In this document: positions 1-64,000 of the stretch, one piece after another | How the letters are laid out: each line of letters starts with the position of its first letter | Position numbering within the stretch: the first letter of the stretch is position 1 | Assembly (NCBI GenBank): GCA_947628695.1 | Contig: CANRAV010000005.1 | Span: 9,354-73,353, forward strand | Reading direction: 5' to 3' | DNA length: 64,000 nucleotides | Source of the DNA: an uncultured Clostridia bacterium | Lineage (GTDB): Bacteria; Bacillota; Clostridia; Oscillospirales; CAG-382 | Translations under genes and position numbers: made by a program | Notes under the pieces: model-generated | What the model was told of the DNA's origin: nothing | The model's database searches: none | The model's input: the letters and a program-made list of their open reading frames with translations, nothing else

Positions 1-10
1 AGCTATTCTC

Positions 11-90
11 CCAAAGGACACAGCACTTTAAAACACAACATGGCAGCGCAGGTTACGTCCCTGCGCTGCCTATCTTTTTTCGCACGCATA
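11..90 (+). repeat. Degenerate copy of intergenic repeat module B' (ccaaagg-cacagc hairpin remnant plus GGCAGCGCAGG...CCTGCGCTGCC hairpin and T-run)
   Basis: Similar to 5715-5790 and to the ccaaagggcacagccctttgg module elsewhere in the window. Confidence 0.6.
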
Positions 91-127
91 ACGCGCCCCT
101 TCTGTTGAACCGCGCCGCGAGTTTATC

Positions 128-410
128 CCGCGAGCTTCAGCGAGGGGCGGCGCAGCCCGCCCAAAAACGCGAGCGAAGCGAGCATATAATCAATAACGAA
201 TTTTCCGCAGACAGGTGCCGCGGAAAATTCTCCTTGGATTCCCGCGAGTGCCTACCCTTCACCCCCGCGGGGTGGGGGTAGGCGCGAGGCGCGAGCGAAC
301 GGGAATCTATAATGACTGAGGATAATTGAGAAAGCCGTGCTTTCTCAATTATCAACCTATTAGTAATAATGGGGGCACCCCCGAAAATCGTCAGATTTTT
401 GGGGGAATTA
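128..410 (-). repeat. Intergenic palindromic repeat module A, copy 1
   Basis: Near-identical to 6060-6340 and, inverted, to 45995-46240; a string of hairpins; abuts the proA stop codon. Confidence 0.9.
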
Positions 411-1646
411 CCTCGTCTGTCCGTTCCCTTCGACGATGTACTTGCTGGTGGTAAGCTCGTCCGGCCCCATGGGGCCGCGAGCGTGCAGCTTCTGCGTGGA
501 AATGCCTATCTCCGCGCCGAAGCCGTACTCCTCGCCGTCGGTAAAGCGCGTGGAAACGTTCACGTAAACCGCCGCCGCGTCCACCCCGGCGGTGAACTTC
601 TCCGCCGCCCGCGTGTCCGTAGTCACTATGCACTCGCTGTGCTTGGTGTTGTACTTGTTTATATGGGCTATCGCCTCGTCAACGCCGTCGACCACCTTGA
701 CGGACATGATATAGTCGTTGTACTCGGCGTAAAAATCCTCCTCCGTCGCCGCCTTTATCCCGGGCAGGATAGAGAGCGTCTCCGGGCAGCCGCGATACTC
801 CACATCGGGCATGCGTTCCTTCAACATCGGCAGGAAGTCTGCCGCAATATCGCGGTCGACAAGCAGGCTTTCCATCGCGTTGCAAACGGACGGGCGCTGT
901 GTTTTAGCGTTGTAAACAATTGAAGCGGCCATATCGAAGTTGGCGCTCTTCTCCACGTATACGTGGCAGTTGCCGGCGCCGGTCTCGATAACCGGGACGG
1001 TGGCGTTGTCAACCACGGCGCGTATAAGCCCCTTTCCGCCGCGAGGTATAAGCAGGTCGACGACGCCGTTCATCGTCATAAGGCGGGTGCTGCTTTCCCT
1101 TGTGGCGTCCTCCACTATCTGCACGCAGTCCCTGGGAAGCCCTGCCTCTGCAAGCGCGCGCTTTATGCTTGCCGCGATGGCTGCGGAGGACAGGACGGCC
1201 TCCTTCCCGCACCTGAGCACGCAGGCGTTGCCGGATTTTACGCATATCGCCGCCGCGTCCGCCGTCACGTTGGGGCGAGCCTCGTATATTATCGCTATAA
1301 GCCCTATGGGAACGCGCACCCTGCGTATGCGCATGCCGTTTGGCCTGTTCCACACTGTGCCGCCGCCGAGCGGGTCGGGCAGCGCGGTCACCTTGCGAAG
1401 GGACGCGGCCATCGCCCTTATCCGCTTTTCGTCAAGCATAAGCCTGTCAACAAGCGACTCTTTTATCCCCGCTTCCCTTGCGTTTTTTATATCCGCCGCG
1501 TTGGCGGAAAGTATGGCGTTTATATCCTCCTCCAAACAGTCCGCCATAAGGGCTATGGCGCGGTTGCGCACCTCCCCGCGGGATACGGACAGGGCTTCGA
1601 ACGCCCTTTTTGCCGCAAGGCATTTTTCCTTTAAAACATCGGTCAT
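408..1646 (-). CDS. proA: Gamma-glutamyl phosphate reductase (glutamate-5-semialdehyde dehydrogenase)
   Basis: Motifs IYEARPNVT, PRGG, CNAMESLLV, GAEIGISTQKLHARGPMG; follows proB; ATG at 1646. Confidence 0.97.
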   Translation of the reverse strand: MTDVLKEKCLAAKRAFEALSVSRGEVRNRAIALMADCLEEDINAILSANAADIKNAREAGIKESLVDRLMLDEKRIRAMAASLRKVTALPDPLGGGTVWNRPNGMRIRRVRVPIGLIAIIYEARPNVTADAAAICVKSGNACVLRCGKEAVLSSAAIAASIKRALAEAGLPRDCVQIVEDATRESSTRLMTMNGVVDLLIPRGGKGLIRAVVDNATVPVIETGAGNCHVYVEKSANFDMAASIVYNAKTQRPSVCNAMESLLVDRDIAADFLPMLKERMPDVEYRGCPETLSILPGIKAATEEDFYAEYNDYIMSVKVVDGVDEAIAHINKYNTKHSECIVTTDTRAAEKFTAGVDAAAVYVNVSTRFTDGEEYGFGAEIGISTQKLHARGPMGPDELTTSKYIVEGNGQTR

Positions 1647-1650
1647 GTGA

Positions 1651-2448
1651 TTACTCCTTTGCCGCGTCAAACAGCGTGCCGACAAAATCGCCTTCCGCTA
1701 TGTCGTAAAGTATGTCGGGATTAGCGCCGTTTGCTATGATCATAGGCACGCCGTTTTGCGTGCACATTTTTGCCGCCCTTATCTTCGCCGCCATGCCGCC
1801 CGTGCCGCGCTTTGTGCCTGCGCCGCCGGCCTTTGCCTCAAACTCCGGCGTTATCGCCGCGACGTAGGGGATAAGCGGAGCGCCCGGGTTCTTCTTCGGG
1901 TCCTCCTCGAAAAAGCCGTCTATATCCGAAAGGTTTATAAGCAGATCTGCGCCGCAAAGGGTCGCCACGGTTGCCGCAAGCGTGTCGTTCCCGCCGTACA
2001 TTATCTCCTCGGAGGAGACGGGGTCGTTCTCGTTTATAACCGGTATGCAGCCGTGCTCTATAAGCACCCTGAAGGTGTTTTCGGCGTGCTGCCTTCTGTG
2101 CGGAATGTCCGTGACGTCACGCGTAAGCAAAAGCTGCGCCACGGTGTGGCCGTACTCGCCGAAGAGGCGGCTGTACATGCCGATAAGCTCGCACTGGCCG
2201 ACGGCTGCCGCTGCCTGCTTCTGCTCTGTGGAAAGCTCGTCTCCGCCCATGCCGATCTTGCCGCTGCCGCAGCCGACCGCACCGGAGGACACAAGCACCA
2301 TCCGACGGCCGCTGTTCTGCAGGTCGGAGATGCATTTTACAAGCCTTTCCATGTGCCTTAGGTTTATAAAACCCGACGGATAGGTCAGCGTAGAGGTGCC
2401 GACCTTGACGACAATAAGCCTTGCTTCCCTGATTTTCGAAGTTTTCAT
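1651..2448 (-). CDS. proB: Glutamate 5-kinase (short form, no PUA domain)
   Basis: Motifs VVKVGTSTL, VSSGAV, AAVGQ, INEND, GTGGMAAKI. Confidence 0.96.
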   Translation of the reverse strand: MKTSKIREARLIVVKVGTSTLTYPSGFINLRHMERLVKCISDLQNSGRRMVLVSSGAVGCGSGKIGMGGDELSTEQKQAAAAVGQCELIGMYSRLFGEYGHTVAQLLLTRDVTDIPHRRQHAENTFRVLIEHGCIPVINENDPVSSEEIMYGGNDTLAATVATLCGADLLINLSDIDGFFEEDPKKNPGAPLIPYVAAITPEFEAKAGGAGTKRGTGGMAAKIRAAKMCTQNGVPMIIANGANPDILYDIAEGDFVGTLFDAAKE

Positions 2449-2552
2449 AAAAATTTTCCGCTTTTCTTTAAAATAATACTTTATCTTTTGCAAAGATTAT
2501 ACTATAATATACATGGATTTGTCAAATAAAATATTTGCGGGGAATTGTTTTG

Positions 2553-3113
2553 ATGAAGCACATTGTTCTTGCAAGCGCCTCGCCGCGCAGGCGGAAGCTT
2601 CTTGAGGATTTCGGTTTTGACTTTGAGTCTGTCGCAAGCCGCGCCGACGAAGGCGGGACGGAGGGGCTTCCCCCGGCGGAGGCAGTGAAGGAGCTGTCGC
2701 TTCGCAAGGCGCTTTGGGTTAAGGAGCGCCGGGAGGACGACGGCAGCGTCATCCTCGCTGCAGACACGCTTGTCTACCTCGGCTCTGCTCCCTTCGGCAA
2801 GCCGAAGGACGGGGAGGACGCCTTCCGCATGCTTTCCGCGCTGTCAGGCACCTGTCACGAGGTGTACACCGGCATAGCCATCCTCTGCGGCGATACGCGC
2901 ATTTCGCACGCGGAGTGCACAAGGGTTTTCTTCCGCCCGCTTGACAGCGAGGAGATACGCGCCTACATAAAGACGGGCGAGCCCATGGACAAGGCCGGTG
3001 CCTACGGCATACAGGAGCGCGGAGGCCTTTTCGTAAGCCGCATAGAGGGCGACTATTACAACGTGCTGGGGCTGCCCATCTGCAAAACCTACGAGCTTTT
3101 ACGCGGTCTTTAA
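2553..3113 (+). CDS. maf: Maf family nucleoside triphosphate pyrophosphatase
   Basis: Motifs LASASPRR, ADT, GKPKD, DKAGAYGIQ, NVLGLP. Confidence 0.95.
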   Translation: MKHIVLASASPRRRKLLEDFGFDFESVASRADEGGTEGLPPAEAVKELSLRKALWVKERREDDGSVILAADTLVYLGSAPFGKPKDGEDAFRMLSALSGTCHEVYTGIAILCGDTRISHAECTRVFFRPLDSEEIRAYIKTGEPMDKAGAYGIQERGGLFVSRIEGDYYNVLGLPICKTYELLRGL

Positions 3114-3148
3114 CCGCGTTGGCAATAAAAAACGAAAGGAAAAATATC

Positions 3149-5695
3149 ATGAGAAAAACCAAAGCTTTACTCAGCGCTGTGCTGGCTTTGCTTCTCGTGT
3201 GCACTTCGTTTACGGCTAATGCGCTGTACATGAAGGGCGATACGATAGCGAGCTATGCCATCAAGGAAAGCGAAGCGCACATTTTGGGCGACGGGCTTAC
3301 CTACAACGAGTTCACGTTTGACGACGCAACCGGCAAGGAGCAGGTCTGCTTCACCATGGAGTTTGACCCGAAGAAGAGCGACTTCCGCACCTACATATAC
3401 CACAAGACCGCAAGCGCCGGCTACACCATTGCCGACGACGCAGCTGCGGCATATGCGGAAGGGCTTGAGGTTTACGCGGCCGTAAACGGCGACTTCTTCT
3501 CTATGGAGTCGGATTCCTACGGCACGCCGATAGGCCTTTACGCGACGGAGGGCAAGCTTGTGGCTTCCTCCGCAGGACTCTCATATCCCAACCTCGTCAT
3601 CGGGCCCGACGGTGCTGCATCCGTTGTGGACAGCAAGCTTGTATACGCCGTGAACATCGACGGCAAGGATTACACCCAGCTTGCGGCAGTCAACAAGAAG
3701 GGCGTCAGGTCGGACAGCAATATTTACTATTACGACAGGGACCTCGGTGACACCACTCCCATAGGCACTTCCAGATTCCGCCAGATAGTCTGCGACATTA
3801 AAGACGGCGTCATCGGCGTCGGCAAGACCCTTACCGGCACCGTTGCCGAGATTAAGGAAGCAAGCATGGCAAACATCGGCGAGAACCAGTTCGTCCTCAG
3901 CGTAGGCGGCGACATTGACATCACCGGCGCAGATGTGGGCGACACCGTTACCGTAAAGGTAGAGGAATCCGTTGCAGCCTCCAGGGAGGCAATGAACGCA
4001 GCAGAGCACATCATCTCCTGCCGTTACGTCCTCGTTCGCGACGGCGTTGACCAGAAGGTTGTTGCCTCCGGCATGTCCGACATACTCGCCCAGCGCTGCG
4101 TATTCGGCATCAGGCCCGACGGCTCTATCGTTTACATGGTTTGCGACGGCAGGCGCAACACCGCAGGCGGCGCAAACGGCCTTACCTTTGAGCAGATTGT
4201 TGAGATAATGCTGGCATACGGCTGCAGTGACGTTGTCAACTTTGACGGCGGCGGTTCCACCGCGGTTATACTCAGCGAGGGCAACGGCCAGTTCAACTAC
4301 GAGTTCATCGGCGAAGGCGACGGCAGACGCGTTTCCAACTCCATACTCATAGTTCGCGACCCGGACGCGGATCCCCTCCCCGAGAAGGAATACAAGCCCT
4401 TCACTGAAGACCCGGAGAAGGAGCTTCGCAACGTCGCCCTCAACAAGCCCTACAAGGTGGCCTACAACGGCATAATGACGCCCAAGTACACCACCTCGCT
4501 TACCGGCGACGAGTACCTGTTCAAGATGACCGACGGCAGATACCGCACAAACGAAGACAACGCCAAGAGGTACGCGGTTGAATTCCTCGGCAGCAACTTC
4601 AACGAGACCTACGTTATAGACCTTGAGAAGGACAGGACCGACCTCCGCAATATCGTATTCAAAAACGTTCTCAGCACCGGTACCAACGGCTTCAAGGAAA
4701 ACAACGTAATCGTTTACGTCTCCGACGACGGCATGAACTGGAGCATGAGCGTAGACAACGAGGTCACCAAGGCAGAGGCCGCGCTTGACGGCGCTTACGA
4801 CTACACCTGCGCCTTCAAGGAGCCCGTTTCCGGCAGATACGTTAAGATCGTCATCGGCTCTCCCACCACAAGCATGAGCTTCGACGAGATCGAAGTAAAC
4901 GGCATGGTAAGCAAGGACGAGCCCGCAGAAGAGCTTAAGCCGGAGGATCCCTCCCTCTACCCCGCGGAAGAGCCTACGGAGGTGAACAGAAACGTTGCAG
5001 CCGGCAAGAGCTATCACATTCTCGACGACGGCGAAGAGATAGCCGGCTGGAAGGACACGGATGTCGAGCTTAGGTACTACAGCAAGCCCTGCGCAGACAC
5101 CGAACCGCCTAAGCTTACCGACGGCAAGGTCGGCACCAGCAGCGGCTATCAGGACGGACCCACCCTTGCATGGCGCTCCGGCACCGATTCGCTGGTTGAG
5201 ATAACGCTTGACCTTGAATACGTATACAGCGACCTGGAGTTTGTTCAGCTTCGGAACATAATAAACAACGGCGCAAGCTTCGGTCATACGACCACTGCGG
5301 ATATAAGCTACAGCACCGACGGCGAGAACTACACCGATGCCACCGGCAAGACTGCGCTTACTATGACGCCCGGAACCTTCTACTACAACCTGACCGTTCA
5401 GCTTGATCAGCCGTTCAGCGCGCGTTACGTCAAGGTGAGCTTCAAAACCACTAAGTTCCTCTTTGGGCTTGAAGAGCTGACTGTATGCACCTCCGCAACA
5501 GACGTGACCCTTGGCGACACAGACGGTGACGGCAATATCAACAGCCTCGACGCTGTAAAACTGCTTCAGTTTGACGCAGGCCTCGCCGAAGCCACCAACG
5601 AGGTGCTTTTGGCAGGCGACGTCAACTTCGACGGTAAGGTCGACAACCTCGACGCCGTGCAGATACTTAGCACCGACGCAGGCCTTGGCGAATAA
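3149..5695 (+). CDS. Secreted phosphodiester glycosidase (NAGPA-like) family protein with discoidin/CBM32-like modules and a C-terminal dockerin
   Basis: Signal peptide; AAVNGDFF, CDGR, NFDGGGST, RRVSNSILI; two NVAxxKxY...TDG modules; duplicated GDxDGDG Ca-binding dockerin repeats. Confidence 0.85.
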   Translation: MRKTKALLSAVLALLLVCTSFTANALYMKGDTIASYAIKESEAHILGDGLTYNEFTFDDATGKEQVCFTMEFDPKKSDFRTYIYHKTASAGYTIADDAAAAYAEGLEVYAAVNGDFFSMESDSYGTPIGLYATEGKLVASSAGLSYPNLVIGPDGAASVVDSKLVYAVNIDGKDYTQLAAVNKKGVRSDSNIYYYDRDLGDTTPIGTSRFRQIVCDIKDGVIGVGKTLTGTVAEIKEASMANIGENQFVLSVGGDIDITGADVGDTVTVKVEESVAASREAMNAAEHIISCRYVLVRDGVDQKVVASGMSDILAQRCVFGIRPDGSIVYMVCDGRRNTAGGANGLTFEQIVEIMLAYGCSDVVNFDGGGSTAVILSEGNGQFNYEFIGEGDGRRVSNSILIVRDPDADPLPEKEYKPFTEDPEKELRNVALNKPYKVAYNGIMTPKYTTSLTGDEYLFKMTDGRYRTNEDNAKRYAVEFLGSNFNETYVIDLEKDRTDLRNIVFKNVLSTGTNGFKENNVIVYVSDDGMNWSMSVDNEVTKAEAALDGAYDYTCAFKEPVSGRYVKIVIGSPTTSMSFDEIEVNGMVSKDEPAEELKPEDPSLYPAEEPTEVNRNVAAGKSYHILDDGEEIAGWKDTDVELRYYSKPCADTEPPKLTDGKVGTSSGYQDGPTLAWRSGTDSLVEITLDLEYVYSDLEFVQLRNIINNGASFGHTTTADISYSTDGENYTDATGKTALTMTPGTFYYNLTVQLDQPFSARYVKVSFKTTKFLFGLEELTVCTSATDVTLGDTDGDGNINSLDAVKLLQFDAGLAEATNEVLLAGDVNFDGKVDNLDAVQILSTDAGLGE

Positions 5696-5714
5696 GACTT
5701 CTTGTTTTTAGAAC

Positions 5715-5790
5715 CAAAGGCAGAATTCCTTTGGGAACCCAATCCGGCAGCGCAGGACACGTCCCTGTGCTGCCTCTCTTTTTTGCACGT
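5715..5790 (+). terminator. Repeat module B' with an intrinsic terminator-like hairpin
   Basis: ccaaagg-cagaatt-cctttgg, then ggcagcgcagg/cctgtgctgcc followed by a T-run, just after the stop at 5695. Confidence 0.6.
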
Positions 5791-5849
5791 TTTGGCGATT
5801 TTGCCCTTTTATTATTTTTTGGCCGAGCTTTTTTCGCTTTTATTATTTT

Positions 5850-6049
5850 GGCCGAGCCCCGGCTCGGCCTTGTTTTTATGAAGGGACTCGGTCCCTTCAT
5901 GGCTGTTTTGGGTTAGGCTTATAGAAAAACACAGCTTTTTAGACCCAAAGGGCACAGCCCTTTGGAAACCCAATTTGGCAGCGCAAGTCGCGCCTCCGCC
6001 GTGTAAAGGTCGATCACACGTATGAAGCCCTTCATCTATTGTACCGCGC
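5850..6049 (+). repeat. Intergenic palindromic repeat module B (full length)
   Basis: Hairpins ggccgagccccggctcggcc, atgaagggactcggtcccttcat and ccaaagggcacagccctttgg; homologous to 27377-27578 and 47136-47315. Confidence 0.9.
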
Positions 6050-6059
6050 AAATGCCTCC

Positions 6060-6380
6060 GACCGCGAGCAAAGCGGGAGGCGGCGCAGCCCGCCCAAAAA
6101 CGCGAGCGGAGCGAGCATATAATCAATAACGAATTTTCCGCGGACAGGTGCCGCGGAAAATTCTCCTTGGATTCCCGCGAGTGCCTACCCCTCACCCCCA
6201 CGGGGTGGGGGTAGGCGCGAGACGCGAGTGAACGGGAATCTATAATAAACCGAAGGCTCTTGGAAAAGCCGTGCTTTTCCAAGAGCCAACCTTTTAGCCT
6301 ATTTGGGGGTGCCCCGAAAATCGTCAGATTTTTGGGGGAAATAATTCGGGGTCCCCGAAAAGCCGTAAGGCTTTTTGGGG
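6060..6380 (-). repeat. Repeat module A, copy 2, plus small hairpin module C (6348-6380)
   Basis: Near-identical to 128-410; C module ggggtccccgaaaagccgtaaggctttttgggg abuts the mscL stop. Confidence 0.9.
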
Positions 6381-6872
6381 CTATTTCTTTAGCAAGTCTC
6401 TGATTTCGGAAAGAAGAGCGTTGTTCTTCTCCTCAACGGTGGGCTCCGGCGGGGTCTCGGGCGCTGCCTCTGCCTCCTCGTGCTGCTTTTTAAGCAGCTT
6501 CTCCGCAAGCTCTATACGCTTCTTGTTGAACACCATCGCGGCCTTGATTATAACGAACAAAACCAGCGCCACAAGCAGGAAATCGACCACGGCCTGCATA
6601 AACGAGCCCCAGTAAATAGCCGACTCTGCCGTCATTTCCCCGGTCGCTATGTCAAGCTCTGCCGGCTTAAGAACCGTCTTAAAGTCCGAAACCGACACTC
6701 CGCCAAGCAGGTATGTAATGCCCGGCATGATGATTTGGTCGGTCAGCGCCGTAACAATTGCCTTGAAGGAATTACCGATGATAACGCCGACTGCCATGTC
6801 GAAGATGTTGCCTCTTGAAATGAACTTCTTAAACTCGGTGAAAAAGCCTTTTTTTCCGTCTTTTTTTGACAT
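6381..6872 (-). CDS. mscL: Large-conductance mechanosensitive channel
   Basis: EFKKFISRGNIFDMAVGVIIG; C-terminal LLSEIRDLLKK. Confidence 0.96.
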   Translation of the reverse strand: MSKKDGKKGFFTEFKKFISRGNIFDMAVGVIIGNSFKAIVTALTDQIIMPGITYLLGGVSVSDFKTVLKPAELDIATGEMTAESAIYWGSFMQAVVDFLLVALVLFVIIKAAMVFNKKRIELAEKLLKKQHEEAEAAPETPPEPTVEEKNNALLSEIRDLLKK

Positions 6873-6874
6873 CC

Positions 6875-7621
6875 TCAGTCAAACCTCCTTAGTTTTTTGT
6901 TCCTTATATCAATCGCCCTGTCGGGGTAATTGGTTATAACAGCGTCGGCTTCCATCTCCACAAGCGCGCTTACCGTCTCCGCCGCGTTCGGCGTGTACGG
7001 GTGCACGCGCAGACCCGCGGCGTGCGCGGTGCGGATGTAGTCGGCGTCGGCAAGCACGCCTATATACGAGGGATGAAGCGCGCAGGCGGAAAGCCCCCTG
7101 CCAAGTGCCACAAACTCCTTCTCCTCGCCGTAAAGCGGGGCGACAAAGGCCGCAGGGCTTTTTTCCTTAAGCTCTTTTAAGTACTCGTGAACAAACGAGG
7201 AGTAGATGACCGAACCGACCGCGCCCGCGTCCGCCTCTATCTTAAGAACGGCGTCCACAATCTCCGGCCGCGTCTTCTTAAGCTCCACGTTCACGGTCAT
7301 TCCGCAGGGAATAAGCGCGCGGTAAACCTCCTCCAAAAGCGGTATCCTCTCGCCCTCAAAGCGCTTGCCGAAGGCGGCAGGATAGCCGAAGTCGAAGCCT
7401 AAAAGCTCTTCATAGGTCTTGTCCTCTATCGCCCCCTCGCCGTTTGATGTGCGCTTGATGTCGCCGTCGTGGCAGACAACCACCTTCCCGTCCGCCGTCA
7501 GGTGCACGTCAAGCTCCACTCCGTCGGCGCCCAAGCGCTTTGCAAGCAGGAACGCCGCCATTGTGTTTTCCGGCGCATATGCGGAAGCCCCCCTATGCGC
7601 CCATACTGCTGTGTACTGCAT
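6875..7621 (-). CDS. Glycerophosphodiester phosphodiesterase
   Basis: AHRGASAYAPENT, ELDVHLTADG..VVCHD, ITNYPD. Confidence 0.93.
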   Translation of the reverse strand: MQYTAVWAHRGASAYAPENTMAAFLLAKRLGADGVELDVHLTADGKVVVCHDGDIKRTSNGEGAIEDKTYEELLGFDFGYPAAFGKRFEGERIPLLEEVYRALIPCGMTVNVELKKTRPEIVDAVLKIEADAGAVGSVIYSSFVHEYLKELKEKSPAAFVAPLYGEEKEFVALGRGLSACALHPSYIGVLADADYIRTAHAAGLRVHPYTPNAAETVSALVEMEADAVITNYPDRAIDIRNKKLRRFD

Positions 7622-7642
7622 AACCGGTCTCCTTCCTTTATT

Positions 7643-8785
7643 TTAGGTAAATTCCCTATCTATTACTACAATAGTGTTGTATCCCGGGTTAAGCTGCTTA
7701 AAAGCGCTGTCAAGCGCCTTCATGATGTCGCCGTCAGAGGTCTTCACCTCGTAGGGCTTCGTCACGTCGAAAAGTATGTTCGTTCGCGCCTCGCCCCACA
7801 CAACGCGGAAGTCGTGCAGGGATAGCCTTTCGTCTATCGACGACAAAGCGTTTGCTGCATAGTCTTTAAGCGAATGCACAAACTCGTCCTCGGGGTGCAC
7901 AGGGTCCATGTGGAGAGTGGCGACGATGCCGAAGCGCTCGTAAATGCCCATCTCTATACTGTCTATCATCTCGTGGTTGGCGAACACGTCCCTCTCGCCG
8001 TCGACCTCCACGTGCAGTGACAGGAAGGCGCGCTTAGGCCCATACTGGTGTATGATAAGGTCGTGCGTGCCGAGTACGCCGTCCACGCCCTTCACATAGT
8101 CAAGCACTCCGGCAGACACCGAGGGATCCGGTTTTACGCCGATGATGCTGTCGACGCTTTCCTTTATGATGCCGATACCTGCCCTGGCGATAAACAGCGC
8201 TATGAGGATGCCCGCGTACCCGTCCAGATTGAAGCCTATGACGGGGCTTAAAAAGGCGCAGAGAAGCACGGCGGAGGTCGCCGCCACGTCGGACAGGCTG
8301 TCCAGCGCTGCCGCCTTCAGAAGACCGCTGTTTAAGGTTCTTGCAAAGCGGTTGTTCATAAGGAACATAAAGAACTTCACAAGCACCGAGGCGCCTATAA
8401 CCGCGCCGCTGACAACGCCGAGGCTTTTTATCTCCGGCGGGTGGACGATGTCCTTCACGGAGGACACGCCAAGCTCCCAGGCAAGCAGCAGCACGACAAA
8501 GGCCACTATCATGGAGGCGACGTACTCCACCCGCTCGTGACCGAAGGGGTGGTTCTTGTCGGCAGGCTTGCCGGACACGCGGAAGGACACAAGCGAAACG
8601 ACGGAGGAGAAGCAGTCCGTAAGGTTGTTGAACGCGTCGGCAGTGACGGAGACATAGCCCGTCACAAGGCCGACGGCAAGCTTCTCCCCGAAAAGCAGCA
8701 GGTTAAGCGCAGCGCCTGCTGCGCCGCAGCGCATGCCCGTCATTTCGCGCCGTCTCTCCAAATCCGCAGTGCTGCCCGTGGCCAT
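7643..8785 (-). CDS. Cation diffusion facilitator (CDF) family transporter
   Basis: ADAFNNLTD, PADKNHPFGHERVEY, LDSLSD, C-terminal HDLIIHQYGP/LHMDP. Confidence 0.93.
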   Translation of the reverse strand: MATGSTADLERRREMTGMRCGAAGAALNLLLFGEKLAVGLVTGYVSVTADAFNNLTDCFSSVVSLVSFRVSGKPADKNHPFGHERVEYVASMIVAFVVLLLAWELGVSSVKDIVHPPEIKSLGVVSGAVIGASVLVKFFMFLMNNRFARTLNSGLLKAAALDSLSDVAATSAVLLCAFLSPVIGFNLDGYAGILIALFIARAGIGIIKESVDSIIGVKPDPSVSAGVLDYVKGVDGVLGTHDLIIHQYGPKRAFLSLHVEVDGERDVFANHEMIDSIEMGIYERFGIVATLHMDPVHPEDEFVHSLKDYAANALSSIDERLSLHDFRVVWGEARTNILFDVTKPYEVKTSDGDIMKALDSAFKQLNPGYNTIVVIDREFT

Positions 8786-8791
8786 GACCCG

Positions 8792-8977
8792 TCAGCCGTT
8801 GAGCTTTGCAAGCAGTGCGTCCACATCCGCACCGTGTGCGGCGCAGGCCTGCTCTACCGTCTCGCTCCTGGAGCAGGGACAGCCGAGGCAGTGCATGCCT
8901 ATTTCGAAAAAGCACTCTGCAAGCTCCGGATTTGCGTCAAGTATTTCTCCTATAACCGAGTCCTTTGTAAATTTCAT
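8792..8977 (-). CDS. DUF1858 domain small Cys-rich protein
   Basis: GMHCLGCP.S..ET.EQAC..HG signature; start overlaps the upstream stop (ATGA). Confidence 0.9.
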   Translation of the reverse strand: MKFTKDSVIGEILDANPELAECFFEIGMHCLGCPCSRSETVEQACAAHGADVDALLAKLNG

Positions 8978-11682
8978 GTTTCAGATTCCTTTCCGTATTT
9001 GTTTTTATTTTGTTTAGTGAAAAGCTCTACAAGCATCAAAGCCGCCTGAAAAGCCGCAAAGAGCGAGACGGGCGCGAGAAATGCGGTAAGTGCCGCCCTG
9101 TACCGAGGCAGTGCATAGCCGAAAAGCTCCTTCGCCCCCGGCAGGAAAAGCAAAAGCGCCATAAAAGCGGCGCAGAACACGCCGGCAAGCGGTATCAGCG
9201 CGTTTTTAAACGCCGACGAGCGGTAGAAATGCTTCTGCTCCGCCCCGAAAAGCGTACCGCACAAAAGCAAAAGCGCAAAGCAAAGCAGCATGCAAAACGC
9301 CCTCTCCCCCTCTGCCGCACCGAGCCTTGTTAGCATAAAGTCCTCAAAGCACAGGCAAAAGCCGCAAGCGGCGCCGTAAACCGCGGGAAACACCCTGCCG
9401 AAGGTCTTGCCCTTGTAGTCCACCCTGTCCTCCAAAAGCTTCCTGTGGCCGGGTGCAAAGGCAAGCGCCAAAGCAAACGCAAAGTTGAAAACGCAGCCGC
9501 CGATAAGCGCCTCTTCGACGCGAAGAGGGTACGCGCTTCCGGAAAGCAGCGCCGCAAGGAAGCACACAAGCATTGCAACGCTTCCGCTGCAAAGCTGCCG
9601 CGCCGCGCACACTATCCGCCTGTATATAAGCTTAGCGGAGGAAAGCACGCTTTCCACCGTTTTTAGCCCGTTTTTGTAAAGCAGCACGTCGGAGGCGTAT
9701 TTGACGGTCTCCGCCGAAGTGCCTGCCGGGACGAAGGAGACATCCGCCTCCCGCATCATGGGCAGCCTGTCCGTGCCCTCCGCCGTGACGGCGACCACGT
9801 GCCCCTTGTCGCGGCGTATTCGCATGGCGTCAAACCACTGCTCCTCGTCAAGGCCGAGGTAAAGCCTGTACTGCTCGCTGTCCGCTATGTAAAGGCCGCG
9901 GTCGGCGTACTTAAGCTGCTCCGCCGCTATGACCTGTTTTTCGCTTTTTATTATGCCAGCGTTTTTCGCCATGCTTACGGCGGTGACGTAGGCGTCCCCG
10001 GAGAGAAGAACCGTCTCTATCCCGCCGGCTGCGCACTTGTAAACAGCACCGGCCGAGTCAAGCTCCAGCGAGGTGTAAAGCCCGATAAAGCCGTTAAGCA
10101 CAAGCCGCCTGTCGGCCGTGACGGTGTTGCGCAGACTGTCGCTGTCGCAAATTGCGGAGGCTATCGCTATCACGTGCTGTGAAGCGTCGCCCATGTCCTT
10201 CGCGGCCTGCTCCATACGACGGCGCGAGTAGTCGTCAAACCTGTTGTTAAGCGCGCCCGCCTCGTAGCCGGCGCAAAGCGGAAGTATCTCCTCCGGCGCG
10301 CCGCGCATTATAAGCAGATTCGCGTCGTTGTGGAGGTAAAGCGCGCGCTTTATGCGCCCGTCTTTTGCGTACTCTGCCTCTATCCTGAAATACTCCTCCT
10401 TGAAGGAGTCTATGTCTATGCCTATCCTGTCGCACTCCCTGGCGATGGAAACGTCGGCAGGCATGCCGAAGAACCCGTCACCGAGCTTCTCGGAAGCGCT
10501 GCTCCTGCGCAGGTCGGAGCAAAGCAGCGCATAGGTAAGCACCTTGCGTATGCTCTCCCTGCTTTCCGGGGAGACCGGGTAATAGCTTTTGTTGATAAAG
10601 ACGCGCTTCGGCCTGAGCTCGCTCATGGGGAAAGCGGCTTCCTTATCGCACATAAGGCTGTCGACAAGGCAAAGCGTGTCGACGGTGGAAAGCTTACGTA
10701 TAACGGCGCCGTTCCTGTACATGCGCCTGACGCCCGCCGCAAGTCCCGCAAAGCCAAGCGCGTAAGCCGTCTGCGGCATGCAGCAGGCTGCGCAGGCAAG
10801 TGCGCCCATGTATGCGTCGACCAGCGGCCTGCCCATTATAAGACCTATCACCACAAACAGAAAGCCAACGGCGGCTACAACCACCGAAAAGGCGGAAAAA
10901 AGCTTCATCGCGCGGTTGAAGGTCTCGGGAAGCAGTGCCTCCTCGCCCTCTTTTTTGTAAAGGCGGCAGTCCCTGCCGGTGCGGCAGACTATGGCGCTTG
11001 CCCTGCCGGAGGTGACAATCGTCCCGGCGTATACCATGTTGTAGCTGCCGCGTCTTTTGCCGCTTGCAATGTACTCTGCGTCCTTGAAGGTGCTTTCCTC
11101 CACCCCGGTTATGGGCGTTTCAAGCACGGTAAGGCGGTTTGCCTCCGCAAGGCGCGCGTCCGCAGGTACGACGCTGCCGCTTTCAAGCTGTATCATGTCC
11201 CCGGGGACAAGCCCCACGCTGCTTATCGACAAAAGCTTTCCGCCACGCTTTACCGCAGCGCGCATGGAGTTGTCACGCGTGGTCTTGTTAAGCGTCATCG
11301 CCGCGTAGCTGTAAAGCGCGGCGTTTATGCACATCACGACGGCAAGCATCGCCGCAAGGGGGGTGTAGGTCTCCGCTCCGGTTGTAAACACCGCGCAAAG
11401 CAGAAGGCTTGCCACCATAAGCGGAAGATACAGACCCAAAATTTGGCGTTTTATGCCGTTTGCCATGGAAGAGGGGTGCTCTGTCTTCAGGACGTTAAGC
11501 CCCGCGTCCATGCGCCGCCTGCGGACCTGCTGCCGCGTAAGCCCGTTTTCCATATCCGTGCCAAGCCGAGCAGCAACCTCGTACGCCTCAAGCTTCGAGG
11601 GGTCAAAGTCCTCCCCCTCTGCGCTGCCGCCGGTGCCGACATTAAGTTTTCTGTCTTTTACGTCAAGCTCTTTTTTACTCAT
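8974..11682 (-). CDS. P2-type cation-transporting ATPase homologue with degenerate catalytic motifs
   Basis: Cation_ATPase_N-like start, LVPGD...PADARL, NMVYAGT, RGAPE and multiple TM helices; DKTGT is replaced by DKEAA. Confidence 0.8.
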   Translation of the reverse strand: MSKKELDVKDRKLNVGTGGSAEGEDFDPSKLEAYEVAARLGTDMENGLTRQQVRRRRMDAGLNVLKTEHPSSMANGIKRQILGLYLPLMVASLLLCAVFTTGAETYTPLAAMLAVVMCINAALYSYAAMTLNKTTRDNSMRAAVKRGGKLLSISSVGLVPGDMIQLESGSVVPADARLAEANRLTVLETPITGVEESTFKDAEYIASGKRRGSYNMVYAGTIVTSGRASAIVCRTGRDCRLYKKEGEEALLPETFNRAMKLFSAFSVVVAAVGFLFVVIGLIMGRPLVDAYMGALACAACCMPQTAYALGFAGLAAGVRRMYRNGAVIRKLSTVDTLCLVDSLMCDKEAAFPMSELRPKRVFINKSYYPVSPESRESIRKVLTYALLCSDLRRSSASEKLGDGFFGMPADVSIARECDRIGIDIDSFKEEYFRIEAEYAKDGRIKRALYLHNDANLLIMRGAPEEILPLCAGYEAGALNNRFDDYSRRRMEQAAKDMGDASQHVIAIASAICDSDSLRNTVTADRRLVLNGFIGLYTSLELDSAGAVYKCAAGGIETVLLSGDAYVTAVSMAKNAGIIKSEKQVIAAEQLKYADRGLYIADSEQYRLYLGLDEEQWFDAMRIRRDKGHVVAVTAEGTDRLPMMREADVSFVPAGTSAETVKYASDVLLYKNGLKTVESVLSSAKLIYRRIVCAARQLCSGSVAMLVCFLAALLSGSAYPLRVEEALIGGCVFNFAFALALAFAPGHRKLLEDRVDYKGKTFGRVFPAVYGAACGFCLCFEDFMLTRLGAAEGERAFCMLLCFALLLLCGTLFGAEQKHFYRSSAFKNALIPLAGVFCAAFMALLLFLPGAKELFGYALPRYRAALTAFLAPVSLFAAFQAALMLVELFTKQNKNKYGKESET

Positions 11683-11737
11683 CGCACGGCGTCCTTCACA
11701 CATCCCGGCGCGGCTTTTCTCCGCGCCGTCTGTATTA

Positions 11738-14047
11738 TCATATGCAGCATACGATTACAGCGTCACCGTCGGCGCTTAAGCTTACGGCGCTTATCGGGGT
11801 CTTGTAATTTTCTATTATCTTGGACGCCACCGCGTCCTCTACCTCCGTCTGTATAAGGCGGCGCAGGTTGCGCGCACCGTATTTTTCCGAAAAGCCCTTG
11901 GCGCAAAGCGCGTCAACCGCCGCACCGTCCCAGGTAAGGCTTATATCCTTCTCCGCAAGCACACCCTTAAGGTCGTTAAGCATGATGCCGCAGATCTCCC
12001 TCATATTGTCCTTTGTCAGGCGGTTGAACACAACAATCTCGTCCACGCGGTTCAAAAACTCCGGCCTTAGGAAGCGCTCCAAAGCGCGCATGGTGCGCGA
12101 GGTGTCGCTGTCCTTGGCATCCACGTTGAAGCCGGCAGTGGGAGACGCGTTGGTGCTGCCCGCATTGGTCGTCATGATGATGACGGTGCTTTCGAAGTTT
12201 ACCTCTTTCCCGTGAGAATCGGTTATCCTGCCGTCGTCAAGTATCTGAAGCAGGATGTTCATCACGTCCGGGTGTGCCTTCTCTATCTCGTCAAACAGAA
12301 CCACGCTGTACGGCTTGCGGCGGATCTTCTCGGTAAGCTGACCCGCGTCGTCATAGCCGACGTAGCCGGGAGGCGAGCCTATGATGCGGCTTACGGAGTA
12401 CTTCTCCATAAACTCCGACATGTCAAGGCGAATAAGCGACTCCGGGCTGTTGAACAAATAGTTTGCAAGCACCTTGACAAGCTCTGTCTTGCCGACGCCC
12501 GTACTGCCCGCAAAGATGAAGGACACGGGCTTCTTCTTGTAGGAAACGCCTGCCCTGTTCCGCTTTATGGCGCGGGCGACCTTGCTTACGGCCTCGTCCT
12601 GCCCGATTATGCGCTTTTTAAGCTCCGCTTCCAAGCGGTCGATTTTTGCAAACTCGTTTTCCGTAATGCTGCTGGCGGGTATGCCCGTCCAGACCTCTAT
12701 GACCCTTGCGACGTCGTCGTCCGTAAGGCGAAGCTTGTCGCGCTTGCGGCTGAGCTTCTTGAACTCCTCCTGCTTTTGATCCTCGTCTATGCGAAGGAGC
12801 GTAAGCTCCTTGTAGCCGTTTTCGTCAAGCTCGGCACTTTCAAGCTCCTCGCGCCGTTTTGCAAGCTCCGAAAGCTGCTTGTCAAGCTCCGCTATCTGCC
12901 CCACCACGGGCGACTCCATAGCAAGGCGCGACGCCGCCTCGTCCATCAGATCTATCGCCTTGTCCGGCAGGTACCGGTCGGTAATATACCGCTCCGAAAG
13001 GCTGACCATGCGCCTTATAAGGTCGTCGCTTATGTGCACGCCGTGGAACTTTTCGTAATAGCCCTTTATTCCCTTAAGTATCTCCACGGTGTCGTCAATG
13101 CTCGGCTCTTCAATCATGACGGGCTGGAAGCGCCTTTCAAGCGCGCTGTCCTTTTCTATATACTTGCGGTACTCCGTAAGCGTTGTAGCGCCTATGACCT
13201 GTATCTCCCCGCGGGAAAGCGCGGGCTTTAATATGTTGGCCGCGTTCATGCCGCCCTCCGCGTCGCCGGCGGCGACGATAGAGTGCACCTCGTCTATGAC
13301 AAGTATGATGTTGCCAAGCTTTTTGACCTCTTCGATAAGCCCCTTCATGCGGTTCTCAAACTGACCCCTGAACTGCGTCCCGGCGACCATGGCGGTCATG
13401 TCGACAAGGTGAACCTCCTTGTCCTTAAGCTTGTAGGGAACCTTCCCCTCCGATATGCGAAGCGCCAAAGCCTCTGCCACGGCGGTTTTGCCGACGCCCG
13501 GCTCGCCGATAAGGCAGGGGTTGTTCTTCTGACGGCGGCAGAGTATCTGCATAACGCGGGTAAGCTCCTTGTCCCTGCCCACTATGCGGTCGACCTTGCC
13601 CTCCGCAGCCTTCGCCGTAAGGTTCTGGCAGAACTGATTAAGAAACTTGCGCGAGGGGTCCTTGCGCGGCGTCTCCTTCCTCTCACCGCTTTGCTCGCCG
13701 TAAGAGTTCTGCTGGTTCTGCATGCCCGGGAACAGCGCGCCGAAGTTTATGGCAGGTGCCCTGCCCTCGTCGCCTTCGCCGCCTCCGTCGACCCCGTCGG
13801 TCGGGATAAGGCTGCTCACTTCATCCATCATCGCGTCAAGGTCGTCCTCACTTATCCCCATCCTCGAAATAATGTCGTCTATGGGCTTCACTCCAAGCTC
13901 CTTTGCACACTTAAGGCAAAGCCCCTCGTTATAGGTTTTGTCGCCCTCCACGCGGGTGACGAAGACAACCGCCACGCGCGTTTTGCAGCGAGAACACATT
14001 TTTGCCATTTTACCCTTGCTGCGCCCCATTGGGGCGTTTTCCTCCAT
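11738..14047 (-). CDS. ATP-dependent Clp protease ATP-binding subunit (ClpE/ClpC type, N-terminal CxxC zinc finger)
   Basis: Two AAA+ modules ([32 protein letters not shown]); N-terminal CxxC...CxxC. Confidence 0.93.
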
Positions 14048-14086
14048 ATATAAATTTCCCGGCGGGGATACCTCCCCGACCGCACA

Positions 14087-14809
14087 CTATATAAGCTTTG
14101 AAAGTATGTTGTACCTTTCGAACAGGCTGAAAAGATAAGAGTCGCCGAGGTTTATGCCTGCCGCCTTTTCGAAGCCCAAAGCACCCGCCGCAGGCAGCAG
14201 GATTTTAAGCGCCATGCAGAAGACGTAGACCCTAAGCACCGCAAGCAGAACGCCCGCCAAAGCGCCGAGAACCTTGTCCGCCTGCTTAAGCACGGGCAGC
14301 TCCGTCACCTTGCTTATCACAATTTCCACTATCTTAAGGATCAGCCGCGCGCACAAGAACAGCGCCAAAAACGCAAGCACCTTGCAGCAGAAGGGTATTG
14401 CGTGCTCCGCAAGGCCGCCTTTTATATAGGCGCGCGCGGAGGCAAGCCCCTCCGAAACGTGGGCGTGGTAGCCCTCGCTTATTGACTTGTAAACGTCCTC
14501 GGCACCGAAGACCGTAAAGGCAAGCGACAGCGCGCTTTCGCCGTTTTCATCTCCTGCCTCGAAAATGCCGACGTAGTTTTCCTCGTTCACTATGCTGTCA
14601 ACCGCAGCGTCAACGGCGGATTCTATCCTGTCTCCCACGCCGCTTTCGGCAACGAAGCTCCCCAGCCTGCCGCAGAATATAAGCGCCACGGCAGCCGCTA
14701 TAAAGAAGCCGAGTGCCCCTATGGCAGTCTTTGAAAAACCGTTTTTCACCGCAAAAAACAGCGTCAGTATGATAATTGCCGCTATCAGTATGTCTATGAT
14801 TGCGCCCAT
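14087..14809 (-). CDS. CvpA (colicin V production) family membrane protein
   Basis: N-terminal IIDIL...KNGF and C-terminal LPVLKQADKVLGALAG. Confidence 0.75.
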   Translation of the reverse strand: MGAIIDILIAAIIILTLFFAVKNGFSKTAIGALGFFIAAAVALIFCGRLGSFVAESGVGDRIESAVDAAVDSIVNEENYVGIFEAGDENGESALSLAFTVFGAEDVYKSISEGYHAHVSEGLASARAYIKGGLAEHAIPFCCKVLAFLALFLCARLILKIVEIVISKVTELPVLKQADKVLGALAGVLLAVLRVYVFCMALKILLPAAGALGFEKAAGINLGDSYLFSLFERYNILSKLI

Positions 14810-16047
14810 GATTCCTCCTCCTCTGCGGCGAACAGCGCGCCGTAATCCAGCACGCTTGCGCGCCCCTTCGACACGGCAAGCAGCTTCCCTTCCTCTATCT
14901 CCAAAACGTCAAGAACCTCTCCGTCCGTTTGGGCAGTAACCTCCTTGCCGCTTTCTATCTCCGTCGCGGTGAAGGTGCCGTCGCTTACCGTAAACAGGTA
15001 CCCTCCGCCGCTTTTCGCAAGCCTTGTCCCCTCCGGGAAGGTGCGGCTTAAGACGAGAGAGCCGTCGACAGAGTCGTACACCTCCACCTCCACGGCAGAG
15101 GACAGCGCCGACACGGGGTACTGCCTTACAAAATACCTGTCCCCGATGTCAAAGGCGGATATGCCGGCGTCGCCGAAGGGCACGCTTGCCGTCTCGCCTC
15201 CGTCCGCGCCGTAAAGCCGAAGTCCGCGGTCGGTAAGCAGCAAGATGCCGCCCTCGCAAAATGCCGCCTTGTAGGGGTACTCGCCCTCTATGACCTGCCT
15301 TGCTATGGGCTCCTCCGCGTCGAGAGAGTACAAAAGCAGCGTCGAAACAAACTGCCCGCCCTCGGCCGAAACCGACACCGTGACAAGCCTTCTTGCCGTC
15401 TCGTCCAAATCTGCGGAGACGGTGTAAAGGCTGCCGTAGGCGCAGTCGTAAATTGTGCGAAAGCTGTCGTCATACACGTAGACCGAGCTGCGGCTTGTCT
15501 TCTCCTCGCAGATCACGGCAAGGTAGCCGCCCTCCGTGGCCGCAGCGCCCCTTATGGGGTAGTCAAACCGAAGCGTGGACACCGTCTCCAGCGCGCTTTT
15601 TATCACAAGCTCCGTTCCGCCGATGTCGTAGATATACATAAACTTCGTGCCGGAAAGCACCTGCGGGTCCTCAAACCTAAGCGCCGAGTCGACAGACCGC
15701 CTGTCCCCCGCAAGGGTGTAAACCGCGCTTCCGCTGTCGTTGACAACGGCAAAATCCCCGCGCACGACGGCAAAGCCGTTTGTCTCGTTGTCGTCAAAGT
15801 ATATAGTGTTGTAAACCGTAGCCTTCGTCTCTCCCTCGCCGAGGTAGTTCAGAAGGTAGTTGAAGTTGTCTGCGTTTATCTCGTCCGTGCGGAAGGAAAA
15901 CCCGCACAGAACAAGCCCCAGGCACAGCAAGAGGCATACGTACTTTGCGGCGGCAAAGCCCGCCGCAAGCCTGCGGTAGTACGCGGCACCGTCGTTTGCC
16001 TTCTCTTTTTTGCCTTTGCCGCTTCCGAAAACCGAAAACACGCCCAT
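14794..16047 (-). CDS. Membrane-anchored beta-propeller-like protein (DUF5711-like)
   Basis: Single N-terminal TM followed by beta-rich repeats (YDIGG); position between truA and cvpA. Confidence 0.6.
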   Translation of the reverse strand: MGVFSVFGSGKGKKEKANDGAAYYRRLAAGFAAAKYVCLLLCLGLVLCGFSFRTDEINADNFNYLLNYLGEGETKATVYNTIYFDDNETNGFAVVRGDFAVVNDSGSAVYTLAGDRRSVDSALRFEDPQVLSGTKFMYIYDIGGTELVIKSALETVSTLRFDYPIRGAAATEGGYLAVICEEKTSRSSVYVYDDSFRTIYDCAYGSLYTVSADLDETARRLVTVSVSAEGGQFVSTLLLYSLDAEEPIARQVIEGEYPYKAAFCEGGILLLTDRGLRLYGADGGETASVPFGDAGISAFDIGDRYFVRQYPVSALSSAVEVEVYDSVDGSLVLSRTFPEGTRLAKSGGGYLFTVSDGTFTATEIESGKEVTAQTDGEVLDVLEIEEGKLLAVSKGRASVLDYGALFAAEEEESWAQS

Positions 16048-16084
16048 GCTTTGCCCCGCCTCCTTTTTATACTTTTATGCTTAA

Positions 16085-16852
16085 TTAAACTTTAAATTCC
16101 GAAATGCGTTTTTCAAGCTGATCTCTGTCGTAAAAAACCCTGTTCAGATACAGCCCGCAGGCCGGCGCCGTAGGTCCTGCGTCCTTCCTGTCGCGGCTTT
16201 CAAGCGCCGCCTTTATATCGCAGCCGCCGCGCGCGGCCTTTAAAAGGGTGCCTACCATGATGCGAACCATGTTGTAAAGGAACCCGTCTGCCCCCACGGT
16301 TATACGTATCACTCCGCCGCTTTCGCAAACGTCAAAGTAGAAGACCGTTCGAAAAGTGTCCTTTATCTTGCTGCCGGCCGACATAAAAGCGCCAAAATCT
16401 TGCCTGCCTACAAATTCCTTCCCAAGCGCCGAAAGCTCCTTTACGTCCAGCGGGAAGGGGTAGAAAAAGCAAAGGTCGCGGTCAAATGGGCTTCTGATGC
16501 TGCCGCTTCGTATATAGTAGACGTACTCCTTTGCCAAGGCGCTGTAGCGCGCGTGGAAGCCGCTGCCTGCCTCCGCCGCTTTCAGAACGCTTATGTCGCG
16601 CGGGAGGTGGGCGTTTAGCGCCAACGGAAGACGGGATGTGTCGAAGGGCTTTTCGCTTTCGATATGGCAGACATAGCCAAGCGCGTGAACGCCGCTGTCC
16701 GTCCTGCTGCAGCCCGTCACGTCAAGGCGCTTGCCGAAGACCTTTTCCACCGCGTCCTGAAGCACCGCCTGCACCGACGGCGCGTTTTTCTGCACCTGCC
16801 AGCCGCTGTACTCCGTCCCGCGGTAGGCCAAGGTCAGGGCATATACCGCCAT
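16085..16852 (-). CDS. truA: tRNA pseudouridine(38-40) synthase
   Basis: YSGWQVQ, GCSRTDSGVHA, FHARY, GFLYNMVR. Confidence 0.96.
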   Translation of the reverse strand: MAVYALTLAYRGTEYSGWQVQKNAPSVQAVLQDAVEKVFGKRLDVTGCSRTDSGVHALGYVCHIESEKPFDTSRLPLALNAHLPRDISVLKAAEAGSGFHARYSALAKEYVYYIRSGSIRSPFDRDLCFFYPFPLDVKELSALGKEFVGRQDFGAFMSAGSKIKDTFRTVFYFDVCESGGVIRITVGADGFLYNMVRIMVGTLLKAARGGCDIKAALESRDRKDAGPTAPACGLYLNRVFYDRDQLEKRISEFKV

Positions 16853-17667
16853 TATATTCTCACCCCGAAGCGGTTTATGAAGAATACGGAAACGCAAATT
16901 ATAAGCATCACGGCGAAAAACGCCCAGTCCGCAAAGCGGCTTTTCATCTGCTTCATCTTAGTTCTTCCCTCGCCGCCGTGGTAGCAGCGGCATTCCATCG
17001 CCTCCGCCAGCTCGTCCGCACGGCGGAAGGACGATACGAAAAGCGGTACAAGAATAGGCACAAGCGCCGCTATGCGCTTCCTCAGCCCACCTGACTCCAT
17101 ATCCGCACCCCTTGCCTTCTGTGCGCTCATTATCTTGTCCGTCTCCTCCACAAGCGTTGGTATAAACCTCAAGGCAATGGTCATCATCATGGCAAATTCG
17201 TGCACGGGCAGCCTTATAAGCTTAAGCGGCTTTAAAAGGCTTTCCAGCGCGTCCGATATGTCAAGCGGGGAGGTGGTGTAGGTAAGCACCACAAAGCTGC
17301 CCGTGACAAGGCAGGCAAGCCGCAGCATCATAAACGCGGCGTATATTAAGCCTTCCCTGTATATGTGTATAAAATGCCAGTCGACAAGTATATTGTCGCC
17401 CTTGTACAGGAACACGTTAAGTATGCCCGTAAAGATCAAAATAAATATCAGCGGCTTCAGGTTTTTAAGAACCGTCTTCGGCGAAAGGCGCGAAAGCGCG
17501 GTAAGCAGCACCGTTACCGTAAGAATCAAAGCGAAGGAATACACGCTTTTTGCCGCTATAACGCCGACAAGGAACGCAAGAAGTATCAAAATCTTAAATC
17601 GCGGGTCAGTTCTGTGAAGCAGCGAGTTCCCCGGGAAGAACTGACCCAAAGTTATATCTTTAAGCAT
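16852..17667 (-). CDS. ecfT: ECF transporter transmembrane subunit T
   Basis: ITLGQF.PG.S.LHR.DPR, IALRFIPTL, AQKARG, AMECRCY. Confidence 0.95.
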   Translation of the reverse strand: MLKDITLGQFFPGNSLLHRTDPRFKILILLAFLVGVIAAKSVYSFALILTVTVLLTALSRLSPKTVLKNLKPLIFILIFTGILNVFLYKGDNILVDWHFIHIYREGLIYAAFMMLRLACLVTGSFVVLTYTTSPLDISDALESLLKPLKLIRLPVHEFAMMMTIALRFIPTLVEETDKIMSAQKARGADMESGGLRKRIAALVPILVPLFVSSFRRADELAEAMECRCYHGGEGRTKMKQMKSRFADWAFFAVMLIICVSVFFINRFGVRI

Positions 17668-18532
17668 CTGCCTCTCCTGTTTTTTGCTTTATGAGGGACG
17701 ATATTCGTCTTACGCCCTCTTTGACGGTGTAAACGTCCGTGCCCTCCACCAGGGCGCGCTTCTTAAGCTCCACAAACAGCTTTGTCACCTGCGGGAGGTC
17801 GAGAGACGCCGTAAAAAGCTTTTCCGCATCCGCAAATATCTCCGCCGGCGTGCCCTGCATGTGTATCTTCCCGTGGTCGAGCACCGCTATGTAGTCGGAG
17901 TACCGGGCTATGTCCTCCATGCTGTGCGAAATTATTATCATGGTGTTGCGGCGCTCCTTGCGGTACTGCAGAAGGCCGCCTATTATCTCTTCCCTGCCCG
18001 CCGGGTCAAGGCCGGCGGCCGGCTCGTCAAGAACTAGCACATCCGGGTTCATCGCTATAACGCCGGCTATCGCCGCGCGCCGCTTCTGCCCGCCGGAAAG
18101 CTCGAACGGCGACTTCGACAAAATGTCGCCGGAAAGCCCGCAAAAATCCGCAGCGGCAATGACCGCCTCGTCAAGCGCCGCGCCCGAAAGGCCCATGTTC
18201 TTCGGCCCGAAGGCAATGTCCTTGTAGACGCTGTCTTCAAAAAGCTGATACTCCGGATACTGGAAGGCAAGGCCGACGCGGAAGCGGATTTTGCTTATCT
18301 CCTTAGGCCGCGCCCATATGTCCTCGCCGTCAAGCAAAACCGTCCCCTCCGTCGGCTTGTTAAGCCCGTTCAGAAGCATGGCCAGCGTGCTCTTCCCGCT
18401 GCCGGTGTGGCCTATAAGCCCCACCACGCGGTCCTCGCCGAAGCTTATGCTTACGCCGTCCAGCGCGCGCTTTTCAAACGGAGTCCCCGCACCGTACACG
18501 ACGGTGACATTTTTAAGCTCTATACAAGACAT
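17660..18532 (-). CDS. ecfA2: ECF transporter ATPase A2
   Basis: GHTGSGKST, FQYPEYQLF, SPFELSGGQ. Confidence 0.93.
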   Translation of the reverse strand: MSCIELKNVTVVYGAGTPFEKRALDGVSISFGEDRVVGLIGHTGSGKSTLAMLLNGLNKPTEGTVLLDGEDIWARPKEISKIRFRVGLAFQYPEYQLFEDSVYKDIAFGPKNMGLSGAALDEAVIAAADFCGLSGDILSKSPFELSGGQKRRAAIAGVIAMNPDVLVLDEPAAGLDPAGREEIIGGLLQYRKERRNTMIIISHSMEDIARYSDYIAVLDHGKIHMQGTPAEIFADAEKLFTASLDLPQVTKLFVELKKRALVEGTDVYTVKEGVRRISSLIKQKTGEADA

Positions 18533-18535
18533 CCT

Positions 18536-19369
18536 TTAAAGTCCTTTTACGTAATTTTCTATGGCGTCCGCAGCCTGCATTGTGTGAAGTATGCCCTTCT
18601 TAAGCGGCATTCCGCACTCTCTCAAAGCGTCGCAAAGCTCCGTTATCTGGGGGGTGGCAAGCTTCGCACGGCGAAGCGTCTCCCCCTCGGAGAACACCTC
18701 TTCCGGAGTGCCGTCAAGCAGTATCTTCCCGCCGTCAAGCGCGACTATGCGATCTGCCTCCGCCGCTTCGTTCATGTAATGCGTTATATTGATAACGGTT
18801 ATGCCGTTTTCCTTGTTAAGCCGTTTCATCGTTGCGGTTATGTCCCGCCTGCCGGAGGGGTCAAGCATTGCCGTCGCCTCGTCGAAAATAATGCACTGCG
18901 GCCTCATGGCAAGCACGCCCGCTATCGCAACGCGCTGCTTCTGCCCGCCGGAAAGCTTGTATGTGGAGTGCTTCGCGTACTCCGTCATGCCGACAAGAGA
19001 AAGCGCTTCGTCCACTATCTTCCGTATCTCCGCAGAGGGAACGCCGAGGTTCTCCGGCGCAAAGGCCACGTCCTCCTCGACGACGCTTGCGACAATCTGG
19101 TTGTCCGGGTTCTGAAAAATCATCCCGCAGCTGCGGCGCAGCTTGTAAAGCTGCTCCTCGTCCGCGGTCGACAGCCCGCCCACGCACACGCTGCCCGAAA
19201 CCGGCTGCAGTATGCCGCAAAGCAGCTTTGCAAGCGTGCTTTTGCCGCTGCCGTTGCGGCCGAGAACGGCCGTGTAGGTTCCCTTTTCTATTGCCAAATT
19301 GAACCCGTCAAAGACCTTCTCACCCTCGTCGTAAGCGAAGACAAGGTCCTTTACCTCTATGTAAGACAT
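18536..19369 (-). CDS. ecfA1: ECF transporter ATPase A1
   Basis: GRNGSGKST, FQNPDNQ, LSGGQKQR, DEATAMLDP. Confidence 0.93.
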   Translation of the reverse strand: MSYIEVKDLVFAYDEGEKVFDGFNLAIEKGTYTAVLGRNGSGKSTLAKLLCGILQPVSGSVCVGGLSTADEEQLYKLRRSCGMIFQNPDNQIVASVVEEDVAFAPENLGVPSAEIRKIVDEALSLVGMTEYAKHSTYKLSGGQKQRVAIAGVLAMRPQCIIFDEATAMLDPSGRRDITATMKRLNKENGITVINITHYMNEAAEADRIVALDGGKILLDGTPEEVFSEGETLRRAKLATPQITELCDALRECGMPLKKGILHTMQAADAIENYVKGL

Positions 19370-19382
19370 AAAAACCTCTGTT

Positions 19383-20240
19383 TTAAAAAGTGTACCTTGC
19401 GGAAGCGCCGCAGGGAAGCAAAAACCCGCTTGCCTTTACGGGAAGCCCAAGCTCACCGCTTTCGACCCTGCCGCCGAAGCGCCGTTTCAGCGCGTTTGCA
19501 AGCACGTAGCCGCAGGTGGAGGGGGAAAGCCCCGCAGTGTATGAGTTGAGAAGCACAAAAAGCGGGGCGTCCGAAATAAGCGGCACAAGGTCGGCAACCA
19601 GCCCGTCGAGGTCGGCCTCCAGCGACCACTTCTCGCCGTTAGGGCCTCTCCCATAGGACGGAGGATCGAGAATTATGGCGTCGTACCTGTTCCCTCTCCT
19701 CTGCTCGCGCTTTACAAACTTAAAGCAGTCGTCCACTATAAAGCGTATGCCGTCCTGCCTTACGCCGCTTTTCACTGCGTTCTGCTTTGCGCGCGCGACC
19801 ATGCCCTTAGAGGCGTCCACGTGGCACACAAAGGCCCCCGCCTTAGCCGCCGCAACGGATGCGCCGCCCGTGTACGCGAACAGGTTTAAAAGCCTTATCC
19901 TCCTGCCGGAACGCCTTATCATCTCCGAAAACCAGTCCCAGTTGGCGGCCTGCTCCGGGAACACGCCGGTGTGCTTAAAGCCCATCGGGGACACGACAAA
20001 GCGCATGTCTCTGTAGCCTATCTCCCACTCCTCCGGTATGTCCTTCTTTATCCAGCTGCCTCCGCCGCCGGAGGAGCGCCTGTATATCCCCTGCGCACGT
20101 CTCCACTCTGCGCCGTCTCCTCCGCCCCATATTACCTGCGGGTCGGGACGCTCCAGCACATAGCTTCCCCATCTTTCAAGCCGCTTCCCGCCGCCGGCGT
20201 CAAGCAGCTCGTAGTCCTTCCATTCGGACGCTGCAAACAT
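19383..20240 (-). CDS. Class I SAM-dependent methyltransferase (RlmI/RlmK-like)
   Basis: HTGVFPEQ, LNLFAYTGG, ILDPPSYG. Confidence 0.88.
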   Translation of the reverse strand: MFAASEWKDYELLDAGGGKRLERWGSYVLERPDPQVIWGGGDGAEWRRAQGIYRRSSGGGGSWIKKDIPEEWEIGYRDMRFVVSPMGFKHTGVFPEQAANWDWFSEMIRRSGRRIRLLNLFAYTGGASVAAAKAGAFVCHVDASKGMVARAKQNAVKSGVRQDGIRFIVDDCFKFVKREQRRGNRYDAIILDPPSYGRGPNGEKWSLEADLDGLVADLVPLISDAPLFVLLNSYTAGLSPSTCGYVLANALKRRFGGRVESGELGLPVKASGFLLPCGASARYTF

Positions 20241-20251
20241 CTGTAGCTCCT

Positions 20252-21319
20252 TTAGTCGTCAAATATTTTCGCTTGCTCCGGCGCCTCTTTGGGCGGAACA
20301 AAGCCCATGTGCCTGTAAGCGCCCGCAGTTGCGCACCTGCCGCGCGGTGTGCGGTTTATAAACCCAAGCTGAAGAAGGTACGGCTCGTACACGTCCTCAA
20401 GCGTCACCGCCTCCTCGCCCGTCACGGCCGCAAGCGTCTCAAGCCCCACCGGGCCGCCGCCGAAGTGCTTTATTATCGCGGTAAGCATCCTTCTGTCCGT
20501 CGCGTCAAGGCCAAGCGCGTCTATGTCAAGGCTGCCAAGCGCCTTGTCCGCAATGGGGCGGTCGATAACGCCGTCGCCCATCACCTGCGCAAAGTCCCGC
20601 ACGCGCTTTAAAAGTCTGTTCGCTATCCTCGGCGTCCCGCGTGACCTCTTCGCTATCTCCAAAGCACCCGCCGGCAGTATGTCTATCCCAAGGATGCCGG
20701 CGCTCCTCGTCACTATGCGGGAAAGCTCCTCCGGGCTGTACATCTCCAGACGGAAAAGCATCCCGAACCTGTCCCTAAGCGGGGCGGAAAGCTGCCCGGC
20801 GCGCGTGGTTGCGCCGATAAGCGTAAAGGGCTTAAGCGGTATGCGTATGCTGCGCGCCGCAGGCCCCTTGCCCATCATCAGGTCAAGCGAGAAGTCCTCC
20901 ATTGCGGAGTAAAGCACCTCCTCCACCTGCCGAGGCAGCCTGTGTATCTCGTCTATAAAAAGTATGTCGTTGGTGCCAAGCGTCGTAAGCAGCGCCGCAA
21001 GGTCGCGTCCCTTCTCTATGGCCGGGCCGCTTGTGACCTTAAGGCTTACGCCAAGCTCCTCCGCAATTATCATGGAAAGCGTCGTCTTGCCCAGCCCGGG
21101 CGGGCCGTGCAGCAGCACGTGGTCAAGGTTGTCGCCCCTGTCCTTTGCGGCCGCTATGAAAACCGCAAGGTTCTCCTTTATCTTCTCCTGGCCGACGTAG
21201 TCGTCCAGGGTCTTGGGACGAAGCGAATTCTCGTTCTCCGCATCCTCGGCGCTCTCTTCCATCGCCAAAAGTCTGCTTTCATAGCCAAATTCATATTCAC
21301 TGCCCGTGTTAAGCGGCAT
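20252..21319 (-). CDS. ruvB: Holliday junction branch migration ATPase
   Basis: [33 protein letters not shown]. Confidence 0.97.
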
Positions 21320-21345
21320 TTGTCATCGCCCCCTTTTTTGCACTT

Positions 21346-21924
21346 CTATATCACCGAAAGGCGCTTCAACGCCTCCGAAATCTTCTCTTCAAGCCCCAGC
21401 GAAGGGTCAAGCCCCGCAAGTGCCTTCGCCGCCTCTTCCCTGCGGTAGCCAAGCACAAGCAGCGCGTCCATGGCGCCTGCGTCCTCCGGGCGGTAAGCGC
21501 CCCCGGCCGGGACGTGCGCGTCCGCAAGCTTGCCGCCAAGCTCCAGTATTATCTTCTGCGCGATTTTAAGCCCCACACCCTTGGCAGAGCTTATCGCCCT
21601 TGCGTCACCCGCGCTTACGGCCGCCGCAAGGCGCTGCGGGTCAAGGGCCGTAAGTATGCTTACGGCCGCCTTCGGACCGACGCCCGAGACCGATATCAGA
21701 AGGCGGAAAAGCTCGCCCTCCTCCTCCGTGGCAAAGCCGTAAAGCTCCATCACGTCCTCGCGGACGTTAAGATACGTAAAAAGCTTCGCCTCTCCCCCGG
21801 AAAGCCGTGCGAGATATGCGCGGCTGGTGCCGCTTATCCAAAGCTTATAGCACACGCCGCCGCAGTCTATGGCGGCAAAATCCTCGCCGACTGCCGCAAG
21901 TGCGCCTCTTATGTAGTAGAACAC
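21346..21924 (-). CDS. ruvA: Holliday junction branch migration protein A
   Basis: VRED..LYGF, VSGVGPK, GVGLKIAQKIILEL; GTG start. Confidence 0.95.
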   Translation of the reverse strand: MFYYIRGALAAVGEDFAAIDCGGVCYKLWISGTSRAYLARLSGGEAKLFTYLNVREDVMELYGFATEEEGELFRLLISVSGVGPKAAVSILTALDPQRLAAAVSAGDARAISSAKGVGLKIAQKIILELGGKLADAHVPAGGAYRPEDAGAMDALLVLGYRREEAAKALAGLDPSLGLEEKISEALKRLSVI

Positions 21925-21925
21925 G

Positions 21926-22414
21926 TCAATACCCCCTGCCGCGGTGCATAACAAAGTTTGCGTGGCATATGGCAATGGCAAGCGCGTCTGCCGTGTCGTC
22001 CGGCTTCGGCACCTCCTTAAGCCCCAAAAGCAGCTTTGTCATGTACATTATCTGCCCCTTTTCCGCCCTGCCGTAGCCGACAAGGTTCTGCTTTATCTGA
22101 AGAGGGGTGTACTCGTAAATGTCAACGCCGCACTTCTCCGCCGCAAGGAGTATCGCCCCCCTGCCCTGTGCCACGTCTATGGCAGTCTTCGCGTTTTTGT
22201 TGAAGAACAGCTCCTCCACGGCGACGGCTGCCGGACCGTGCCTTTTTATGATGCCGATAATATCATCGTATATCTTACAGATGCGCTTTTCAAGCAAGGT
22301 GTGCGCTTCCGTGACCACCGCGCCGTACTCCAGCGCGCGGAAGGTGCCGCCCTCGGTCGCAATAACGCCGTAGCCGACCGTGGCTATCCCCGGGTCTATC
22401 CCCAATATTACCAA
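21926..22414 (-). CDS. ruvC: Crossover junction endodeoxyribonuclease
   Basis: ILGIDPG, EELFF, EYTPLQIK, PDDTADALAIAICH; TTG start. Confidence 0.96.
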   Translation of the reverse strand: MVILGIDPGIATVGYGVIATEGGTFRALEYGAVVTEAHTLLEKRICKIYDDIIGIIKRHGPAAVAVEELFFNKNAKTAIDVAQGRGAILLAAEKCGVDIYEYTPLQIKQNLVGYGRAEKGQIMYMTKLLLGLKEVPKPDDTADALAIAICHANFVMHRGRGY

Positions 22415-22581
22415 GCCCACACCCCCAATATTCCGTATAATTACCCATGCTACTTTATTGTAACACAAGCCCGCCGTTTAGTCAATAATATAAAAAACAA
22501 AAAAAGGTATTGCCAAACTAAAAGTTTTATATTATTATACTGTATGTAAAATCTAAAATTTGTTTGGAGGTTTTTGTAACA

Positions 22582-22815
22582 ATGAAAGAAAGAATTATAG
22601 AGGTATTGGCAAAGCAGCTGCGCATCGACCCTTCGGAGATAACGGACGACAGCAACATTATGGAGGATCTCGGTGCGGACTCGCTTGACCTTGTGGAGAT
22701 ACTTATGACGCTTGAAAGCGAAATGGGCATTACCATTTCCGACGAGGACGCGCTTACGCTTAAGACCGTGGGCGACGTTACGGATTACCTTGAACGCATC
22801 ACTTCCGATAAATGA
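22582..22815 (+). CDS. acpP: Acyl carrier protein
   Basis: DLGADSLDLVE motif. Confidence 0.95.
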   Translation: MKERIIEVLAKQLRIDPSEITDDSNIMEDLGADSLDLVEILMTLESEMGITISDEDALTLKTVGDVTDYLERITSDK

Positions 22816-23444
22816 GCTATGACACGGTCATATTTGACCTTGACGGCACACTGCTTGACACACTTGGCGACCTGACGGCTGCCGTCGGCAGTGCGCTTGG
22901 CGCACTTTCGCTTCCCCCTATGGGGAAGGAGGAGGTGCGCGCAAGGATAGGCGACGGGCTTAAAAAGCTTATGGAGCGCTGTCTACCTGCCGGTACGGAC
23001 GGTGAGACGGTGGAAAAGGCCATGCTCTCCTTCCGCGCTTACTACGCCGCGCACCTGTTTGACAGCACCGCGGCCTTCCCGGGTGCGTCTGCGCTGCTTG
23101 CGCGCCTTGAAGACGCGGGCATAAAAACGGCCGCCGCGACCAATAAGGACGAGCCTCTTGCCAAAACGCTTATCTCACACTTCTTCGGCGGCCTTGCCGT
23201 TTGCGGCATGTGTGAAGGCAGGCGGCGTAAGCCGAACCCCGACATTGCGCTTGCGTCCCTTGCCGCCTGCGGCGGGGGCGGGAAGGTGCTTTTTGTGGGG
23301 GACTCCGCAACCGACCGGCTGACGGCGAAGGCTTGCGGCTTTGACTTTGCCGGGGTCAACTGGGGCTACGGCGACTGCGGCGGCGGGGTGTTCACGGCAG
23401 AAAATTTTGCCTCTCTTGGCGAATTTATCCTTTCACAAGCTTGA
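22812..23444 (+). CDS. HAD family hydrolase (phosphoglycolate phosphatase-like)
   Basis: FDLDGTLLDT, KPNP, VGDSATD. Confidence 0.9.
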   Translation: MSYDTVIFDLDGTLLDTLGDLTAAVGSALGALSLPPMGKEEVRARIGDGLKKLMERCLPAGTDGETVEKAMLSFRAYYAAHLFDSTAAFPGASALLARLEDAGIKTAAATNKDEPLAKTLISHFFGGLAVCGMCEGRRRKPNPDIALASLAACGGGGKVLFVGDSATDRLTAKACGFDFAGVNWGYGDCGGGVFTAENFASLGEFILSQA

Positions 23445-23509
23445 TTTTGCCCGAAGGATATTATATAATTGAGGTAACAGATACCGTTTTTTAAGGAGGA
23501 AAATGCTTT

Positions 23510-24649
23510 TTGAAGTACATAAAGAACTGTAAAATCGTTCTAAGCGACAGGGTCATAGAGGGCAAGGCGCTTTGCTATGACGAAAAGATCGGCGGCATAG
23601 TGTGCCCGAAGTGCATACCCGAAGGCGCCGAGGTTATAGACGCCGGCGGAAGGTACGTAGCCCCCGGCTTTATCGACCTGCACATCCACGGCTATCTCGG
23701 CGAGGACGCGTCGGACGGCAGCGCGGAGGGCATCCGCAAGATGGCGGAGGGCATCGTTAAAAACGGCGTCACCGGCTGGCTGCCCACGACCATGACCGTG
23801 TCGGTAGAGCAGCTTACCCGCGCTTTTGAGACCGTAGGCGCGCTTAAGGAGCAAAGCAAGGGCTGGAACGGCGCGACGATACTGGGCGTCAACGCGGAAG
23901 GCCCCTACATCAACCCAAGCAAGAAGGGTGCGCAGGCGGAGGAGCACATCTTAAAGCCCGCAGCGGACTTTTACAAGAAGTATGCGGACCTTATAAAGAT
24001 AGCCACCGTGGCGCCGGAGATGGACGAGGGCTTCGCCGCAATACACGAGCTTAAGAAGGACACGGGCATCCTGCTTTCCATGGGTCACACGGGCGCAACC
24101 TACGAGCAGGCGCAGGACGCGATAAACAACGGCATAGGGCACATAACCCATCTGTTCAACGCGCAGACGGCGCTTCAGCACAGGAACCCGGGCGTTGTCG
24201 GCGCAGCGCTTACCAACGACGTAAGCGTGGAGCTTATCTGCGACACCTTCCACATTCACCCCGCACTTTTCTCGCTTGTGGCAAACGTCAAGAAGGACAA
24301 GCTTTGCCTTATAACGGACTGCACCCGTGCCGGCGGCATGCCGGACGGCGAGTACGACCTCGGAGGGCAGAAGTTTGTGCTTAAGGGCATACAGTGCCTG
24401 CTTGAGGACGGTACCATTGCCGGCAGCGTGCTTAAGATGAACGACGCCGTGCTCAACGTGAAGAACAACACCTCCCTTCCCATCTACGAGGTGGTAAAGG
24501 CCGCGTCGTTAAACCCCGCGGCGGCGATAGGCATTGCCGACAAGAAGGGTTCGCTTGACGTGGGCAAGGATGCCGACATTACGATATTTGACGAAAACAT
24601 AAGGATATACAAAACAATCATAGGAGGAACCGTGCGTTATGAAGCTTAA
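23510..24649 (+). CDS. nagA: N-acetylglucosamine-6-phosphate deacetylase
   Basis: PGFIDLHIHG, EGPY, THLFNA, IAGS; TTG start with SD. Confidence 0.95.
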   Translation: MKYIKNCKIVLSDRVIEGKALCYDEKIGGIVCPKCIPEGAEVIDAGGRYVAPGFIDLHIHGYLGEDASDGSAEGIRKMAEGIVKNGVTGWLPTTMTVSVEQLTRAFETVGALKEQSKGWNGATILGVNAEGPYINPSKKGAQAEEHILKPAADFYKKYADLIKIATVAPEMDEGFAAIHELKKDTGILLSMGHTGATYEQAQDAINNGIGHITHLFNAQTALQHRNPGVVGAALTNDVSVELICDTFHIHPALFSLVANVKKDKLCLITDCTRAGGMPDGEYDLGGQKFVLKGIQCLLEDGTIAGSVLKMNDAVLNVKNNTSLPIYEVVKAASLNPAAAIGIADKKGSLDVGKDADITIFDENIRIYKTIIGGTVRYEA

Positions 24650-26012
24650 GGTTACACCCGTTTTAGACCCCGAATTTGCACCGATGTCCGTTGTGTGCAG
24701 GGATTTTGAAGAGGCAGTTAAGGACTGCGGCATTGAGGTTGTTATAGGCGTTGTCAGGAACAACGACTACACCTCTGTTTACAAGACCCGCATATATCCC
24801 GAGGGTACGGGCAAGGACGAGGAGAACTACCGTTACATAGAGAGGCTTGTAAAGACAATGCTTTGGGTGTACGGCGGATACAGGATAGTTGTCGCCGGCG
24901 CGCCTGTTGTCGGCAAGCGCATTGCGGACGCCTACAAGGCGGGCGGAGAGCGCGACTTTGACTATAAGTTTATGGAAAGGGTTTACGAAAAGCCCTTTGA
25001 GGTTGTCGTTACCGACCTTCGGCACGCCCCCGAGAGGAACGAGGCCGCAAGCCCCGTCGGCAGGCACCTTGACGGCTGCCGCATAGGCTTTGACGCCGGC
25101 GGAAGCGACAGGAAGGTCAGCGCCGTTATCGACGGCGAGCCTGTTTACAGCGAGGAAGTGGTTTGGTTCCCGAAGACCAACTCCGACCCGAAGTACCACT
25201 ACGAGGGCATACTTAACGCCATGAAGACGGCCGCCTCGAAGATGCCGCGCGTTGACGCTATCGGCGTTTCCAGCGCGGGCATATATGTCGACAACCGCAT
25301 AATGGTCGCTTCCCTGTTTTTGAAGGTTTCCGACGAGGACTTCGACAAGCACGTTAAAAACATGTACATAGACGTTGCGAAGGAGATAGGCGACGTTCCG
25401 CTTGTTGTCGCCAACGACGGCGACGTTACGGCGCTTGCGGGCGCTATGTCGCTTGAGGACAACAACGTTGTCGGCGTTGCAATGGGCACCTCCGAGGCCG
25501 CCGGCTACGTCGACGGCGCCGGGAACATCACCGGCTGGCTCAACGAGCTTGCCTTTGTCCCCTGCGACTTCAACCCGAAGGCCATGGTCGACGAGTGGTC
25601 GGGCGACTACGGCTGCGGCGTCAAGTACTTCTCGCAGGACGGCGTTATCAAGTACGCGCCCGCTGCCGGCATAGAGCTTGACGAAAGCCTCTCCCCCGCA
25701 GAGAAGCTTAAGGTCGTTCAGAAGCTTATGGCCGAGGGTGACGAACGCGCCGCGAAGGTTTACGCCACGATAGGCGTGTGCTTCGGCTATGCCATTGCGT
25801 ACTACGCACGCTTCTACGATATAAGGCACCTGCTTATAATGGGCAGGGTTACTTCCGGCGAAGGCGGAACTATCCTTATCGCCAAGGCTAAGGAAACGCT
25901 GGAGGCAGAGTTCCCGGAGCTTGCAAAGAAGATTCAGCTTCACATCCCGGACGAAAAAAGCCGCCGCGTAGGTCAGTCTGTCGCCGCCGCTTCCCTTCCC
26001 GAGAGGAATTAG
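24639..26012 (+). CDS. ROK family protein (putative sugar kinase) with an N-terminal extension
   Basis: GFDAGGS, GVSSAG, VANDGD; coupled to nagA. Confidence 0.8.
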   Translation: MKLKVTPVLDPEFAPMSVVCRDFEEAVKDCGIEVVIGVVRNNDYTSVYKTRIYPEGTGKDEENYRYIERLVKTMLWVYGGYRIVVAGAPVVGKRIADAYKAGGERDFDYKFMERVYEKPFEVVVTDLRHAPERNEAASPVGRHLDGCRIGFDAGGSDRKVSAVIDGEPVYSEEVVWFPKTNSDPKYHYEGILNAMKTAASKMPRVDAIGVSSAGIYVDNRIMVASLFLKVSDEDFDKHVKNMYIDVAKEIGDVPLVVANDGDVTALAGAMSLEDNNVVGVAMGTSEAAGYVDGAGNITGWLNELAFVPCDFNPKAMVDEWSGDYGCGVKYFSQDGVIKYAPAAGIELDESLSPAEKLKVVQKLMAEGDERAAKVYATIGVCFGYAIAYYARFYDIRHLLIMGRVTSGEGGTILIAKAKETLEAEFPELAKKIQLHIPDEKSRRVGQSVAAASLPERN

Positions 26013-26017
26013 TTTTT

Positions 26018-26135
26018 CCAAAGGGCACAGCCCTTTGGGGGGTATTTATTTTTTCAAAGGGCACAGCCCTTTGGAACCCAATTTGGCAGCGCAGGCTGCG
26101 CCTTTGCGATGTAAAGGCTGCCTGCACGTATGGGG
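26018..26135 (+). repeat. Partial repeat module B (two ccaaagggcacagccctttgg hairpins)
   Basis: Matches the 3' half of 5850-6049. Confidence 0.85.
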
Positions 26136-26183
26136 TGCTGCTGCACCGCTGCCCGGAAAGCTGCCGGTAAAATCAGAGCAATT

Positions 26184-26225
26184 AAGCCGAAAGGGTGGGA
26201 GATACCGCCTTTTCGGCTTTTTCTT
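26184..26225 (+). terminator. Rho-independent terminator
   Basis: aagccgaaagggtgg/ccgccttttcggctt stem plus T-run. Confidence 0.7.
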
Positions 26226-26320
26226 CCGTTTTTAAATTTTTCTTGCTTTTTCGCTTGCGGAGTTGTATAATTGGGCTGATATAAGCTTTGCTGAAAATAA
26301 AACCGAGGAGGAATTAAAAA

Positions 26321-27358
26321 ATGAAAAAATTCATGGCCGTTATACTGACCCTTATCTTTGTGCTGGGCGCGCTTTCAATCCCCGCAATGGCCGATGACGG
26401 CTCTGCCGCAAGCGGCGAGTGGGGCAGCTTGACCTGGGATCTCGCCGCAGACGGATCCCTTACAATCTCCGGCGCGGGAGAGATGAGCGGATTTATAGTT
26501 TCGGAGGACGCCTGGCGCGAGTATTCCGACAGCATTAAATCCGTTGTGTTGACGGAAGGCGTCACCTCCGTCAGCAACAGCGCCTTCGACGGCTGCGCAT
26601 CCCTCGCAAGCGTAAGCCTTCCCGAAAGCGTCACTTCTATAGGCCCGCATGCCTTTGCCGGCTGCGTATCCCTTGAAAGCGTACAGCTTCCCGCAGGGCT
26701 TACCTCTATCGGCTGGGGCGCGTTCTACGGCTGCAACGCGCTTACGGAGATAAACATACCCGAGGGCGTCAAAAGCATCGGCGACCAAACGTTTTTCGAA
26801 TGCACCGCACTTGAAAGCGTAACCGTTCCCGCAGGCATCACCTCCCTGGGGGTGGGCGCGTTCTACGGCTGCACCGCGCTTAGCCTTGTGTATGTAAAGT
26901 CGCCCGACGCTGCGGCAACGCTTACGGAAGAGGCGGAGATGCTTGAATATGCCGAGACAGTCATCCTCTCCGACGGCATAACCGCAACGGATTACGTAAA
27001 GGAAAACTACACCGACACAGGCTCGGCCGTCATAGACGGCGAAAGCGTGAACTGGTACATGAAGACAGAGGAATGCAACGCTCACTACTACGAGGACGGC
27101 GTGTGCGTTATCTGCGGCGACGTTCTCGGCGGAGAGACGTCCGAGGAACCTTCGGAAGCGTTCGTACTCGGCGACGCTAACGGCGACGGTGCCGTGAACA
27201 ACATCGACGCGTCCCTCGTCCTCCAATACGACGCGGGCGTCGCCGCCCTCGACAGCACCGCACTCGCAGCGGCCGACGTCAACGCCGACAACGCCGTCAA
27301 CAACATCGACGCGTCACGTATCCTCCAGCTTGACGCAGGCGTTATCGGCGGGTTTTAG
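26321..27358 (+). CDS. Secreted BspA-type leucine-rich repeat protein with C-terminal dockerin
   Basis: Signal peptide; five TSIGxxAFxGCxxLxSVxLP repeats; duplicated GDxNGDG dockerin. Confidence 0.9.
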   Translation: MKKFMAVILTLIFVLGALSIPAMADDGSAASGEWGSLTWDLAADGSLTISGAGEMSGFIVSEDAWREYSDSIKSVVLTEGVTSVSNSAFDGCASLASVSLPESVTSIGPHAFAGCVSLESVQLPAGLTSIGWGAFYGCNALTEINIPEGVKSIGDQTFFECTALESVTVPAGITSLGVGAFYGCTALSLVYVKSPDAAATLTEEAEMLEYAETVILSDGITATDYVKENYTDTGSAVIDGESVNWYMKTEECNAHYYEDGVCVICGDVLGGETSEEPSEAFVLGDANGDGAVNNIDASLVLQYDAGVAALDSTALAAADVNADNAVNNIDASRILQLDAGVIGGF

Positions 27359-27376
27359 GATTTGTTTATTTATTAT

Positions 27377-27672
27377 GGCCGAGCCCCGGCTCGGCCTGTG
27401 TTTTTATATGAAGGGACTCGGTCCCTTCATGGCTCTCTGAATTAGGCTTATTTAAAACAATAGCTTTTTAGGCCCAAAGGGCACAGCCATTTGGAATCCC
27501 GAGCCGCCAACGCAGGCTGCGCCTTTGCGGTGTAAAGGCTTGTCACACGTATGAAGCCTTTCATCTATTGTACCGCGCCGCACTTCCCACCCGCGAGCGA
27601 ACGGGAATCTATAATAACTGAAGGCACCCCGGAAAACCGCGTTTTCCGGGGTGCCAACCTTTTAGCCTATTC
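27377..27672. repeat. Composite repeat: module B (27377-27578) joined to internally deleted module A (27591-27672)
   Basis: Same B-A junction (atctattgtaccgcgc) as at 6033-6049. Confidence 0.9.
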
Positions 27673-27708
27673 GGGATCCACGCCGTGTACGTAGTGAGTG
27701 GTGGGGAA

Positions 27709-28716
27709 TCAATAAAAGACAAACTTTTTCTGCAAGAAGAAGTTGACGAAGAACAGGAACACGTCCACGGGCAGCTTTATCCATATCTCGCCGGCGTGCA
27801 GCAGGTTTGTAAACAGCATCACAAGCAGCGAGCCCGTAGAGATAGAGAATATCGCCAGCAGGAAATACGAAAGCGTCGTCCGCCAGCTTGGCGGTGCATG
27901 GAAAACGATCCTTCGCGAAAGCTGATAGTTCACAGACGCCGACACTATCCTCGACCCGAGATACGCCCACTCCGGCTGAACCGGCGTAAGCAGCACCAAA
28001 AGCAGGTACAGCACATAGTCAAGCGCCGTGCAGATAAGCGACGCAGTTATGTGCTTAAGTATCTGCCCGTAAACTATAAGGCTGTCCCTTATCGGGTGGA
28101 AGTGCGAGGAGGCGTTCCCGTCTATGTAAATGGTGTCGATAACCGTCTCTTTTACGGGGATTCCCCACTTTTTAAGGTTGATAAGCACGTTCATCTCGTA
28201 CTCGTACCGGTCGCCCTCTGCGGTGATAAGCTTGTCCGCAGTGCGGCTTGAAAACCCGCGAAGCCCCGTCTGCGTGTCCGAAACGCGCGTGCCCGTGGCA
28301 AGCGCAAAGCTTACGCGCGTAAAGCTGTTGCCGAATCGGCTCCTTGCCGGCATGCCGTCAAAGCGCCGCACGCCGAGACAGAGGCAGTCCGGGTTCTCCT
28401 CCGCAAGCTTCGCAACCGCCCGTATGTCCTTGATGCTGTGCTGGCCGTCGGCGTCCGCAGTGACGGCGACCCACTCGCCCCCGCGCTCCTGCAGATGCCT
28501 TATCGCCGTCTTTAAAGCCGCGCCCTTGCCGCGGTTCTCCCCGTGCTCTATTACCTCTGCGCCGGCCTCCCTCGCCGCTGCGAAGAAGTGCGCGCACTCT
28601 TCCCTGCTGCCGTCGTTTACGGCAAGCACGTCAAACTCCCCCACAAGCCCCTTTACAAGCTCTTCAAAATGCTCCTCTGGGTTGTAGGCCGGTATTATAA
28701 CCGTTGCCTTTGGCAT
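27709..28716 (-). CDS. Bifunctional GT2 glycosyltransferase / GtrA family protein
   Basis: IIPAYNP, NDGS, NRGKGAALK, ADADGQH, DTQTGLR; four C-terminal TM segments. Confidence 0.92.
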   Translation of the reverse strand: MPKATVIIPAYNPEEHFEELVKGLVGEFDVLAVNDGSREECAHFFAAAREAGAEVIEHGENRGKGAALKTAIRHLQERGGEWVAVTADADGQHSIKDIRAVAKLAEENPDCLCLGVRRFDGMPARSRFGNSFTRVSFALATGTRVSDTQTGLRGFSSRTADKLITAEGDRYEYEMNVLINLKKWGIPVKETVIDTIYIDGNASSHFHPIRDSLIVYGQILKHITASLICTALDYVLYLLLVLLTPVQPEWAYLGSRIVSASVNYQLSRRIVFHAPPSWRTTLSYFLLAIFSISTGSLLVMLFTNLLHAGEIWIKLPVDVFLFFVNFFLQKKFVFY

Positions 28717-28728
28717 CGTAAAACTCCT

Positions 28729-30468
28729 TTAAAAAGCGATATATCCGCCCTCCGCAAGCGCACCGGAGGCGGGGTAAACGCCGCAAAGCGTCACCCTGTC
28801 GCCGACGGAAAGCCCTTCAAGCAGCCGCAGCTCGTCCCCGCGCTCTATGTGCACGGCTAAAAGCAAGTTTCCGTCCCCGACCGACACGTTTTTCTCCTCG
28901 CCGCAGGCGTACTTTTCGGCAACGGTGTAGCCGTCGCCGTCGGGCTTAAGCAGCACCGCGCCCCAGTATATCGCGGTGAAGCTGCCGCTTGTTTTTATCA
29001 TCGCGCCTATTTTGTATTGGCTTTCGTCAACGCCCGTAAGCGTTATGCCGGACCCGTCCGTATTTTCGTAAATCACGGGCTCTATTTTAAAGACGGAATC
29101 CTCCCCCGCGTCCTTGGCATCCGAAAGCGCAAAGGTGCCGTCTGCGGCCGCAAGGACCTTGTCCTTAACGCCCGAGGGGCGTATAATGAAGCCCTCTCCC
29201 TCTTCGTAAAGGTAGAAGCTGTCGCTGCCGGCGACGGAAAGCTTCTCCCCCGTCTCGGCAGCCGTAAGCGCATACGCGCTTCCGCCAAGCGCCTCGATGT
29301 GCCAAAGCCCGTCTGCCGACGCGTTTTGAAGCCTTACGACGGCGCTGCCCTTGTAGTCTGCCGGGCTTTTGCCGCCCATGGACTCCAGGTCGGACTCCTT
29401 CTGGAACACGTACACAAGGCCAAGGCCGTCCGTGTCCTTTTTATACCAGCGCTCCGTAAAATACCCGACGTCGTATTCCGTGACGTGCAGGTTGTTCTCC
29501 GATATGTTGGGGTCGTTGACAAGAAGCTTGTTCCTCTCCTCGTCATAGCCGGTGAGAAGCACAATGTGCCCGGCACTTGTAAGCCGTGTGGAGCAGCCCA
29601 AAACCACCCCGCGTGAAAGTGCGTACTTGACCATGTCAAGCGTGTAGAAATCTATGTACGCGGTAAAGCCGTTCTCGCCCGCATACGCCGCCGCGAACGA
29701 CCAGTTGCCGTAGGCACCCCAGGCGTTGTCGTATATCGCCGCCGCAGCCGTAAGAGACGGAACCTTGACGCCCATGTATTCAAGCGCCATTGCGGTGCTT
29801 GTAGGGCTGCAGATTATGCTGCCTATGCTGCCGTTTTCCGCCGCAAGCTGCGAGCGCATAGGAACCTCGTTCAGGTAGTAAGACGGGAAGGTGCCGACCG
29901 TGCACTGCTCCGCCATCTGCGGCGTGGTGAAGGAGACGTTTGTCACAACCGGTGCGCCCTCTTCCCCGGCGGTAAGAGACACGCGGAAGCGAACCTTGCC
30001 CGTGGTCTCGAAGCCCTCGTTCACCGTAAGCGTATCGACGGAAATGCCGCCGTATTTGTCGCTTTTATCGCGGGAGCCGGAAACGCCCTCTTTGCTTGAC
30101 CAAACGCCCCAGCTGTAATAGTCCGACCAGGCGCCGTCAGTAAGCTCAAAGCACAGCTCCACGGAGATGCTACCGCCGTGCGTCTGCGCATTCCATGAGG
30201 CGACCGCATAGTCGAAGGGGCCTATATCCGCCTCCTCGGAGGTGAAAACGCCGCTTCCCGCGCCGTCTGCAAGGGTAAGCGCGCCGTCCGTTATGACGGT
30301 GCCCTCACAGCTGCCCTCGGTGTCCTTCAAATAAAAGGTCTTGGAGTGGAAGTTAAGCGTAACCGCCGCGGCGCGCGCGTCAAACGGTGCCATATCGGTA
30401 AGCAGCAGCGCTGCGGCAAGACAAAGGCACAAAACGACGGCGACAGACTTTAAAACGGTTTTCGGCAT
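28729..30468 (-). CDS. Secreted C39-like cysteine peptidase family protein
   Basis: Signal peptide; RSQ...CSPTSTAMAL, GHIVLLTGYD, VNDP catalytic pattern. Confidence 0.8.
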   Translation of the reverse strand: MPKTVLKSVAVVLCLCLAAALLLTDMAPFDARAAAVTLNFHSKTFYLKDTEGSCEGTVITDGALTLADGAGSGVFTSEEADIGPFDYAVASWNAQTHGGSISVELCFELTDGAWSDYYSWGVWSSKEGVSGSRDKSDKYGGISVDTLTVNEGFETTGKVRFRVSLTAGEEGAPVVTNVSFTTPQMAEQCTVGTFPSYYLNEVPMRSQLAAENGSIGSIICSPTSTAMALEYMGVKVPSLTAAAAIYDNAWGAYGNWSFAAAYAGENGFTAYIDFYTLDMVKYALSRGVVLGCSTRLTSAGHIVLLTGYDEERNKLLVNDPNISENNLHVTEYDVGYFTERWYKKDTDGLGLVYVFQKESDLESMGGKSPADYKGSAVVRLQNASADGLWHIEALGGSAYALTAAETGEKLSVAGSDSFYLYEEGEGFIIRPSGVKDKVLAAADGTFALSDAKDAGEDSVFKIEPVIYENTDGSGITLTGVDESQYKIGAMIKTSGSFTAIYWGAVLLKPDGDGYTVAEKYACGEEKNVSVGDGNLLLAVHIERGDELRLLEGLSVGDRVTLCGVYPASGALAEGGYIAF

Positions 30469-30491
30469 AAAAACACCACCTTTGTGAAGAC

Positions 30492-30797
30492 TTATATCTC
30501 ATAATCTACGCAGGCGCGGCTTTCCCTGAGGGGCTTCATAAACTCGCCCACGGCCTTGTGACGCGGGTGAACTATGTAAGCGTTCAAATCCTCGAAGCTG
30601 TCAAAGTCCGATATAAGCAGCAGGTCAAAGTTGCTGCCGTCCGCAAGTGGAGACCCTGTGTACACCGACGACGCCTTAAGCGTGGGAACGACCCCCTGCA
30701 GCGCATTAAGCATATCTGCGGTAAGACGCACGTTCTCCGCCTTCGGCCTGCCCTCTGCCTCTTCCTTAAATTTGAACATAACAACGTGTCTTATCAT
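30492..30797 (-). CDS. Dabb (stress-responsive A/B barrel) family protein
   Basis: MIRHVVMFK...Y..HP.H...VDY. Confidence 0.9.
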   Translation of the reverse strand: MIRHVVMFKFKEEAEGRPKAENVRLTADMLNALQGVVPTLKASSVYTGSPLADGSNFDLLLISDFDSFEDLNAYIVHPRHKAVGEFMKPLRESRACVDYEI

Positions 30798-31047
30798 AAA
30801 ATGCTCCTTATTTTATTCATTCTCCATAATATTATAGCTTATTTTGGACGCGATATCAAGTCTCTTGTTTCGTCATTTCGCCCTATTTTTACTAAAATAA
30901 TTGTGTGGTTTGCACAAAAATATTTTTAAGCGAGGCGAAATCCGCAAAAAGGTTGACAAAACGAGGCTTTTGTGCTAACTTATACATAATAAGGAAAGCT
31001 GTGTTCGTCACGGCTTTACCTGCTTTTATATCTTTCAGGAGGTTTTT

Positions 31048-33498
31048 ATGAAGAGAGCACTATTCACTTTTTTGGCGTTGGTTCTTTGCCTTGCTTTTGT
31101 GATCCCCGCAAATTCGGGCAGCCTTGAAACTTATGCTGTTTCCTCCAAAATTGCAATGATCACGACAAACCCGGCAGAGGACTGCAGCACTGCGATGAAT
31201 GTCGGCTTCCACACTCCGCTTGACTGCACCGGCTGCTCGGTTCAGTACACCACTGCGGACGACGCCGATTGGCAGAACGCCAAGACCGTTGCCGGCACCT
31301 ACAAGGCATACGGCGCCGACGCAAGCGTAAACCCCTTTTACGGCAAGTCCTCCAAGGACGACAACGGCACCAACTACACGCAGGAGCACACGTTTAACGA
31401 CTATAACGTTACTCTTAGCGGCCTCACCCCGGATACCGAGTATAAGTATCGCATATTCGACGGTGCGGAATACAGCGACACCTACCGTTTCAAGACCGCC
31501 GCAAACGACGGGAGCGAGTGGTCCTTCCTCGTTACCGGTGACTTCCACGAGTATTACAAGACCTACGGCGCACAGCGCGCAGCACAGGCGACAAAGGCTA
31601 TCAATGCCGGCATCGACCTTGCAGGTCAGCTCGGCTGGCCGGAGATAGAGCACATAGTTTCCGTTGGCGACATCGTTGCCTGGGGCGTTGCCTACAATCA
31701 GTGGCAGAACGTGCTTAACCAGCCTTACATGAAGAACTATTCCTTTGCAAACTGCATAGGCAACCACGACGATATGGACAGGTCCTCCAACTCCTCCAGC
31801 GCCTACAATTCCATCATATTCAACAACCCGACGAACGGCTGGAATTACGGCGACGAGATTGGCACCGTTTATTACTACACCTACAACAACGTCCTGTTCA
31901 TCGTTGTAAACTACCTTAAGGCTTCCAACAACGCGCAGGAGGCTTGGGCGCAGTCCGTTATAGACAAGATGGCGGGTCAGTATCAGTACTCCGTTCTTGT
32001 AAACCACCGTCCCGCTACCTCTAAGTACAGCGGCAAGTCTTACAGCTATTTCTGGAACTACTGGGCAGATTTCTGCGACAAGAACAAGATTGACCTTGTT
32101 CTCGCGGGCGACCATCACTGCTACATGAGGAGCCAGCCTCTCCGTGACGGCGCAATGGTTTCCGACTACGGCGCAGACAACCCGGATGCCACCGTTTACC
32201 TCGCGGGCGACTCTTCCGACGGTGAGCGCGGCTCCAGCACCGACGTTAAGGCCTTTGACACAACCTGGGTTGCTTCCAACTACTACAGGTACAACTATAG
32301 CGGCTCTACCAAGGACATCACCACCATGATAATCCGCGTAGGCAAGGACAGGCTTACTACAGAGTTCGTTTACTACGAAGACATAGCAAGCGCAAAGCAG
32401 CCGGAGTGGAAGGAAGGCAGCGTAAACAACCACGCAAACTTCTATTACGGCGACACCTCTTATGTTTACGCCTCTAATCACGAGACTTCCGGCGAGCCTC
32501 CGGTAGAGGAGGATCCTAACCTTCCGAAGGCCGCAAAGAACTACTTTGCACAGGCCGAAGGCGGCAAGTACATGTATCCGACCACCAACTACCCCGGCAC
32601 CGCAAGCTATTATCAGTACGGCTACTATGGCGACAATGCGACCCAGGGCGGAGAGTGGATTGCAAACAAGCTTAACGACGGCGTCATTCCGGACGGCACC
32701 GCTCCCGGCAGCAAGAACGCCGCATGGGCTGTATACTTCGGCTCTGCAGCAGGCGACCCGGAGGTTACCATCCAGCTTGGCGAAACCGCTTACCTCAACA
32801 AGATTTCCGTTGTATCCATCCTCACCGGCAGCTACGGCGCGGGCGAGATAACGGAGGTTGGCCTCGGCATGGAAGAGGGAAACTACACCGTTACCAAGGC
32901 TTACGAGGGAACGGACGAGGCAAATGGCACCATCCACACCTACACCGTTAAGTTTACCGAGGCTTTGAAGGCCAAGTACATACATCTTAAGTTTAAGGAC
33001 TATGTCGGCACTCCTTCCCGTCTTGCTATCGGCGAGATAGAGGTTTGGGGCGACAACACCGTTGGCGACGTAGGCGCCTTCAAGCTTAAGGCTGACTCGA
33101 AGTATCAGCAGGACGAAAAGTACGTTACCGCTGCAGGCCCCAACACCAAGGCAAGCGATGTTGTTGCACAGTTCGGCTGTGACGTTGCCGTTTACAGTGC
33201 AGAGGGCGAGAAGCTTGCGGACGACGCACTTGTCGGCACCGGCTGCATCGTTAAGAAGCTTAACATCGCGGGCGAGCCCATAGACGAGCAGGCTACGGTG
33301 ATCATCCCTGGCGACCTCAACGGCGATGCCGAGGTTACCGCGCCCGACTATATGGCTGCAAGGCTGGCAATTACCGACGGCACCGGTACCGAGCTTGCAC
33401 TGAAGGCTGCGGACGTCAACCTCGACGGCGTTGTAAGCTCTGCCGACTACATAATCATTAAGTGCCACGTTAAGGGCACGCTTACGATAGGCGGCTGA
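31048..33498 (+). CDS. Secreted purple acid phosphatase-like metallophosphoesterase with a discoidin-like module and C-terminal dockerin
   Basis: FN3-like LSGLTPDTEYKYR; GDFH, GDIV, GNHD, NHRP, GDHH motifs; PGDLNGD/ADVNLDG repeats. Confidence 0.85.
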   Translation: MKRALFTFLALVLCLAFVIPANSGSLETYAVSSKIAMITTNPAEDCSTAMNVGFHTPLDCTGCSVQYTTADDADWQNAKTVAGTYKAYGADASVNPFYGKSSKDDNGTNYTQEHTFNDYNVTLSGLTPDTEYKYRIFDGAEYSDTYRFKTAANDGSEWSFLVTGDFHEYYKTYGAQRAAQATKAINAGIDLAGQLGWPEIEHIVSVGDIVAWGVAYNQWQNVLNQPYMKNYSFANCIGNHDDMDRSSNSSSAYNSIIFNNPTNGWNYGDEIGTVYYYTYNNVLFIVVNYLKASNNAQEAWAQSVIDKMAGQYQYSVLVNHRPATSKYSGKSYSYFWNYWADFCDKNKIDLVLAGDHHCYMRSQPLRDGAMVSDYGADNPDATVYLAGDSSDGERGSSTDVKAFDTTWVASNYYRYNYSGSTKDITTMIIRVGKDRLTTEFVYYEDIASAKQPEWKEGSVNNHANFYYGDTSYVYASNHETSGEPPVEEDPNLPKAAKNYFAQAEGGKYMYPTTNYPGTASYYQYGYYGDNATQGGEWIANKLNDGVIPDGTAPGSKNAAWAVYFGSAAGDPEVTIQLGETAYLNKISVVSILTGSYGAGEITEVGLGMEEGNYTVTKAYEGTDEANGTIHTYTVKFTEALKAKYIHLKFKDYVGTPSRLAIGEIEVWGDNTVGDVGAFKLKADSKYQQDEKYVTAAGPNTKASDVVAQFGCDVAVYSAEGEKLADDALVGTGCIVKKLNIAGEPIDEQATVIIPGDLNGDAEVTAPDYMAARLAITDGTGTELALKAADVNLDGVVSSADYIIIKCHVKGTLTIGG

Positions 33499-33537
33499 AA
33501 CGCGCAGCTTCGCAAAGCAGAAAGCATATAATGTTAT

Positions 33538-33578
33538 CCCCCTGCGGCAGGTCTCCCTCCGCAGGGGGTTGCTTTTTT
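33538..33578 (+). terminator. Rho-independent terminator
   Basis: ccccctgcgg/ccgcaggggg stem followed by T6. Confidence 0.7.
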
Positions 33579-33807
33579 GTCAAATCGGAGCCACAAGATG
33601 CCGCACGGGGCATCGCGTCTTGCGCTGCGTTTGCGGATTGCCATCCTTGTTATTTTTGCGCAAAGAAATTGAGTGTTACCCCCCCCGATTTGTTTATAAT
33701 GCACAAATGGCGGCTGTTATTTTTTGCATAATTGCATATTGAATTTTATTGCCTTGACGGCTTATAATGGAAGCAGAAAGGATGGATTGCAACTAAGGGG
33801 GAGTAGC

Positions 33808-34881
33808 ATGAAAGACTTTAAAAAAGCGCTTGCGCTGATTTTAGCGTTCGCGGCAGTTTTTACGGCGGGCTGCGCCAAGGCAGACCCTGCGGATGACGAA
33901 AGCGCAGAGCAGAGCACAGCCGTAAGCGGCGCAGCCGAAGAAAGCACGCAAACCGGCGGCGTAGCGCCGCAGGGCTTGCCTTTTGCCGACGTCGGCTTTG
34001 ACGACGGCGTAAGCAGCGGCGTTCACAAGCTTGGCAGCGCGGTGTGCGGCGACGTTTGGAACCTGCGGCCGGATGCCATGTACTCAAAAGAGGCGTTCTG
34101 TGTGCCGGAAGGGGCGCAGTACGGCATACTTTTGGACGAGTACCTGTCGGCAAGCTCGCAGACCGCAAAGGTGCTTGACACGTATGAGGAAGGCAAGTCG
34201 CGCTTCGGTACGGCAGCCGTAACGCCAAGGGAGGCACCCACGGAAAAATCGGATTTCGGCCTTCTGTATTCCGGGAGATTTTACAAGGAAGAGCAGAAGG
34301 GGGGAAATGCGGACTATGCAGCGGCGAAGGCCGCCGGGCAGCCCTTCTTTTTCCTGCTGGGAACCGTGCCCCTTGACGACGGCGTTTTGGAAAAGCTTGC
34401 CTCCGAAAAGGGCACAGACAAAGCAGGAGCTTCCGCCATTTACAGGCAGACTCTTATAGACCTCCTCGCGGCGCACGACCTTTACGCGGACGCATTCTTT
34501 GACATTTACAGCTACGACACGGCAAGGGCCGAGGAGTTTGAGCTGCAGATCGTGAAATACTACAGCTTTGTGCATTCGCCCCTTGATCTCTCGTATGACG
34601 ACAGCGTTTACGACGAATGCACGCATTTGTTCTTCACCGTATGCGCAAATGGCGAGGCGATAGAGGCGTTTGACGAATTTTTGAAGAGTGAGGAGAACAC
34701 GCTTGTCAAGGCGCGCGCCCTGCCGGCAGGCGGAAGAGGCGGCGCAGTGCCGAACAACGACCCCGGCAAGGAGGCGTACATTCCGCAGGGCGGCGCGCTT
34801 CCGGACGAGTACGTCGAGAGGGGCTATTGGACGATGGAGAGGCTTGTGTACACCCGCGACGAGTTTGACGTCACTGTTTGA
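33808..34881 (+). CDS. Hypothetical lipoprotein
   Basis: Lipobox FTAGC; SD upstream; terminator downstream. Confidence 0.75.
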   Translation: MKDFKKALALILAFAAVFTAGCAKADPADDESAEQSTAVSGAAEESTQTGGVAPQGLPFADVGFDDGVSSGVHKLGSAVCGDVWNLRPDAMYSKEAFCVPEGAQYGILLDEYLSASSQTAKVLDTYEEGKSRFGTAAVTPREAPTEKSDFGLLYSGRFYKEEQKGGNADYAAAKAAGQPFFFLLGTVPLDDGVLEKLASEKGTDKAGASAIYRQTLIDLLAAHDLYADAFFDIYSYDTARAEEFELQIVKYYSFVHSPLDLSYDDSVYDECTHLFFTVCANGEAIEAFDEFLKSEENTLVKARALPAGGRGGAVPNNDPGKEAYIPQGGALPDEYVERGYWTMERLVYTRDEFDVTV

Positions 34882-34899
34882 CTTAGAAGCACACAGAAT

Positions 34900-34940
34900 G
34901 CGGCGCAGTGCCGAAAATGGGCACTGCGCCGCGTCGTTTT
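34900..34940 (+). terminator. Rho-independent terminator
   Basis: gcggcgcagtgcc/ggcactgcgccgc stem plus T-run. Confidence 0.75.
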
Positions 34941-35230
34941 GTTTTCAGCAGGCTACTCGAACAGCTCAGCGCTTTTCTTTAACGTCTCTATAATCGGAAG
35001 CTTCTGCGGGCAGACGCTTTCGCACCGGCCGCAGGGTAATCCATAAAAATTTTCCTCCCTGCCGCAAAACTACAGTTTTCAACATTATACCGTATGTTCC
35101 TCCCTGCGTCAATGTGAAAAGTGCGGACGGGCTTCCGAATTAACATTGAATACAATAAACGTTTACATCACGTTATCATTTATATGGTAACTTATTTAAA
35201 GCTTTTGTACCCGTATTTTAGGAGGAAATC

Positions 35231-35812
35231 ATGGCAAAGAAATTTTTTGCGTTAATTTTGGCTTTGGCGGCCGTGCTTTCGCTTACCGCCTGCATGGGCA
35301 GCGCCACCGTAAAGACGGACGAGCAGTCGGCAGAGGCGGCGGAGCACATAGAGAATTATCTTGAAAAGGCAGGCACCTACTTTAACGTGCCGGACTCCGG
35401 CGTGGTGATCCCCAACGTCAAGGAGGGGGACGACGTGCTTAAGGTTTACATCGACATGGCTACGGCGAAGGAGCCGCTTCCGGCGACGCTTGTTGACAGC
35501 TATGTGAAGAGCTTTAAGGCCTACTTTGAAACAAGCGGCGAGACTTCCGAGGATGACGAGGCGCTTAAAAAAGAGGCCGAGGACCTTATAAAGTCTGAGA
35601 TGGTCATCTACATGGCCGCTGACAACTTCGGCTGCAACACCATCACCGCCGACGAGGAGAAGGCCAAGGCAGAGCAGCTTGCGGCTGCGTACAAGACCGG
35701 CGTTGACGCCTTCTATACCGAGGGCGGCGACAACTACGTCGTAAAGTCCGCCATTCGCGAGGACCGCGTGCGTGAGAAGCTGCAGTCCCTGCTTGACAGC
35801 GCATCGAAGTAA
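35231..35812 (+). CDS. Hypothetical lipoprotein (weak resemblance to trigger-factor C-terminal/SurA-like helical domains)
   Basis: Lipobox LTAC; SD ggagga; predicted helical acidic domain. Confidence 0.7.
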   Translation: MAKKFFALILALAAVLSLTACMGSATVKTDEQSAEAAEHIENYLEKAGTYFNVPDSGVVIPNVKEGDDVLKVYIDMATAKEPLPATLVDSYVKSFKAYFETSGETSEDDEALKKEAEDLIKSEMVIYMAADNFGCNTITADEEKAKAEQLAAAYKTGVDAFYTEGGDNYVVKSAIREDRVREKLQSLLDSASK

Positions 35813-35866
35813 GCGCTTTATTTTGATTGAATTTTGGACGGGCTTTTCGCCCGTCCTTGTTTTTTT

Positions 35867-36006
35867 CGGAAGGACTCGGTCCTTCCGGGTTGAGTTTACA
35901 GAAGGACATAGCTTTTTTGACCCAAAGGGCACAGCCCTTTGGAAACCCGAGCTGGCAACGCAGGCTGCGTCGCAGCGATGTAAAAGCTTGTCACACGTAT
36001 GAAGCG
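35867..36006 (+). repeat. Partial repeat module B
   Basis: cggaaggactcggtccttccg and ccaaagggcacagccctttgg hairpins, ending in cacacgtatgaagc. Confidence 0.85.
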
Positions 36007-36112
36007 CTTCTGCGGATATTTTTTGGGCTGCAGCACAAGCTCCGTGCTGCAGCCCATTTTTTCCGAATCTTTGTTTTTGCCGCACCGTCTTCCTGCTTGC
36101 AAAATAACACCT

Positions 36113-36397
36113 TTACTTTGCGACCGGGACAAACTCCAGCTTCAGACGCATTCCCAGTCCTTCCGCAAGCCTTTGCAGCGTCTTTAAAGACGGGTTGGCG
36201 CTTCCGTTTTCAAGCTTGCTGATGTCGCCCTGCGCTATGCCGCTTCTTTCAGAAAGCTCCTTTTGCGTCATGCCTGCGCGCTTTCTTGCGTCGAGTATAG
36301 CCTGAACAATGGCAAACTCCGGCTCCAGGGCGTCCCACTCCTTTTTAAACTCTTCGTCCCGAAGCTGCTCTTCCAAAAACCGTTTAAAGTTTGTCAT
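36113..36397 (-). CDS. XRE-family HTH regulator (HigA-like antitoxin type)
   Basis: ARKRAGMTQKELSERSGIAQGDISKLENGSANPSLKTL. Confidence 0.9.
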   Translation of the reverse strand: MTNFKRFLEEQLRDEEFKKEWDALEPEFAIVQAILDARKRAGMTQKELSERSGIAQGDISKLENGSANPSLKTLQRLAEGLGMRLKLEFVPVAK

Positions 36398-36515
36398 TTT
36401 AACTCGCCTCCCTGCTTATTATAGGGCATAAATCCCACATTTTCAAGACCTTTCCTCAAATATTTTTGCATTTTGTGCCATCCCGTCCAAAGATGAAAAT
36501 TCTGCCGTTTTTGTG

Positions 36516-36544
36516 TTGACAAACACGAACAAATGTTCTATAAT
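36516..36544 (+). promoter_or_regulatory. SigA promoter with a LexA (SOS) box in the spacer
   Basis: TTGACA 36516-21, 17 bp, TATAAT 36539-44; GAAC-aaat-GTTC at 36527-38. Confidence 0.85.
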
Positions 36545-36626
36545 GTGAAACACATAAAGAATAGAAAAGCACCTTTCAGTGCAGGTGCCGCAGGCCGCTT
36601 CGGAAGGAAGCGCGCGGCGCAGAACA

Positions 36627-36638
36627 GAACATATGTTT
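36627..36638 (+). promoter_or_regulatory. Second near-consensus LexA box
   Basis: GAAC-atat-GTTT in the 5' leader. Confidence 0.6.
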
Positions 36639-36680
36639 TAGTCGGCCGCTTAAAAAGCGGCGGGTACGGAAAGGATTTAC

Positions 36681-37130
36681 ATGGATTTACGCGATTTATC
36701 AACACAGCTTTTGAAGAACAAACGGCACATGGAGGCGGCGCTTGAGAACATAAAGGACGAGCTTACGCTGCTGGAGGAGTCGAAGGTTTCGGTAAAGGTA
36801 AGCGCACCGGGCGGTGCGCCGATAAGCGGCACCGGCGCCAACCGCTACGAGGACAGGCTTGTCAAGCTTATCAGCATCTGCGACGTTCTGCGCAGCCGCA
36901 GAAAGAACATAGAGACGAACCTCGCCTGCATAGAGAGGGGGCTTGAAACGCTTCACGACTACGAAAGGGATTTGCTGAACGCCTTCTACGTTTTCGGGGG
37001 CAAGTACGCGGCCGAGAGGATGATGAGCAAGCACCACAAGGAGCGCTCGACGGTCTACCGCGACAAGGACAGGGCGCTTAAGCACTTTACGCAGGCGCTG
37101 TACGGGCCGGAAGTGCCATTTGAACAGTAA
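36681..37130 (+). CDS. ArpU/RinA-like (sigma70 region 4-like) transcriptional regulator
   Basis: N-terminal coiled coil; C-terminal IERGLETL...LL..FY...ERSTVYR.KDRALKHF HTH pattern. Confidence 0.7.
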   Translation: MDLRDLSTQLLKNKRHMEAALENIKDELTLLEESKVSVKVSAPGGAPISGTGANRYEDRLVKLISICDVLRSRRKNIETNLACIERGLETLHDYERDLLNAFYVFGGKYAAERMMSKHHKERSTVYRDKDRALKHFTQALYGPEVPFEQ

Positions 37131-37140
37131 AACAAAAGCT

Positions 37141-37176
37141 GCGGCAAGCGGGTGTTTCCCCGCTTGCCGCGTTTTT
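37141..37176. terminator. Probable bidirectional terminator
   Basis: gcggcaagcggg/cccgcttgccgc between convergent genes, with A- and T-runs. Confidence 0.75.
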
Positions 37177-37183
37177 GCTGCTT

Positions 37184-37840
37184 TTAAATAAGCCCTTCGC
37201 CAAATTCTATAAGCCGCCGTTCAATCTCCGCTGCCTCCGGGTTGCCCTCTATAAGGGCGCCGGCAAGGCGCTTCTCCGCCGCCGCGGCGACAGCCGCCGC
37301 AAAGCGCCGGAAGCCCTCGTTTGCGGGGCGCAGCTTGCCGAAAAAAGCCTCCTCGCGAGTGAAGTCCTCGGCTTCCCCCGCGTACTCCGCCGCCAGCACA
37401 AGGTATGTGCGGCCTCCCTCGGTGGGGAAAAGCTCCTCCCCTATGCGATACCCGCTTGCCCAAAGGAAGGCGCGCAGCTTGTGGAACATGGTGTTTGGCT
37501 GCAAAATAAGCGGGCAGTGCGCCTTCTCGCCGCCCTCGGCGATGATGCGGGCAATAAGCTCGCCCCCCATGCCGCATATTGCGGCGGCGTCGTAGGCACC
37601 GGCAGGCACGTCCTTAAACCCGTCCGAAAGCGCAGCCCCAACGCGCCCGCCGAAGCCGGAAAGCCTGCGCACAGCGCGCTCAAGCGGGGCGCTGTTCACG
37701 TCGGAGACGAAGGCGGCTTCAATGCGCCCCTCCGACAGCAAATCAAAGGGCACAGACGCGTGGTCGCTTCCTATATCTAAAAGCCTTGCTCCGTGTGGAA
37801 CAAGGCTTTCGACAGCGCTAAGTCTTTCGCTTTTAACCAT
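37184..37840 (-). CDS. trmK: tRNA (adenine22-N1)-methyltransferase
   Basis: LDIGSDHA, ICGMGGELI, LILQPN. Confidence 0.88.
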   Translation of the reverse strand: MVKSERLSAVESLVPHGARLLDIGSDHASVPFDLLSEGRIEAAFVSDVNSAPLERAVRRLSGFGGRVGAALSDGFKDVPAGAYDAAAICGMGGELIARIIAEGGEKAHCPLILQPNTMFHKLRAFLWASGYRIGEELFPTEGGRTYLVLAAEYAGEAEDFTREEAFFGKLRPANEGFRRFAAAVAAAAEKRLAGALIEGNPEAAEIERRLIEFGEGLI

Positions 37841-39254
37841 TGTTGGGGATGAGGGTGGGAAGGTTCTCTTCCGACACCATCACGACGATGTAGTCAACGT
37901 TTGTGTTCTCGCCTGCGGCATAGTCGGCAGCCTTGGTGGCGTTGACGTTATAGGTGCCGGCAGTCTCAAACATGCAGTTGTTGAACCTCTCCGCAAGCAT
38001 GTCAACGCAGCCGAAGGTCGCGCTGTCCCTGTAGAAGAACGCCGTGGGAAGATTGCTCCTTTCGGTGTAGAAGCCGAAGGTGTCGTCCACGCAGGTGTAT
38101 GCCTCGTCCTTATGGATAAGCTTGCTTGAAAAATACTTGTTGTAGGGACGATAGTCGTCGTCGCCTATGTACTCTTTTATACCGCTTATAAGGTAGGTCT
38201 TGTCAAGCTCCAGCTCTTCCGGTGCCTTGTCGCCGATATCAAGGTTGAACTTCGGCACAAAGTCGTAAACCGTCTCCCTCATAACAGAGGTGTCAAACCC
38301 GAAGTGATAAGCAAGATCGCCGCCAAGCGCATCCTTGACCTCTTTAACCTCAAAGTCGCTTACGGGTCTGGGTGCGGCGTCCGGGAACTTCTCCGCAATG
38401 TGGTTCATCAGCTCTACGTAAGTGAGGTACTGCGCATACTCGCTCCAGGCGCTGTGTGTGCGGTAGTAAAGCGGATAATCGCTCGGCTTCTTCTCATCCA
38501 AAACGGCCTTCATGTCTATAAGGGTCGCGCCGGACTCGTTAATGGCCTTAACAGCCTGGTCGTAAAGCGTAACGCCCTCTGTAACCTCCGTCCCCTCGGG
38601 AAGGGAGTCCTTCATGCCGTAGGACTTGGAGGGCATAAGCACATATATAAGCTCCGTATTGCCCCTCGCGTTAAGCGTATTGACGTAGTTGTTTACCGTC
38701 GCGGTGAAGGTATTTATCGAAGTGTTCTGACGGATGACGTCCTCGCCGAGCACGTCAAGGGAAGACTTCAAAAACATCGTCGCCCTGTCTGCCAAGGCGG
38801 TGGGATAAACCAAATTGCCGTCCGTGGTCGCATCGTAGCCCTTTACAACAACCTTCGGCTCGCTCTCGGTCTTGCCGGGGGCGGCAGCGGTAAGCTGAAT
38901 GCGCGCATCTATGCGGGTGCCGACGTCAAGCTCTATGGCGAAAACGGTGCCCTGTGCGGTAACCGTCTCATTGTTGCCGCCGACAACGGAAGCCGTAACC
39001 ACCGCATTCTCCTCGCAGGTGCCGAGTATCGCAATAGTCGTCTGGCTGCTGTTGAAGGCCTGCGCCACAACGGGCATGGCAGTCTGCCCCTCTGCAGGGG
39101 GCGGGTCGGGCTGCGACTCTTCCTCGCTTACCTCAACGCTTTGCCCAAGCTGGGGCACCTCGTCAAGCAGGTCGACGGTAGTGTCGTCGTCGCATGCCGC
39201 AAAGCATACCAAAATCGAAAGCAAAAGTAATATTGCCAAAGCTGTTCTTTTCAT
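37833..39254 (-). CDS. Lipoprotein with an Ig-like domain and a DHHW/AlgX-like SGNH-type domain
   Basis: Lipobox FAAC; LMPSK, LYYRTHSAW, GDLA, RDSAT segments. Confidence 0.6.
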   Translation of the reverse strand: MKRTALAILLLLSILVCFAACDDDTTVDLLDEVPQLGQSVEVSEEESQPDPPPAEGQTAMPVVAQAFNSSQTTIAILGTCEENAVVTASVVGGNNETVTAQGTVFAIELDVGTRIDARIQLTAAAPGKTESEPKVVVKGYDATTDGNLVYPTALADRATMFLKSSLDVLGEDVIRQNTSINTFTATVNNYVNTLNARGNTELIYVLMPSKSYGMKDSLPEGTEVTEGVTLYDQAVKAINESGATLIDMKAVLDEKKPSDYPLYYRTHSAWSEYAQYLTYVELMNHIAEKFPDAAPRPVSDFEVKEVKDALGGDLAYHFGFDTSVMRETVYDFVPKFNLDIGDKAPEELELDKTYLISGIKEYIGDDDYRPYNKYFSSKLIHKDEAYTCVDDTFGFYTERSNLPTAFFYRDSATFGCVDMLAERFNNCMFETAGTYNVNATKAADYAAGENTNVDYIVVMVSEENLPTLIPNNG

Positions 39255-39319
39255 GTGCATAGGTTCCTCGTTTCTGATCGTGTGTCGAAAGGCCTTCCGA
39301 CAGACCGGTTCGGCGTATT

Positions 39320-41323
39320 TTATTCCTCCGCCTTTTTCGCCTCTTCAATTATCTTGTTGGCTATCTCGGAGGGAGCTTCTTCATATCTGACAAACTCAAA
39401 GGTATAGCTGCCCCTGCCCTGCGTCATCGCGCGCAGCTGGATAGCGTAGTTGTTCATCTCCGCAGAGGGTATCTCCGCCTCTATAACCGTGTAACCCTTG
39501 CGGCTGCTCTCCGCCATGCCCATTATCCTGCCGCGGCGCTTTGAAATATCGCCCATTATGTCGCCGCTGTACGAGGTGGGTATAAGCACGCGAAGCGCAC
39601 CCACCGGCTCCAGTATAACGGGGTTGGCGTTTATGGTCTGCTTGTATGCGAGTATCGCAGCAAGCTTAAAGGAAATTTCGTTAGAGTCAACAGGGTGATA
39701 CGAACCGTCGAACAAGTCCGCAGCGAGGTTCACAACCGGGAAGCCGGCAAGCACGCCCTTCTGCATTGCCTCCAGCAGGCCCTTTTCAACCGCGGGATAG
39801 TAGTTCTTCGGCACGCTGCCGCCGACAACGCTTTGCGTAAAGGTAAGACCCTCGTCCTCGCCGTGGCTGAAGGTTATCTTAACGTGGCCGTACTGACCGG
39901 AACCGCCGGACTGCTTCTTGTGCTTGCCCTCGGTCTGTATCGTCTTCTTTATCGTCTCTCTGTAGGCCGTCTTCGGCTCTGCATACTCTATGGAAACGCC
40001 GTAGCGCGTCTTAAGCTTGGAAGCGACAACGTCAAGGTGAATGTCGCCGAGGCCGGAAAGAAGCATCTGCTTCGTCTCCGCGTTGTTCTCGTACTTAAGG
40101 GTCGGGTCCTCCTCCAAAAGCTTCGCAATGCCTGCGGAGATCTTGTCCTCGTCGCCCTTGCTCTTAGGCACTATTGCCATGCGGTAATAGGGCTTCGGAT
40201 AGTCGGCAGGGGCAAAGGCCTCCTTGCCGCCCAAGGTGTCGCCCGTGTTGGTGGCAACAAGCTTCGTCGTGTAGGCGATGTCGCCGAAAACTGCCTCGTC
40301 AAGCTCCGTCTCCTTGGCGCCGACGCAGGTGTATATCCTTGCTATCTTCTCGCTCTGGTCGGAGCGGAGGTTCGTAAGCACGGTGTCCTTCTTAAGGGTG
40401 CCGGACATAACGCGGAAGAAGCTCTTCTTGCCGAAGGCGTCCGCAACGGACTTAAAGCAGAACAGCGCAGTCGCCCCTGCGGGGTCAAGCTTAACTTCGC
40501 CGTCAACCGTCCTTTCGCTTGCGGGCTTGAAGAAGTCCGCAATTATGTCAAGGAAGCCGGAAACGCCGGCAAGAGTCGCCGCAGAACCGGAAAATACCGG
40601 GCTTATCATGCCGTTCGAAAGCCCCTTGCGAAGCGCAATAAGCATCTCGTCGTCGGTAAGCTCCATCTCCTCCAGGTACTTCTCCATAAGGTCGTCGTCC
40701 GTCTCCGCAAGAGACTCCGTAAGCTCCTCACGGACAGAGTCGAACTTGGACATGTCAACGTCAACCTTCTTCGCGCCGCCCTTTGCGTCGTACTCAAACG
40801 CCTCACGCGTTATGAGGTTGCAGAAGACCTTCGAGCTGCCCGCAGCGCCCTCGTAGGGGACGAAAACTGGGCAGACCTTGCTGCCGAACTGCTCCTTAAG
40901 GCCGGCAAGAACGTTGTCGAAATTGGCGTTCTCGTCGTCGGTCTTGTTTACGAAAAAGCACCTCGGCATGCCCTCCGCATAGTCCCAGGAAAGCTCAGTG
41001 CCAACCTTAAAGCCGCTTTTGCCGTCAACGACCAAAACGGTGGTGTCCGCCGCGCGAAGCGCCTGCTTGACCTCACCGGCAAAATCGAAATAGCCGGGAG
41101 TGTCCAAAAGATTTATCTTCTTGCCCTTCCAGTCAAAAGCCGCAAGACTTGCCATGATGGAGTTGCCGCGCTTTTTCTCTTCCGGGTCGAAATCGAGATT
41201 GCCGCCGACCCTGTCAATTGCGCCGGCAAGCAAAAGCATTGCCTCCGCAAGGGCGGTTTTGCCGTCTCCGCTGTGGCCCAAAAGGGCGATGTTTTTGATT
41301 TGTTCGGAATGATATTTTGCCAC
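39320..41323 (-). CDS. Elongation factor G-like protein (EF-G paralogue)
   Basis: GHSGDGKT, DTPGY, NKTD, KKQSGGSGQYGHV, DGSYHPVDS; probable GTG start. Confidence 0.9.
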   Translation of the reverse strand: MAKYHSEQIKNIALLGHSGDGKTALAEAMLLLAGAIDRVGGNLDFDPEEKKRGNSIMASLAAFDWKGKKINLLDTPGYFDFAGEVKQALRAADTTVLVVDGKSGFKVGTELSWDYAEGMPRCFFVNKTDDENANFDNVLAGLKEQFGSKVCPVFVPYEGAAGSSKVFCNLITREAFEYDAKGGAKKVDVDMSKFDSVREELTESLAETDDDLMEKYLEEMELTDDEMLIALRKGLSNGMISPVFSGSAATLAGVSGFLDIIADFFKPASERTVDGEVKLDPAGATALFCFKSVADAFGKKSFFRVMSGTLKKDTVLTNLRSDQSEKIARIYTCVGAKETELDEAVFGDIAYTTKLVATNTGDTLGGKEAFAPADYPKPYYRMAIVPKSKGDEDKISAGIAKLLEEDPTLKYENNAETKQMLLSGLGDIHLDVVASKLKTRYGVSIEYAEPKTAYRETIKKTIQTEGKHKKQSGGSGQYGHVKITFSHGEDEGLTFTQSVVGGSVPKNYYPAVEKGLLEAMQKGVLAGFPVVNLAADLFDGSYHPVDSNEISFKLAAILAYKQTINANPVILEPVGALRVLIPTSYSGDIMGDISKRRGRIMGMAESSRKGYTVIEAEIPSAEMNNYAIQLRAMTQGRGSYTFEFVRYEEAPSEIANKIIEEAKKAEE

Positions 41324-41506
41324 GTTGTTATCCTCCATTTAATATATGAATATACGAACATAAACGCCTGCAGCCAAAGCCGCCGCGTACCTTCATTCAT
41401 TTTATTATAAAATATTTGCGAAAATTATTCAAGAGGCTTTTCGTAATATCTTTCTCGCAGGATGTAAAATTATCGGCCTCGTTTTTGTGCAGCTTTCACA
41501 AAAACC

Positions 41507-44041
41507 TTATAGGAAAAACGACATTACTATGGACGGTATCAGCCACAAAACCTGGAAAAGCGCAACGTAAGCGCTGCCGTAGGTCTGCGCCTCGCCCGTG
41601 AGGGTGAGGAAGAAAACGGCGAAGGCCGCCACTATCATAGCGGCGATGTTTATTATAACGTTGCTCTTTGTCGCGTGGCGCGCGCGGTCGCAAAGGATGA
41701 ACATCTTGAGGAAGCTGTGAAGCGACGAGACGGAGACAATGCCGCTGTCTGCCTTCTCCTCCACGGCGTTCATGTCCTCCGGCCTGCCGCCCTTCAAAAC
41801 CGCAACCGGGCACTGCTTGTACTTTATGTTCTTTTGAAGCAGCTCGTTGTTTATATTGGGGTCAAGCGTCTTTATGCCCACGCACACGCCCGCGCGGTGC
41901 ATGCTTTTAAGCAGGTCGTCAAACTCAGGGCTTATGCCGTACTTGACGTATATCTTCGCAACGACCTCGTCGTTTATCGCCATGTACATTACAGAGCCTA
42001 TGTTCTTGGAGTAAACCTCGTCCGTCTCGTCAACGGGCGCGTCAAGTCGGCAGTGGCGCATATAGCTGCGCTTGCCGAGGTAGTAGTCGCAGCCGTCCAT
42101 GGCTATGTAAAGCCCGTCTGCGGCAGAGTCGATAAGCCTAATACTGTCCGGCTTCGGTATCTTGTCAAGCATCCGCGCTATGACGGTCTTAAGCGGGCCT
42201 TCTATGTAGTTGAAAAGCATACCAAGCCTGGTGACCACCTTGTCTATGGGGTAGCTGCCGTAGGTCTTTATCCCGGTTATGCTTACAAGGTGAGGCAGGA
42301 ACGCCTCCGTATCCGCAAAGGAAAGAACCGCCGCGTCTGCGTACTCCTCCGCAACGGCGTTGCCGACAAAGGCGGCACCGTGACGCTTTGCGGAGATGTT
42401 GGCGGCTATCACCGGCAGGCTTATCATGAAGAACGACGTAAGCGGTGTCGCCGTGCAGAACAGAAGCGCAGCGCCCCAAAAAGCGCCGTAAAGCTGCCCT
42501 TTTAAGAGATACGAGGTCAAAAACAGCGCCACTGCGGCAATGAAGTTTGCCGGAAGCAGGAAGTTGAATATGTCCTCGCTTTCCGGGCGCTTGTTGACCC
42601 TTGCAAAGAACCCGGACACAAAGGACGCGCGCTTTACTGTGTAAAGCTCGCTGCTTTCAAGCAGGTACTTGTAAAACTCTCCCGCCTCGCCGGTGTTTCC
42701 GGTAAGCGCGTTTGCGGTGAACTTCGCCCGCTTGGAGGCGACGGTGCAGAAGCAGTACAAATCCTTCTTGCTCTGCAGGTATCTGACCAGCGCAAGGCAG
42801 GTCGCCGCACAGGCGGCGGTGAGGTTGTAAAGCTTCAAATCCAGCCTTGTCGGATCGTTGAACACACTTGCAAGGCACATGGCCGTGCAGGCGATGAACG
42901 ACGAGGCAAGCACGCTGTCTGCCGTAAGCTTAAAGCCCTTAAACGCCTTAAGCCCGTTTATAAAGCTCCTCGACATTATCATTATGATGAAAAACAGAAG
43001 CTGCAAATCGACGAGAATGTATATTATCCCGTAACGCCCGGGGCGCAGATACGGCGTAACATCCGAGGTGTAACGGTTGGTTTCCAAAAACAGTATCGCT
43101 ATAGTCAGAAGAAGCACGCCGAGGAACTTAAAGCGGCTTACGGCCTTCGCCTTCGTAAGCATCGCGGCGATCTCCGTGTTCTGCGAACGGTCGGTGTACT
43201 CAAAGGCAGCCGCCTGCTCTTTGCTCTTTTTAACGCGGGTCTTCTTCGCCTTTTTCGCGGAAGAGGCGCGCTTAAACATGGCGTCGCCTCCGCCCTCCGG
43301 CGCGGGAGGCGGCGTTTCGCCCTCCTCCATCATGTCGAAGATCATGCGAAGCTTCTTGTCCTTGTCGTTTTCGTCGTCGGCTGCCGGTGAAACGGGTGCA
43401 GCCTCCTCGTCAATGCCCAGCGTCAGCTGATCCTTGCTTTCTTCCTCCTCCGGCTCTATGGAGATCTCCCCGCTGTTTATCTTCTCGCTTAGGGATGCGA
43501 AATCCTCGTCGAAGGTCGCCTTTTCCCCGCTGTCAAGCGGAAGCTCCTCCAGCTGCTGCGTGTCGCCGAGGCTGAAAAGCTTTTCCTGCACGAACTTTTC
43601 CCTCTCCGGCACCTCGTCGGAAAGCCTGCCTCCGCCCTCCAAATCCACGTGCACAGGCGGCGTCTTCCCGTCAAGTATCGCGTATATGTCGTCAACGCGC
43701 TTGCCCGCGCGTGAATGATCGTCCGAAAAGTATTTAAGCAGCGCGCTGTCGTCCGCAGAGTGCGCGTCAAGCAGCTCCTTCAGCCGCCTTGTGCTTGCGT
43801 TGGGGTCTTTCTTTTCCCTGTCGCTGTACTCGTTTATTACCTCTTGCTCTTCGGTTATCGGCTCCGGCGCCTTTTTGGGCGCTTCCGCCTCCTTTTCGGC
43901 TGCCTTCTCCGCCTCCGCGCCGAAGTCGGGGGCCGCAGTGCCCCGCTTTTTCTCGGTCTCGTCGGCCGCAGCGTCAAGCACGCTGTTTATATCGAGTATG
44001 CTGTTTTTTGCGGATTTTTCCTCTTTCCTGTTCTGCGCCAT
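41507..44041 (-). CDS. Membrane protein with an acidic disordered N-terminus and a degenerate P1B-ATPase-like C-terminal half
   Basis: About 8 TM segments; GAAFVG..AEEY....VLSFADTEAF aligns with the P-domain entry; no DKTGT. Confidence 0.6.
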   Translation of the reverse strand: MAQNRKEEKSAKNSILDINSVLDAAADETEKKRGTAAPDFGAEAEKAAEKEAEAPKKAPEPITEEQEVINEYSDREKKDPNASTRRLKELLDAHSADDSALLKYFSDDHSRAGKRVDDIYAILDGKTPPVHVDLEGGGRLSDEVPEREKFVQEKLFSLGDTQQLEELPLDSGEKATFDEDFASLSEKINSGEISIEPEEEESKDQLTLGIDEEAAPVSPAADDENDKDKKLRMIFDMMEEGETPPPAPEGGGDAMFKRASSAKKAKKTRVKKSKEQAAAFEYTDRSQNTEIAAMLTKAKAVSRFKFLGVLLLTIAILFLETNRYTSDVTPYLRPGRYGIIYILVDLQLLFFIIMIMSRSFINGLKAFKGFKLTADSVLASSFIACTAMCLASVFNDPTRLDLKLYNLTAACAATCLALVRYLQSKKDLYCFCTVASKRAKFTANALTGNTGEAGEFYKYLLESSELYTVKRASFVSGFFARVNKRPESEDIFNFLLPANFIAAVALFLTSYLLKGQLYGAFWGAALLFCTATPLTSFFMISLPVIAANISAKRHGAAFVGNAVAEEYADAAVLSFADTEAFLPHLVSITGIKTYGSYPIDKVVTRLGMLFNYIEGPLKTVIARMLDKIPKPDSIRLIDSAADGLYIAMDGCDYYLGKRSYMRHCRLDAPVDETDEVYSKNIGSVMYMAINDEVVAKIYVKYGISPEFDDLLKSMHRAGVCVGIKTLDPNINNELLQKNIKYKQCPVAVLKGGRPEDMNAVEEKADSGIVSVSSLHSFLKMFILCDRARHATKSNVIINIAAMIVAAFAVFFLTLTGEAQTYGSAYVALFQVLWLIPSIVMSFFL

Positions 44042-44054
44042 CTGAACGCCTCCT

Positions 44055-44813
44055 CTAACTGTTTCGCTGCCTTGCCGCCTCAAACAGCACCACCGCAGCG
44101 GCAGTTGATACGTTAAGCGAATTGACCTCGCCGTACATCGGTATGCTCACAACAAAATCGCTGTGCTCCCTGACAAGGGGCGAAACGCCGCCGCCCTCGC
44201 TGCCGAGGACAAACGCCGCACCGCCGTCGTATTTAACGCCGTAGTACGGCTCTCCGTCCGCCTCCAGCGCGTAAACCCAAACGCCGTGCTTTTTAAGATA
44301 GTCTATTGCCTGCGAAAGGTTTGTAACCTTGCAGACGGGTATATGCTCCACAGCACCGGCAGACGCCTTAACGGCCGAAGGCGTAAGCAGCGCCGAGCGC
44401 CGCTTCGGCACCACCACACCGTGGCAGCCGGCACACTCCGCCGTGCGGATTATCGCACCGAGGTTGTGCGGGTCGTTCACACAGTCGGCTATGACTATAA
44501 AAGGCGCTTCGCCTTTGCTTTTTGCGTTCTCCAGTATGTCGTCAAGGGTTGCGTATTCCCTTTCCGGTATGCGTGCGGCGACGCCCTGATTATTGGGCGA
44601 CAGGCGGTCGAGAAACGCACGGTCCGTCTCCGTCACCGGGACGCCCGCCTTAAGTGCCTCCGCACGGATGGCGGAAAGAAGCCCGTCACCGCCCTTCAAT
44701 ATATAAAGCCTGTCCACGCTTTTGCCGCTTTTTAAAAGCTCCCGAACCGCGTTCCTGCCGGAAACGGTGTTTTCACTTTCCTCAAAACCGCTTTCCGTAA
44801 TTCTTTTCGCCAT
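44055..44813 (-). CDS. rlmB: 23S rRNA Gm2251 2'-O-methyltransferase (SpoU/TrmH family)
   Basis: GRNAVRE, DPHNLGAIIRTA, KASAGA, GSEG.G, VNSLNVS. Confidence 0.93.
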   Translation of the reverse strand: MAKRITESGFEESENTVSGRNAVRELLKSGKSVDRLYILKGGDGLLSAIRAEALKAGVPVTETDRAFLDRLSPNNQGVAARIPEREYATLDDILENAKSKGEAPFIVIADCVNDPHNLGAIIRTAECAGCHGVVVPKRRSALLTPSAVKASAGAVEHIPVCKVTNLSQAIDYLKKHGVWVYALEADGEPYYGVKYDGGAAFVLGSEGGGVSPLVREHSDFVVSIPMYGEVNSLNVSTAAAVVLFEAARQRNS

Positions 44814-44964
44814 AAAAACCCACCGTGTTTTTCTAATCAACGACATTATAACACACTGTTCGCACTTTGTCACGCCTTTTTTGCGTCTTTTGCAAAAAAA
44901 CAAAAAACTCTTAGGGAATAATATCCGGATTCCGAGGAAAAATACGGGAAAAGGAGATGTTTTT

Positions 44965-45594
44965 TTGACCGTTATATTCATCCGCACCGTGGTGTTTTTT
45001 GTGTTTCTTAACGCAAGCATGCGGCTTATGGGAAAGAGGCAGATAGGCGAGATACAGCTTACAGAGTTCGTCACCGCCGTCATGCTGTCGGAGCTTGCGG
45101 TGCTCCCGATAACCGACACCGACGTTCCCCTTGTGCACGGGCTTTTGGGGGTGGCGGTGCTTGCCTGCCTGGAGGTGATAAGCGCCTATATCTGCCGCAA
45201 AAGCCCCTTTGTGCGCAGGATAATGGACGGGCAGTCCCTTGTACTTGTGTCAAAGGGAAGGGTCATAGAGGAAAACCTTACAAAGTCCCGCATAAGCACG
45301 GACGAGCTTTTTGCGGCGATACGCTCGTCGGGGCTTTCGGGCATGGAGGACACCGCCTACGTCATACTGGAGCAAAGCGGCGCTTTGAGCGTGATACCGG
45401 CGGAAAAGGGAGGCGTATCGCACGCGGTGATAGTCGACGGCAGGGTGCAAAAGCGCGCGCTTGCCGACAGCGGCAGAAACAGAGGGTGGCTTAAGGACGT
45501 GCTGGAGGAAAAGGGGCTTCGCGCCGGAAGGCTTCTTTACCTTACGGTAAACGACAGCGGCGAGATAAAATACGCCGAGAAAAGCGGAAAATAG
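44965..45594 (+). CDS. DUF421 (YetF-like) membrane protein
   Basis: MRLMGKRQIGEIQ, ILEQSGALSVIP; TTG start after SD aaggag. Confidence 0.88.
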   Translation: MTVIFIRTVVFFVFLNASMRLMGKRQIGEIQLTEFVTAVMLSELAVLPITDTDVPLVHGLLGVAVLACLEVISAYICRKSPFVRRIMDGQSLVLVSKGRVIEENLTKSRISTDELFAAIRSSGLSGMEDTAYVILEQSGALSVIPAEKGGVSHAVIVDGRVQKRALADSGRNRGWLKDVLEEKGLRAGRLLYLTVNDSGEIKYAEKSGK

Positions 45595-45604
45595 GGGGCA
45601 GAAA

Positions 45605-46009
45605 TTGAGAGGCTTTGTTATATCCATGCTGATACTTGCGCTTCTTACGGGTGCCGTTGCGGTTTACGCCGCCGCCTGGGTAAAGCAGGTGGACGAGCTG
45701 AGGGCTTCGGTTGACGAGTGCTTCGGCAGCGCCGACGGTGACACTGCGGAAGCGATAGACAAAAGCATTTCGCTGCTTAAGGAAAAGCGGGCGTTTTTGC
45801 ACATGACGCTTCGGCAAAGCAAGATAGAGGCGCTTGTGACGGTGCTCACGGCAGCGCGAAGCTACTGCGCGGCGGGGAACGAAGAGGAGATGCGAAGATG
45901 CCTGAATGAGGCGGCAGGCGAGCTTGACAGGTGGAGAGAAGCGGAAAATATTCCCCATAAAGCCTTGCGGCTTTATGGGGACCCCGGTTTTAATCCCCCA
46001 AAAATCTGA
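45605..46009 (+). CDS. DUF4363-like protein; C-terminus read from repeat DNA
   Basis: N-terminal TM, follows DUF421; last codons lie inside repeat modules C/A. Confidence 0.65.
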   Translation: MRGFVISMLILALLTGAVAVYAAAWVKQVDELRASVDECFGSADGDTAEAIDKSISLLKEKRAFLHMTLRQSKIEALVTVLTAARSYCAAGNEEEMRRCLNEAAGELDRWREAENIPHKALRLYGDPGFNPPKI

Positions 46010-46240
46010 CGATTTTCGGGGGACCCCCATTGTGACTAATAGGTTGGCTCTTGAGAAAGCGCGGCTTTCTCAAGAGCCTTCAGTCATTATAGATTCCCGT
46101 TCACTCGCGTCTCGCGCCTACCCCCACCCCGCGGGGGTGAGTGTAGGCACTCGCGGGAATCCAAGGAGAATTTTCCGCGGTACATGCCCGCGGAAAATTC
46201 GAGTTTTATTGTATGCTCGCTTCGCTCGCGGTTTGGACGG
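45953..46240 (+). repeat. Repeat module C plus module A (inverted relative to 128-410 and 6060-6380)
   Basis: Reverse complement matches 6060-6380. Confidence 0.9.
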
Positions 46241-46260
46241 AGAATTTTTGTTAAAAATGC

Positions 46261-46398
46261 TTGACAAATTGCGCGGGCGGGTATATAATAACAAATAGAA
46301 AGGGCGCCGCCGATAAGCGGTTGGCCCCAAATTAGTTGGCTACCTACTTAAAAAAGTAGGCGATCGTCACTGTTGGAGTCAGTGGCGGTCATTTTTAT
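46261..46398 (+). ncRNA. Candidate antisense antitoxin sRNA, locus 1, extra copy (promoter included)
   Basis: TTGACA-17-TATAAT (46261-46289); no ORF; cctactt/aagtagg hairpin; terminal hairpin plus T-run. Confidence 0.65.
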
Positions 46399-46488
46399 TA
46401 GTGAAGAAGTAATAGTGAATAGTGGAGAAGTGCGGAAGAAAAAGCTCCCGCTTTTTCTACTTTATTTTGAAAAAGCAAATGAAAACGC

Positions 46489-46626
46489 TTGACAAATTGC
46501 GCGGGCGGGTATATAATAACAAATAGAAAGGGCGCCGCCGATAAGCGGTTGGCCCCCGTAACGCTTTTAACCTACTTAAAAAAGTAGGAGACCGTCACTG
46601 TTAGGACCAGTGGCGGTCATTTTTTG
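46489..46626 (+). ncRNA. Candidate antisense antitoxin sRNA, locus 1, cis copy (promoter included)
   Basis: Identical promoter (46489-46517); terminator overlaps the 3' end of the peptide ORF on the opposite strand. Confidence 0.7.
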
Positions 46627-46714
46627 CACACTTTACGATCGTAACGACCAATTGAATAAGGTCGCATATCGCGCTTATAAACACGAAGACCGCTTCATAT
46701 GTACTAAAAAACAT
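46601..46714 (-). CDS. Small hydrophobic peptide, putative type I (holin-like) toxin: MFFSTYEAVFVFISAICDLIQLVVTIVKCAKNDRHWS
   Basis: Strong SD (aaggagggagg), one TM helix, TYEA motif, basic tail; below the ORF-track size limit. Confidence 0.75.
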   Translation of the reverse strand: MFFSTYEAVFVFISAICDLIQLVVTIVKCAKNDRHWS

Positions 46715-46820
46715 AAGCCTCCCTCCTTCCCCTCGCTTAGAGAGCGAGAAAGGAGGAGCCAACCGCCTACCGTTATGGCAAACGCCCGGACGCCGCCGCT
46801 ATGGCAAACGCCCAAAGCTT

Positions 46821-46848
46821 ATTATACACTTTCAGCAAAATTTGTCAA
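46821..46848 (-). promoter_or_regulatory. SigA promoter for peptide mRNA, locus 1
   Basis: TTGACA-16-TATAAT on the minus strand. Confidence 0.75.
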
Positions 46849-47135
46849 GAGGAAACCGCTGCACAAACAAAACTTGTGCAGCGGCGCTGTTTTAGTGAAG
46901 AGTGAAGAGGTAAGAGTGAATAAGTGCGGAAGAAAAAGCTTCCGCTTTTTCATTATTATAATATTGCACAAATCCAACCGTAGTATCGCGTATTCATCGA
47001 ATATCTTTGATATTTAGTTTGCTTTAAGAATTTAGCCGCATATCAGCACCTGCATATTTAAATCAAATAACGTCCGCCAAAGGCGGACACCGCACTCCTT
47101 CGCTCTTCACTATTACTTCTTCACTTCGCCCCGCG

Positions 47136-47315
47136 CCCCATACGTGCGACAAACCTAAACCTCTCTGCGGCGCGGCCTGCGTTGGCGGCTTGGGATTCCA
47201 AAGGGTGCCAACCCTTTGGTAAAAAAAGCTATTGTTTTCAATAGGCCTTAAATAGAGAGCCCCGGAGGGACCGAGTCCCTCCGTTAAAAAACCGTGGCCG
47301 AGCCGGGGCTCGGCC
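47136..47315 (-). repeat. Repeat module B (full length, minus strand)
   Basis: Reverse complement matches 27377-27555. Confidence 0.88.
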
Positions 47316-47353
47316 AAATAAATAATAAGCCAAAATAAATAATAATACCTACA

Positions 47354-48622
47354 CTACGAAAGCCCTGCGTCGATGCGCAGTATAGCGACGGCGTCGACGT
47401 TGTTGACGTAGCCGCTGCCGTCGAGGTCGGCGGCAACGAGGGCGGCTGCGCCGAGCAGTGCCGTGCCGGCGTCGTACATAAGCGCGTCGACGGCGTCGAC
47501 GTTGTTGACGTCTCCGTCTCCGTTCACGTCGCCGGACGCGTACACGGGGCGTTCGACGCCGGAGGGAAGCGGATAGTCGATGCTTTCGGGTCTTACGCAG
47601 TCCCTTATTTTGGTGCCGGAGGATATGGGGTAGACGTCACCGCCGAAGACGCTGCCGGCTGCGGTGCAGCCGCTTATTTCGGAGATCCCGCGATCCAGTG
47701 CGTCACTTTGCCCGCAGATGCCGCCCGCCAGCGCGGCAGCGGACGCGGACCCGAAGGCGGCGCAGTCCGCCACGGCGGAGGATGCACCGTAGCCCTCCGC
47801 GCCTATGGCGCCGCAGATGCCGCCGCAGCCTTCAAGCTTTGCTTCCGCATTCGCAAAGGAGAAGCAGCCGGTGACGTCGGTAACGGAGCTTCCGCCGCTG
47901 CTTGCGGAGTGCAGCGCGCCGCAGATGCCGCCCGCAAGGCTGCCGAATTTGCCGTCGGCAAGCACGCTGCCGCGCGTTTCGCAGCCGGAGACGTGCGTCT
48001 CTGCGCGTGAGGAGGTCGAGCGCGCCTCCCCCTTGCCGAGAATGCCGCCGACGTTTATGTCGCCGTACACGTCGCCTTCAAAGGCGCAGCTCGAAACCGC
48101 AGACTTTGCGTAGGCGCCGAAGGCCGCAGCGCCCGCGTAGCCGACAATGCCGCCGGCGTAGCCCTCCCCGCGCACCGTGCCGCTTGCCGTGCAGCCGCTT
48201 ACGGCGGAGGAGCCCCTGTAGGAGTAGACCCTGCCGGCAACCGCGCCGGCGTAGCTGCCGCCGCTTACCGAGACGCCATCAAGGTGCACATCCTCCACCG
48301 TGCCGCAGAAGACGCAACCGAAAAGCCCGGCATAGTCCGTACCCTCCACCGTAAGCCCGCTTACGGTTTTGCCGCAGCCGAGGAAGGTGCCGGAAAACGG
48401 CGTTTCCGCGTCCTTCCCTATGGGGGTAAAGGGCGCGTCAAGCCTTATGTCGGCCGTAAGGCAGACCGTGACCCCGGAAAGTGCGTCACCGCCCGCAACG
48501 CGCGCCGTAAGCGCCGAAAGCTCCTTAGCGCTGCCTATATATATGCGCTCCTCTTCCGCACCCGCCCCAAGCGGGAACACCGCAAGAAGAAACGCCAAAA
48601 CAACCGAAAATGCTCTTTTCAA
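47354..48622 (-). CDS. Secreted GLUG-repeat protein with C-terminal dockerin
   Basis: FTPIG...FSGTF.G.G.TVSGL; repeated xGGIxG motifs; duplicated GDVNGDG dockerin; TTG start. Confidence 0.85.
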   Translation of the reverse strand: MKRAFSVVLAFLLAVFPLGAGAEEERIYIGSAKELSALTARVAGGDALSGVTVCLTADIRLDAPFTPIGKDAETPFSGTFLGCGKTVSGLTVEGTDYAGLFGCVFCGTVEDVHLDGVSVSGGSYAGAVAGRVYSYRGSSAVSGCTASGTVRGEGYAGGIVGYAGAAAFGAYAKSAVSSCAFEGDVYGDINVGGILGKGEARSTSSRAETHVSGCETRGSVLADGKFGSLAGGICGALHSASSGGSSVTDVTGCFSFANAEAKLEGCGGICGAIGAEGYGASSAVADCAAFGSASAAALAGGICGQSDALDRGISEISGCTAAGSVFGGDVYPISSGTKIRDCVRPESIDYPLPSGVERPVYASGDVNGDGDVNNVDAVDALMYDAGTALLGAAALVAADLDGSGYVNNVDAVAILRIDAGLS

Positions 48623-48676
48623 AGTAAAAGCCCTCCTTTTTCATAGATTATACCACAAAAAGGAGGCTTTTACAAG

Positions 48677-49324
48677 TCATTCATTTCCCCAAAAGAAGGA
48701 AGCCACAGAGTCCTTCAAGACGGCGGAGGCGTCCTCTGCGGAAATATACACGGGGAAGATCTCGTTTTTGTCGGAAAGCACCGACGCACCGTATATAAAG
48801 GCAAGCCCGTGCGGGCATATGTAAAACGCCCTTTTGTCAAACCGACTTATAAGCCTTTCCCGCCAGTCGGCGTAAAGACGCACAGCCGCGCTTTCCGCGC
48901 GCGCCTCCGCCGCCGCCTCCAGTGCGGGCATGAGGAGCTTTGCGGCGTTCTTTTTAAACACGCGCTCCGCCCTTATGAGAACGCCGCGCTTCCTGTCCCA
49001 AATCTGCGGAAGCCGCACCCTTCTCTGCCCCGCGTCGGTGCTTACCGCCGCGTCGACGTACACCGACAAGAGGTTCTCGTTTTCAAAGCTTACCGTCGCC
49101 TTAAGCACCGCGCCGAAGGGCGCACACTCCCCCTCGGCACGCGGTAGAAGCGTCTTCTCCGCAAAGCGCAGAAAACCCGTCCGCATTCCGCCGTAATAGG
49201 CCGAAAAGCCCTTTGCAAGCGGTGTTTTTGCCTCCTCCGGCAGTGCGGGCAGTGAAATGCACACCCGCACGCGGTCGTCTCCAAGCGTCTTCCTGTCTGT
49301 AGTAACGGCAACGGTTTTTTCCAT
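48677..49324 (-). CDS. Hypothetical protein (possible DUF3298/RsiV-like fold)
   Basis: ISLPAL, LLSVYVD, FYI...GL.F.Y pattern. Confidence 0.5.
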   Translation of the reverse strand: MEKTVAVTTDRKTLGDDRVRVCISLPALPEEAKTPLAKGFSAYYGGMRTGFLRFAEKTLLPRAEGECAPFGAVLKATVSFENENLLSVYVDAAVSTDAGQRRVRLPQIWDRKRGVLIRAERVFKKNAAKLLMPALEAAAEARAESAAVRLYADWRERLISRFDKRAFYICPHGLAFIYGASVLSDKNEIFPVYISAEDASAVLKDSVASFFWGNE

Positions 49325-49365
49325 AAACAGCACCCCCGCTAAAGCCTATGCCGGAGGGTGCGCTT

Positions 49366-50760
49366 TTATTCAAGCTTTTCCCTTCTTCCCAGCGTCTTTC
49401 GCGGGTTGGCAAGCAGAAAGTCCTGCATCCCCCTTGCCGAAAAGGGCACAAGCGGCGTCATATACCCCGCGCCGAAGCTCTTCTTCGTTATAAGAAGCAT
49501 CACCGTAAGCCCGAAGGCGAAAAGTATGCCGTAAAGCCCTGCGAAATACGCCGCAAATATATAAAGGTAGCGGAACAGGGTAAGGCTTGTGCTCATGGCC
49601 GGCACGATAAAGCCGGTAGTTTCCGAAAACGCCACTATGATAAGTGACGCGGTGCCGGCAAGCCCCGCCTCCACCGTGGCGTCGCCCACAAGCAGCGAGG
49701 CGACAAGACCCACCGCGTCGCCCACGGTGCGGGGCATCCTGACGCCCACCTCGCGCACTATCTCAAAGGCGGTAAGCATAAGCAGCATCTCCGCTATAAA
49801 TGGCAGCTTTATGTCCCTCTCCATGCGCTCGAACGACTCGGCAAGCACGCGGGGGATGGGAAAATCGCCGTGATAGGCGGCCGCAGTGAACGCAGCGGGC
49901 AGGAAGGCGGAGGCAAGCAGCGCAAAGAAGCGCAGGAAGCGCATAAAGGTCGCGTACCAGGCGGGCTTTAAATAGTCCTCGGAGGACTGTATGCTTTCCG
50001 CGAATACATACGGCGCGGTAAGCACAAAGGGGCTGCCGTCGCATATGACCGCAACCCTGCCGGCGAGAATCTTGGAGGCGACCTTGTCGACCTTCTCGCT
50101 GCTCCCGAGGGTCGGGAACACGCTGCCCTTCGGGCAAAGCAGCTGTTCTATGTTGCCGCTGTCAACCACGCATTCCGCCTCGGCGCCCTCAAGAGCCGCC
50201 GCAATGTCCGCAACAACCTTTTCGCTTGCCCTGCCCTCGAAGTACACAAGGAAGACCTTTGTGCGCGTAAGACTGCCCACGGTGAAGGAGCGCGCCTTAA
50301 GGCAGGGGTTTTTTATTATCCTGCGCAGGGAGGCAAGGCTTTCCTCGCCGCTTTCGTTAAAGCCGGCGCGCGGGCCCTTTACCGTGACGTCGCTTGTCGG
50401 CTCGTCTATGCCCCGGTAGGAAAAGCTGTCTGCGGCGACGCATGCCATATACAGCGCGTCCGTCTCCAGCGCGACAAGCGCGTTCCCGCCGAGTATGGCG
50501 TCGGCCGCCTCGCCGACGCCTGTGCAGACGGAGAAGGCGGAGCTTTGAAGCAGCCTTTCAAATTCCCCGCGAAAATCGCCGCTGCAGTACCGCACCGTGG
50601 GCGCCACCAAGCGCTCCGCAACGTAGCTTCTGTCGCATATGTTTTTTATAAAGCACACGCCCCCGCAGAACCCGTCGCCGGATATGGGACGAATTACAAA
50701 GTCGTCGCAGTCCGAAAAACGCTCATTCAGCCCGTCAAGCAGCTCTTTGAAGCTTTGCAT
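49366..50760 (-). CDS. Spore germination protein, GerA family A subunit
   Basis: RGIDEP...KGPRAGFNE, GRVAVICDGSP, EIVREVGVRMP; real start at ATG 50760. Confidence 0.9.
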   Translation of the reverse strand: MQSFKELLDGLNERFSDCDDFVIRPISGDGFCGGVCFIKNICDRSYVAERLVAPTVRYCSGDFRGEFERLLQSSAFSVCTGVGEAADAILGGNALVALETDALYMACVAADSFSYRGIDEPTSDVTVKGPRAGFNESGEESLASLRRIIKNPCLKARSFTVGSLTRTKVFLVYFEGRASEKVVADIAAALEGAEAECVVDSGNIEQLLCPKGSVFPTLGSSEKVDKVASKILAGRVAVICDGSPFVLTAPYVFAESIQSSEDYLKPAWYATFMRFLRFFALLASAFLPAAFTAAAYHGDFPIPRVLAESFERMERDIKLPFIAEMLLMLTAFEIVREVGVRMPRTVGDAVGLVASLLVGDATVEAGLAGTASLIIVAFSETTGFIVPAMSTSLTLFRYLYIFAAYFAGLYGILFAFGLTVMLLITKKSFGAGYMTPLVPFSARGMQDFLLANPRKTLGRREKLE

Positions 50761-50928
50761 TCTGCTTTTCCCCTCCCTCTTCGGCAACAATGTTTGTTTT
50801 TCGCTTGAAGTAAGTATTGGCATGAAAGGCAAAAAATATTCGACAAAATAATCGTTCGCCGTCTTGACATAATATCGCTTAATGTGTATAATCAAGTTGT
50901 AACGATACGCGAAAAATGACGGGACGGG

Positions 50929-52041
50929 GTGAACGTTGTGGCAAGGGCCGTAAAGGTATTGTTTATTATGGTGTCGCTTGTGCTGGTGTGCGCACTGCTT
51001 TTTGCCTGCATTCAGATAGTTTCCTTTGAAAAACGGCAGTCGGAGGACGATTCCTCGGACGAAAGCAAAACCGTTTACCTCCCCTCGGAGCCGGAAAGCA
51101 GCGAGGAAAGCCGTGTTTCCGAAAGCTCCGCACCGGAAAGCTCCGGTGAAGGAAGCGTTTACGAGCCCTCGGAGGAGCCCGACGTATCTGTAACCGAGCA
51201 GTCGGAGGAAAGCACAGAGCAGCCCCCGGTAAGCTCGGAAGAGCCGCCGGAAAGCACCGCACCGCCGGTTGAAAGCGAAGAACCGTCCGAGGACGTCGGC
51301 CCGTCGGTGCCGATAACTCCCCCTCCCACGGACCTTACGGTCACGTCGGGGGAGTATGACAGTGTGTTTAACGACTCGCTTTTTGTCGGACACTCCGTGA
51401 TGGTGCACTTTAAGATGTACGTCGGCGGCTGGCGGGATGCGGACAGCGGCGTTCTCGGCAACGCGCTTTTCGCCTGCACAAGCAGCTTCAGCTTCTTCAA
51501 CAACTTAAACCAAACGCCTCAGCAGGCGGACAACGTGCTTCCGCGCTATCGCGGCAGCGCCTACAGGATAGAGGATCTTCCCGCAGCAACGGGTGTGAAA
51601 AAGATATACCTTGGGCTTATGGGGCTTAACGACCTCGGCATGGTCGGCGATGCGGACAGCTGCGCGGGGCTTGTGGCCGGCGAGGTTTTCCGGACGATAG
51701 AAAGCATAAAGGAGAAGAATCCGGACGTTGAAATTGCCGTCCTCGCTTCTACCTATCTTGTCCGCGGGAAGAGCTTCCGCAACCTCAACAACCGTAATAT
51801 GAGCCGCCTTAACAGCCTGGTTTTGGAATACTGCAGCCAAAACGGTATAGACTTTATAGATGTGGCAACGCCGCTTACCGACAGTGACGGCTACCTTGCG
51901 GACGTCTACTGCAGCGACGCTTACTGTCACTTAAAGCAAAACGCCTACGTGGTGTGGATGGACGTGCTTCGCGACTATGCGCAGAAGAAGGCCGCAGGCA
52001 CCTGGAAAAACCCGGAAAGTATTCCGCTTTTCGGGGAGTGA
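50929..52041 (+). CDS. Membrane-anchored SGNH/GDSL hydrolase with a Ser/Glu/Pro-rich linker
   Basis: N-terminal TM; FVGHS, GLND, D..CHL blocks. Confidence 0.75.
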   Translation: MNVVARAVKVLFIMVSLVLVCALLFACIQIVSFEKRQSEDDSSDESKTVYLPSEPESSEESRVSESSAPESSGEGSVYEPSEEPDVSVTEQSEESTEQPPVSSEEPPESTAPPVESEEPSEDVGPSVPITPPPTDLTVTSGEYDSVFNDSLFVGHSVMVHFKMYVGGWRDADSGVLGNALFACTSSFSFFNNLNQTPQQADNVLPRYRGSAYRIEDLPAATGVKKIYLGLMGLNDLGMVGDADSCAGLVAGEVFRTIESIKEKNPDVEIAVLASTYLVRGKSFRNLNNRNMSRLNSLVLEYCSQNGIDFIDVATPLTDSDGYLADVYCSDAYCHLKQNAYVVWMDVLRDYAQKKAAGTWKNPESIPLFGE

Positions 52042-52092
52042 GCTTATTCTTTTAGAACACTTGTAATATTTTTATACAGAAAGGGATTTATT

Positions 52093-52650
52093 ATGAAAAA
52101 ATTTGCAATCATGCTGCTTACCGCCGCGCTGGCGATAAGCACCTTTACCGCCTGTGCCGACGTCGGCGGCGGTTCCGAAAGTAAAGAAAGCAGCTCGCCT
52201 TCCGGGACGGAAAGCGCGGTGTCTTCCGGGACGGAAAGCGCGGTATCTTCGGCTTCCGCGGCAGAGGGTGTCGACCTTGACGCTCTTCTTGCGACGGTAA
52301 AAGAAAGCTTTGCCGTAAGCGAACAGCGCAATATACCCTCCGACGAGATATATCAGGAGACCGGCATAGAAGAGGGCAGCTATACAGGCTGCTTCTGGCT
52401 TTCCGACATGAGCGGGCTTACCTCCGAGAAGGCCGTTGTTTTCGCCGCGAAGGACGAAGCCGCTGCAGCAAACATAAAGTCAAAGCTTGACACCGTGCTG
52501 CAGAGCGAAACCGCGCAGATGAAGGACTATAACGCAGACAACTACGCCATGCTTCAAAAGGCCGTATGCGAACAGAAGGGGCTTTACGTTTACCTTCTCG
52601 TTTCCCCCAATGTCGACAAATTCGCAGAGGCGGTAAACGCCGCATTTTAA
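52093..52650 (+). CDS. DUF4358 family lipoprotein
   Basis: Lipobox FTAC; C-terminal Y...ML.KA...G.YVYLLVS; 24-bp tandem repeat at 52201-52248. Confidence 0.75.
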   Translation: MKKFAIMLLTAALAISTFTACADVGGGSESKESSSPSGTESAVSSGTESAVSSASAAEGVDLDALLATVKESFAVSEQRNIPSDEIYQETGIEEGSYTGCFWLSDMSGLTSEKAVVFAAKDEAAAANIKSKLDTVLQSETAQMKDYNADNYAMLQKAVCEQKGLYVYLLVSPNVDKFAEAVNAAF

Positions 52651-52671
52651 CCGCAAGGACGTGCATTTAGT

Positions 52672-54294
52672 TTGAAAGAAGTAAACAAAAAACCTGTTTG
52701 GCTGTGGCTTGTCCTGTGTCTTCCGCTTGTGTTCATAGCTTATTTTGTGATAAGCCTTTCCGAGGGGGACATCGACCCGGCAAGCGTAAGCGAGGTGGAC
52801 GTTGTCGCCCCGGACGGGGAGAGCTTTACGTTTTCCGAAGGGGAGGACGTCCCCTTCTACGTCAACGTGTACCTGGAGGGTGACCCGCTTACAGGCCCAG
52901 TCAGGGACATTGAAGACGAAAAGCCCATGGAAGTGGTGATAAAGCAGAAGAATGTGGACACCGCCTTTGAGCTTTACGCAGAGGCAAACACCAACGGCTG
53001 CTTTTTCAAAAACAAGGACGGCAATTATTTCTCCGTCCCGCAGACCTTTGCTTTGCAGCTTCTGCAAAGGGAGGAATGCGCCTATGTATACGGCAAAGCG
53101 GGATACACCCTGCCGACGCTCTCCTTCAAAACCGGGGACGAGGAAAGCGCGGTACTGCCCGAAAGCTATACCTGGCAGTACAAGGACATAGCGGGAACGG
53201 CAGTGGAGGACGTGAAGACGCAGACCGCGTCGGAAAAGCAGACTTTTCCGTTTTACTCCGACGTGGGGTTTGCACTCAGCTTCTCGGTACCGCCGACGGA
53301 GCACACCGTAACCTTTTACGACGAAAACGGCAGTGCCCTTAACATATCGGATCCTTCGTCGCTTCTCTTCACGAACGACACGCACCTTCGTGCCGTAGTA
53401 GAGGCGAAGTGGGACGAAAGCGCGAACTACGCGGGCGGCAGTGCCTCCTACGACTTTGACCTGCTTTACGACGTGCTTCCGGAGATAATACGCTCAAGCG
53501 ACACCGCCAAAGCGGGCGACGTCGTCTGCATCGGCTTCCGCCATCTGAGCGAGAACGAAAGCATATCGCTTTCCACCCAGCTTATAACAAGCGAGCTTAA
53601 GCTAAACTACGGCGAGGACGGAAGCGCCTTTGCGCTTATCCCCGTAAGCACCGAAAACGAGGCGGGAACCTACACCCTGCTTTTCACCGTCGGCAGCATA
53701 GAAAAGCCGATAGACATCACGGTGACGAAGGACGCGGCGAAGTTCGACACGGCCACGATGGACCCGGAGAAGTACAACAGCTATTTGAAGCCCGATTACA
53801 GGGAGAAGCTTGCTTCCCTGCTTGCCTCTCTCGAAAACAGCGACACGGAGCAGATGATAACAAGCGGTTCGAGGTTCTCGAAGCCCACCGACGGCAGCGT
53901 GCTTTACGACTTCGGCGACGACCTGCTTATCAACGGCGTCGCGGAGGGCTATACCGTGGAGGGCGTGGAGTACCGCACCGACAGCGCAGGCAGCGTGCGC
54001 GCCGCACAGCGCGGGGTTGTGGTCTACGCAGGGGAAGACGAGGTCTACGGCAACATGATAATCGTCGACCACGGCTGCGGTATTTTAAGCCGTTACTGCG
54101 GCCTCGGCACGCTTGGCAAGGCGGTTGGCGACACGGTTCAGGACGGCGAGATAATCGGCACGCCCGGTGTCTCCGGCCTTGTATACACGGAAAATTCCGC
54201 AAAGATATCCACGCTTCACTTTTCGGTGACGGTGTGCGGTATACCGGTCAACCCGAACACGCTGTTTGCAAACGGGATAACCATAGCAAGCTGA
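52672..54294 (+). CDS. Membrane-anchored M23 family peptidase-like protein (Zn ligands degenerate)
   Basis: VRAAQRGVVVYAG, YGNMIIVDHG, GDTV..GEIIG, LHFSV...VNP. Confidence 0.8.
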   Translation: MKEVNKKPVWLWLVLCLPLVFIAYFVISLSEGDIDPASVSEVDVVAPDGESFTFSEGEDVPFYVNVYLEGDPLTGPVRDIEDEKPMEVVIKQKNVDTAFELYAEANTNGCFFKNKDGNYFSVPQTFALQLLQREECAYVYGKAGYTLPTLSFKTGDEESAVLPESYTWQYKDIAGTAVEDVKTQTASEKQTFPFYSDVGFALSFSVPPTEHTVTFYDENGSALNISDPSSLLFTNDTHLRAVVEAKWDESANYAGGSASYDFDLLYDVLPEIIRSSDTAKAGDVVCIGFRHLSENESISLSTQLITSELKLNYGEDGSAFALIPVSTENEAGTYTLLFTVGSIEKPIDITVTKDAAKFDTATMDPEKYNSYLKPDYREKLASLLASLENSDTEQMITSGSRFSKPTDGSVLYDFGDDLLINGVAEGYTVEGVEYRTDSAGSVRAAQRGVVVYAGEDEVYGNMIIVDHGCGILSRYCGLGTLGKAVGDTVQDGEIIGTPGVSGLVYTENSAKISTLHFSVTVCGIPVNPNTLFANGITIAS

Positions 54295-54318
54295 AAAAAC
54301 AAGCTAAAAACAAAAACA

Positions 54319-54360
54319 GTCGGCACGGATCAGTCACTTTAAGACTTCCGTGCCGATTTT
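54319..54360 (+). terminator. Rho-independent terminator
   Basis: gtcggcacgga/tccgtgccgat stem plus T-run. Confidence 0.65.
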
Positions 54361-54386
54361 GCGTTTTTCCTGTTTTGCCCGGCAGA

Positions 54387-54755
54387 CCGAGGGAAAAAGA
54401 GCGCAGACGGGGCGAACAAACAGGTAAGCTGTACTTAGTACTGCAAGGCTTTGTTCGTCACGAGCGAAAAAATTTAAATTAAATATGCGGTTAGCGGAGG
54501 CGAAAGCCGACGGTAACTTCCTTAGAGTCATTATTTACTTTTTCGCGTTCGGTGCCTTTTTCACCGGCCAGGCCGAGGGAAAAAGAGCGCAGACGGGGCG
54601 AACAAAGCCGCCAGCTGTACTTAGTACTGCAAGGCTTTGTTCGTCACGAGCGAAAAAATTTAAATCAAATATGCGGTTAACGGAGGCGTAAGCCGACGGT
54701 AACTTCCTTAGAGTCATTATTTACTTTTTCGCGTTCGGTGCCTTTTTCACCGGCC
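54387..54755 (+). repeat. Tandem direct duplication of a ~183-bp structured unit (period 186 bp)
   Basis: 54387-54569 and 54573-54755 are nearly identical. Confidence 0.92.
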
Positions 54756-54757
54756 TG

Positions 54758-55216
54758 CTATTTCTTTTCGGCGAGCATACGATTCAGCTCATCCGCAAAA
54801 GCGCCGATGTCTTTGAACTGGCGATACACCGAAGCAAAGCGGATGTACGCCACCTCGTCTATCTCCTTCAGCTTGCGCATCACCATTTCGCCTATGTACG
54901 AGGTCGGTATCTCGTTCTGCATGGAGTTTTGAATGCTGCGCTCTATATCCGAAACAATCTCTTCCATCTTGTCTCTGGATACTTTGCGCTTGTCACAGGC
55001 GTGGATTATGCTGGAAAGCAGCTTGTTCCTGTCATAGGCTTCCCTGCTGTTGTCCTTCTTCACGACGATCATCGGTATGTCCTCGACAATCTCGTAGGTG
55101 GTGAAGCGGCGCTGACACTTAAGGCACTCTCTGCGGCGGCGGATAGCCGCACCGTCGGCAGTGGGACGCGAATCTACAACCTTGCTTTCAAGGTTGCCGC
55201 AGGCTGGACATTTCAT
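54758..55216 (-). CDS. nrdR: Transcriptional repressor of ribonucleotide reductases
   Basis: MKCPAC, VVDSR, IRRRRECLKC, RFTTYE, VAYIRFASVYRQF. Confidence 0.97.
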   Translation of the reverse strand: MKCPACGNLESKVVDSRPTADGAAIRRRRECLKCQRRFTTYEIVEDIPMIVVKKDNSREAYDRNKLLSSIIHACDKRKVSRDKMEEIVSDIERSIQNSMQNEIPTSYIGEMVMRKLKEIDEVAYIRFASVYRQFKDIGAFADELNRMLAEKK

Positions 55217-55323
55217 AACAAACACCTCTTTTTAAAAAGCCTGAACCGCATACCGTTCTTGCGGCTCCTGATAAACCCATAATAACACATTATTTTAACT
55301 TTGTAAAGAAAGGATTTAACAAA

Positions 55324-55554
55324 ATGAAACAAAAAGAGAAAATTTTTGCACGCCACATACTCCCCGCGGGGCTTCTTTTCCCCGCAGCCTTCTGCCTTAC
55401 ATACGTTTGGGGGCTGCTTAGCGGCAGGATTGAGACAGCGTTCAGGTACGACGTGCTGTGCCTTGTCGCCGAGACGGCAAAGATATACCTCAGCTGCGCC
55501 GTCGTCGCCCTTGCGGGCTCCTGCGTGTACCAAAGACTTCTGCGGAAGGGGTAA
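55324..55554 (+). CDS. Small hypothetical membrane protein
   Basis: SD aaagga; two hydrophobic segments. Confidence 0.5.
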   Translation: MKQKEKIFARHILPAGLLFPAAFCLTYVWGLLSGRIETAFRYDVLCLVAETAKIYLSCAVVALAGSCVYQRLLRKG

Positions 55555-55562
55555 TCTCACTC

Positions 55563-55590
55563 TTGACAAATTCAGCAAAATATGTATAAT
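55563..55590 (+). promoter_or_regulatory. SigA promoter for peptide mRNA, locus 2
   Basis: TTGACA-16-TATAAT. Confidence 0.75.
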
Positions 55591-55700
55591 GTAGTCGAAG
55601 GGCATAGCCATATCGGTGTGCGGTCAGCCCCTCCTCTTTGCCGCATCTTTTGATGCGGCAAGTACTCGCTTTCTCAGCGAGGGAAAGGGGGGACGCTTTT

Positions 55701-55817
55701 ATGTTCGTTACTTATGAAGCTTTCTTCGGCTTCTTTGATGTAATCTTAGGCGTTTTGAGCCTTATTACGTCCATTGCAAGCCTTGTAATAGCGATTATTA
55801 ACTCGCATAAAAAATGA
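55701..55817 (+). CDS. Small hydrophobic peptide, putative type I (holin-like) toxin: MFVTYEAFFGFFDVILGVLSLITSIASLVIAIINSHKK
   Basis: G-rich SD, TYEA motif, one TM helix, KK tail; paralogue of 46601-46714. Confidence 0.78.
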   Translation: MFVTYEAFFGFFDVILGVLSLITSIASLVIAIINSHKK

Positions 55818-55947
55818 CCGCCACTGCTCCGAACAGTAGCGGTCTCCTACTTATTTTTTAGTAGGTAGATAACTTCGTGAGGGGCTGACCGCATATCGGC
55901 TTTGACCCTTCGACTTTTATTATACACTTCTCACGTCAATTTGTCAA
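55808..55947 (-). ncRNA. Candidate antisense antitoxin sRNA, locus 2, cis copy (promoter included)
   Basis: TTGACA-17-TATAAT on minus strand (55947-55919); same hairpin layout as locus 1; terminator overlaps the peptide stop. Confidence 0.7.
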
Positions 55948-55955
55948 GTGTTTTT

Positions 55956-56092
55956 AATAAAAATGACCGCCACTGCTCCAACAGTAGCGGTCTCCTACTT
56001 TTTAAAGTAGGTTAATCGCAACACGAGGGGCTGACCGCATATCGGCTTTACCCTTCGACTTTTATTATATACTTCGGGAAACTGTTTGTCAA
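55956..56092 (-). ncRNA. Candidate antisense antitoxin sRNA, locus 2, extra copy (promoter included)
   Basis: TTGACA-17-TATAAT on minus strand (56092-56064); body nearly identical to the cis copy. Confidence 0.65.
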
Positions 56093-56121
56093 GTGTTTAT
56101 TAATGCAAGCAGCCGGGAAGA

Positions 56122-56337
56122 TCAATCTCCCGCAAGCCTCTCCTCTTTTACTTCCTCAAGGGAGATATCGTTTTGAAGGACGCCGAAAAGCGACTTCGCC
56201 GCATCTACGCGCTCTTGAAACGGATTTGTAAGCTTGGAGATAACCTTTCCGTTGCGTGTAATATAAATATCCTCCGTTGCGGAGAGCAGCAGATACTTGC
56301 TTAAATTTGTTTTCAGCTCCGTCGCGGTGATTGACAT
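56122..56337 (-). CDS. Phd/YefM family type II antitoxin (no cognate toxin adjacent)
   Basis: ITATELKTNLSKYL...EDIYITRNGK. Confidence 0.88.
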   Translation of the reverse strand: MSITATELKTNLSKYLLLSATEDIYITRNGKVISKLTNPFQERVDAAKSLFGVLQNDISLEEVKEERLAGD

Positions 56338-56371
56338 AACAAAAACCTCCCCGTTTTAGATATCACTGTTA

Positions 56372-57121
56372 TTATACCCATTTTTTACACCTGAAAAACA
56401 CAAAATCCGGGCGGTGTACCGTCCCGCCGAACACATCGGGATACTGCATTCTCATCTCGTCGGATATGCGCGATTCACGGCATTCTTCAAGCGTAAAACC
56501 TGCTTTGATTATCGAATTCAGCAGGCTTGAGAAGGTCCTGTGGTAAAGCTCGTAACCGTCAAGCACCCATTTTATTTTTCTGCGCCCTTCAAGTAAGTAG
56601 TTGTTTATATTTGCATATAACCGCTCTCCCGATTCCGAGCGGGTGAATCTGTCATAGGTTCCGTCATATGCCGTCGCCATCGGATGGGACATGCTGAAAA
56701 CAAGCTGTGCGTCTTCTTTCATCAACGTATAAATATCCTTAAGCAAAGCGTCAAAATCCTCGGCATAATCGAACGCCAAAGAGCTTGTGACCAAATCAAA
56801 CCGGCGGTCTATAAGATAAATATCCTCCATTGCCATCTGTTGATAGGTAATATTGTGCGCCTTATTGTGCGCCCTTGCATATTCAAGCATTTTTTCGGAA
56901 ATATCGATACCCAAAACCGACGCAGCGCCCATATCGGAATACTGTTTTGCGTGCTGCCCCATGCCGCAGCCGATGTCGAGAATCTCCTTTCCCCGCAGGT
57001 CGGGAAGCATCGACAGCAAAATAGGTGTCTCGATACAGTCGTTGAAATTGATTTTGCTTTCCCTTATCTTTTGGAAGTTCTCGAAGAAAACCTCGTTGTC
57101 GTAGATGTTTTGTTTAGCCAT
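56372..57121 (-). CDS. Class I SAM-dependent methyltransferase
   Basis: ILDIGCGMG, GIDISEKML, FDLVTSSL, MSHP. Confidence 0.9.
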   Translation of the reverse strand: MAKQNIYDNEVFFENFQKIRESKINFNDCIETPILLSMLPDLRGKEILDIGCGMGQHAKQYSDMGAASVLGIDISEKMLEYARAHNKAHNITYQQMAMEDIYLIDRRFDLVTSSLAFDYAEDFDALLKDIYTLMKEDAQLVFSMSHPMATAYDGTYDRFTRSESGERLYANINNYLLEGRRKIKWVLDGYELYHRTFSSLLNSIIKAGFTLEECRESRISDEMRMQYPDVFGGTVHRPDFVFFRCKKWV

Positions 57122-58970
57122 ACCTGTTTCCCTTCACCTTGCTGCCCCTTCCGCGCCTCGCTTTGCCGGCCGTAAACGGCTTTTTCTTTTTCGCCGCGGA
57201 GGGAAGCAGAACCGGTATAAGGTCTACCCTTCCCGCCATTTCAAGCGCCTTCCTTACAAGCGGGGCGTTTTCCGGCCGGTGCGACTGCAGCAGCGCCCTT
57301 TGCAGCCGTTTTTCCTCATAGCTGCGCGGGACGTACACCTTCTTCATGTCAAAGGGGTCGAGACCCGTGTAAAACATACAGGTAGAGGCGGTGCCGGGTG
57401 TGGGGTAAAAGTCCTGCACCTGCTCCGGGTTAAGCCCGTTTTCGCGCAGGTAAAGTGCAAGGGCAACGGCGTCGTTTACGGTGCTTCCGGGGTGAGACGA
57501 CATCAGGTACGGAACCAGATACTGCTCCTTCCCCATAGACTTTGTAAGCTGATAAAAGCGCTTGCTGAAGCGCTCGAATACCTCAAACTTCGGCTTTCCC
57601 ATGTATTTTAGCACGTTGTCGGAGCAATGCTCCGGCGCGACCTTAAGCTGGCCGCTTATGTTGTTGGAGACAAGGTGCTTGAAGAACTTTTCGCTTTTGT
57701 CCGCAAGCATGTAGTCGAAGCGTATCCCGCTTCGTATAAACACCTTTTTCACACGCGGAAGCTTTTCAAGCTCCTCCAGCAGGTGCACGTACTCGCTGTG
57801 GTCGGCGTTAAGGTTCTTGCACGGCGTGGGGAAAAGGCAGCGCTTTGAGGTGCACACGCCGCTTTTCTTCTGCTTTTCGCAGGCCGGGTGGCGGAAGTTT
57901 GCCGTTGGGCCTCCGACGTCGTGGATATAGCCCTTGAAGTCCGGCATCTCCGTAAGCAGGCGCGCCTCCTCCAGCACGCTCTTCTCCGAGCGCGAGCACA
58001 CCGATCGCCCCTGCACATATGTAAGCGCGCAGAAGTTGCAGCCGCCGAAGCAGCCGCGGCTGTGCGTTATGGAAAACTTCACCTCGGCTATGGCGGGAAC
58101 TCCGCCCTCCGCCTCGTAAACGGGGTGGTAAGTGCGCATGTACGGCAGCGAATAGACGCTGTCAAGCTCCGCCCTCGTAAGCGGAGGCATGGGCGGGTTT
58201 TGCACGATCTTGAAGTCGCCGTAATCCTCCGTCACGGCCTTCCCCGTCACCGCGTCCATGTTGTCGTACTGTATTTTAAACGCCCGCGCATACGCCTCTT
58301 TGTCGGTCTTAAGCGTGTCGTAGTCGTAAGTCTCCACAAAGTCAAAGTGCGGCTTTTCGTCTTTTTTGCACTTGTAAACGGTGCCTCGCACGTCGTGCAT
58401 CCTGTTTATCGGGACGCCCCTGTCAAGCAGGAAGGCTATCCTGCGCATGATGTTTTCGCCCATCCCGTAGGCAAGCAGATCCGCACCGCTGTCTATAAGC
58501 AGGCTGCGGCGAACCTTGTCCGTCCAATAGTCGTAGTGCGCAAATCGGCGTGTCGACGCCTCTATTCCGCCGATAACTATCGGTATGTCGCCGAAGGCCT
58601 CCCTTATGCGGTTGCAGTAGACTATAATCGCCCTGTCCGGGCGCTTGCCGGCCTTGCCGCCGGGGGAATAGTAATCCTCGCCTCTGCGCTTTTTTGCGGC
58701 GGTGTAGTGCGCGACCATGCTGTCGATATTTCCGCTGTTTACAAGGAAGCCAAGCCGTGGCTTTCCGAACCGGCAGAAGTCGGCCGTGCTTCTCCAATCC
58801 GGCTGTGCAAGTATCGCAATGCGGAAGCCCTCCGCCTCCAGCACGCGCGATATTATGGCGGTGCCGAAGGACGGGTGGTCGACGTAAGCGTCGCCGGTGA
58901 CAAGCACAAAATCCGGCACTCCCCAGCCGAGCTCTTCGACCTCTTTTGCCGTAATAGGTAAGAAAGACAT
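57114..58970 (-). CDS. YgiQ family radical SAM protein
   Basis: GDAYVDHPSFG, RGCFGGCNFC, SGQLKVAPEH, QVQDFYPTP. Confidence 0.93.
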   Translation of the reverse strand: MSFLPITAKEVEELGWGVPDFVLVTGDAYVDHPSFGTAIISRVLEAEGFRIAILAQPDWRSTADFCRFGKPRLGFLVNSGNIDSMVAHYTAAKKRRGEDYYSPGGKAGKRPDRAIIVYCNRIREAFGDIPIVIGGIEASTRRFAHYDYWTDKVRRSLLIDSGADLLAYGMGENIMRRIAFLLDRGVPINRMHDVRGTVYKCKKDEKPHFDFVETYDYDTLKTDKEAYARAFKIQYDNMDAVTGKAVTEDYGDFKIVQNPPMPPLTRAELDSVYSLPYMRTYHPVYEAEGGVPAIAEVKFSITHSRGCFGGCNFCALTYVQGRSVCSRSEKSVLEEARLLTEMPDFKGYIHDVGGPTANFRHPACEKQKKSGVCTSKRCLFPTPCKNLNADHSEYVHLLEELEKLPRVKKVFIRSGIRFDYMLADKSEKFFKHLVSNNISGQLKVAPEHCSDNVLKYMGKPKFEVFERFSKRFYQLTKSMGKEQYLVPYLMSSHPGSTVNDAVALALYLRENGLNPEQVQDFYPTPGTASTCMFYTGLDPFDMKKVYVPRSYEEKRLQRALLQSHRPENAPLVRKALEMAGRVDLIPVLLPSAAKKKKPFTAGKARRGRGSKVKGNRYG

Positions 58971-59173
58971 ACGCGCCTCCGTGATATTTTCGTCACCCGA
59001 TTATACCACAAAAGCGCCGTTTTGCACAGTAGTTTCCGCGGACTTTTTTAAACCCTTCGGCAATTTTTTAAAAATGCCTCGCCGGACGGCGGAATTTACA
59101 CCTCTCTCCACTTGATTTTTTCTTCGTTCGGGTGTATAATATGATGAATATGTATATGGAGGCTTATACGGCT

Positions 59174-60247
59174 TTGAAAATAACGGATTTGCAGATTGTA
59201 GAGGGGGACTTCCCGCTTAAGCAGCCCTTTGTGACCTCTAAGCGGAGGATAGACGTGATACGCGACTATGCGGTGAAGCTTACAACCGACGGGGGGCTTT
59301 GCGGCTTCGGCGCCTGTGCGCCGACCCCCGTCATAACCGGGGACACGGTTGGGTCGATACTCTACGCGATAGAGGAGTTTTACAAGCCGCTTCTTATAGG
59401 GGCGGAGCTTAGCGAGGAGCTTCTGCCTGCCGTGCAGAAAACGCTTTTCCACAATTCAAGCCCCAAGGCGGCTATAGACATAGCCCTGCACGACCTGCTT
59501 GCGGCCGAAAAGGGGCTGACGCTTTTCGAGTATCTCGGCGGGAAAGCGGGTGCGAAGCACCTGGAAACCGACGCAACCGTTAGCCTCGGCACTCCGGAGG
59601 AGATGGCGGCAGAGGCAAAAAAGCATATCTCTGCGGGCTTTACCGCAATTAAAGTCAAGCTTGGCGGCCCGAAGGAGGAGGACGTAAAAAGGCTTAAGGC
59701 CCTCTCCCCGGTCTTCGGGGAGACGGTATCCGTCCGTTTGGACGCGAACCAGGCCTGGAGCGTGAGCGACGCGGTATACGTCTGCTCGGCGGCTGCCGAT
59801 ATGGGCATGAACATAGAGCTTGTGGAGCAGCCGGTGCTTTACACCGACCTTGAAGGTATGGCAGCCGTCACGCGCGCGGTTCCCTTCCCCGTCCTTGCGG
59901 ACGAAAGCGTTTTTTCCGCAGAGGAGGCCGAAAGGCTTATAAAGATGGGCGGCTGCAGCATGGTAAACATAAAGCTTATGAAGTGCGGCGGCATTTACGG
60001 GGCGAAGAGGATACACAAGGTCGCCTCGGAAAACGGCATTCCCTGCATGCTGGGCTGCATGATGGAGGGGCCGGTAAGCGTCACTGCGGCAGCTCATTTT
60101 GCGGCGGCCTTTGGGATAGACTGCCTTGACCTTGACCCGCCCTACCTTTGCAAGCCGTACAAAATAGAGGCTTCCGTCGAATACGACGGCAAAAATATAG
60201 ACATACACACGGGAGGTAAAGGTCTTGGAATTACAAAAATACTTTGA
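59174..60247 (+). CDS. Dipeptide epimerase (L-Ala-D/L-Glu epimerase, enolase superfamily)
   Basis: KVKLG, LDANQAW, EQP, ADES, NIKLMKCGG, GCMME, DLD; TTG start inferred from SD. Confidence 0.92.
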   Translation: MKITDLQIVEGDFPLKQPFVTSKRRIDVIRDYAVKLTTDGGLCGFGACAPTPVITGDTVGSILYAIEEFYKPLLIGAELSEELLPAVQKTLFHNSSPKAAIDIALHDLLAAEKGLTLFEYLGGKAGAKHLETDATVSLGTPEEMAAEAKKHISAGFTAIKVKLGGPKEEDVKRLKALSPVFGETVSVRLDANQAWSVSDAVYVCSAAADMGMNIELVEQPVLYTDLEGMAAVTRAVPFPVLADESVFSAEEAERLIKMGGCSMVNIKLMKCGGIYGAKRIHKVASENGIPCMLGCMMEGPVSVTAAAHFAAAFGIDCLDLDPPYLCKPYKIEASVEYDGKNIDIHTGGKGLGITKIL

Positions 60248-60956
60248 AGAAGGCAACGGCGTGCTTATATGCCCGCTTGAAGAGGGCAAGGCGCCCATGT
60301 ACAGCCACAACGCAGACAAGCCGTTTAAAAGCGCAAGCGTTATAAAGACCTTTGTGCTTGCATATTATCTCGCCGTCGGCGGCGACCTTGAAAGGGAGAT
60401 AGAGCTTCCGCGCAAGGCCCTTATCGGCACCAGCATAATGACGGAGCTTACCCTTACAAAAGCCACGGTAAGAGAGCTTTTGATATACATGATGAGCTTT
60501 TCCGACAACAGTGCCACAAACGCGCTCTTTGCCGACGCGGGTTTTGACGCGCTTAACTCGTTCTGCAAGAACGTGCTTGGCACGGATAAGACGGTTATAG
60601 GCCGTAAGATGCTGGACTACAAGGCGGCGGAACGCGGCGAGGACAACATCATAACCTTAAACGACTGCCTTAAGGCGATGCGCTTTGTAATGGCGCACCC
60701 CACGGGCAGGGACATCATGCGCCGCCACAAGGGCGTAGAGCGCATAGTTCGCTACATTTTCGACCCGGAGATAGAGTATTACGGCAAGGGCGGAAACATT
60801 CCGGAGGTTTACAACGACATTGCCGTGCTTCGCCGCCCGGGCGGAGAGTACATGTTTACGGGCGTTTTAAGCTACAAGTGCGACGCTTCCAAAACCCGCC
60901 GTCTTATGGGGCTTACGGGACTTGCGGCACTTGGTGCAGAGAGGCCGATCATTTAA
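60225..60956 (+). CDS. Serine hydrolase, class A beta-lactamase-like
   Basis: SASVIK (SxxK), SDN, KGG. Confidence 0.85.
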   Translation: MELQKYFEEGNGVLICPLEEGKAPMYSHNADKPFKSASVIKTFVLAYYLAVGGDLEREIELPRKALIGTSIMTELTLTKATVRELLIYMMSFSDNSATNALFADAGFDALNSFCKNVLGTDKTVIGRKMLDYKAAERGEDNIITLNDCLKAMRFVMAHPTGRDIMRRHKGVERIVRYIFDPEIEYYGKGGNIPEVYNDIAVLRRPGGEYMFTGVLSYKCDASKTRRLMGLTGLAALGAERPII

Positions 60957-62347
60957 CTTATCAGCTCCGACACGGTGACAAGCTTATACCTTTCGGTAAG
61001 GTACGGGAGCAGCTCTCTAAGCGCCTGCGGCGTGGGGCTTTCCCCCGATATATAGTCGTGGAAAAGCACTATGTCCCCGCCCTTAACGCCCCTTTTTACG
61101 GTGTTTACTATCTGCTGCACCGAAGGGTGCGCCCAGTCACGCGTGTCGACCCGCCAGAGCACGCCGGTAAAGCCGAGAGCTGCTGCGGCTTCCATTCCGG
61201 CTTCGTCTATGTCCCCGGCCGGGGGACGGAAGAGCTTGGGTCTATAGTTAAGCTCGCGTAGGAAGACGTCTTCCGCCTTCTTTATTTCAGATTCAAGCTC
61301 CGGCACGGACATGGAAGACGCCTTCCTGTGGCTGTAGGTGTGGTTCCCCACCTCGTGCCCTGCGGCAAGGACGCGTCGGGCGACTTCCGGGTTTTGCTCT
61401 ACGTTCTCGCCTATCATAAAGAAGGTGGCCTTCGCGCCGTACCCGTCAAGGATGCCGAGTATCTCGTCCGTAAGCTTTGCGTGCGGCCCGTCGTCGAAGG
61501 TAAGGGCAATGCAGTCCTCCTTTTCGGCGTTTCCGGAATAAAGAAGGCCTTTGCCGTTTAGCTTTTCGTAAAGCTCTGTGGACATCGCGGCTTTGTCGAA
61601 CCCGTCAAGGGTTTTAAAGCTGTAGCCCCGATTTTTAAGCTCTTTTATGACATCCCCCAAAATTGCGGCGTTTGTGCGGGAGTTGGGGTGGAGGAGCATG
61701 ACCTCGCCGTTGTGGGCGTTTTTCAGTATCTTCTGCTTTGCGCTTTCGGGGTCGGGCTGTTTACGCTCGTCCCAGTCTGCGTAGGCAAAGGACCAGAACA
61801 CCGGGGTGTAGCCAAGCTCGCGGCAGAAGGCAAGCGTCTGCTCGGTAAACGCCCCTTCCGGGGGACGCACGAACTTTGCTATCTCTATTCCCGCCTCTGC
61901 GCGGCAATAGTCCTCAAGGTCCGTAAGCTCCTTTTTAAGCTCCTCTATATCGGTGACACGCGACAGATTTTTGTGGCTGTAGGTGTGGTTTGCTATAAGG
62001 TGGCCGTCCTCCTCCATGCGCTTTACCGTGGGAAGGGCGTATTTGACCAGCGCCGGGAGTATGAAAAAGCTTGCCTTTACGTCCTCTTCTTTGAGGGTTT
62101 CAAGTATATTGTCAAGGCTTTCGCAGCCGTAGCCGGCGTCGAAGGTCAGGTAGATGACCTTGTCGTCGGGGTTGCCGAGGTATATAGTTCCGTATTTGTC
62201 GGGCATTGTGCTTCCGCCGAAGACCATCGGCCTGCCGCCGTCCTCCCCGGCCTTAAAGTACCAGTTGTACACGCTTCCCCTGTCTGCGGCCGAGGGCACA
62301 AGCAGCGACAGCGACAGGAGGAAGGCTGCGGATTTTATAATTTTCAA
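60953..62347 (-). CDS. Tandem two-domain polysaccharide deacetylase (PdaA-like plus a second NodB domain)
   Basis: YLTFDAGY...NHTYSH...RPPEG...LLHP, then ALTFDDGP...NHTYSH...FRPP...LFHD. Confidence 0.88.
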   Translation of the reverse strand: MKIIKSAAFLLSLSLLVPSAADRGSVYNWYFKAGEDGGRPMVFGGSTMPDKYGTIYLGNPDDKVIYLTFDAGYGCESLDNILETLKEEDVKASFFILPALVKYALPTVKRMEEDGHLIANHTYSHKNLSRVTDIEELKKELTDLEDYCRAEAGIEIAKFVRPPEGAFTEQTLAFCRELGYTPVFWSFAYADWDERKQPDPESAKQKILKNAHNGEVMLLHPNSRTNAAILGDVIKELKNRGYSFKTLDGFDKAAMSTELYEKLNGKGLLYSGNAEKEDCIALTFDDGPHAKLTDEILGILDGYGAKATFFMIGENVEQNPEVARRVLAAGHEVGNHTYSHRKASSMSVPELESEIKKAEDVFLRELNYRPKLFRPPAGDIDEAGMEAAAALGFTGVLWRVDTRDWAHPSVQQIVNTVKRGVKGGDIVLFHDYISGESPTPQALRELLPYLTERYKLVTVSELIS

Positions 62348-62462
62348 AACACATCATATCCTAAAAAAGTTTTTCTTTAACACCGATAGCTTGTGCCGAA
62401 GAAAAGCCGTTTAGACAAAGCAAATTTTTGCAATTTTTAAAGATACCGAAAGGAAATACACC

Positions 62463-63251
62463 ATGGAATACACGTTCTGTAAGCCGCTTACACCGATATA
62501 CAAGGAGGCAGATGCAGCGTCCGAATACGCAGACGAGGCGTTTTACGGCCAGAAGGCGGAAGTGCTTGAAAGGAAAAACGGCTTCTGCCGCGTCCACACG
62601 GACTACGACTATGAGGGCTACGTCCCCGAGGACTGCGTAACGGAGGCAAAGTACACCCCGACGCACGTCGTGACAAGCGCCTTCGGCGAGCTGCTTTACG
62701 AGCCGAAGAACTGCCGCAGGGCCGCCCTTGACCTTCCGCGCGGAAGCCTTATTAAGATAGACGAAGACGGCGGGACGGAGAGATACGCCGCAGCGCGCAC
62801 TATAGACGGGAAGGTCTTCTACCTCCACCGCAAAAACATAGTGCCGGCGGAATACATAAATAGGGAGAGGGACGAGGCGACCCTGCGGCGCGACATAACG
62901 GACACGGCGCGTCTATACCTCGGCACCGGGTACCGCTGGGGCGGTAAGACGGCCTGCGGGATAGACTGCAGCGGTCTTGCATTTATGAGCTACTACATGA
63001 ACGGGCTGCACATATACAGGGACGCGCATATAGAGCGCTCGCCGCTTCTGCGCACAATAGACATAAAAGAGGCAAAAGAGGGCGACCTGCTTTTCTTCCC
63101 CGGTCACGTTGCGGTGTACATAGGGGACGGGCTTTTCATACACTCCACAACCGCCTTGGGCGGCGTGGGCTTCAACAGCTTAAACGAATACAGCCCCATT
63201 TACAGCGAGGGGCTTAAAGCCTCGCTTAAAGCCGTTGCGACGGCGTTTTGA
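62463..63251 (+). CDS. NlpC/P60 (C40) peptidase, YkfC/dipeptidyl-peptidase VI-like
   Basis: SH3-like N-terminus; YRWGG...GIDCSG, RDA, GDLLFFPGHV, FIHS. Confidence 0.9.
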   Translation: MEYTFCKPLTPIYKEADAASEYADEAFYGQKAEVLERKNGFCRVHTDYDYEGYVPEDCVTEAKYTPTHVVTSAFGELLYEPKNCRRAALDLPRGSLIKIDEDGGTERYAAARTIDGKVFYLHRKNIVPAEYINRERDEATLRRDITDTARLYLGTGYRWGGKTACGIDCSGLAFMSYYMNGLHIYRDAHIERSPLLRTIDIKEAKEGDLLFFPGHVAVYIGDGLFIHSTTALGGVGFNSLNEYSPIYSEGLKASLKAVATAF

Positions 63252-63261
63252 GGAAAAGCTT

Positions 63262-64000
63262 ATGCAAAACGGTATTTTCGTTCCCGAGGAAGAGATAAAG
63301 CGCCAGCTTGCGATTGCAAGGGAGGTTCGTTCCCTTATAGGCGAGGGTAAGAAGGTCTTTGTCTCCACCTTCGGCTGCCAGCAGAACGAGGCGGACAGCG
63401 AGCGGCTTCTCGGCCTTGCGTCGCTTATGGGCTACACCAAGGCGGAAAGCATAGACGACGCGCAGCTTATTATCTTCAACACCTGCGCGATAAGGGAGCA
63501 TGCGGAGCTTAAGGCGCTTTCCAAGGCGGGGGCTTTGCGCAAGATAAAGGAACGCGACAAAAGCGTTATAACCGCCGTCTGCGGGTGCATGGCAGAGCAG
63601 CCGCACAGAAGGGAGCAAATATTAAAAAGCTACCCCTACATAGATATAATCTTCGGTACGGACAGGCTTCACACCCTGCCGGAGACGGTAAAGAACGCCA
63701 TTCTGGGCGAAAAGCACGGCGTTTACATAAGCGGAGGCTCGCATGACGAGTTCGGCACCGTGGCGGAGGGAGTGCCCTCTCTTAGGGAAAGCAGCTACAA
63801 GGCCTGGGTGCCCATCATGTACGGCTGCAACAACTTCTGCTCTTACTGCGTGGTTCCCTACGTGCGCGGGCGGGAGAGAAGCAGGAAAAGCAAGGACGTG
63901 CTTGCGGAGATTGAAGGTCTTGTAAAAAGCGGATACAAGGACATAACGCTTTTGGGGCAGAACGTGAACTCGTATGACGGGGACTTAAGCTTCCCGAAGC
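63262..64000 (+). CDS. miaB: tRNA-2-methylthio-N6-dimethylallyladenosine synthase (3'-truncated by the window end)
   Basis: Translated by hand: TFGCQQNEADSE, NTCAIREHAE, GCNNFCSYCVVPYVRGRERSR, LLGQNVNSY. Confidence 0.93.
   Translation, partial: MQNGIFVPEEEIKRQLAIAREVRSLIGEGKKVFVSTFGCQQNEADSERLLGLASLMGYTKAESIDDAQLIIFNTCAIREHAELKALSKAGALRKIKERDKSVITAVCGCMAEQPHRREQILKSYPYIDIIFGTDRLHTLPETVKNAILGEKHGVYISGGSHDEFGTVAEGVPSLRESSYKAWVPIMYGCNNFCSYCVVPYVRGRERSRKSKDVLAEIEGLVKSGYKDITLLGQNVNSYDGDLSFPK

Follow-up and report, generated by a model that had tools for sequence, protein, structure and literature searches.

The window, which is the whole 64,000-nt stretch of contig CANRAV010000005.1 (assembly GCA_947628695.1) that was analysed, carries at 46261..46848 (locus 1) a short ORF on the minus strand and two tandem sRNA genes on the plus strand (Table 1). 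All six promoters of this locus and of its paralogue, locus 2, match the consensus at 12/12 positions. From the promoter to AGGAGG the toxin leader at locus 1 is ~100 nt long. The predicted toxin message is ~300 nt, and the cis sRNA, which spans about 46524-46625 (~105 nt; a 116-bit match to our covariance model R1), is fully complementary to its last ~105 nt. The terminator hairpin upstream of the toxin promoter also precedes other cassettes in the genome; at locus 1 it would guard the cassette against read-through. A sequence-only reading of this DNA had proposed a minus-strand ORF of 37 aa (46601-46714), which translation bears out, and had placed its Shine-Dalgarno sequence (SD) within a hairpin, in agreement with the minimum free energy (MFE) fold, where AGGAGG is paired 7 nt before ATG. 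The same architecture was claimed for the paralogous locus, and 55563-56092 does contain a promoter, a 38-aa ORF and two sRNAs.

Table 1. Features of the two cassettes, numbered from the first nucleotide of the window
Feature	Position	Strand	Basis or remark
Locus 1
Intrinsic terminator	46855..46885	-	terminator scan; immediately 5′ of toxin promoter
Toxin promoter, TTGACA-16 nt-TATAAT	46848-46821	-	12/12 consensus, sigma-70-type; conserved in 22 cassettes
Extra 5′ leader hairpin	46788..46813	-	MFE folds; insertion in cassette alignment
Outer closing helix, 5′ strand (GGGCGTTTGCC)	46777..46787	-	MFE pairing with 46530-46539; covaries
Conserved 5-nt asymmetric bulge AUAAC	46772..46776	-	in leader, missing from sRNA 5′ domain
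Inner closing helix, 5′ strand	46754..46771	-	3′ end CUCC overlaps anti-SD
Anti-SD/SD hairpin	46716..46758	-	AGGAGG at 46727-46722, 7 nt before ATG
Toxin ORF, 37 aa + stop	46714-46601 (codons to 46604, stop 46603-46601)	-	translation; paralogue alignment
sRNA terminator hairpin + T-run	46590..46625	+	terminator scan; overlaps final toxin codons
sRNA mid hairpin CCTACTT...AAGTAGG	46571..46588	+	
Hypervariable linker, predicted single-stranded	46558..46570	+	candidate cassette-specific contact
Closing helix, 3′ strand in toxin mRNA	46530..46557	-	complement of sRNA 5′ domain; U-rich tract next
cis sRNA promoter, 17-nt spacer	46489..46517	+	12/12 consensus; points towards ORF
Second, tandem 'orphan' sRNA gene	46261..46397	+	promoter 46261-46289, terminator 46362-46390
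Locus 2
Paralogous cassette	55563..56092	+	same layout as locus 1
Toxin promoter	55563-55590	+	
ORF, 38 aa	55701-55817	+	
Two sRNA genes	promoters 55947-55919 and 56092-56064	-	

The mid hairpin and the terminator hairpin are common to all four sRNA copies of the two loci, as had been noted from the sequence, and the terminator scan calls the shared hairpin on the sRNA strand only, in 4/4 copies. Over the promoter and the first ~45 transcribed nt (75 nt compared) the tandem orphan is 99% identical to the cis sRNA; the two have the same 5′ domain and different linkers. The extra leader hairpin is restricted to the locus-1 subfamily and is a duplicate of the outer-helix sequences.

The locus-1 peptide starts MFFSTYEA and has a hydrophobic core and a basic tail; by its sequence it is a putative membrane toxin, and it presumably resembles BsrG. 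An intact hydrophobic ORF is present in 20 of the 22 paralogous cassettes of the genome, and the peptides form one alignable family (30-91% identity to the first sequence). Pfam and NCBIfam scans of the locus-1 and locus-2 peptides returned nothing credible and no Hol_Tox match. Among the paralogue peptides, 4/19 match Pfam Hol_Tox (PF16935) at E<1; L047 (the C23:349 cassette, 28 aa) scores 28.5 bits, above the gathering cut-off of 23.3, and L048 scores 21.4 bits, below it. The locus-1 and locus-2 peptides are placed with these Hol_Tox paralogues because of their paralogy in the peptide alignment. In two cassettes, L039 (G000 C8:74712-75106) and L049 (C25:18070-18445), the toxin ORF is damaged, in one case because 27 nt are duplicated internally and in the other because the start codon is lost; both still have promoters, helix arms and an sRNA gene. 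The conserved sRNA terminator stem (46601-46625; the same site in L029-L050) has two readings among the toxin genes: the TGA in AAAAAATGACC serves some cassettes as their stop codon, and in others the frame continues and the stem codes for a KNDRH(WS) tail.

Several repeats surround the cassettes. A ~75-nt repeat on the plus strand (46394-46469 and 46892-46951) consists of a purine-rich run of AGTGAAGAAGTAA-like units and then an intrinsic terminator hairpin, and has 45 BLAST matches in the genome, often directly after another terminator. We considered it as a third cassette component and rejected it: only 7 of the 45 copies lie at most 500 nt from a cassette, so that we regard it as an independent genome-wide element. 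Other intergenic direct-repeat families of 40-190 nt, some with hairpins, lie at 139-415, 5708-6390, 26047-26132, 27442-27675, 35890-36026 and 46020-46130, and no intergenic repeat family of the window matched Rfam at the gathering threshold. A 186-nt unit is present in two tandem copies, 92% identical, at 54369-54740. Locus 2 is adjoined by a minus-strand ORF of 71 aa (56122-56337), which by eye we take to resemble a small type II protein antitoxin.

The two ends of the toxin message are complementary. The sequence-only reading had listed a pairing of 19 bp between leader and 3′ region whose four non-Watson-Crick positions are all G-U, and our count is the same: leader 46772-46754 pairs with 46557-46539 over 19 contiguous bp, 15 of them Watson-Crick and four G-U or U-G, against a longest run of 15 (mean 9.1) in 1000 mononucleotide shuffles of the 3′ region. 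An outer helix of 10 bp joins 46787-46777 with 46539-46530; because the first C-G pair of the 19 competes with it, the MFE structure uses 17-18 of the 19 bp plus the outer helix. Full-length MFE folds of both loci contain the long-range helix, with the outer helix joining the very ends, and the folds have z = -7.8 (locus 1) and -11.0 (locus 2), with 0/100 shuffles as stable. Between the loci the helix core differs on both sides in a compensatory manner, as had been claimed (GCGGTCAGC/GCTGACCGC at locus 2, GCGGTTGGC/GCCAACCGC at locus 1). Closure of the message on itself, the first ~45 nt with the last ~30 nt, is strongly supported by covariation among the copies described below, and so is its form: a 10-bp outer helix, a 5-nt bulge and a 17-18-bp inner helix with G-U pairs.

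A BLAST search with the cassette yields 56 matches in the window's genome (1.97 Mb, 87% complete, in 38 contigs). An sRNA profile search gave 29 matches, 26 of them full-length, and R1 finds the same 26; they comprise 22 complete cassettes and four sRNA genes without a toxin, three of which stand in tandem beside a cassette. Among 150 further genomes of the same family, R1 has matches in 12 (7 of 12 in the same genus), with 1-6 copies each; among 150 more, drawn from across the order, it has matches in 8, with scores of 30-44 bits. The 24 family-level matches that we inspected resolve into 21 complete cassettes from 10 genomes, two non-cassettes and one match cut by a contig end. Twelve of the 21 cassettes encode an unrelated peptide of 22 or 23 aa (starting MDY or MEY) and keep the leader and the 3′ arm; in L060, L061, L075, L078 and other relatives with such a different 22- or 23-aa peptide the mid hairpin is missing and the arms are almost unchanged. 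Tandem arrays also occur among the relatives' cassettes, two in G004 C15 and four in G053 C16. Of the ten order-level matches inspected, eight proved to be cassettes; they come from other families of the order and encode further, different short hydrophobic peptides. In six of these eight an automated duplex search gave a closing helix of -44 to -54 kcal/mol (shuffled means -19 to -36); for the remaining two it started from an incorrect promoter, and both arms can be recognised by eye.

Scans of larger collections were keyed on the terminator to avoid conditioning on the helix arms. The genome-collection scan contained five true loci (six cassettes) among nine matches, all in genomes already sampled, and the metagenome scan one true cassette among seven; the other matches of both scans were chance hits in unrelated phyla. 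Named records with this family are uncultured 'Eubacteriales' or 'Clostridia' gut MAGs, and the sequencing runs that contain the window stretch are DNA only, from rabbit-gut and other gut metagenomes. Rfam gave 0 matches at gathering thresholds over the whole window, and when the two loci were scanned by E-value every match was a chance one, far below threshold. We found no description of this cassette family in the literature searched.

For the helix we aligned 43 cassettes from 11 genomes (22 from the window's genome and 21 from relatives), trimmed from outer helix to outer helix; the count excludes a metagenome cassette, L094, which has an A-C mismatch and a hairpin insertion. Paralogues and relatives in this set are non-independent samples. 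Cassettes were chosen by short motif patterns for both arms, and the covarying columns lie outside those patterns. Over the 27 helix pairs 94.7% of 1158 cells are paired, compared with 31-50% when the partner is slid by 1-3 columns. Two-sided changes occur at 11 of the 27 pairs (95 cells); the sequence-only reading had proposed to test for such covariation among homologues from related genomes. Column shuffles reached the observed pairing, covariation score or double-change counts in 0/500 trials (four of five measures); the fifth measure, the count of further pair types, was unexceptional (144/500 shuffles). On a tree from the non-helix columns, the five pairs that are Watson-Crick only need at least 13 state changes and pairs with wobble intermediates up to 14 each, figures that are rough lower bounds, the tree being a quick one on short, possibly recombining sequences.

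The wobble pairs indicate the strand on which selection acts. Read as mRNA, the inner helix has 112 wobble cells (G-U 87, U-G 25) and 14 A-C or C-A cells, 11 of which belong to a fixed 2-nt internal loop of the cassettes with the other peptide; among the 12 cassettes with MDY or MEY peptides this loop (A-C + A-G) is found in 11 and a single A-G mismatch in one. Read on the other strand, each of the wobble pairs would be a mismatch. The sRNA terminator hairpin has its wobble (U-G) on the sRNA strand, which would be C-A on the mRNA strand, and this reverse polarity is an internal control that the wobble test can tell strands apart. Helix pairing, compensatory change and wobble polarity across the 43 cassettes therefore support selection at the RNA level, as proposed from the sequence, and the promoter spacers, which are not alike, agree. 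Since the 3′ arm also templates the sRNA 5′ domain, covariation by itself fits both pairing of the leader with that arm and a need for leader and sRNA to be alike; the two are told apart solely by the bulge and the polarity of the G-U pairs.

The two arms might instead be an inverted duplication at the DNA level, kept alike by gene conversion or as a shared 5′ module (a stabilising hairpin or a protein site), with the mRNA ends unpaired in vivo. The leader and the sRNA 5′ domain are indeed homologous from the transcription start onward, and the conservation of the leader core CGGTAGGCGG far exceeds what pairing demands: columns 32-40 are nearly invariant in the 43 cassettes, which hints at a sequence-specific role, although they are partly fixed by our selection, since the cassettes were picked with arm motifs. 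However, the arms are never identical; column 33 is G-U in 42/42 scored rows, a fixed G-versus-A difference between arms. A second wobble lies one position apart in the window's genome and in relatives, and through this shift the leader stays GG and the pairing is kept. The 5-nt bulge is conserved in the leader only, and the excess of wobble over A-C or C-A cells points the same way. Likeness of leader and sRNA ends at the transcription start: toxin promoter spacers are AT-rich and 16 nt long, those of the sRNAs GC-rich, 17 nt long and unrelated, which argues against plain homogenisation of an inverted repeat in DNA. We consider a DNA-level origin of the likeness quite improbable.

The closest architectural match is bsrG/SR4 of the B. 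subtilis prophage SPbeta. There, as here, the gene of a small hydrophobic toxin faces a convergent antitoxin RNA that can pair with the 3′ portion of the toxin mRNA; a long helix (P1) links the 5′ ~35 nt of the message to its 3′ region, and a short GC stem contains the SD. SR4 is ~180 nt long and the sRNA here ~105 nt. A terminator stem-loop of its own follows P1 in bsrG, whereas here there is only the 3′ arm and a U-tract. In the sections of PMC3834814 on which we draw, nt 1-35 of bsrG mRNA pair with nt 232-262 to form P1 and the SD lies in a 4-bp stem; SR4 binding leaves nt 1-33 unpaired and lengthens the SD stem from 4 to 8 bp, and the longer stem lowers bsrG translation, besides RNase III-dependent decay. 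By the mechanism proposed below, the antitoxin here would likewise free the 5′ strand and lengthen the SD stem. The bsrE/SR5 pair has a very similar structure and another toxin, according to the part of the review PMC6562991 that treats it, so that bsrG/SR4 and bsrE/SR5, like the cassettes here, have related RNA scaffolds with different toxins. This likeness is one of architecture, set against the published description; Rfam gives nothing near threshold here. Unlike bsrG/SR4, the family here has 22 cassettes in one genome, some with a tandem second sRNA. The hosts differ as well: the passages of PMC6562991 on distribution place txpA/bsrG-like systems in only a few Bacillus species and one Paenibacillus, and ours are uncultured gut Clostridia.

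Other known systems share parts of this design. The B. subtilis txpA/RatA pair is also type I, with a 3′ overlap and a masked SD; TxpA and BsrG are put in one toxin family in the portion of PMC6562991 cited here, and RatA binding leaves the SD stem unchanged in the accounts extracted from PMC3834814 and PMC6562991. In fst/RNAII (par, Enterococcus faecalis) the genes are convergent and share a terminator region, as they do here, with a second contact via the 5′ parts (summarised in a section of PMC3834814); 5′ repeats make the two par RNAs mutually complementary, whereas here the 5′ parts are same-sense and the sRNA imitates the leader.

We read locus 1, with a probability of about 0.7, as a type I toxin-antitoxin cassette built like bsrG/SR4. 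The local anti-SD hairpin would keep the SD masked, and the closing helix would stabilise the full-length message and conceal part of the sRNA target. The sRNA 5′ domain complements the 3′ strand exactly and is consequently almost identical in sequence to the leader, which makes sRNA and leader competitors for that strand. The sRNA could dock via its single-stranded hypervariable linker or via hairpin loops and would then displace the leader from the 3′ arm. Because the leader pairing contains G-U pairs and a bulge, the sRNA should always win thermodynamically; in 22/22 cassettes the predicted duplex with the 3′ arm is more stable for the sRNA 5′ domain than for the leader (mean -76 vs -52 kcal/mol). 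The long sRNA-mRNA duplex would mark the message for RNase III. The last bases of the leader, CUCC, can pair with either the 3′ arm or the SD region, and in a freed leader they may extend the SD-masking stem.

Constrained folds at locus 1 do give a longer SD stem once the sRNA site is blocked, with little change in ensemble accessibility. The predicted unpaired probability of the SD is 0.10 in the nascent message, 0.16 in the closed one and 0.10 with the sRNA site blocked, computed for 18 of the 22 cassettes, the other four, locus 1 included, having failed an ORF filter. As these states are nearly equal, a translational effect of displacement is unsupported by thermodynamic prediction, and the translational arm of the model is an inference. 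The idea that the helix opens translation was rejected, since the accessibility predicted for the initiation region increases by little, from 0.25 to 0.33. Keeping the message stable, or holding it latent in the manner of hok, may equally be what the helix does.

Latency as in hok or aapA1 would make the helix primarily an off-switch that locks the message in an inert and stable form, with toxin made only after 3′ trimming. Long-distance pairing of 5′ and 3′ ends is a recognised descriptor of type I toxin mRNAs in the material that we use from the T1TAdb paper (PMC8594479), which cites Franch et al. 1997 on 3′-end processing of hok mRNA; in hok/Sok and aapA1/IsoA1 it serves to control the toxin mRNA (PMC8594479 and PMC6733600, as excerpted), and the helix here uses both extreme ends of the predicted transcript. 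The SD, on the other hand, is predicted to be masked by the local hairpin with or without the helix, and bsrG is not known to need 3′ processing, as far as the sections of PMC3834814 and PMC6562991 devoted to it go. In hok/Sok and aapA1/IsoA1 the antitoxin targets the 5′ or translation-initiation region and the message is activated once its 3′ end has been trimmed, whereas here the antitoxin covers the 3′ strand of the helix and is complementary to the 3′ 105 nt only. Because the sRNA overlaps the 3′ end, such trimming would also remove the target of its 5′ domain. We think a latency function of this type unlikely.

Were the helix chiefly a stalk for RNase III processing, or else the toxin gene's terminator, it would have no part in regulating antitoxin access. 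A ~28-bp imperfect duplex joining two ends does resemble RNase III stalks, and a local hairpin (-16 kcal/mol) is available to the 3′ arm, with UUUCUAUUUGUU after it at locus 1 and CUUUUAUUAU at locus 2. At locus 1, however, shuffled sequences are just as stable as this hairpin (z = 0.16), it is absent from the terminator calls, and the conserved G-U polarity is explained no better than by displacement of the leader. We regard such a role as very improbable.

The sequence-only reading had suggested that the covarying bases may insulate the two loci from each other. At best this stands between classes: the helix core could separate such classes as locus 1 and locus 2. Cassette by cassette it fails. 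The 26 sRNAs of the genome have 19 distinct 5′ domains (mean identity 80%) on only five helix-core variants, and the 5′ domain of locus 1 is found exactly in five sRNAs, with nine others within 2 differences. One-to-one insulation by the helix core is ruled out by the five identical 5′ domains; sRNAs that share a 5′ domain cannot be told apart singly by the core. The linker of 13-17 nt between the 5′ domain and the mid hairpin has a mean identity of 33% and a predicted unpaired probability of 0.74 in the sRNA and 0.59 in the mRNA, compared with 0.26-0.37 for other domains. This hypervariable linker is the better candidate for specificity, and may provide a cassette-specific first contact.

A broader scheme, which we offer tentatively and think somewhat unlikely as a whole, would unite these loci in a gut-Clostridia superfamily with one RNA chassis (leader, 3′ arm and leader-mimicking sRNA 5′ domain) on which toxins are swapped. 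The linker would be a barcode for each sRNA, so that 22 mutually orthogonal cassettes could share one 2-Mb genome, and a common factor, such as an RNase or a chaperone, would use the near-invariant leader core as its handle on all of them.

The kind of system, a type I toxin-antitoxin pair with a 3′ overlap and a 5′-3′ helix, is already known. What is new is the family itself, with its spread in uncultured gut Clostridia and its 22-fold expansion, together with the finding that toxins are exchanged while the RNA scaffold is conserved and that the helix has phylogenetic support. An antitoxin-opened 5′-3′ helix in a toxin mRNA was previously based mainly on structure probing in one or two Bacillus systems; through their compensatory changes, more than 40 diverged copies now support this design in an uncultured group that is only distantly related, in which the RNA scaffold outlives the toxin that it carries. 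The cassette set could seed an RNA family model that is missing from Rfam. It is also a ready panel for asking how many antisense-controlled cassettes coexist without cross-talk, a matter relevant to engineered RNA devices (PMC12721322).

Follow-up and report, generated by a model that had tools for sequence, protein, structure and literature searches.

A probable toxin-antitoxin module of type I-like design from a large family in Clostridia, with a putative panhandle mRNA contested by its antisense RNA

The module at 55563-55950 of the window (the whole 64-kb stretch of DNA analysed) comprises a consensus promoter, a leader of ~104 nt and a 38-aa hydrophobic open reading frame (ORF), with a gene for an antisense RNA of ~105 nt on the opposite strand. 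It probably belongs to a large family of Clostridial modules that resemble type I toxin-antitoxin systems, and its toxin mRNA would fold into a panhandle that is opened by the antisense RNA acting as a competitor. The control logic is already published for bsrG/SR4 of the TxpA/BsrG group, which answers a question left open in the preliminary description of this DNA, namely whether such an arrangement had been described before. The mechanism of helix competition is so far based on one experimentally probed Bacillus system, and the many diverged copies of the present family provide comparative support for a 5'-3' helix that is contested by an antitoxin.

Organization of the locus

The following features were assigned from sequence, folding and profile or covariance models.

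55563-55590, + strand: toxin mRNA promoter (-35 TTGACA, 16 nt, -10 TATAAT; 12/12 consensus)
55593-55633, + strand: element X, the mRNA 5' end, which repeats the 5' half of the antisense RNA in the same sense and would form the 5' helix arm
55628-55636, + strand: anti-SD CCCCTCCTC, its first 6 nt shared with the 3' end of X (sequence and folding)
55640-55681, + strand: two leader hairpins (55640-55659 and 55665-55681) separating the anti-SD from the SD (folding)
55681-55693, + strand: G-rich Shine-Dalgarno (SD) region (GGGAAAGGGGGGA), 8-14 nt upstream of the ATG, with its G-run at 55687-92 (sequence and folding)
55701-55817, + strand: ORF of the 38-aa hydrophobic peptide, a putative type I toxin of Hol_Tox-related lineage (ORF and profile comparison)
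55806-55912, - strand: antisense RNA copy 1 (~105 nt; X' hairpin, hairpin 2 and terminator), candidate antitoxin (promoter/terminator, folding, covariance model)
55816-55844, - strand: antisense terminator hairpin, 13 bp including one G.U, then ATTTTTT; T-run to ~55806
55847-55866, - strand: antisense hairpin 2 with an A-rich loop (U-rich on the mRNA strand; folding)
55875-55915, + strand: anti-X', complementary to the 5' half of the antisense RNA and proposed 3' helix arm, followed by TTTTATTAT at 55916-55924
55919-55947, - strand: promoter of antisense RNA copy 1 (12/12 consensus)
55958-56092, - strand: second tandem antisense unit, 84% identical to copy 1 and without its own toxin ORF (promoter 56092-56064, 12/12; RNA ~56057-55958; terminator 55992-55965)

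The promoters, ORF, convergent unit, terminator and complementary segments listed in the preliminary description are all present in the sequence; the unit at 55958-56092 had not been recognized there as a second antisense copy. Promoter and terminator consensus would place the start of the toxin mRNA near 55597 and define the probable ends of the antisense transcripts. A promoter scan returned eight promoter-like sites, as against 3.1 +/- 1.7 in shuffled sequences, and the toxin mRNA promoter is homologous to the antisense promoter module. Inverted repeats (I1-I5) were detected at the locus. Segments 55879-55893 and 55906-55915 match 55619-55633 and 55593-55602, respectively, as exact reverse complements, and the 14-mer GCGGTCAGCCCCTC occurs in exact copies at 55620 (+), 55879 (-) and 56025 (-). 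As had been proposed, the 5' half of the antisense RNA thus resembles the mRNA 5' end and does not complement it, the repeats being inverted in the DNA. X and X' can each also form a local hairpin. The antisense RNA is predicted to fold into three stem-loops (z = -5.0), and the second antisense copy has the same predicted fold. A search against Rfam gave no matches at the gathering score in the 64-kb window and only chance-level ones in 55540-56110 (E 0.23-10).

A family of loci in gut Clostridia

The locus is one copy of a large and apparently undescribed family of genes for small putative toxins in gut Clostridia. In the 2-Mb genome, nhmmer found 26 full antisense units, all of which fit one covariance model, and 26 partial matches; 22 of the latter are modules of promoter and X that converge with a full unit, i.e. 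toxin-type 5' modules. Every one of the 21 complete loci contains an SD-preceded hydrophobic ORF of 21-45 aa or a remnant of one, and the same-sense copy relation between the mRNA 5' end and the antisense RNA 5' half holds at every locus. Two loci look decayed, one by a premature stop (C8:75106) and one by lack of a start codon (C25:18446). Relatives of the family are present in seven of twelve same-genus genomes and across Clostridia, among them a Ruminococcus isolate (locus L172) that is a candidate cultured carrier of the whole architecture. Weak matches to the antisense model (L066, L069 and L070), which by eye resemble ordinary terminators, were left out of later counts, as was L078, whose 5' end is cut; L086, with a misassigned promoter, was left out of the SD-accessibility and competition sets. 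Mobility of the kind seen in MITEs was rejected, as the flanks show no target-site duplication and the conserved ends are asymmetric.

The family is thus abundant, with 22 toxin-type modules in one 2-Mb genome, and widely spread in gut Clostridia. Type I toxin-antitoxin systems of Clostridia apart from C. difficile are almost unstudied. A literature search for such systems in Ruminococcaceae, Oscillospiraceae and Lachnospiraceae found no paper, while TxpA-like loci of this kind might be listed in Tables S5/S6 of Fozo 2010 or in the T1TAdb tables.

The peptide and its relation to Hol_Tox

The ORF at 55701-55817 translates into 38 aa (MFVTYEAFF...NSHKK) with a single hydrophobic stretch, Kyte-Doolittle means of 1.0-2.7 over 19-residue windows, and KK at the C-terminus. 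Differences among paralogs at the first, second and third codon positions number 12/6/39 in the MFVTY group and 152/114/234 in the MFF group. This excess at the third position makes the toxin-type ORF look coding; the count for the MHVTY group (47/37/49) was not used because one member has an indel.

The suggested link to the Pfam family of putative holin-like toxins was borne out for the lineage and failed for the peptide itself. The peptide of this locus has no match in Pfam, Hol_Tox (PF16935) included, at E <= 1 or E <= 5, and a search against NCBIfam returned sub-threshold noise, including PepG1 and ChlG, and no family. Hol_Tox is, however, matched by three of 16 paralogs and by 55 of the 122 relatives found with the peptide profile. 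One paralog (C23:471-551) lies above the Pfam gathering score (25.9 vs 23.3 bits), the one own-genome match over this cut-off. The relationship therefore stands at profile level, and the best explanation of the locus includes a small membrane peptide that would be a divergent branch of Hol_Tox/TxpA-like peptides. The corresponding tblastn search against phages found nothing better than E = 7.

The peptide is a candidate toxin. Hol_Tox is by name a 'putative' toxin family, and 22 toxin-type modules constitute an unusually high load for a 2-Mb genome; both points would suit small membrane proteins that are harmless or untranslated, with convergent RNAs that regulate otherwise. We hold such a reading to be very improbable, since the full set of type I hallmarks is found: a short hydrophobic ORF, a K/R-rich C-terminus, a strong and sequestered SD and a convergent antisense gene with its own promoter and terminator, which together uphold the type I-like architecture first recognized at this locus. 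In addition, a terminator hairpin shields most toxin promoters against upstream transcription, and the codon-position pattern fits translation.

A proposed 5'-3' helix in the toxin mRNA

With its 5' end repeating the antisense 5' half in the same sense, an mRNA that reads through the antisense gene would close the 5'-3' helix envisaged in the preliminary description, with a length of 30-40 bp. Folding with and without the 3' element agreed with that expectation. When the 3' extension is omitted, the SD is predicted to be paired with CCCCUCC over two inner hairpins; the segment 55597-55922 instead folds into a long 5'-3' helix (-145.8 kcal/mol, vs -89.3 +/- 4.8 for shuffles; z = -11.9), in which the very first 5' nucleotides are predicted to join the 3' end.

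Comparison of loci supports this helix, on condition that the read-through occurs. Over 35 full-length loci from nine genomes, 88.6% of the cells in the helix are paired, as against 81.5 +/- 0.6 in shuffled controls (0/500 reach the observed value) and 32-49% in slid controls. Double-sided changes affect 16 of the 33 helix pairs, which was matched by 4/500 shuffles, and the covariation score is 0.329 vs 0.180 (0/500). The substitutions are also asymmetric between strands: the 28 core pairs hold 146 G.U and 18 A.C cells, or 16 and 7 when counted by columns, the cell counts overstating the number of independent events because the loci are paralogs and kin. Of the differences between X and X', 31 are wobble-compatible and two are incompatible transitions. 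Consistent with this, the real duplex is better than that of the mirror strand in 35 of 37 loci (-49.7 vs -41.6 kcal/mol). It was also ahead in 30/30 loci of an independent set, a result that is partly circular because the loci had been picked by a regex on the core of the helix; in the flanks, the real duplex of this set was better, equal or worse in 19/1/10 loci on the 5' side and 14/0/16 on the 3' side.

The helix presupposes that the mRNA passes the hairpin shared with the antisense terminator and extends to about 55915-55925, which is suggested by the strand bias of that hairpin. All 26 antisense terminators contain at least one G.U pair, which is a mismatch on the mRNA strand, where a perfect arm occurs in 0/26. 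In 37 of 38 loci it is the antisense strand that forms the stronger hairpin, and the 9-nt tail after it contains 6.45 U on the antisense side vs 3.82 on the mRNA strand. At the present locus, the + strand reading has a C.A mismatch and no adjacent U-run.

Alternatively, the mRNA may end at the shared hairpin (about 55845-55860), the likeness of X and X' being a relic of an inverted duplication of promoter and leader. X and X' would then perhaps be kept as a stabilizing 5' hairpin of each RNA, and the antisense RNA would act through the 3' overlap of ~50 nt only, as in txpA/RatA. The promoters and 5' modules are indeed clearly homologous, a local hairpin is possible in both X and X', and Gram-positive type I families typically overlap just partly, at their 3' ends (PMC8594479). 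Moreover, a terminator scan called no canonical + strand terminator downstream of 55915, and the U-tract after anti-X' was unconvincing as a signal (5.5 vs 4.6 U per 10 nt on the control side). Termination at the shared hairpin is nevertheless an unlikely explanation. It does not account for the covariation of X and X', in which nearly all differences are wobble-compatible on the mRNA strand, or for the constant mismatch and missing adjacent U-run on that strand, and gene conversion would remove, not preserve, the G/A differences and the conserved bulge.

Accessibility of the SD and proposed competition by the antisense RNA

It had been proposed that the 3' element frees the SD by capturing the anti-SD, and that the antisense RNA represses by occupying the 3' element. 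Here the first effect is predicted to be small. At this locus, the predicted probability that the SD is unpaired is 0.11 in the short form, 0.20 in the long form and 0.12 in the long form with the antisense-covered part blocked, and the corresponding means over 35 loci are 0.09, 0.17 and 0.08. The shift exceeds 0.15 in nine of the 35 loci, is reversed in one and shows no clear change in 25, so that freeing of the SD by the helix is at best weakly indicated. As to the second part, predicted energies support the competition: the antisense RNA is a perfect-match competitor of the mRNA 5' end for the 3' element, with a duplex energy of -90.7 vs -50.7 kcal/mol for the helix, and it is the stronger partner in 36/36 loci.

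Because the SD stays largely paired in each of the three states modelled, most loci would not depend on the helix for opening or closing it. This would suit a storage form similar to that of hok or aapA, in which the helix, by joining the very 5' nucleotides to the 3' end, locks the full-length mRNA in an inert and stable state with both ends protected and closed to the antisense RNA, until slow 3' trimming removes anti-X' and yields a form that is translated or captured by the antisense RNA. Inhibition by 5'-3' fold-back in hok is a precedent (PMC3834814 and PMC8594479). We regard a storage form of this kind as improbable here. The antisense RNA targets the 3' arm, unlike Sok and IsoA, which target the 5' leader; the helix carries conserved G.U pairs and a conserved bulge of 5-6 nt and is adjoined by a single-stranded linker and complementary hairpin loops, features that favour invasion by a perfectly matched antisense RNA; and trimming would not switch on translation at this locus because the free X would re-sequester the SD.

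The antisense RNA might also be anchored by its 3' overlap while its 5' domain reaches the SD region of the toxin transcript and pairs with it in trans, as in SprA1AS. X' does contain anti-SD-like runs, CCCCUC and CUCC, as potential partners of a G-rich SD, but the best duplex between the first 70 nt of the antisense RNA and the cognate leader was no better than with shuffled antisense sequences in 20/20 loci (z from -0.78 to +1.55), which makes this mode extremely improbable.

In the preferred mechanism, opening of a panhandle by the antisense competitor, the toxin mRNA would begin near 55597 with its SD sequestered by the upstream anti-SD. Transcription would pass the hairpin, which terminates the opposite strand only, and cross the antisense gene to about 55915-55925. 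X would then pair with anti-X', giving a panhandle similar to helix P1 of the bsrG mRNA. The antisense RNA of ~105 nt, complementary to the last ~105 nt of the mRNA, would outcompete X for the 3' arm because it is perfectly complementary, while X pairs with this arm through G.U wobbles and a bulge. The 3' end would thus be converted into a long perfect duplex, by analogy a likely substrate of RNase III, and the freed X with the adjoining anti-SD would again tighten the sequestration of the SD, an effect for which the prediction is weak at this locus. Both mRNA decay and translational control may therefore be involved.

Comparison with known type I systems

According to PMC3834814, nt 1-35 of the bsrG mRNA of the Bacillus subtilis prophage SPbeta pair with nt 232-262 in a long bulged helix (P1); binding of SR4 releases nt 1-33, lengthens the SD helix from 4 to 8 bp and also promotes RNase III-dependent decay of the mRNA. 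The two systems share a hydrophobic toxin of 38 aa, a convergent antisense RNA over the 3' part of the mRNA and a 5'-3' helix with its 3' arm inside the antitoxin-covered region, which is modelled here and depends on the presumed read-through. They differ in that a dedicated terminator (SL4) follows P1 by one nt in the bsrG mRNA, while a separate mRNA terminator was not seen here, and in that SR4 has a non-complementary 5' stem-loop (PMC3834814), whereas the 3' arm of the present module complements its antisense RNA at the extreme 5' end. Further, the promoter and 5' end of the toxin gene recur here in inverted orientation as the antisense promoter and 5' half, and the tightening of the SD is predicted to be small at this locus (0.20 to 0.12). 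The peptide profile and antisense model gave no match at E <= 10 to the SPBc2 record AF020713, a search run without a positive control.

The txpA/RatA system and Hol_Tox resemble this module in their small single-TM peptides with a charged C-terminus and in a convergent antisense RNA that overlaps the 3' end; the SD helix of txpA is reported as unchanged when RatA binds (PMC3834814). In hok/sok and aapA1/isoA1, the full-length toxin mRNA likewise has paired ends and a sequestered SD (PMC3834814 and PMC8594479). There, the antisense RNA binds the 5' region and trimming removes the 3' element, whereas in the present module it is the 3' element to which the antisense RNA is exactly complementary; its gene lies at the 3' end, and antisense pairing of the hok/sok type with the 5' leader or start region was not found beyond the level of shuffles. 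The fst and RNAII genes (par of pAD1) are also convergent and share a 3' hairpin, and each of the two RNAs carries a further functional region at its 5' end (PMC3834814). In par, 5' repeats that are direct in the DNA give the two RNAs complementary 5' ends; the inverted repeats of the present locus give 5' ends that are same-sense and alike, and pairing in trans with the leader is unsupported.

If transcript mapping confirms the read-through, dual control of the bsrG/SR4 type would be a general design, and the family would offer dozens of natural compensatory variants with which to test it.

Possible origin of the paired elements

More speculatively, X/anti-X' could be a portable RNA chassis used by gut Clostridia for unrelated toxin ORFs. 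Three properties would jointly belong to it, and the whole is quite unlikely to hold. The antitoxin may derive from an inverted duplication of the toxin's promoter-leader segment and so be a literal decoy of the 5' end of the mRNA. The panhandle of the entire mRNA, with the U-rich complement of the antisense promoter behind it, may itself be the mRNA terminator. Finally, the nearly invariant core (ACGGTAGGCGGTT, then the anti-SD) may be kept as a mimic of helix 45 and the anti-SD 3' end of 16S rRNA, and may be read by a factor that recognizes this 3' end.

The mimicry of 16S rRNA is speculation. Neither nhmmer nor BLAST against two whole genomes found anything for X, and the antisense element showed no significant similarity to 16S (p = 0.04-0.71). 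The 16S 3' ends of two relatives do resemble the mRNA element (TAGCCATATCGG--TGTGCGG vs TAGCCGTATCGGAAGGTGCGG), and for 12 of 21 mRNA elements the best local alignment within a 9-kb rRNA locus falls on helix 45 (p = 0.002-0.09, mononucleotide shuffles).

Organization of locus 2

Locus 2 (55563-56092) consists of a putative toxin ORF facing a convergent candidate antisense RNA gene. The preliminary description of its anatomy (promoters, leader, ORF and terminator) agrees with the sequence; a second tandem antisense unit, absent from that description, is added here. The window holds one further complete locus of this kind.

Features of the two complete loci in the window
55563-55590, +, toxin promoter of locus 2, perfect sigma-70-type
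about 104 nt after the promoter, +, leader of the toxin mRNA
55701-55817, +, toxin ORF, product MFVTYEAFFGFFDVILGVLSLITSIASLVIAIINSHKK
55947-55919, -, antisense promoter, copy 1, perfect
55844-55816, -, antisense terminator, copy 1, 13 bp, overlapping the stop codon of the toxin ORF
56092-56064, -, promoter of the second tandem antisense unit
55992-55965, -, terminator of the second tandem antisense unit
about 46260-46860, second complete locus, toxin mRNA on -, antisense on +
46260-46396 and 46488-46625, +, tandem antisense units of the second locus
near 46850-46820, -, toxin mRNA promoter of the second locus, ORF MFFSTYEAVFVFISAICDLIQLVVTIVKCAKNDRHWS

The second antisense copy of locus 2 is 84% identical to the first and has the same three stem-loops in its predicted fold. 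The complementarities claimed within the mRNA, of 55879-55893 with 55619-55633 and of 55906-55915 with 55593-55602, are exact. Both proposed folds were recovered in prediction: when the mRNA is folded to 55860, CCCCUCC (the anti-SD) pairs with the G-rich Shine-Dalgarno sequence (SD) over two hairpins, and extending the folded segment to 55922 gives a long 5'-3' helix (-145.8 kcal/mol; z relative to shuffles, -11.9). In this helix the 5' element of the mRNA (X) pairs with a 3' arm (anti-X'), which is the complement of the 5' half of the antisense RNA (X'). The original observation on locus 2 is confirmed.

The family in the genome

The assembly containing the window (1.97 Mb, 38 contigs) gave 52 nhmmer matches, 26 to full antisense units and 26 partial. 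Of the partial matches, 22 are modules of a promoter and 5' element that face a full unit convergently at a distance of 220-370 nt (21 complete loci and one truncated by a contig end), and four have no partner. Four full units lack such a module opposite them; three of these are second tandem copies. Every locus has a short hydrophobic ORF after a strong SD, in subfamilies that include MFVTYEAFF, MFFxTYESIF, MHVTYSDLF and MVTYEGLF; two loci look decayed, one through a premature stop and the other through loss of the start codon. The ORFs are probably translated, since the third codon position takes most of the differences between paralogs (by position, 12/6/39 in one group and 152/114/234 in another).

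The locus 2 peptide had no match in Pfam, where a relationship to holin-like toxins had been anticipated; that relationship was found in its paralogs, three of 16 of which match Hol_Tox. One paralog passes the curated cut-off. A paralog profile search returned 122 cluster representatives at E <= 1e-3, and 55 of these match Hol_Tox. Annotations as 'holin-like toxin' have been tied to the TxpA family by Fozo et al., 2010 (PMC2887945).

Most family loci of this genome have an A/T-rich stretch past the antisense -35 in their flanks. A GC-rich hairpin with a T-run directly upstream of the toxin -35 is also conserved in most loci (for example those at contig positions C19:5927 and C25:18446). Locus 2 does not have this hairpin; an ORF at 55324-55554 stops 9 nt short of its -35.

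Evidence for the proposed 5'-3' mRNA helix

X is a same-sense relative of X' in every locus, and always differs from it by a 5-6-nt insertion and a few base changes. These differences comprise 31 wobble-compatible transitions versus two incompatible ones, so that nearly all transitions keep X/anti-X' pairing, and 42 transversions, many at ambiguous alignment ends. Gene conversion of the inverted copies would make them alike, and neither the bulge nor the directional differences would survive it.

The helix was further examined in an alignment of 35 full-length mRNAs from nine genomes (A3), in which the loci are paralogs and kin and the cells are not independent events. Standard pairs occupy 88.6% of cells (shuffled 81.5 +/- 0.6) and the covariation score is 0.329 (control 0.180), values reached by 0/500 shuffles in each case; 16 of 33 pairs are changed on both sides, a number reached by 4/500 shuffles. 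With slid partners, 32-49% of cells were paired. In the central 14-pair helix, with its true partner, 98.4% of cells pair. Pairing depends on the strand: among the cells of the 28 core pairs, G.U occurs in 146 and A.C in 18 (16 versus 7 columns), and the real duplex is stabler than that of the complementary strands in 35/37 loci (-49.7 versus -41.6 kcal/mol). All 30 loci of an independent set also favour the real duplex, a figure inflated because the regular expression had selected the helix core. Outside the core, the counts of G.U pairs are 65 versus 27; the real duplex is better, equal or worse in 19, 1 and 10 of these loci over the 5' flank, and in 14, 0 and 16 over the 3' flank.

The core itself (CGGT...CGG and its partner; A3 columns 55-58 and 62-64 with 358-360 and 365-368) is invariant in 35/35 loci of the nine genomes and recurs across Clostridial families. 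Its near-invariance across distant lineages exceeds what base pairing alone requires. As a separate observation, the mRNA 5' element and anti-SD (55600-55641), compared with two relatives (L087:2964-3016 and L090), resemble the 3' end of the relatives' 16S rRNA (helix 45 and tail), a resemblance that is not significant genome-wide.

Predicted antisense RNA action and proposed SD control

Over its final ~105 nt, a read-through mRNA is perfectly complementary to the antisense RNA. The leader, by contrast, was matched by the antisense RNA no better than by shuffled RNA in 20/20 loci, which points to the 3' region as the target. The interpretation that antisense RNA and mRNA 5' end compete for the 3' arm was largely right, as was that of the anatomy: the predicted antisense/3'-arm duplex is stronger than the mRNA's own helix in 36/36 loci (-90.7 versus -50.7 kcal/mol).

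For the proposed opening of the SD by the helix and its re-closing by the antisense RNA, the predicted change has the right direction but is small, and the SD-opening step is unproven. The predicted probability that the SD of locus 2 is unpaired is 0.11 in the short form, 0.20 in the long form and 0.12 when the stretch of the long form covered by the antisense RNA is blocked (means of 35 loci 0.09, 0.17 and 0.08). Blocking lowered it by more than 0.15 in nine of the 35 loci, with the reverse in one and no clear change in 25. The overlap of helix and anti-SD varies by subfamily from 0 to 6 nt.

Extension of the mRNA to the 3' arm, judged here by indirect evidence, is the weak point of the model; a search for sequencing runs containing this sequence gave no RNA run. 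Each of the 26 antisense terminators has one or more G.U pairs, which occupy three different positions over the set. On the mRNA strand every such pair turns into a hairpin mismatch, C.A or A.C; a perfectly complementary arm was found in 0/26. The shared hairpin is stabler on the antisense strand in 37/38 loci (-15.5 versus -12.4 kcal/mol), and only that strand has a U-run after it (6.45 versus 3.82 U per 9 nt). Past the 3' arm of locus 2, terminator calling on the mRNA strand returned none. Across the loci, the mRNA strand beyond the 3' arm is rich in U, being complementary to the -10 and start of the antisense gene, and barely exceeds the control side (5.5 versus 4.6 of 10).

Distribution in other genomes

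A covariance model of the antisense RNA, run on 61 genomes including that of the window, matched 14, among them the window's own: seven of 12 in the same genus, 0/24 in other genera of the family and 6/24 genomes taken singly from the remaining families of the order. The last were weak, and three of the six were judged by eye to be plain terminators. The architecture is kept even with unrelated peptides, such as MDYLIALIIILVLL... and MEYIIIILVLILLL....

The conserved mRNA core, scanned as a 14-base regular expression over species-representative genomes, occurred in at least 119 stretches. Among the matches listed (84 in 80 loci), 30 are followed by the complementary element at a distance of up to 380 nt, 29 of these with a small SD-preceded ORF, in taxa labelled Lachnospiraceae, Oscillospiraceae, Ruminococcus, Phascolarctobacterium, Peptococcaceae, Aminipila and others. 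The other listed matches are expected to be chance occurrences of the pattern.

Relation to known systems

The design is already known in principle and is not new. For bsrG/SR4 in B. subtilis, the control logic of the locus 2 family is already published: nt 1-35 of bsrG mRNA pair with nt 232-262 (helix P1), and SR4 binds the 3' region, leaving nt 1-33 single-stranded and lengthening the 4-bp SD helix to 8 bp, and also promotes RNase III-dependent decay of the mRNA (PMC3834814). Unlike bsrG/SR4 as presented there, the Clostridial 3' arm is complementary to the extreme 5' end of the antisense RNA, the locus has no separate mRNA terminator after this arm, and the promoter/5' modules are inverted duplicates of one another. 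The peptide profile and antisense model gave no match in the SPBc2 record, in searches run without a positive control.

In the sections of T1TAdb available, antisense RNAs wholly overlapped by the mRNA are given for Gram-negative families only (PMC8594479). Outside C. difficile, the accessible part of a review of Clostridial type I systems names just C. bolteae and C. asparagiforme, with hits that are TxpA-like and Fst-like (PMC6563280). In the literature searched, no paper on the Clostridial toxin family of locus 2 was found. On this analysis, locus 2 is best classed under bsrG/SR4-type control, as a new variant that is widespread in Clostridia and carries Hol_Tox-related and other small peptides.

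Neighbouring features

A 71-aa ORF at 56122-56337 (-) has a sub-threshold match to the Phd/YefM type II antitoxins (PF02604, E = 8.1e-6; score 26 bits, cut-off 29.8). Downstream of this ORF lies the second antisense copy, and no partner toxin ORF was seen there. A tandem repeat (186-bp unit, 2.0 copies, 94% matches) occupies 54379-54755, between ORFs that we take, from their translations read by eye, to be M23-peptidase-like and NrdR-like.
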